Part shown: positions 1 to 5,020 of the stretch, piece after piece
Layout: every line of letters starts with the position of its first letter
Position numbering within the stretch: position 1 is the first letter of the stretch
Origin: a virus
Lineage: Duplodnaviria > Heunggongvirae > Uroviricota > Caudoviricetes
Strand: one strand, 5' to 3'
Length of the DNA stretch: 5,020 nt
IMG/VR virus record: IMGVR_UViG_2698536506_000003
Made by a program: the position numbers and the translations under genes
Notes under the pieces: generated by a model
The model's input: only the letters and a program-made list of their open reading frames with translations
Told to the model about the DNA's origin: nothing
Databases searched by the model: none

Positions 1-469
1 TGGATTCCGCATCCCATACAGGCTGGACAAATATTTCTCCATTAAAAGTATGGACACCCACCCCTTCACGAATGAATTCGGTAAACGAACGACGCCCTTC
101 CACATCCATCGTACCAAACACCGGATCGCAGTATTCCATCCACGCCGCCTCAACATCTTCAATAAAAGCATGTGAATCTGCTTCCGACATCCCCAGCCAG
201 CGCCAGTTGGGGCGATAACTCAGACGAAACATATGCCCGACGATATGGTCTTTATGAATTTCCACAGCATTCGCGGCAATGCCATTATTACGGACCAGAT
301 CATCCGCACGGGCATTACCCAACTGAATGGAAGGCAGCAGCGCCACATCGGCACTTTCCGGCGCAGGTAACCATTCCGCAAGCTGCCCACCAAATCCGGA
401 GCCGCCACCGGAATATCCCATACTCTGTCGCAGGGGCTGTCCGTGAACATCTATCAACTCCACATTCAC
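1..469 (-). CDS. portal protein, lambda gpB-like; N-terminal ~156 codons only, gene continues beyond window start
   Basis: Minus-strand frame with codon starts at positions equal to 1 mod 3 is open from 469 to the window edge, which is why it has no stop and is missing from the ORF track. Hand translation: (M)NVELIDVHGQPLRQSMGYSGGGSGFGGQLAEWLPAPESADVALLPSIQLGNARADDLVRNNGIAANAVEIHKDHIVGHMFRLSYRPNWRWLGMSEADSHAFIEDVEAAWMEYCDPVFGTMDVEGRRSFTEFIREGVGVHTFNGEIFVQPVWDAES. This aligns with the lambda gpB N-terminus as I recall it (GGGSGFGGQL, GNARADDLVRNNG, FNGELFVQ). Proposed start is GTG at 469-467, overlapping the W stop as GTGA, with GGGAG about 7 nt upstream. The in-frame ATG at 421 is an alternative. 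Confidence 0.85.
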   Translation of the reverse strand, partial: MNVELIDVHGQPLRQSMGYSGGGSGFGGQLAEWLPAPESADVALLPSIQLGNARADDLVRNNGIAANAVEIHKDHIVGHMFRLSYRPNWRWLGMSEADSHAFIEDVEAAWMEYCDPVFGTMDVEGRRSFTEFIREGVGVHTFNGEIFVQPVWDAES

Positions 470-675
470 AGTCTCACTCCCACCGGACCGCGACGCCGTC
501 CGGACACGCCCAGCGCACTCTCCAGCTCTTCAATGTATTGCCGCAGTTCACCAATCGTCGCACGCGAATACTGAACCTGCCGTCCGTTCCTGCCGACAGA
601 AACCACAGCACGCCCGATCATCAGTTCATGTAATGCCCGACGCGCCTCGCAAAGCATTTCATGCGTATAAACCAT
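466..675 (-). CDS. head-tail joining / head completion protein, lambda gpW-like
   Basis: 69-aa minus ORF MVYTHEMLCEARRALHELMIGRAVVSVGRNGRQVQYSRATIGELRQYIEELESALGVSGRRRGPVGVRL. Size, position (immediately after terL, before portal) and sequence (ARRALHELM, GRAV, ELRQYIEELE, RRRGP) match lambda gpW (68 aa) as recalled. ATG at 675 lies 3 nt after the terL stop, with GGAGGA 8 nt upstream. Confidence 0.8.
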   Translation of the reverse strand: MVYTHEMLCEARRALHELMIGRAVVSVGRNGRQVQYSRATIGELRQYIEELESALGVSGRRRGPVGVRL

Positions 676-678
676 CCT

Positions 679-2595
679 TTATCCTCCACTCAGTGCAGCC
701 GCGATCTCTTCCATGCTCATATCATCCTCATCCTGCTCATCTCTTCGTGCCCTCGCCAGCGCTTCAAGGTCCAGTTGCCACCGCTGTACCGAAACGCGCA
801 GGGCGGCATAAGCATATACCAGGCAGTCGAGGGCTTCGTTGCGTCGCCCTTTTTTATCCCACAGCAGTTTCACCCTGCCGTTAACCACCTTTTCCACCAG
901 TTCTTCCGCTACGATTTGACGCGCCTCTTCTTCCGAAAAAATGTCCGGGTTATCCGGAAAACGGAAGATATACGGGGCTGCTTCACTGGCAGAAACCACC
1001 GGCAGGGCAAAACGGGCGTACAGCATTTCCTTGACGGTATCGGAGCCCACCTCACACAAAAACACACCACGCTGGTTGCGCTTTTTGGGCATGGTGATCA
1101 CCGGCTTGCCATACACCGATGCCCCTTTTATGGGAAGCACAAAAAAAGTGCCGTGTTTCCTGGAACGTTGATACACAATGTCCTGGTCGATACCACCGGT
1201 ATCCCAGCAGACGCGGGAAATGGAAATTTCAGTACCGTCAGCATGGCGGTATTTTTTCCGGATCACCGCATCAACACGTTTAAGGGTGTCCTCGTCCTCC
1301 GGTCGCCCCATGATAATTTGCTTGTCAATCAGAAAGGCTTCTTCGCCGGGAGCCCAGCCCCAAACATAAATTTCATAGCGATCTTTCTGGGAGTCTATCC
1401 CTGCGGTCAGGTAAACCACCCGCAGGGGAACCTGCGCGCCATAGTGGCAGACTTTTTCCAGCAACAACTCAAAGCTCAGTTTTTCTGCCACGGCCTCTTC
1501 ATAGGGCTCCCCGAGCGTGGTGTTAATGAACGTCTTGACGCCATTCGGATCCTTCAGTGCATCGAGCCAGTCATAAACAATCTGTACCCAGGTGGTGAAC
1601 GGGCTGTATGCCGTCCAGATGTGGTACGAAATTGAGCGCGGTGGCGGGATTTCCTCATCACCGGCACTGTAAAATGTCAGGCCGTCACGCGTCCACATCC
1701 CGGTATTGTCACAAATCCAGCATCCGTCGGTCTGGTCAAGTTCCGACTGGCGGATCACACAGCCATTATGTTCACACAGGTAATACACCGTTTCGGGTTT
1801 ACCCTTCTCCCATTTCAGGCCAAACGGCGTCGCATCATCGCCAAACTTCAGATACTGGGCCTCCCCGCAATGAGGGCAAGGGACATAAAACCGCATGAAA
1901 TGCGCAGATTCATTCGCCGCTTTCTCAATCTGGCAGGAGCCTTTAATTTTTGGCGTTGAGCCGCGTATGGATTTAGGCCATACCGAGCCTTCGATACGTT
2001 TATCGCCAAGCAGCGTCGGCGAGCCTTCTTTTTCCACATCCGGTTCAAACGAGGAGAGTTCGTCATAGCAGACCACATCCACAGATTTTTCACGGTAGTT
2101 TTTAGCAGCGGCCCCCCCCAGGCACCAGAACCCCACGCCGGAGGAAAAACGCTTCAGGGTGAGTGTGTTGTCCCGATGTTTTCTGCCCAGCCATGGCGAT
2201 AACGCTTTAAGGCTGGGGACATCCCGGAGCGTTGCTTCCACATGCGCTTTCATAAAATCTTCAGCTGCGGAATCTGTCGGCTGGAAGAGCAGGCTGTTAC
2301 GGGATTTATGCTCAATAAAATACCCGACCACGCCCAGCAGCATTTTGGTGTAACCCACACGCGCCGATTTAATCAGATTAACAGTGCGGATCCTGTCGTG
2401 CCCCATGCTGTTCATAATGGCGACCTGAAACGGCAGGGTTTTCCACTCTCCTTCACCGTATGACGATTCTTTAGGCAGATAATAATTTTGATCAGCCCAT
2501 TCAACCGGCGTGACCGGCAATGCCCTTATTAGTGGCTGTAATGCGGTTGTGACGGCGATCATCATATTATTCAACTGTTGTTCGGATATATTCAT
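679..2595 (-). CDS. terminase large subunit, lambda gpA-like
   Basis: Long minus ORF (track 679..2631). Translation from MNISEQQ aligns along its full length with lambda gpA as recalled (VEWADQNYYLPKES, KSARVGYTKMLLGV, FWCLGG-AAKNYREKSVDV, GDKRIEGSVWPKSIRGSTPK, CPHCGE-QYLKFGD, WTAYSPFTTWVQIV, TAGIDSQ-DRYE, CWDTGGID, PIKGASVYGKPV, RRNEALDC). Start set at ATG 2595 (GGAG 7 nt upstream) rather than the GTG at 2631 used by the track. Stop TAA at 679-681. Confidence 0.93.
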   Translation of the reverse strand: MNISEQQLNNMMIAVTTALQPLIRALPVTPVEWADQNYYLPKESSYGEGEWKTLPFQVAIMNSMGHDRIRTVNLIKSARVGYTKMLLGVVGYFIEHKSRNSLLFQPTDSAAEDFMKAHVEATLRDVPSLKALSPWLGRKHRDNTLTLKRFSSGVGFWCLGGAAAKNYREKSVDVVCYDELSSFEPDVEKEGSPTLLGDKRIEGSVWPKSIRGSTPKIKGSCQIEKAANESAHFMRFYVPCPHCGEAQYLKFGDDATPFGLKWEKGKPETVYYLCEHNGCVIRQSELDQTDGCWICDNTGMWTRDGLTFYSAGDEEIPPPRSISYHIWTAYSPFTTWVQIVYDWLDALKDPNGVKTFINTTLGEPYEEAVAEKLSFELLLEKVCHYGAQVPLRVVYLTAGIDSQKDRYEIYVWGWAPGEEAFLIDKQIIMGRPEDEDTLKRVDAVIRKKYRHADGTEISISRVCWDTGGIDQDIVYQRSRKHGTFFVLPIKGASVYGKPVITMPKKRNQRGVFLCEVGSDTVKEMLYARFALPVVSASEAAPYIFRFPDNPDIFSEEEARQIVAEELVEKVVNGRVKLLWDKKGRRNEALDCLVYAYAALRVSVQRWQLDLEALARARRDEQDEDDMSMEEIAAALSGG

Positions 2596-3076
2596 CGAGT
2601 AACTCCGGCAATTTATCCCCTGCCCGCGCACACTGATTCGCTCCCTTTGCGATAAGGGTTTTCAGATAATCAATATGACGCGGGGTTAAATCCGGGAACT
2701 GTCGCTGCATGGATAAAGGAATGGAATCAAGCGTACTGGACAATGCCATCGCCAGTTTGCTGAGGGCGAAAACGCAGAACCCTGAATCAATAAGTCTGCC
2801 TTCAGTTACCTGATTTTTTAATTGCTGTGCTATTGCCTGTTCTTCAGTCAATTTCCATCTGGCGATAAGTAATTTTTCTTCATAGTCTTCTTCGCTATCA
2901 CCATCAGACACATCATTTTTACTTCTCCTCAGATACGATATGTAAAAATCACGCCAGGCATCCAAGTCATGATGCCCCCGTTTATTCGAGACCGGGGCAC
3001 CCGGCAATTTCTGCAATCTGCGAAGCTGGCGATCGGTCAGACTCAAATGCCTGGCAACTTCAGTCTGCGTAGCCAC
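2567..3076 (-). CDS. terminase small subunit, lambda Nu1-like
   Basis: 169-aa minus ORF with GTG start at 3076 (GAGGTGA SD upstream; the preceding in-frame codon is a stop). The C-terminal half (GFCVFALSKLAMALSSTLDSIPLSMQRQFPDLTPRHIDYLK ... LPELLDEYI) aligns with lambda Nu1 (AFCTFVLSRIAGEIASILDGLPLSVQRRFPELENRHVDFLK ... LLSEYI). The N-terminus (TQTEVARHLSLTDRQLRRLQ) is a helix-turn-helix-like segment that differs from lambda. The 3' end overlaps the terL start by 29 nt, as in lambda. Confidence 0.85.
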   Translation of the reverse strand: MATQTEVARHLSLTDRQLRRLQKLPGAPVSNKRGHHDLDAWRDFYISYLRRSKNDVSDGDSEEDYEEKLLIARWKLTEEQAIAQQLKNQVTEGRLIDSGFCVFALSKLAMALSSTLDSIPLSMQRQFPDLTPRHIDYLKTLIAKGANQCARAGDKLPELLDEYIRTTVE

Positions 3077-3120
3077 GACTCACCTCGCAAAAACTCTCAC
3101 CTCACAATCAGAAAACCGCT

Positions 3121-3219
3121 CATGTCCGGTTTGCATGTTCGTTTTTTGTACATGTCCGGTTCACAAAAAGCTTGTTTTTATATTTTTCATATAGTTAACC
3201 AGTAGTGAAACCGGACATG
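3121..3219. repeat. cosB-like array of terminase-binding (R-type) repeats: CATGTCCGGTT at 3121-3131 and 3151-3161, inverted copy AACCGGACATG at 3209-3219, degenerate copy CATGTTCGTTT at 3134-3144, AT-rich spacer 3162-3208
   Basis: Three exact 11-bp copies (two direct, one inverted) lie between the terS start and the cosN candidate, separated by an AT-rich stretch. This mirrors the lambda cosB layout (R3, IHF site, R2, R1) but with a different repeat sequence from the lambda R elements. Confidence 0.6.
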
Positions 3220-3226
3220 GTTCCCT

Positions 3227-3299
3227 GAAAATTTTCGTAAATAGCGCGTTTTTGCGCGTCCTACGACCCCCGGTGTTTCAACTCCCGGAAAGGACCCGC
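3227..3299. other. cos core: cosN-flanking block (3227-3246), candidate cosN / cohesive-end region (about 3250-3275), cosQ-like motif (3285-3298)
   Basis: Minus-strand CGCTATTTACGAAAATTTTC (3246-3227) matches 19 of 20 positions of the lambda left-end sequence CGCTATTTATGAAAATTTTC that begins 22 nt inside the left cohesive end. Plus-strand CCGGAAAGGACCCG (3285-3298) is identical to the lambda right-end block 17 nt before the right terminus (cosQ region). The two blocks are 38 bp apart here versus 39 bp in lambda. The intervening sequence contains a near-palindrome GTCCTACGAC (3258-3267) but does not match the lambda 12-nt end GGGCGGCGACCT. Confidence 0.6.
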
Positions 3300-3443
3300 A
3301 CAAATGGGAGCGTTTATCATTAACATTTACAGATAAGATGACGTACATCATTGAAACGCCATTCAGCCATATACCTGCAGCATTCGTAGTTGCACTCCGC
3401 AACTCTGCGACTACGGTTATAAAAGCATTGGCAACTTTTGCCA

Positions 3444-3487
3444 CCGGCAAATCTTCCATGGATTTCCCCTGCCGGTTTTTTATTTTT
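3444..3487 (+). repeat. stem-loop plus T-tract element, copy 1 (CCGGCA ... TGCCGG followed by TTTTTTATTTTT)
   Basis: 6-bp GC stem 3444-3449 / 3470-3475 with a 20-nt loop containing the palindrome CCATGG, followed on the plus strand by a T-tract at 3476-3487. Shares the block CCCTG..CCGGTTTTTTATTT with copy 2. Confidence 0.4.
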
Positions 3488-3578
3488 GTCGATGCGTAAC
3501 ATTGCATTTACATCAATACCAGCTAATGTCATATGCATGTTTTACTGAAGCATGGGTGGTATTGGCGGTCTTCGCCGG

Positions 3579-3619
3579 CCGGTTCTGTGTAGCTGCTCCC
3601 TGTGACCGGTTTTTTATTT
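3579..3619 (+). repeat. stem-loop plus T-tract element, copy 2 (CCGGT ... ACCGG followed by TTTTTTATTT)
   Basis: 5-bp stem 3579-3583 / 3605-3609 with a 21-nt loop, followed by a T-tract at 3610-3619. CCGGTTTTTTATTT is identical to 3472-3485. Confidence 0.4.
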
Positions 3620-3630
3620 CTCACATTATC

Positions 3631-3653
3631 GCAGCCCTTCACTGAAGGGCTGC
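3631..3653. repeat. perfect inverted repeat / hairpin: GCAGCCCTT - 5-nt loop - AAGGGCTGC
   Basis: 9-bp perfect stem (3631-3639 with 3645-3653), loop 3640-3644, starting 12 nt downstream (minus strand) of the stop of the 130-aa gene. No U-tract follows on either strand, so it is not a canonical intrinsic terminator. Confidence 0.5.
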
Positions 3654-3664
3654 TGTAATGCAAG

Positions 3665-4057
3665 TTACTTGCGAACCAGACAAACGTCCTTGCCGTTAGT
3701 TTCAATACGTGAATACTGCGGTTTGCCATCAATGACTTCTGACATTACGAACACCTCACCCGGCTGCAGTTCAACTGCACCTTCCGGTAATTTCATACCG
3801 GCAAATACCGGACAGCCCGGATGGCGATCATCTTCTGTTGCTTCCAGCATTGACTCACCAAACCACGCCGTTGTGGCGCGACCATCAGCAGCCTTGTAGT
3901 GGATCAAGTACTGGTTTTCGCCATCCGCATACTGCGCGCGGGCTTTAACCTCACCCCATTCATCACTGATGCGCATCTCCACCAGTTGAGACAACTCAAA
4001 CTTAAACGGAACAACAGCGGCACCAATTGCAACCGGTTTATTTTCTGTTTTTTTCAT
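3665..4057 (-). CDS. hypothetical protein, 130 aa (cos-proximal accessory gene)
   Basis: Minus ORF (track 3665..4087). Start chosen at ATG 4057 (MKKTENKPVAIGAAVV...) because GGAG lies 7 nt upstream, whereas the ATG at 4087 sits inside the terminator hairpin with no SD. Stop TAA at 3665-3667. No domain recognised; no transmembrane segment evident. Confidence 0.6.
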   Translation of the reverse strand: MKKTENKPVAIGAAVVPFKFELSQLVEMRISDEWGEVKARAQYADGENQYLIHYKAADGRATTAWFGESMLEATEDDRHPGCPVFAGMKLPEGAVELQPGEVFVMSEVIDGKPQYSRIETNGKDVCLVRK

Positions 4058-4070
4058 TATCGTCTCCAAA

Positions 4071-4097
4071 TATAAAAAGCCCCGCATTTGCGGGGCT
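4071..4097 (-). terminator. intrinsic (rho-independent) terminator, minus strand
   Basis: Minus-strand AGCCCCGC-AAAT-GCGGGGCT (stem 4078-4085 / 4090-4097, 8 bp, GC-rich) followed immediately by TTTTTATATTT. Lies 22 nt downstream of the stop of the 71-aa gene. Confidence 0.65.
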
Positions 4098-4118
4098 ACA
4101 AACAGGCATCACAGCCAG

Positions 4119-4334
4119 TTAGCTAAGTCCGACAGACATAAAATCATCACTACCTAAACGATGGGAACCATAACGAACTTCATACTCCCCATTCAATTCA
4201 GAGCGTTTAGACTTTGCGCCATCCTCCGTCGCATAAATACCGACCAGATGCCACGGTTTGTCACGTACTACAGCCCAACCCAGAACCCATCCCTGATTAT
4301 CAGGATCAGCCTTCAGGTTATTTTCTACAAACAT
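4119..4334 (-). CDS. hypothetical protein, 71 aa
   Basis: Minus ORF (track 4119..4364). Start chosen at ATG 4334 (MFVENNLKADPDNQGWVLGW...) because AAGGAG lies 7 nt upstream; the ATG at 4364 has no SD. Tryptophan-rich; no domain recognised. Confidence 0.55.
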   Translation of the reverse strand: MFVENNLKADPDNQGWVLGWAVVRDKPWHLVGIYATEDGAKSKRSELNGEYEVRYGSHRLGSDDFMSVGLS

Positions 4335-4374
4335 AGTGTTCTCCTTTTGGGTACCCAGAGACATTCTATGTCAT

Positions 4375-4599
4375 TCATGAAACCGGCAACAACGTGGCTG
4401 TTACAATCCCCGCCATATTCGCGTTCAGATCACATTCAACAGAAATTTCTTCATCCGTGGCATCCACTTCATATGTCCGGGAATAACATTCCGTGCATTT
4501 ACCACTGAAGATATCCTTAACCAGAACACGTCCACGCTGCAAAACCCTGAATGGAATCGTTCCGTTAAAGGGCTTTACGGTTACCAGTAATCTCTTCAT
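4375..4599 (-). CDS. hypothetical protein, 74 aa
   Basis: Minus ORF MKRLLVTVKPFNGTIPFRVLQRGRVLVKDIFSGKCTECYSRTYEVDATDEEISVECDLNANMAGIVTATLLPVS with GGAGGGG SD upstream of ATG 4599. Basic N-terminus, acidic C-terminal half, three Cys (CTEC plus one). Its upstream region is lost in the N gap. Confidence 0.5.
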   Translation of the reverse strand: MKRLLVTVKPFNGTIPFRVLQRGRVLVKDIFSGKCTECYSRTYEVDATDEEISVECDLNANMAGIVTATLLPVS

Positions 4600-4617
4600 A
4601 TCCCCTCCGGATAAAAA

Positions 4618-4754
4618 NNNNNNNNNNNNNNNNNNNNNNNNNNNNNNNNNNNNNNNNNNNNNNNNNNNNNNNNNNNNNNNNNNNNNNNNNNNNNNNNNNN
4701 NNNNNNNNNNNNNNNNNNNNNNNNNNNNNNNNNNNNNNNNNNNNNNNNNNNNNN
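4618..4754. other. assembly gap (137 N)
   Basis: Uninterrupted run of N from 4618 to 4754. Confidence 0.99.
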
Positions 4755-4782
4755 GTGTGTCCAGTGTTTTCGCTTCATCTCA

Positions 4783-4917
4783 CTATCCACCAATCAATCC
4801 GGATAAGCTCAATACTCGCCAGGCGGTGGAAATGAAAATGGCAACCAACATTGCTGAAAATGAAAGGCCAACAACCACACAGAGAATTCGCGCCAGTTTT
4901 ATAATGCTATCTGACAT
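4783..4917 (-). CDS. candidate small membrane protein, 44 aa
   Basis: Minus ORF; internal ATG at 4917 gives MSDSIIKLARILCVVVGLSFSAMLVAIFISTAWRVLSLSGLIGG, with one predicted transmembrane helix (about 23 hydrophobic residues) and a G-rich AGGGG stretch upstream. The track's longer form starts at GTG 5010, directly after a stop. The island 4755-5020 is separated from the rest by the gap. Confidence 0.3.
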   Translation of the reverse strand: MSDSIIKLARILCVVVGLSFSAMLVAIFISTAWRVLSLSGLIGG

Positions 4918-5020
4918 ATTTACCCCTGCCCCACTTACGATTTCACAGCAATGATCAATTTTGCCATCCCATACAGAATCGGAGACACAGCGATACCGAC
5001 AGCCACCCACTTAATGGCAA

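Follow-up and report, generated by a model that had tools for sequence, protein, structure and literature searches.

Positions 3114-3300 of the analysed DNA (the window, 5,020 nucleotides) most probably form a lambda-like prophage cos site (probability about 0.85), in which the CATGTCCGGTT elements would be the R sequences of cosB and thus putative sites for the winged-helix head of the adjacent small terminase subunit (TerS). Sequence comparison suggests that head and repeats together constitute a packaging-specificity class separate from those of lambda, phage 21 and N15/Monarch. The original prediction of a packaging-specificity variant is largely supported by repeats that are specific to the head class and by natural swaps between classes.

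Anatomy of the cos-terminase region

The region lies on the minus strand and follows the order of lambda, i.e. cosQ, cosN, cosB, terS, terL and gpW (Table 1). The terS product was assigned to the PHROG terminase small subunit and is of full length; a gpA-type large terminase gene lies directly downstream, followed by gpW and portal genes. A promoter or RNA reading of the cosB region was dropped, as no sigma-70-like or other promoter-like site was found at 3000-4200 and no Rfam family was found in the cosB region. For PhiR12 phages, which carry the same module, the host fields of the records indicate plating on K-12 and E. coli C.

Table 1. Features of the cos-terminase region and their positions in the window.
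Feature	Position	Strand	Description
cosQ-like GGGTCCT	3291..3297	-	Invariant GGGTCCTTTCC block common to lambda-type relatives
cosN-equivalent segment, variant GGGGTCGTAGGACGCG	3255..3270	-	Column-for-column alignment with GGGGCGGCGACCTCGC of PhiR12_1 and O157 relatives
cosN-to-R3 spacer block GCTATTTACGAAAATTTTC, lambda I2 equivalent	3227..3245	-	Kept across all TerS head types
R3, CATGTCCGGTT, putative critical TerS site	3209..3219	-	Exact copy; invariant in 9/9 E. coli relatives
I1-like IHF site TTTCATATAGTTA	3185..3197	motif on +	Two mismatches to WATCAANNNNTTR; in the 74% A+T spacer between R3 and R2
R2, CATGTCCGGTT	3151..3161	+	Exact copy, inverted relative to R3
Degenerate copy CATGTTCGTTT	3134..3144	+	Two mismatches, without the CCGG core
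R1, CATGTCCGGTT	3121..3131	+	Exact copy near terS, in R2 orientation
R1', CATGAGCGGTT	3114..3124	-	Near-copy in R3 orientation, two mismatches in the window; fifth copy, absent from the original prediction
terS	2567..3076	-	ORF, 169 aa, GTG start, GAGGTGA Shine-Dalgarno; translation opens MATQTEVARHLSLTDRQLRRLQ, as quoted in the original prediction
TerS N-terminal domain, residues 1-55	2912..3076	-	Predicted short winged helix-turn-helix
Putative recognition helix, residues 15-22	3011-3034	-	Arg20 codon AGA at 3017-3019
Candidate exchangeable specificity cassette, cosB and terS codons 1-75	2851..3234	-	From blastn of the window against locus L033
terL, gpA-type	679..2595	-	Overlaps the 3' end of terS; Pfam GpA_ATPase 2.4e-53, GpA_nuclease 1.8e-68

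In the lambda-like module, cosN includes a 12-nt cohesive-end sequence. The canonical GGGCGGCGACCT cosN is found in most E. coli relatives that share this cosB, and PhiR12_1 likewise combines a lambda cosN with it; the segment in the window is a variant, STEC308 has a cosN of the window type, and similar variants were detected in three related loci (L033, L039 and L036). For the I2-equivalent block, bp 30-35 are essential in lambda (PMC4856287). The distance from cosQ to the start of R3 is 78 bp in the window, 78-81 bp in 13 loci with the same TerS head (hereafter type A) and 79 bp in the lambda sequence. Where relatives have the canonical lambda cosN, the element lies at bp 50-60, within the stretch taken up by lambda R3 (bp 50-65). 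The fixed position of R3 relative to cosN, at about bp 50, is seen from the cosQ spacing in the 13 loci and from the relatives with lambda cosN; since the cosN of the window is non-canonical, its own cosN-to-R3 distance is approximate at the level of single bases.

As originally predicted, exact CATGTCCGGTT copies comprise two direct and one inverted repeat. Allowing up to two mismatches, seven matches were found in the window (1.43 expected), a number reached in none of 200 shuffles. Among nine E. coli loci, the repeats were invariant while the intervening spacers had diverged. R3 and R2 are spaced 58 bp start to start in 12/12 type-A loci having R2 and in 4/4 N15/Monarch-type loci having R2, versus 57 bp in lambda; an apparent difference from lambda of one helical turn was dropped after this recount. 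An IHF site lies, at the sequence level, between R3 and the inverted R2. In 11 of 12 type-A loci, the best match to the IHF consensus has one common offset (11) and strand, and eight of these loci show 0-1 mismatches. The match in the window is weak (two mismatches); the orientation of the site is that of lambda I1.

In lambda, R1 is oriented like R3, and R2 runs the opposite way (Murialdo & Feiss 2022, PMC9026076), which agrees with the lambda sequence and with the arrangement given in the original prediction. The difference from lambda that was derived from this pattern holds for the exact R1, which shows R2 orientation in all five type-A loci having it, but is offset by the overlapping R1', an R3-oriented near-copy at about the R1 position of the other classes (start 48 bp upstream of terS; R1 of other classes, -36 to -51). 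The exact R1 and R2 are 30 bp apart in four loci, namely the window, STEC308, PhiR12_1 and Enterobacter kobei; in Klebsiella the distance is 42 bp. R1 and R1' overlap via a shared CATG and form a quasi-palindrome, which is nearly invariant among E. coli relatives with variable flanks; in 7/7 E. coli relatives with lambda cosN, R1' reads CATGACCGGTT (one mismatch). R1 is without counterpart in seven other type-A loci and was therefore classified as an accessory site. The degenerate copy, also put forward as a putative site, is present but is not conserved: among E. coli relatives of about 87% identity, its sequence varies or the copy has been lost, and no type-A locus from outside E. coli has it. 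A function as a binding site is therefore improbable.

On the lambda model, IHF would bend the A/T-rich DNA that separates R3 from the inverted R2, a TerS head dimer would bridge the two elements, and R3-bound TerS would then place TerL for the nicking of cosN, at a distance of about 50 bp. The composite of R1 and R1' next to terS would serve as an accessory site.

The expectation that the C-terminal half of the Nu1-like protein is lambda-like and the N-terminus is not was borne out. BLASTP aligned TerS to lambda Nu1 over residues 73-167 only (Nu1 residues 86-180; 44% identity, E = 7e-28) and found no similarity for residues 1-72. Likewise, Pfam Phage_Nu1 matched residues 49-150 only (4e-20), corresponding to profile positions 62-163, and left profile positions 1-61 unmatched. 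The matched part covers the Nu1-type oligomerisation and TerL-binding region. The isolated N-terminus matched no Pfam family above threshold, whereas that of lambda matches Phage_Nu1 at 2.6e-42.

With moderate confidence, the head is predicted to be a short winged helix-turn-helix. The AlphaFold2 model (pLDDT about 80) consists of a beta strand, helices at residues 4-10 and 15-22, a loop, and a helix at residues 38-57. For both full-length and head-only models, the top Foldseek matches were winged helix-turn-helix proteins of MerR type, including the RppC/lambda-TerS entry 6hn7, none of them significant (E >= 0.3, TM about 0.5-0.6). Profile alignment by hhalign placed head residues 3-45 co-linear with lambda Nu1 residues 4-50 at a probability of only 27%. 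A PDB sequence search with TerS returned only noise (E >= 0.19) and no similarity to Rpp chains. A search of 1.84 billion representative proteins with the head yielded only 42 clusters, which mostly match at residue 1 and contain proteins of about 150-190 aa; this suggests a domain restricted for the most part to proteins of TerS size.

Pairing of repeats and TerS heads across related loci

The comparison set comprised 39 related loci, 16 with this head (type A) and 23 with other heads. A scan of GTDB representative genomes yielded no type-A locus, and type-A DNA was therefore gathered protein by protein. The 16 type-A loci come from phages of E. coli, Salmonella, Klebsiella, Citrobacter, Enterobacter, Pseudomonas and Aeromonas, as well as one metagenome contig. 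Conservation of the repeats alongside this terS type, on which the original prediction depended, was found throughout: all 16 type-A loci contain two to three copies of [G/T]TCCGGT[T/G] within 170 bp upstream of terS, whereas none of the 23 others exceeds one core copy. Distant type-A members have an element at the R3 position only.

Loci with other heads display their own repeat families. N15/Monarch-type heads pair with GGTTGTTGT, matching the published R3-N15 GAGGTTGTTGTT; lambda-type heads pair with CGTTTCC, and a fourth head type with CACTTCC. The window fits none of the lambda, N15/Monarch and phage 21 classes. Its cosB contains no R element of the CGTTTCC(G/T)TTCT type, compared with three in lambda and close relatives, and its TerS lacks the Nu1-type N-terminal 70 residues. 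Neither a copy of GGTTGTTGT nor an N15/Monarch head (MAxLLNKSDMASSIGISVQAFDKWGV) is present. Phage 21 gp1 was aligned by tblastn only to TerS residues 64-165/166, and no AGATCC-type elements, as in the 21-like locus L034, were found in the window. NohA and NohD of K-12 were considered as members of the same class, as some database names read "prophage Qin ... NU1-like", and were rejected; the K-12-type loci (L017, L018 and L023) carry lambda-type heads and repeats.

Within type A, the fourth base of the repeat follows residue 20 of the head in 16/16 loci: Arg occurs with G (caTGTCCGGTT) and Asp or Asn with T (caTTTCCGGTT). Four of these loci were predicted before their DNA was retrieved, and all four were as predicted. 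All repeat copies within a locus switch together from G to T, and column 20 is the sole two-state head column that separates the G and T groups. Arg20 sequences mostly cluster together, the only outlier being a locus from Enterobacter hormaechei (L030), and the association may reflect only one or two independent changes. Recognition-helix residue 20 seems to recognise base 4 of the element, possibly through a contact between Arg20 and guanine. Only tentatively do we propose the combined model that Arg20 reads G, that Asp/Asn20 pairs with T, and that a dimer of TerS heads is bound by the R1/R1' quasi-palindrome while the DNA is straight, a binding mode not described for lambda.

In near-isogenic relatives, cosB and the DNA-binding head have been exchanged as one unit. 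Alignment of the window to L033, which has an N15/Monarch-type head, by blastn revealed homology at 3304-3235 (86%) and 2850-1367 (87%) and none in between; the two loci share the variant cosN and the terS-tail/terL part, and differ in head and repeats. A second locus (L039) shares the terS-tail/terL part (90%) with the window and combines it with an Asp20 head and T-variant repeats. These boundaries indicate a cassette of about 380 bp that moves separately from both cosN and the TerL-binding TerS tail. Head and repeats had been proposed to have diverged together from lambda. The paired differences from lambda are indeed present, but, judged from the sequences, exchange of the cassette fits better than gradual co-divergence, and only the weak hhalign similarity to the lambda head is left.

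Alternative explanations for the repeats

The repeats could be real and yet be read by another protein, such as a phage or host regulator or an Rpp-like satellite protein, their association with the TerS head being due to linkage only. As cosB and terS codons 1-75 are contiguous and exchanged as a block, linkage alone would yield the co-occurrence, and Rpp proteins demonstrate that cosB can be read by a protein other than TerS. Linkage leaves unexplained, however, the joint G-to-T change of two or three separated copies and the tracking of G/T by a single residue of the recognition helix. Furthermore, the elements are placed relative to cosQ/cosN as the TerS sites of lambda and N15 are, with a lambda-like geometry of R3, IHF site and inverted R2, and the ORF list contains no DNA-binding gene other than terS between cos and terL; the outcome of the promoter search mentioned above also speaks against this explanation. 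We consider this explanation improbable. That the repeats arose by chance or from the composition of the A/T-rich intergenic region is effectively refuted already: although the elements are short (11 nt), their CCGG core is itself palindromic and one TTCCGGTT also occurs in lambda, within the dispensable spacer from cosN to R3, the shuffled sequences, the fixed positions across genera and the class-specific pattern stand against it.

A narrower version of the TerS-site reading is harder to dismiss, though we rate it as rather doubtful. Here, only R3, or R3 and R2, would be functional; R1, R1' and the degenerate copy would be leftovers, and the R1 orientation difference would be mechanistically meaningless. 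Such a reading is favoured by the lack of R1 in 7/12 type-A loci with a complex cosB, by the distant members that have the R3-position element only, and by the poor conservation of the degenerate copy, and it accords with lambda, in which R3 is the critical site (PMC9026076), and with N15, which functions with R3 alone. In lambda, mutations of R1 and R2 reduce burst size or, under competition, the efficiency of packaging. Where R1 is present, on the other hand, it is exact or near-exact and keeps a constant distance of 30 bp to R2 in three diverged lineages, and the R1/R1' quasi-palindrome is nearly invariant in E. coli relatives, with variable flanks.

Relation to known packaging systems and implications

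Lambda-like packaging specificity has been worked out on few models, namely lambda, 21, phi80, N15 and Gifsy-1. With lambda, the locus has in common (i) the series cosQ, cosN, I2-like block, R3, IHF site, inverted R2 and a site near terS; (ii) the gpA-type TerL and a related TerS tail; and (iii) the same order of helix, helix, wing and helix in the predicted head. It differs from lambda in R sequence (CATGTCCGGTT), in cosN sequence, and in the R2 orientation of the exact R1 with its overlapping R3-oriented near-copy. Neither BLAST nor Pfam relates the head to Nu1 residues 1-70, and the predicted wing is about five residues shorter. The two systems would presumably not be interchangeable.

N15/Monarch provides a parallel case of a non-lambda specificity class with its own head and repeats and the same R3-R2 spacing. 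Both that class and type A occur in a complex form (R3-I1-R2-R1) and in a simple form (R3 only), and in the simple form of both, an inverted remote copy (rR2 in N15/Monarch) lies about 200 bp away, inside terS. Yet repeats and heads differ (hhalign probability between heads 2.5%), and R1 of N15/Monarch is in R3 orientation; L033 represents a replacement of one class by the other on a similar backbone.

The principle itself is established for phage 21 versus lambda. Chimeric TerS proteins assigned cosB specificity to the N-terminal head and TerL specificity to the C-terminal part, and single recognition-helix residues were tied to single R base pairs (contacts and clashes of Glu24 and bp 56). 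The same principle would apply here, except that the heads of 21 and lambda are clearly homologous and their R sequences related, whereas similarity among the head classes compared here is marginal. In PICIs, the TerS-like winged-helix head of Rpp reads a different sequence at the R3 position beside conserved cosQ/cosN (cosB-PICI). Rpp lacks the TerL-binding tail and forms a heterodimer with the helper TerS; the protein described here is a full-length TerS.

In the literature searched on cosB, TerS, prophages and O157, this class was not described; the search did not extend to the Virology papers by Feiss and Sippy that require a subscription, so that a prior description is possible. A full-text motif search for CATGTCCGGTT and AACCGGACATG returned only unrelated papers. 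As the principle is textbook knowledge, the gain from this apparently new specificity class is incremental: the head shows hardly any sequence relationship to those known before, yet its pairing with the repeats is common in E. coli. The module was detected in 1342/5426 complete E. coli genomes, with several copies per O157:H7 genome.

Sharing of cosB and TerS head decides which prophages, defective ones included, package via each other's terminase, and such cross-packaging in turn decides which prophages can mobilise virulence genes. The natural swaps and the residue-20/base-4 pattern amount to a small and specific hypothesis of TerS-DNA recognition, testable in the viable K-12 phage PhiR12. 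If both the residue-20 reading and the binding of a head dimer to the quasi-palindrome are true, packaging specificity could be re-targeted by replacing a single amino acid and a single base in each site, and the many prophages of O157:H7 and other E. coli with this cosB would form a cross-packaging group apart from lambda, 21 and N15.

Layout and distribution of the terS/cos region

Read along the minus strand, the window corresponds to the left end of a morphogenetic region like that of lambda. The ORF after gpW was taken as the portal gene because portal follows gpW in lambda and in E. coli STEC308. The nearest sequences were E. coli prophages. The terS/cos segment was 96.7% identical to that of STEC308, and of 5426 complete E. 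coli genomes, 1342 contained copies with ~87% identity, O157:H7 genomes often carrying several. Among isolated phages, only the five PhiR12 phages (recorded hosts K-12 MG1655 or E. coli C) contained this segment.

Features of the window, in minus-strand order
Feature	Position	Strand	Remarks
Four small ORFs upstream of cos	3665-4599 and 4783-5010	-	only PHROG matches of unknown function (phrog_1935, 4280, 2571, 4906)
N run	4618-4754		137 N, masked or unassembled; breaks the region upstream of the small ORFs
Terminator-like hairpin	4078-4097	-	strong
cosQ-like	3297-3291	-	GGGTCCT
cosN-equivalent segment	about 3270-3255	-	GGGGTCGTAGGACG
Conserved block	3245-3227	-	GCTATTTACGAAAATTTTC
Repeat region (cosB)	3219-3114	-	
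Repeat, R3	3209-3219	-	CATGTCCGGTT, exact
Repeat, R2	3151-3161	+	CATGTCCGGTT, exact
Degenerate copy	3134-3144		CATGTTCGTTT, 2 mismatches
Repeat, R1	3121-3131	+	CATGTCCGGTT, exact
Near-copy overlapping R1	3114-3124	-	CATGAGCGGTT, 2 mismatches; shares CATG with R1
TTG(T/C)GAGGTGAG, distal	3096-3107	-	second Shine-Dalgarno-like element
TTG(T/C)GAGGTGAG, proximal	3079-3090	-	provides the terS Shine-Dalgarno
terS	3076-2567	-	GTG start, preceded by GAGGTGA; Pfam Phage_Nu1
terL	2595-679	-	Pfam GpA_ATPase and GpA_nuclease
gpW	675-466	-	small ORF, Pfam gpW
ORF after gpW		-	only start in window; portal gene by gene order

The two direct TTG(T/C)GAGGTGAG copies, 17 bp apart, were nearly invariant among the E. 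coli relatives and missing from other genera. At cosN, the canonical lambda GGGGCGGCGACCTC takes the place of the window's variant in most E. coli relatives that share its cosB, and STEC308 (97% identical overall) has two further base differences within this segment. Variants similar to the window's occur in L033 (N15/Monarch-type head), L039 (type-A relative with Asp20) and phage 705R4, other head classes included, so that cosN and cosB types assort independently. Two E. coli prophages, L043 (2000-3039) and L044 (O157 644-PT8), have a terL annotated as frameshifted and intact terS and cosB repeats; they may be defective prophages that a relative in their specificity class could still package in trans.

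TerS heads and their repeats

The original prediction had described a TerS with a lambda-like C-terminal half and an N-terminus unlike lambda, and BLASTP agreed: residues 73-167 aligned with Nu1 86-180 (44% identity, E = 7e-28), and nothing in residues 1-72 matched lambda Nu1. Pfam Phage_Nu1 covered residues 49-150 only (profile positions 62-163). The isolated N-terminus hit no Pfam family above threshold, whereas that of lambda matched Phage_Nu1 at 2.6e-42. A search of 1.84 billion proteins placed this head, here type A, in no more than 42 clusters (50% identity); in most of these clusters the match begins at residue 1 of a protein of about 150-190 aa.

An AlphaFold2 model built with 23 type-A sequences predicted a short strand, helices 4-10 and 15-22, a 13-residue loop, a short strand and helix 38-57. 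The pLDDT is about 80 across residues 1-50; a disordered acidic linker comes next. Foldseek searches of the PDB with this model returned mostly MerR-type winged-helix domains (MerR regulators, RacA, BldC, excisionases), but also the TerS N-terminal domains 7lwr and 7lw0 and the RppC/lambda-TerS complex 6hn7_B (TM 0.59/0.52); with E ≥ 0.3 throughout, these matches are consistent with a winged-helix fold rather than proof of it. In hhalign, residues 3-45 aligned co-linearly with lambda 4-50 with a 5-residue wing deletion (27% probability, E = 6.6e-4), pairing Arg16, Arg20 and Lys23 with lambda Arg17, Asn21 and Glu24 at that same 27%. Probabilities were 88% for N15-type versus lambda-type and 2.5% for type A versus N15-type; of the three, type A is the head that has diverged furthest.

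Within the window, the three exact repeats and the 2-mismatch copy were recovered, together with the overlooked fifth copy that overlaps R1. Seven matches to CATGTCCGGTT with at most 2 mismatches were counted against 1.43 expected, a number reached by none of 200 dinucleotide-preserving shuffles.

Alignment of TerS homologues revealed one C-terminal family fused to several unrelated-looking N-terminal heads: type A (MATQTEVARHL... in the window), a type starting MAFLLNKSDMASSIGISVQAFDKWGV, the lambda/21 type and a fourth type (Serratia, Cedecea). We compared the DNA of 39 loci. All 16 type-A loci contained two to three copies of [G/T]TCCGGT[T/G] in the 170 bp preceding terS, and none of the 23 loci with other heads had more than one; the repeats are thus conserved alongside this terS type. 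Lambda-type loci have a single TTCCGGTT within the cosN-R3 spacer. In lambda itself (L002) it lies at bp 41-48, about 13 bp upstream of the place of the type-A core (bp 53-60), and it is probably coincidental, because bp 36-47 can be replaced without major effect (PMC4856287).

Each of the other heads was accompanied by its own repeat: MAFLLNK by GGTTGTTGT, lambda-type by CGTTTCC, a 21-like Salmonella locus by AGATCC and the fourth type by CACTTCC. Since GGTTGTTGT agrees with the published N15 R3, GAGGTTGTTGTT (PMC4669245), the MAFLLNK head corresponds to the known N15/Monarch class, the recovery of which validates the pairing approach. The fourth pairing comes from Serratia proteamaculans (L010) and Cedecea sp. 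(L026), whose lambda-related head has a longer Gly-rich wing (...GEGNGGKGGENTY...). Three CCACTTCC elements, 50-152 bp upstream of terS, follow the lambda pattern there (R3 forward, R2 inverted, R1 forward).

Residue 20 of the type-A head covaried with the repeat. Among the first 12 loci, six with Arg20 (...RQLR-R-LQK) had GTCCGGTT in all copies and six with Asp/Asn20 had TTCCGGTT in all copies. The resulting prediction was fixed before four more loci were retrieved, and all four agreed: (i) E. coli, RDLQ with CACTTCCGGTT and an inverted partner; (ii) Salmonella, RDLQ with two CATTTCCGGTT; (iii) a metagenome contig, RNLQ with two CATTTCCGGTT; and (iv) Salmonella, RRLQ with GATGTCCGGTT and CATGTCCGGTT. 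Loci (ii) and (iv), both from Salmonella, are almost identical from cosQ through cosN to the spacer, yet differ in both residue 20 and the repeat base. Within the first 50 residues, column 20 was the only two-state column dividing the groups; column 12 also divides them, with several residues on each side. Because Arg20 heads mostly form one cluster (the sole outlier being Enterobacter hormaechei), the 16/16 agreement may go back to no more than one or two independent changes. On chemical grounds, an Arg20-guanine contact in the major groove is plausible.

Architecture and conservation of cosB

The distance from the first G of cosQ to the start of R3 is 78-81 bp in type-A loci (79 bp in lambda). 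In type-A relatives with canonical lambda cosN, R3 occupies genome bp 50-60, inside the span of lambda R3 (bp 50-65; PMC9026076) and overlapping the critical bp 54-59 of N15 R3 (PMC4669245). From R3 to the inverted R2, the start-to-start distance was exactly 58 bp in 12 of 12 type-A loci having R2, despite widely differing spacer sequences; the four N15/Monarch-type loci with R2 likewise show 58 bp, lambda shows 57 bp and the 21-like locus 54 bp, and in the fourth type the two elements are 61-62 bp apart. A+T makes up 57-81% of the 47-bp spacer. Its top match to the IHF consensus WATCAANNNNTTR had the same offset and strand in 11 of 12 type-A loci (0 mismatches in five loci, 1 in three, 2 in the window and its closest kin) and is oriented as lambda I1. 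Given these shared distances and the placement of the IHF match, type-A cosB therefore has the architecture of lambda with different recognition sequences.

In nine aligned E. coli loci, O157:H7 and O104-type relatives among them (cosB ~87% identical to the window), R3 was unchanged, a single change was seen in R2 (one strain) and in R1 (two strains), and the bases separating the elements varied freely. The degenerate copy reads AACGAACATG, AACGGACATG, AACAGACATG or ATAGACACTA among E. coli relatives and is absent from other genera, which makes it unlikely that this predicted element, although present, serves as a site.

In lambda, phi80, 21 and Gifsy-1, R2 runs counter to R3 and R1 (PMC9026076), as the original prediction had stated for lambda, whose sequence bears it out. 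The proposed departure from this pattern applies to the exact R1 only, whereas the overlapping near-copy keeps the R3 orientation. All seven relatives with lambda cosN carry this near-copy as CATGACCGGTT (one mismatch), forming with R1 the quasi-palindrome AACCGGACATGACCGGTT. It begins 48 bp before terS; R1 of other classes lies at 36-51 bp. The R1 position is more fully described as a composite of both orientations, and R1 is accessory, being missing from 7 of 12 type-A loci with complex cosB.

A simple cosB, in which one TTTCCGGTTCCGGTT lies about 25 bp before terS, is found in distant type-A phages. These comprise Pseudomonas phage Y8 (L035), E. coli phage vB_EcoM-705R4 (L036), Aeromonas phage PhAER-2 (L037) and L032, one of the set being a metagenome contig. 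None of these four loci showed an IHF site, R2 or R1. They carry an inverted (A/T)CCGGAA within terS (+173 to +182), 196-206 bp from R3, in a variable linker coding x-Pro-Glu, an arrangement mirroring the remote rR2 of N15 (PMC4669245). The four loci together hold three exact copies, a count reached in 2 of 2000 shuffles; shared descent could also account for it.

Exchange of a proposed specificity cassette

To delimit the exchanged unit, the window was compared by blastn with three relatives. L033, with N15/Monarch-type head and repeats, was homologous at 3304-3235 (cosQ/cosN, 86%) and 2850-1367 (87%; terS from about codon 76 and terL), with none at 3234-2851. L039 (type A, Asp20/T-variant) was homologous at 3325-3208 (83%) and 2962-1367 (90.5%), with none at 3207-2963. 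PhiR12_1, type A as the window, was homologous at 3244-1062 (82%) and not in cosQ/cosN upstream of 3244, where it has canonical lambda sequence. By these boundaries, cosB and the head-coding part of terS behave as one cassette, about 380 bp long, whose exchange is independent of cosN and of the TerL-binding tail, in agreement with the logic of lambda/21 chimeras (PMC9026076). Head and repeats had been proposed to have diverged together from lambda; the pairing stands, and is better described as a specificity cassette inherited and exchanged as a unit.

The model best supported by this analysis is that of lambda, fitted with new recognition sequences: IHF would bend the R3-R2 spacer, a TerS head dimer would bridge R3 and the inverted R2, R3-bound TerS would place TerL on cosN, and the R1 composite would raise efficiency. 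TerS binding, bending and actual specificity are what we infer beyond the observed anatomy, conservation, class specificity and cassette exchange. Searches of the accessible literature yielded no description of a type-A packaging class. The underlying principle of head-cosB specificity is already well established.

Follow-up and report, generated by a model that had tools for sequence, protein, structure and literature searches.

What fixes the ends of the virion DNA in a phage whose cos site keeps the flanks of phage lambda cos but carries a different core between them? The question is raised by a 5,020-nt stretch of Caudoviricetes DNA (the window, meaning throughout the whole stretch that was analysed), in which an initial annotation had picked out two lambda-like blocks and predicted a non-lambda cohesive end between them. 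The cos site of lambda is the textbook model of how a viral terminase recognises and cuts DNA; the system, its mechanism and the existence of cosN variants are already well known, and the class of sites described here is a modest variation on them. Minus-strand positions 3121-3297, in our assessment, very probably make up an entire cos site, belonging to a temperate lambda-like Escherichia phage or prophage and working by the mechanism proposed below.

Anatomy of the cos site and its surroundings

IMG/VR contig UViG_2623620495_000006 matches the window at 100% identity, and Escherichia genomes contain close relatives of the window. Its minus strand is a lambda-type late region (Table 1) with the lambda gene order Nu1-A-W-B, the gpW gene being followed by the start of a portal gene on the same strand. 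The terminase genes lie directly downstream of cos, their Phage_Nu1, GpA_ATPase and GpA_nuclease matches all exceed the Pfam cut-offs, and the gpA homologue is 64% identical to lambda gpA. Within the small subunit (TerS), the Phage_Nu1 model covers residues 49-150 only, and the N-terminal 90 aa, which are not lambda-like, fall in a separate family (PHROG 7289); the partial Pfam cover and the separate N-terminal family are together consistent with exchange of the DNA-binding domain for one that recognises another R sequence. A 106-aa ORF running across cos (3187-3507, minus strand) was set aside as spurious, having neither Pfam nor PHROG support, and Rfam gave no match near threshold anywhere in the window.

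Table 1. Features of the cos site and adjoining genes in window coordinates; bp 1 is window position 3268, read on the minus strand.
Feature	Position	Strand	Remarks
cos site	3299-3121	minus	follows a non-coding stretch, precedes the Nu1 homologue
cosQ (GGGTCCT), packaging-termination element	3291-3297	minus	identical to lambda GGGTCCT
cosQ-cosN spacer	3269-3290	minus	21 nt from GGGTCCTT to the predicted nick
cosN left flank GAAACACCGGG	3279-3269	minus	last 11 nt of the cosQ-cosN spacer; conserved
Predicted nicks	3269/3268 (minus strand); 3256/3257 (plus strand)		phase from comparison
Predicted 12-nt 5' cohesive end GGTCGTAGGACG (cosN core)	3257-3268	minus	bp 1-12
cosN right flank CGCAAAAACG	3247-3256	minus	bp 13-22; starts CG, like lambda (CGCGGGTTTT)
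I2-like block CGCTATTTACGAAAATTTTC	3227-3246	minus	bp 23-42; 19/20 to lambda
R3, proximal TerS-binding repeat CCATGTCCGGTTT	3208-3220	minus	bp 49-61
A+T-rich spacer, R3 to R2 (I1-equivalent position)	3162-3207		74% A+T
R2 repeat CATGTCCGGTT	3151-3161	plus	bp 108-118; inverted relative to R3
Degenerate R-like copy CATGTTCGTTT	3134-3144	plus	82%; a fourth copy
R1 repeat CATGTCCGGTTT	3121-3132	plus	bp 137-148; oriented as R2
Terminase small subunit, Nu1 homologue	2567-3076	minus	169 aa; GTG start at bp 193; Pfam Phage_Nu1 E=4e-20; PHROG 57/1790
Terminase large subunit, gpA homologue	679-2595	minus	638 aa; Pfam GpA_ATPase 2e-53, GpA_nuclease 2e-68
gpW head-tail joining protein	466-675	minus	Pfam gpW 5e-24

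Both blocks that the initial annotation had matched to lambda were borne out on comparison with the lambda genome (NC_001416). The first is the I2-like block, which matches lambda bp 23-42 and is kept in every cosN and cosB class seen; the second, at 3285-3298, is the reverse complement of lambda right-end CGGGTCCTTTCCGG at 14 of 14 positions. In 200 shuffles of the window that preserved its dinucleotides neither block turned up, and they lie 38 bp apart against 39 in lambda, as had been claimed. The heptamer GGGTCCT, which in lambda stands 30 nt from the right end, we take to be cosQ partly on its lambda coordinates. To the right of the core there is no indel relative to lambda, the core, I2, R3 and the Nu1 start (bp 193 against bp 191 in lambda) standing in the same register, and the one missing base falls between cosQ and the core. 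In the literature, cosQ is described as a highly conserved 7-bp element (PMC4669245).

The cosB architecture is likewise that of lambda in outline. Three R repeats are present with R3 inverted relative to R2, R3 and each of the two distal copies are inverted repeats with 100% complementarity, and the position of R3 agrees with that in lambda (bp 50-65) and N15 (bp 48-60) (PMC9026076). The repeat itself, however, is unrelated to that of lambda (CATGTCCGGTT against CGTTTCCTTTCT), and R1 and R2 are both inverted relative to R3 in the window, whereas R1 in lambda, phi80, 21 and Gifsy-1 is described as oriented like R3 (PMC9026076). An IHF site is less evident than in lambda: the best matches to the IHF consensus between R3 and R2 carry 2 mismatches, against 1 for lambda I1 in the same scan.

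By homology with lambda, we propose that the Nu1-type subunit, through its non-lambda N-terminal DNA-binding domain, would bind the three CATGTCCGGTT repeats (R3, R2 and R1) and, so bound, anchor two gpA-type large subunits (TerL) symmetrically on cosN. These would nick the two strands 12 bp apart to leave the 5' overhang GGTCGTAGGACG, and cosQ, cosN and the I2-like block would serve termination at the next cos. In the lambda mechanism, the TerL nuclease shows little sequence specificity of its own and owes its position to TerS at R3 (PMC4669245, PMC9026076). Against this reading we count a left nick flank of GG and a left core half of GGTCGT rather than GGGCGG, a spacing from cosQ to the nick 1 bp under that of lambda, the want of a good IHF consensus between R3 and R2, and a source contig of only 5.1 kb.

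Several features of the surrounding DNA are worth recording. Between the lysis region and cos lie four small minus-strand ORFs (3665-5010) of about 130 aa (PHROG 1935), 81 aa (4280), 74 aa (2571) and 75 aa (4906), all of unknown function. Just upstream of the 130-aa ORF stands a strong intrinsic terminator (4097-4078, minus strand), which gives a moron-like arrangement. The 137-N run at 4618-4754 stands for 303 nt of real sequence (325-627 of the source contig, L153), which on the minus strand encode a 51-aa protein with a lipobox (…FFLVGC…) belonging to PHROG 7528, function not known. Upstream of cosQ, a non-coding stretch of ~135 nt (3285-3420) is 73-82% conserved with phiSTEC1575-Stx2k, phi458 and cdtI, despite their differing from the window in the types of cosN, cosB and terminase; the stretch yielded neither an ORF family nor an Rfam match. 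The Nu1 leader (3079-3107) holds a tandem near-repeat CTCACCTC(G/A)CAA (minus strand TTG(C/T)GAGGTGAG) with a spacing of 17 nt, which provides two Shine-Dalgarno-like GAGGTGAG motifs ahead of the GTG start. The cosN right flank (3248-3256) and this leader (3086-3094) form an inverted repeat of 9 nt, which was rejected as probably due to chance, since PhiR12_1 has the same leader with another cosN flank.

Phase of the nicks and the predicted overhang

The claim that the core is not that of lambda stands only in part: GGGCGGCGACCT is absent, but GGTCGTAGGACG is identical to the lambda end at 6 of 12 positions in the predicted phase, which makes it a diverged lambda-type core and not unrelated sequence. 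The near-palindrome reported between the blocks is present (GTCCTACGAC, 8/10 palindromic, centred on 3262/3263). What must then be decided is where the nicks fall. A functional cos could be cut elsewhere, for example with a top-strand nick 22 nt after GGGTCCTT as in lambda, yielding an 11-nt overhang GTCGTAGGACG or a 12-nt overhang at 3256-3267, and the 1-bp deficit relative to lambda does sit between cosQ and the core. We nevertheless consider such a shift unlikely, as identity to the lambda end drops to 4 of 12 when the core is displaced by one base either way.

Register and symmetry both point to the predicted phase. Lambda terminase sets the bottom-strand nick by its distance from R3 (PMC4669245, citing Higgins and Becker), and the core-to-I2/R3 register, being identical to that of lambda, would place this nick at ACG/CGC. 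About the middle of the 12-bp stagger, bp 2/11, 3/10, 4/9 and 6/7 of the window are symmetric. Among 15 cores of the same class, the conserved centre of symmetry lies between bp 6 and bp 7 (3263/3262), as in lambda and as the predicted rather than a shifted phase would have it: the pair at bp 2/11 is symmetric in 15/15, that at bp 3/10 in 12/15 and that at bp 4/9 in 14/15, the last covarying from C-G to A-T in four cores (GGTA....TACG), with bp 5/8 and 6/7 unconstrained. A sister site, GAAACACCGGG/GGGCGGCAGACG/CGCAAAAACG, carries a lambda-like left half aligned in exactly the predicted phase, which counts against a displaced nick.

The boundaries of two database records bear on the same point. 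Phage cdtI (NC_009514) and Hafnia phage yong2 (MZ516527) resemble the window in cosQ and in the 21-nt spacing from GGGTCCTT to the nick (22 in lambda), and yong2 also shares the left flank GAAACACCGAG; they differ in their cores (GGGCGGGAGCGT and GGGGCAGCGACA, respectively), in TerS and cosB, and in a TerL of ~700 aa that is only 26% identical. The cdtI record begins 21 nt past GGGTCCTT, at GGGCGGGAGCGT and exactly at GGGCGG, and the linear yong2 record ends 33 nt (21+12) past GGGTCCTT and restarts at CGCGGG. The two phages have TerLs 67% identical to each other and homologous right flanks, and their record boundaries fall at positions homologous to the two predicted nicks, although each record defines one boundary only, which leaves some room for a shifted nick. 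A-tracts are found beside the bottom-strand nick in the window and also in cdtI and yong2, where lambda has a T-tract (CGCAAAAACG against CGCGGGTTTT at bp 13-22); bp 13-24 of the window (CGCAAAAACGCG, 3245-3256) approximate the reverse complement of lambda CGCGGGTTTTCG.

The overhang at 3257-3268 (minus strand) is thus most likely GGTCGTAGGACG, in agreement with the original prediction, to which the I2/R3 register, the symmetry centre, the sister core and the cdtI and yong2 boundaries all lend independent support. The broader proposal of a lambda-like packaging system with a different cohesive end accords with all the computable evidence, and the window would then span the junction of the virion ends. 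No IMG/VR or metagenome contig starts at the predicted bp 1, all matches to the right-flank string CGCGCAAAAACGCGCTATTTAYGA (38 in IMG/VR and 13 in metagenomes) being internal, and the 50,697-record collection holds no isolated phage with the exact cosN class and cos-defined ends. The search for such phages yielded only SerU-LTIIb (a partial prophage), vB_EcoM-705R4 (cos internal) and yong2 (left flank and spacing only).

A rare cosN class with a hypervariable centre

Three routes were used to collect sites related to that of the window: a cosQ...I2 pattern, the flanks of the class and TerL similarity, the last being unbiased with respect to cosN. They define a class with the signature GGGTCCTT, 21 nt ending in ACACCGRG, a 12-nt core and then CGCAAAAACG, in which the flanks GAAACACCGRG and CGCAAAAACG are invariant and at least 15 distinct cores stand between them. 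Of 5,426 complete E. coli genomes, 81 (~1.5%) contain the class, against 4,587 with the lambda class, and the signature of the present class is found in 28 IMG/VR contigs and in Escherichia whittamii, the only species found in the genome-contig scan besides two MAG matches dismissed as chance, which had neither cosQ nor any other cos context. None of the 120 IMG/VR contigs matching the cosQ...I2 pattern carried the window core, almost all having GGGCGGCGACCT or right-half variants of it, and a full-text literature search with the core and flank strings returned only unrelated papers. SerU-LTIIb (KU052038) and STEC308-type prophages of E. coli share this cosN class, their flanks being identical and their cores GGTCTGGGGACG and GGTCATAGCACG, and none of them has annotated or mapped ends; SerU-LTIIb differs from the window in having a lambda-like cosB (GATCCGTTCTTCTTC). 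In E. coli STEC308 (CP091020) the cos site lies at about 2,937,977-2,938,053, and the isolates behind GCA_024628285.1 and GCA_014105865.1 carry exactly the core of the window.

Variation within the class is sharply bounded. Across 26 unique sites picked by TerL similarity, entropy is 0.04 bits in cosQ, 0.67 bits in the variable first part of the cosQ-cosN spacer and 0.13 bits in the cosN left flank; core bp 1-2 and bp 10-12 are invariant (0 bits) and bp 3-9 hypervariable (0.24-1.9 bits), after which entropy returns to 0.02 bits in the right flank (bp 13-22) and 0.13 bits in I2. As a rough estimate, based on just 7 core sites and on a TerL alignment that was ungapped and anchored at the stop, pairwise diversity is ~0.42 at bp 3-9 against at most 0.17 at TerL third codon positions, and on the same rough footing it is zero at bp 3-9 in 22 lambda-class loci. 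From this pattern, terminase apparently requires the flanks, bp 1-2 and 10-12, and the symmetric GTM/KAC pair at bp 2-4/9-11, with the central core bases apparently free to drift.

This class contradicts a published generalisation on which cosN positions are constrained. Natural cosN variation has been described as restricted to bp 7-12, the left half and the CG beside each nick being conserved and under selection, and mutations in the lambda left half GGGCGG are deleterious (PMC4669245). In the window, the left half GGTCGT is identical to that of lambda at 4 of 6 positions, and bp 3-6 vary across the class; the right nick is flanked by CG (bp 13-14) but the left by GG where lambda has CG, the class as a whole showing GG, AG and rarely CG there. 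Phages N15 and phiD326 (variant at bp 9 and 12) and Gifsy-1 (at bp 8, 9 and 11) offer the closest precedent (PMC4669245): like the window, whose end is predicted, they have lambda-type 12-nt ends that differ from lambda beside an invariant cosQ, and such variation would be tolerated because anchoring by TerS at R3 positions TerL. Their changes lie in the right half (bp 7-12) only, unlike those of the present class, which fall at bp 3-9 and in the left flank (GG/AG) and comprise at least 15 alleles.

One must consider whether the unusual core is simply the product of decay, the site being a non-functional remnant in a defective prophage and the departure from lambda mere mutational erosion. The source contig is short (5.1 kb), a relative (L164) has a truncated morphogenesis region after gpA, and the core departs from lambda in the half that is functionally important there (PMC4669245). 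Erosion, however, would not spare the flanks and confine itself to bp 3-9, leaving cosQ, the cosN flanks, bp 1-2 and 10-12, I2 and three R repeats near-invariant; Nu1, gpA and gpW are intact, the class recurs beside full head and tail gene sets and with at least five cosB/TerS cassettes, and both the induced Hafnia phage yong2 and vB_EcoM-705R4 carry related cosN flanks. We therefore regard decay as very improbable and retain the reading of a complete cos site.

Why the centre should be so variable admits more than one account. It is conceivable, if improbable on present evidence, that bp 3-9 are actively diversified and act as an end-compatibility code, which would limit the cyclisation of packaged chimeras whose two ends derive from heterologous cos sites of lambdoid prophages resident in one host or, alternatively, exploitation by cos-bearing satellites (PICIs) with the canonical lambda cosN. 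Another possible source of the diversity is mutagenesis of the single-stranded ends while they are exposed, combined with segregation of heteroduplexes once mismatched ends have annealed.

Two further loci carry unusual versions of the site. One IMG/VR contig (L140, IMGVR_UViG_2531839265_000009) has two class cos sites ~740 bp apart in opposite orientation, at 492-522 (plus strand) and 1228-1258 (minus strand), which differ in core (GGTAGCCATACG, GGTACGTGTACG) and in cosB type. A metagenomic contig (L135, IMGVR_UViG_3300045988_025107) shows the class flanks at 62-92 (AACACCGGG/GGTTTTATGCCG/CGCAAAAACG) with only a diverged cosQ-like GGGGTTCATTTC and no I2 block, and may be a more distant relative of the class.

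Cassette exchange and the large terminase subunit

At least five cosB/TerS cassettes are found next to this one cosN class, and the cassette of the window also occurs with the canonical lambda cosN. The latter combination is found in PhiR12_1 to _5 (PV340549-54) and many E. coli prophages, which share the cosB (CCATGTCCGGTTTC R repeats) and Nu1 type of the window, the DNA being 85% identical over cosB and the Nu1 start; they differ in their GGGCGGCGACCT cosN, in a 22-nt spacing and in the C-terminal half of TerL, which is only 58-82% identical. On one side the cassettes are bounded between I2 and R3, on the other about 28 codons inside gene A. Across loci L172-L251, segment 2567-3220 (cosB, Nu1 and the first ~28 codons of gene A) behaves as an exchangeable cassette, with at least five R-sequence/TerS types placed between the same cosN class and near-identical TerL bodies. 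Prophages with exactly the Nu1 of the window (L163 and L165-L168) have lambda-like head genes (portal, S49 protease, gpD-like, gpE-like, FI and FII) followed at about 20000-20510 by GPW_gp25 and Baseplate_J, so that a contractile-tail-type baseplate is joined to a lambda-type head and packaging module.

Another explanation of the class is that it represents a distinct nicking specificity co-evolved with its own TerL C-terminal part (nuclease and putative dimerisation), such that lambda-class terminases would not cut the class cosN, nor the converse. In 76 TerL-anchored loci the cosN class does track TerL lineage despite the swapped cosB-Nu1 cassettes: identity to the TerL of the window is 93-100% in this class, ~92% in the cdtI-like class and ~82% in the lambda class of the TerL-anchored sample, and TerLs linked to the lambda class are 91-97% identical in aa 1-300 and only 58-82% in aa 301-641. 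Yet over aa 151-520 the TerL of the window is 98-100% identical to TerLs that accompany the cdtI-like class (left half GGGCGG, flank CG). The cosN class of the window is found beside TerLs of only 44% identity as well (705R4, E. whittamii), and its left flank beside one of 26% (yong2), and no cosN specificity was found between lambda and N15 (PMC4669245). Double-crossover replacement of the cassette would, moreover, keep cosN associated with gene A without selection.

A natural hybrid whose left arm is of the cdtI class and whose core and right arm are type 2 also speaks against co-evolution. Located at ~1870-1893 of IMGVR_UViG_2531839265_000001 (L256), this hybrid cos consists of a cdtI-class cosQ arm ending in GGGTCCTTCCGATGGGGTGGCCTTGCCACG and the type-2 GGTCTGGGGACG CGCAAAAACG, with a junction near the predicted top-strand nick, the outcome expected if mismatched cohesive ends segregated (mechanism in PMC4669245). 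The exchange point can be placed only within -2 to +3 of the predicted nick and so does not separate the predicted phase from a shifted one, a point that the latter retains in its favour. On the TerL identities and this hybrid, co-evolution was downgraded from main explanation to rival, and we hold it to be doubtful, preferring a lambda-type terminase positioned through TerS at R3 on a complete cos site.

Were the predicted ends wrong, the locus would still be a lambda-like packaging region and little would change, and general interest in the class is moderate to low unless its central hypervariability proves to be selected. The class keeps the cosQ, I2 and cosB architecture whilst breaking the left-half and CG-flank rules, and its sharply bounded 7-bp hypervariable centre constitutes a natural mutagenesis set for what gpA-type nucleases read. 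Its signature permits annotation of prophage ends in ~1.5% of E. coli genomes, including those with toxin-carrying prophages of STEC and ETEC, and between co-resident prophages differing sticky ends may limit cross-packaging and cyclisation.

Follow-up and report, generated by a model that had tools for sequence, protein, structure and literature searches.

The 5,020-nt stretch of DNA analysed here (the window) holds the right end of a lambda-like prophage of E. coli, where three small minus-strand genes, encoding proteins of 74, 71 and 130 amino acids (aa), lie ~400 nt away from an inferred cohesive-end site (Table 1). RefSeq annotates the same three coding sequences at the E. coli C5 locus, which is 99.6% identical, in agreement with the open reading frames (ORFs) that an earlier sequence-only reading had picked out together with their good Shine-Dalgarno (SD) sequences. 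Read directly off the DNA, the latter stand 5–6 nt before each ATG. Longer ORF versions (81 and 140 aa) were rejected: they have no ribosome-binding site, and the homologues start with MFV.. and MKK../MEK...

Table 1. Features of the cos-proximal region, with positions counted from the first nucleotide of the window.
Feature	Position	Strand	Description
cosB-like region	3121..3219		CATGTCCGGTT three times (3121, 3151, inverted at 3209); between cosN and the Nu1 start
cosN, inferred 12-nt cohesive-end site	~3257..3268		Aligned with the ends of the phage cdtI record
Hairpin just past the 130-aa stop codon	3624..3660	-	18-nt arms, no U-tail; -28.9 kcal/mol, z -6.9
130-aa gene	3665..4057	-	ORF with SD GGAGA; long form of the phiP27 L33 family (phrog_1935)
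C-terminal beta-meander mini-domain (~residues 94–130)	3668..3778	-	Alignment and phrog_8025 match; four predicted strands, pLDDT 54–69
N-terminal SH3/Tudor-like beta-barrel (~residues 18–77)	3827..4006	-	Conserved core of the 130-aa family; predicted
Visible part of inserted cassette (leader, 74, 71, terminator)	4058..4617	-	Comparison of occupied and empty sites
Intrinsic terminator	4068..4097	-	8-bp stem with 7 GC, loop of 4, T-run; part of the 74+71 cassette
71-aa gene	4119..4334	-	ORF with SD AAGGAG; phrog_4280; mEp237 gp61 family
74-aa gene	4375..4599	-	ORF with SD GGAGGGG; phrog_2571 family; mEp237 gp60 family
N-run, 137 N	4618..4754		Masks the leader of the cassette and the greater part of a 60-aa lipoprotein gene (phrog_7528)

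Setting and coding status of the three genes

The genes had been placed next to cos, in an accessory slot between the lysis region and cos. Alignment with the phage cdtI record, whose right end aligns to window position ~3269 and whose left end begins GGGCGGGAGCGT, bears out the first point, and the site so located resembles lambda cos. The CATGTCCGGTT repeats beside it may, by analogy with the R sites of lambda, be sites for the terminase small subunit. Family searches identified Nu1, TerL and gpW within the window; the lysis region lies outside it and is seen in two relatives (L002 and L003). Four relatives with identical flanks on both sides carry 303 nt where the window has its run of N.

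All three genes are real coding sequence under purifying selection, with a median dN/dS against relatives of 0.21 (74 aa), 0.13 (71 aa) and 0.23 (130 aa) at dS values up to ~2. That they are chance or decaying frames in prophage junk could be argued from their very small size, from the lack of a curated family and from an internal stop in the 130-aa gene of L002; this explanation is already refuted, and we give it practically no weight, in view of the dN/dS values, the good SDs, PHROG matches with E down to 1e-66, the confident fold prediction for the 71-aa protein and the occurrence of the genes in the plaque-forming phages mEp237 and phiP27.

Single-sequence and profile searches of Pfam, NCBIfam, PADLOC and the PDB returned nothing significant for the three proteins; PADLOC-DB v2 gave 0 families at E<=1 for the three and the neighbouring membrane protein, and an Rfam search gave nothing at E below 0.2. 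The sequence-only reading had recognised no family in any of them; in PHROG, the 130-aa protein matches phrog_1935 (E 2.2e-66), the 71-aa protein phrog_4280 (6e-41) and the 74-aa protein phrog_2571 (2.6e-28, spanning only positions 100–172 of the 291-position profile), all annotated 'unknown function'. Literature searches with the RefSeq accessions found no papers, and a search for 'mEp237' found only unrelated matches.

No transmembrane segment is present in any of the three, as had been supposed (maximal Kyte-Doolittle 19-residue mean <=1.29), and neither a sequence scan nor a domain search found a lipobox or a muralytic or lysis domain; no match to a structural or lysis protein family emerged. 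The three proteins are genuine, selected, soluble, non-enzymatic-looking and small, and the evidence supports the view that their genes are accessory ones, neither structural nor lytic, in the slot that runs from lysis region to cos in a lambdoid prophage. The impression that the region is more AT-rich than the packaging genes is right only in part: the 74- and 71-aa genes have 44.9% GC, compared with 52.5% in TerL, but the 130-aa gene has 49.4% and Nu1 46.1%; the inserted cassette has a GC content of 45.2%, to which the Nu1 and cos region, at 45–46%, comes close. The region is ordinary mosaic accessory DNA.

Cassette junctions and gene distribution

Comparison of occupied and empty sites among IMG/VR relatives delimits a cassette inserted between the small lipoprotein gene and the 130-aa gene: nine loci with it and 70 without it have common sequence up to ...GAAATTCTG and again from GGAGACGAT on. 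The right junction coincides with the SD of the 130-aa gene, and the left junction, directly after ...GAAATTCTG, falls within the N-run. The intrinsic terminator that had been read at 4071–4097 is confirmed with a slightly wider extent; its stem (4097–4078) plus TTTTATATTT has a free energy of -17.9 kcal/mol (z -3.7), and the SD of the 130-aa gene begins 1–2 nt past the T-run, as close as first described. The terminator occurs in every relative that carries the cassette (9/9) and in none that lacks it (0/70), and, together with a leader of ~95 nt, accompanies only the 74+71 pair.

A co-occurrence survey separated the genes that had been taken for one three-gene cluster. The 74- and 71-aa genes are missing from 70 of 79 IMG/VR loci with the 130-aa gene, and a 71-like gene from 61 of 80 loci with a 74-like gene; in the 5426 complete E. 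coli genomes, at least 80% of the visible cassette was found in 32, and the 130-aa gene in 265. Many IMG/VR loci are near-identical, so these counts are not independent events, and distinct sequences were counted only where so stated. The pair also occurs at other sites; in Yersinia, for instance, it has the major tail gene on one side and the tape-measure gene on the other.

Because of these co-occurrence counts, and because terminator and leader travel only with the 74+71 pair, the locus reads as two genes forming a cassette, inserted upstream of a third that is independent of them. We favour, at a probability of roughly 0.55, a locus in which two accessory modules, each independent of the other, make up a mosaic at the right end of a lambda-like genome. 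Module A (~4058 to inside the N-run) would be mobile, a cassette in which a leader, the 74- and 71-aa genes and the intrinsic terminator travel together, and module B the 130-aa L33-family protein, with a predicted HspQ/YccV-like SH3 barrel and a small beta domain. As it stands, the main result is this corrected anatomy, with two modules rather than one.

The competing idea of one co-functioning system, such as a three-component defence or anti-defence operon, takes its appeal from the adjacency, common strand and tight spacing of the genes in the window, from the 74-71-130 order in 15 E. coli genomes and 14–15 IMG/VR loci, and from Providencia, where all three families lie within 3.5 kb. Distribution has largely refuted it, leaving it very improbable: the genes separate in most of the loci surveyed, the terminator stands between the 130-aa gene and the pair but travels only with the latter, and in pseudomonads the 71-aa family is a singleton.

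Nor is it supported, at the level of sequence, that the genes are the best candidate for something undescribed. All three families occur in sequenced phages (phiP27 L33, mEp237 gp60/gp61, Stx2c phages), where they are catalogued as 'hypothetical', and they form established PHROG families.

The cassette-borne proteins and the L33-family protein

The 71-aa protein carries two conserved motifs, DPDNxGWVLGW and YGSHRLGSDDF, and is 50–60% identical between E. coli and Pseudomonas despite its length of 71 residues. Its predicted beta-beta-alpha-beta-beta fold is modelled with high confidence (pLDDT 94) and has no solved or viral structural neighbour. Lambdoid phages of Enterobacterales carry the family, as do prophages of Pseudomonas, Vreelandella and Azotobacter, where it sits inside the tail operon on the opposite strand; pseudomonad copies are located in tail operons or on chromosomal islands. 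At enteric-GC loci, a 74-like gene lies immediately upstream of the 71-like gene in 44 of 51 distinct loci, in contrast to 0 of 83 high-GC loci, where the 71-like gene stands alone throughout (83/83); at the high-GC (Pseudomonas-type) loci with tail genes nearby it is a lone gene on the opposite strand in 30/30, as in phage YMC11/02/R656. No conserved partner was found in the Pseudomonas neighbourhoods, which contain an alcohol dehydrogenase, LysR, integrase fragments or tail genes. A terminator follows the 71-like gene in 44 of 52 distinct enteric loci, formed by 22 different hairpins, compared with 41 of 1000 random windows (4.1%) and none of 23 positions after lone 74-like genes.

The 74-aa protein, judged from its sequence, looks small, cytoplasmic and all-beta, with an invariant G33-K34-C35 (SGK motif) and an S32 conserved in at least 90%. 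Its 48 homologues come from Enterobacterales without exception, and an exhaustive HMMER search of 1.84 billion representatives with its profile gave 44 matches, forming one small family with or without unannotated extensions. Pfam gave nothing useful for five longer matches, and a 602-aa repeat protein (P0197) was judged spurious on reading its sequence. Candidates for hidden relatives of the 74-aa family, compared by hhalign, all reached <=1.1% probability and were rejected. Three of them are encoded upstream of 71-like genes in place of a 74-like protein (76 aa in Superficieibacter, gp054 in a Pseudomonas phage, 98 aa in Pseudomonas); the others were the 91-aa product of the upstream gene in C5, the 71-aa protein itself and, from the 130-aa protein, the C-terminal mini-domain.

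Two small adjacent genes of toxin-antitoxin-like size, conserved as a pair in enteric phages and carrying their own terminator at moron positions, could suggest that the prophage expresses them as a module of the toxin-antitoxin or abortive-infection type. The chance of this is very slim, as obligate co-occurrence does not hold: 74-like genes are alone in 61/80 loci, for instance after Rz in Stx phages, and 71-like genes in all of the high-GC loci. Furthermore, PADLOC, Pfam and NCBIfam contain no toxin or antitoxin match, no promoter was found, and the two genes are spaced by ~40 nt, with no overlap.

Lone 74-like genes directly follow Rz/Rz1 in Stx1a, Stx2a and Stx2c phages, as does the 74-like gene of mEp237, and the upstream neighbour of the 130-aa gene is the post-endolysin lipoprotein gene in 59/79 loci. 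These positions, with the common orientation of all three genes along the late operon, would suit accessory parts of the lysis cassette, such as cytoplasmic regulators of holin or spanin timing. We regard such a role as improbable, given that all three proteins lack a membrane segment and a lipobox, that the 74+71 pair is also found among tail genes, that the 71-like genes of pseudomonads are located in tail operons or on chromosomal islands, and that in a P2-like phage an L33 homologue is flanked by the terminase small subunit and the head-tail adaptor and in Bcep176 one lies in an early region.

Within the two-module reading that we favour, the 71-aa protein would be the functional core of module A, a moron product transcribable independently of the late operon, with the 74-aa protein as a frequent but dispensable partner in enteric phages. 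In pseudomonads the 71-like gene faces against the tail operon (30/30), and in enteric phages a terminator comes with it (44/52). The small 71-aa protein probably acts by binding a target that gamma- and beta-proteobacteria have in common, whether a protein of the host or a signal carried by a small molecule, and binding would benefit the lysogen or the infecting phage. A role in defence, exclusion or anti-defence is possible, though we lean against it, and anything more specific is less likely. Since the fold is predicted with confidence yet has no match, the family could uncover a way not seen before in which prophages change the biology of host or phage; if so, this tiny and very widespread family would be a cheap, testable lead.

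For the 130-aa protein (overall model pLDDT 69), the predicted barrel superposes closely on the YccV-like/HspQ fold (PF08755; PDB 5ycq). The likeness is structural only: none of 30 family members matched Pfam YccV at E<=10, with only stray matches (Tudor-knot, 0.037), hhalign of the family against E. coli HspQ gave a probability of 0.4%, and a PDB profile search gave no match. The C-terminal mini-domain is restricted to the long form of the L33 family, and lies where HspQ has its C-terminal Lon degron tail. SH3-like barrels as a class bind ligands of many kinds.

Within the two-module reading, the HspQ-like barrel would bind a component of the host's AAA+ proteases, Lon or ClpS, in the manner of HspQ, so as to retune proteolysis in the infected cell, a proposal that we consider speculative and unlikely. 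Were it true, the second cheap, testable lead would be a phage protein on the HspQ barrel, which would join the few phage proteins that regulate AAA+ proteases of the host, among them T4 PinA, T7 Gp4.5 and lambda RexB.

The main alternative for the 130-aa protein is DNA binding near cos, as a packaging helper. HspQ/YccV was first described as a binder of hemimethylated DNA, and the predicted SH3-like fold would fit, as would the position of the gene, which is the last before cos, adjoins at least three terminase types (Nu1-like, DUF1441-type, HNH plus P27-type) and, in ESSI2, has an L33-family counterpart 2 nt after the terminase small-subunit gene. A helper at cos is nonetheless improbable: the gene is present in only 265 of 5426 E. 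coli genomes, it is linked to the lipoprotein gene on the lysis side and not to any single type of terminase, the protein is acidic (pI 5.1), and the close relatives L071 and L092 package without it.

Returning to the two-module reading, its furthest extension would see in the 71-aa protein the founder of a family with a new structure, able to soak up or inhibit a host factor or immune signal that is conserved, and in the L33-family protein a phage-encoded HspQ mimic hijacking Lon or ClpS. We rate this combination as distinctly unlikely; if true, it would place two new anti-defence or host-takeover mechanisms at the genome end packaged last in lambda-like phages. In lambda, the end packaged last is injected first.

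Comparison with known phages, families and morons

The closest counterpart of module B is phiP27 L33 (P27p33), which is 91.6% identical to residues 1–95 of the 130-aa protein and occupies the same position, past the M15-endolysin lysis cassette and directly before HNH, cos and terminase. The same conserved hairpin follows both genes, its 38 nt being 97% identical in phiP27 and Fels-1. The window's protein differs from L33 by the additional C-terminal beta mini-domain of ~35 residues.

Module A resembles gp60 and gp61 of mEp237, both annotated hypothetical, in which the two families, in unchanged order, come after the spanin gene close to the right end of the genome and are followed by an intrinsic terminator. 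Over residues 1–66, gp61 is 64% identical to the 71-aa protein, and gp60 is placed in the 74-aa family solely through its phrog_2571 match. Downstream, mEp237 differs in having phi80-like gp62 and gp63 in place of L33.

The element order of DUF2188 (PF09954), beta-beta-alpha-beta-beta with an early Trp, resembles that of the 71-aa family, and one Pseudomonas member bears the name in a single UniRef cluster. However, none of 37 members matched Pfam DUF2188 at E<=1, and sub-threshold matches were limited to DUF7336 and DUF7457. DUF2188 is predicted to be associated with conflict systems and has been linked to defence operons (10.1101/2022.04.27.489752).

The cassette had been called moron-like, and the label fits on three counts: presence or absence at one site with sharp junctions and common flanks, a 3' terminator of its own, and a lower GC content than the 130-aa gene and TerL, although close to that of the Nu1 and cos region. 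A search for a promoter of its own was negative. No sigma-70-like promoter was found on the gene strand before the cassette in E. coli C5 or in the window, whose own leader is masked by N, and 3 of 49 distinct leaders contained one, with no enrichment over random windows (7.5%); the Vreelandella copy has one promoter-like site upstream. As no promoter was found, the enteric 74+71 pair may simply be late-transcribed. The opposite-strand orientation in 30/30 pseudomonad tail operons would, indirectly, fit expression from a repressed prophage.

Classical morons as defined by Hendrix and colleagues reportedly include lambda bor and lom and HK97 gp15. Like the cassette, they are extra genes in some relatives, with sharp junctions, a terminator, lower GC and positions in the late region, and the pseudomonad copies of the 71-aa family are similar to them as opposite-strand singletons in tail operons. 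The enteric cassette departs from them in that no promoter was detected for it and in that its products appear cytoplasmic rather than envelope proteins.

Gene order and setting

By megablast, the region belongs to E. coli lambdoid prophages, with strain C5 as the top match (99.6%). All genes of the window are carried on the minus strand, and the coordinates, ribosome-binding sites and terminator of the 74-aa, 71-aa and 130-aa genes match those described in the sequence-only reading. In relatives whose head modules and endolysins differ, the same three genes again occupy the interval from lysis cassette to terminase genes: one such relative combines a GH108 endolysin with a lambda-like head, another an M15 endolysin with an HK97-like protease-capsid fusion.

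Features of the window, starting with the first in transcription order
Feature	Position (nt)	Strand	Remarks
Small membrane-protein gene	4783-4917	minus	phrog_4906
N run, 137 nt	4618-4754		between membrane-protein gene and 74-aa gene
74-aa gene	4599-4375	minus	
71-aa gene	4334-4119	minus	directly after 74-aa gene
Intrinsic terminator	4097-4068	minus	between 71-aa and 130-aa genes
130-aa gene	4057-3665	minus	
Non-coding DNA, about 590 nt			between 130-aa gene and Nu1
Nu1	3076-2567	minus	
Large terminase subunit (TerL)	2631-679	minus	
gpW	675-466	minus	last in this list

The N run is not length-true: in four relatives with identical flanks, its place is taken by 303 nt, which comprise the 74+71 cassette's leader and the coding sequence for the greater part of a 60-aa lipoprotein (phrog_7528) with lipobox LVGC. 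A recognisable Rz/Rz1 pair is absent after the endolysin gene in these phages, and we observed there instead (window 4783-4917; 10535-11056 in L001, the E. coli C5 locus) two very small membrane proteins of 60 and 44 aa, each with a single pass, and the 60-aa lipoprotein. All three are in PHROGs of unknown function and may serve in exclusion or as an unusual counterpart of the spanins. In C5, the closest relative, a Mu-like transposable prophage with a repressor, Mu transposase and AAA ATPase (L001 11692-19390) lies ~1.3 kb upstream of the cassette, in the slot of other relatives' holin and endolysin genes.

Two modules at one locus

The three genes had been proposed to form one cluster. To examine their distribution, IMG/VR loci were collected with each gene as anchor and then searched with family HMMs, which revealed two modules instead: 70 of the 79 loci with the 130-aa gene are missing the other two genes. 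A 71-like gene is absent from 61/80 loci with a 74-like gene, and 52/78 loci with a 71-like gene also have a 74-like gene. Where the pair is absent, the 60-aa lipoprotein gene lies directly upstream of the 130-aa gene (59/79 loci). Sites with the cassette (occupied) and sites with the 130-aa gene alone (empty) have a common sequence up to ...GAAATTCTG, which resumes at the Shine-Dalgarno sequence of the 130-aa gene; between these flanks lie about 105 nt in empty sites, and a ~95-nt leader, both genes and the terminator in occupied ones. All 9 occupied sites have the GCCCCGC...GCGGGGC terminator, and none of the 70 empty ones does. Of 5426 complete E. coli genomes, 32 contain 80% or more of the cassette, and 265 give some match to the 130-aa gene.

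All three genes show coding-type conservation, with median dN/dS against relatives of 0.21 (74-aa), 0.13 (71-aa) and 0.23 (130-aa) and dS up to about 2, so that the refuting outcome named in the sequence-only reading did not arise. The suggested AT-richness holds for the 74 and 71 genes (44.9% GC versus 52.5% for TerL) but not for the 130-aa gene (49.4%), and Nu1 itself has 46.1%. As had been noted, the proteins have no transmembrane segment; they also have no lipobox, are mildly acidic (pI 5.1-6.2), and no known functional family could be assigned to any of them. Overall, the interpretation as accessory, moron-like genes stands, whereas a single cluster does not, nor does novelty at the sequence level, all three genes being already catalogued.

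The evidence best supports a mosaic of small, soluble proteins with binding roles, in which a mobile, self-terminated 74+71 cassette would have the 71-aa gene as its core, and an adjacent gene of the L33 family (named after a phiP27 protein), with a predicted HspQ-like barrel, forms a second module. The mechanisms we infer for these genes carry low probabilities.

The 74+71 cassette and its proteins

For pairing counts, duplicate sequences were removed and loci with GC below 0.55 were classed as enteric-type. A 74-like gene lies directly upstream of the 71-like gene, on the same strand, in 44/51 enteric-type loci, and directly upstream in 0/83 high-GC loci (Pseudomonas, Vreelandella and relatives), in which the 71-like gene has no conserved partner. 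There it is typically alone between gpI-like and gpJ-like genes, and on the opposite strand to any tail genes within 4 kb (30/30). A lone opposite-strand gene in a tail operon is the textbook configuration of a moron needing its own transcription, and in prophages of both gamma- and beta-proteobacteria the 71-aa gene would behave like one. The position of the pair varies: in the isolated phage mEp237 (gp60/gp61) it follows the spanin gene close to the right end of the genome, in a Yersinia alsatica prophage it lies between the major tail and tape-measure genes, and in Providencia upstream of the lysis genes. Lone 74-like genes are common directly after Rz/Rz1 in Stx1a-, Stx2a- and Stx2c-converting phages. 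Because each member of the pair often occurs alone, the two are unlikely to be a toxin and its antitoxin.

In 44/52 distinct enteric loci the 71-like gene is followed, usually 5-36 nt past the stop codon, by a terminator-like hairpin and T-run, with 22 different hairpin sequences, indicating that the feature is conserved and its sequence is not; the same test was positive in 4.1% of random windows and 0/23 lone 74-like genes. Against full autonomy of the cassette in enteric phages, no sigma-70-like promoter was found in the window or C5, nor any above background in 49 distinct leaders. In a Vreelandella aquamarina prophage, the opposite-strand 71-aa homologue inside the tail operon has, 52 nt upstream, a sequence resembling a promoter of the extended -10 type (TCGATA-18-TG-AATAAT; L318 5919-5948; 0.5 such sites expected by chance in the region).

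The 71-aa family is strongly conserved (common motifs DPDNxGWVLGW and YGSHRLGSDDF), with E. coli and Pseudomonas members 50-60% identical, and a confident AlphaFold2 model (pLDDT 94, pTM 0.82) predicts a sheet of four strands with a single helix and an extension at the N terminus. In the 74-aa family, found in Enterobacterales phages only, G33-K34-C35 is invariant, C56 nearly so, and S32 is conserved at 90% or more; the family's alternating hydrophobic pattern suggests six beta strands. An exhaustive profile search with this family returned the same domain only, sometimes with unannotated extensions.

The 130-aa protein and the cos region

phiP27 L33 is 91.6% identical to the 130-aa protein over residues 1-95, and many homologues (83-98 aa) consist of this part alone, one having it in tandem. 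More distant homologues are carried by Burkholderia phage Bcep176, by Bordetella and Yersinia phages and by a P2-like phage, whose copy is flanked by the terminase small-subunit and adaptor genes. In Bcep176 (L312 2995-3745), gp32 (58 aa, SH3 domain only) adjoins the opposite-strand gp33, named 'phage P27p33-like' by its depositors, and the two may be divergent L33 paralogues side by side. The linker ..PGCPVFAGMKLPEG.. of the 130-aa protein is encoded by a 41-nt stretch (window 3780-3820) that phage cdtI shares with 100% identity and reads in a different frame, as the end of its orf60, in our reading a KilA-N-like remnant; the stretch recurs in many E. coli genomes and resembles a deletion scar or a junction of repeated recombination.

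HspQ activates Lon, is also its substrate, and can become a ClpS inhibitor (PMC6719616); on this basis we hypothesise that L33-family proteins, through their predicted HspQ-like barrel, might modulate a host AAA+ protease. The constant position of the 130-aa gene beside cos, with several terminase types adjoining, prompts a rival idea, a DNA or packaging role.

The proposed location next to cos was borne out: the phage cdtI record aligns, at its right end, as far as window ~3269, placing cosN at ~3257-3268, and these three genes are therefore the final ones on the mature genome's right arm. Among relatives, decay or alternative ends are seen: in L071 (5215-5400) the 74-aa gene passes into a remnant of the L33 3' end, after which comes an exact lambda-type cosN (GGGCGGCGACCT), and in L092 (5455-5600) cos directly adjoins a cassette whose 71 allele is different, without an L33 gene. 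Right after the 130-aa stop codon stands a hairpin with 18-nt arms (3624-3660; -28.9 kcal/mol, z -6.9) that lacks a U-tail; phiP27 and Salmonella phage Fels-1 have it at 97% identity. It could stabilise the transcript end or be bound by a protein. The interval from the 130-aa gene to cosN also contains two exact copies of a 14-nt direct repeat, CCGGTTTTTTATTT, at 3472-3485 and 3606-3619, 134 nt apart. A 225-nt CDS spanning cosN (window ~3235-3459; L001 9008-9232), annotated by RefSeq in C5, is likely spurious; its ORF is kept in 41 loci, probably because the cos region itself is conserved. Between cosN and Nu1, CATGTCCGGTT occurs three times, and these copies resemble the cosB sites of lambda.
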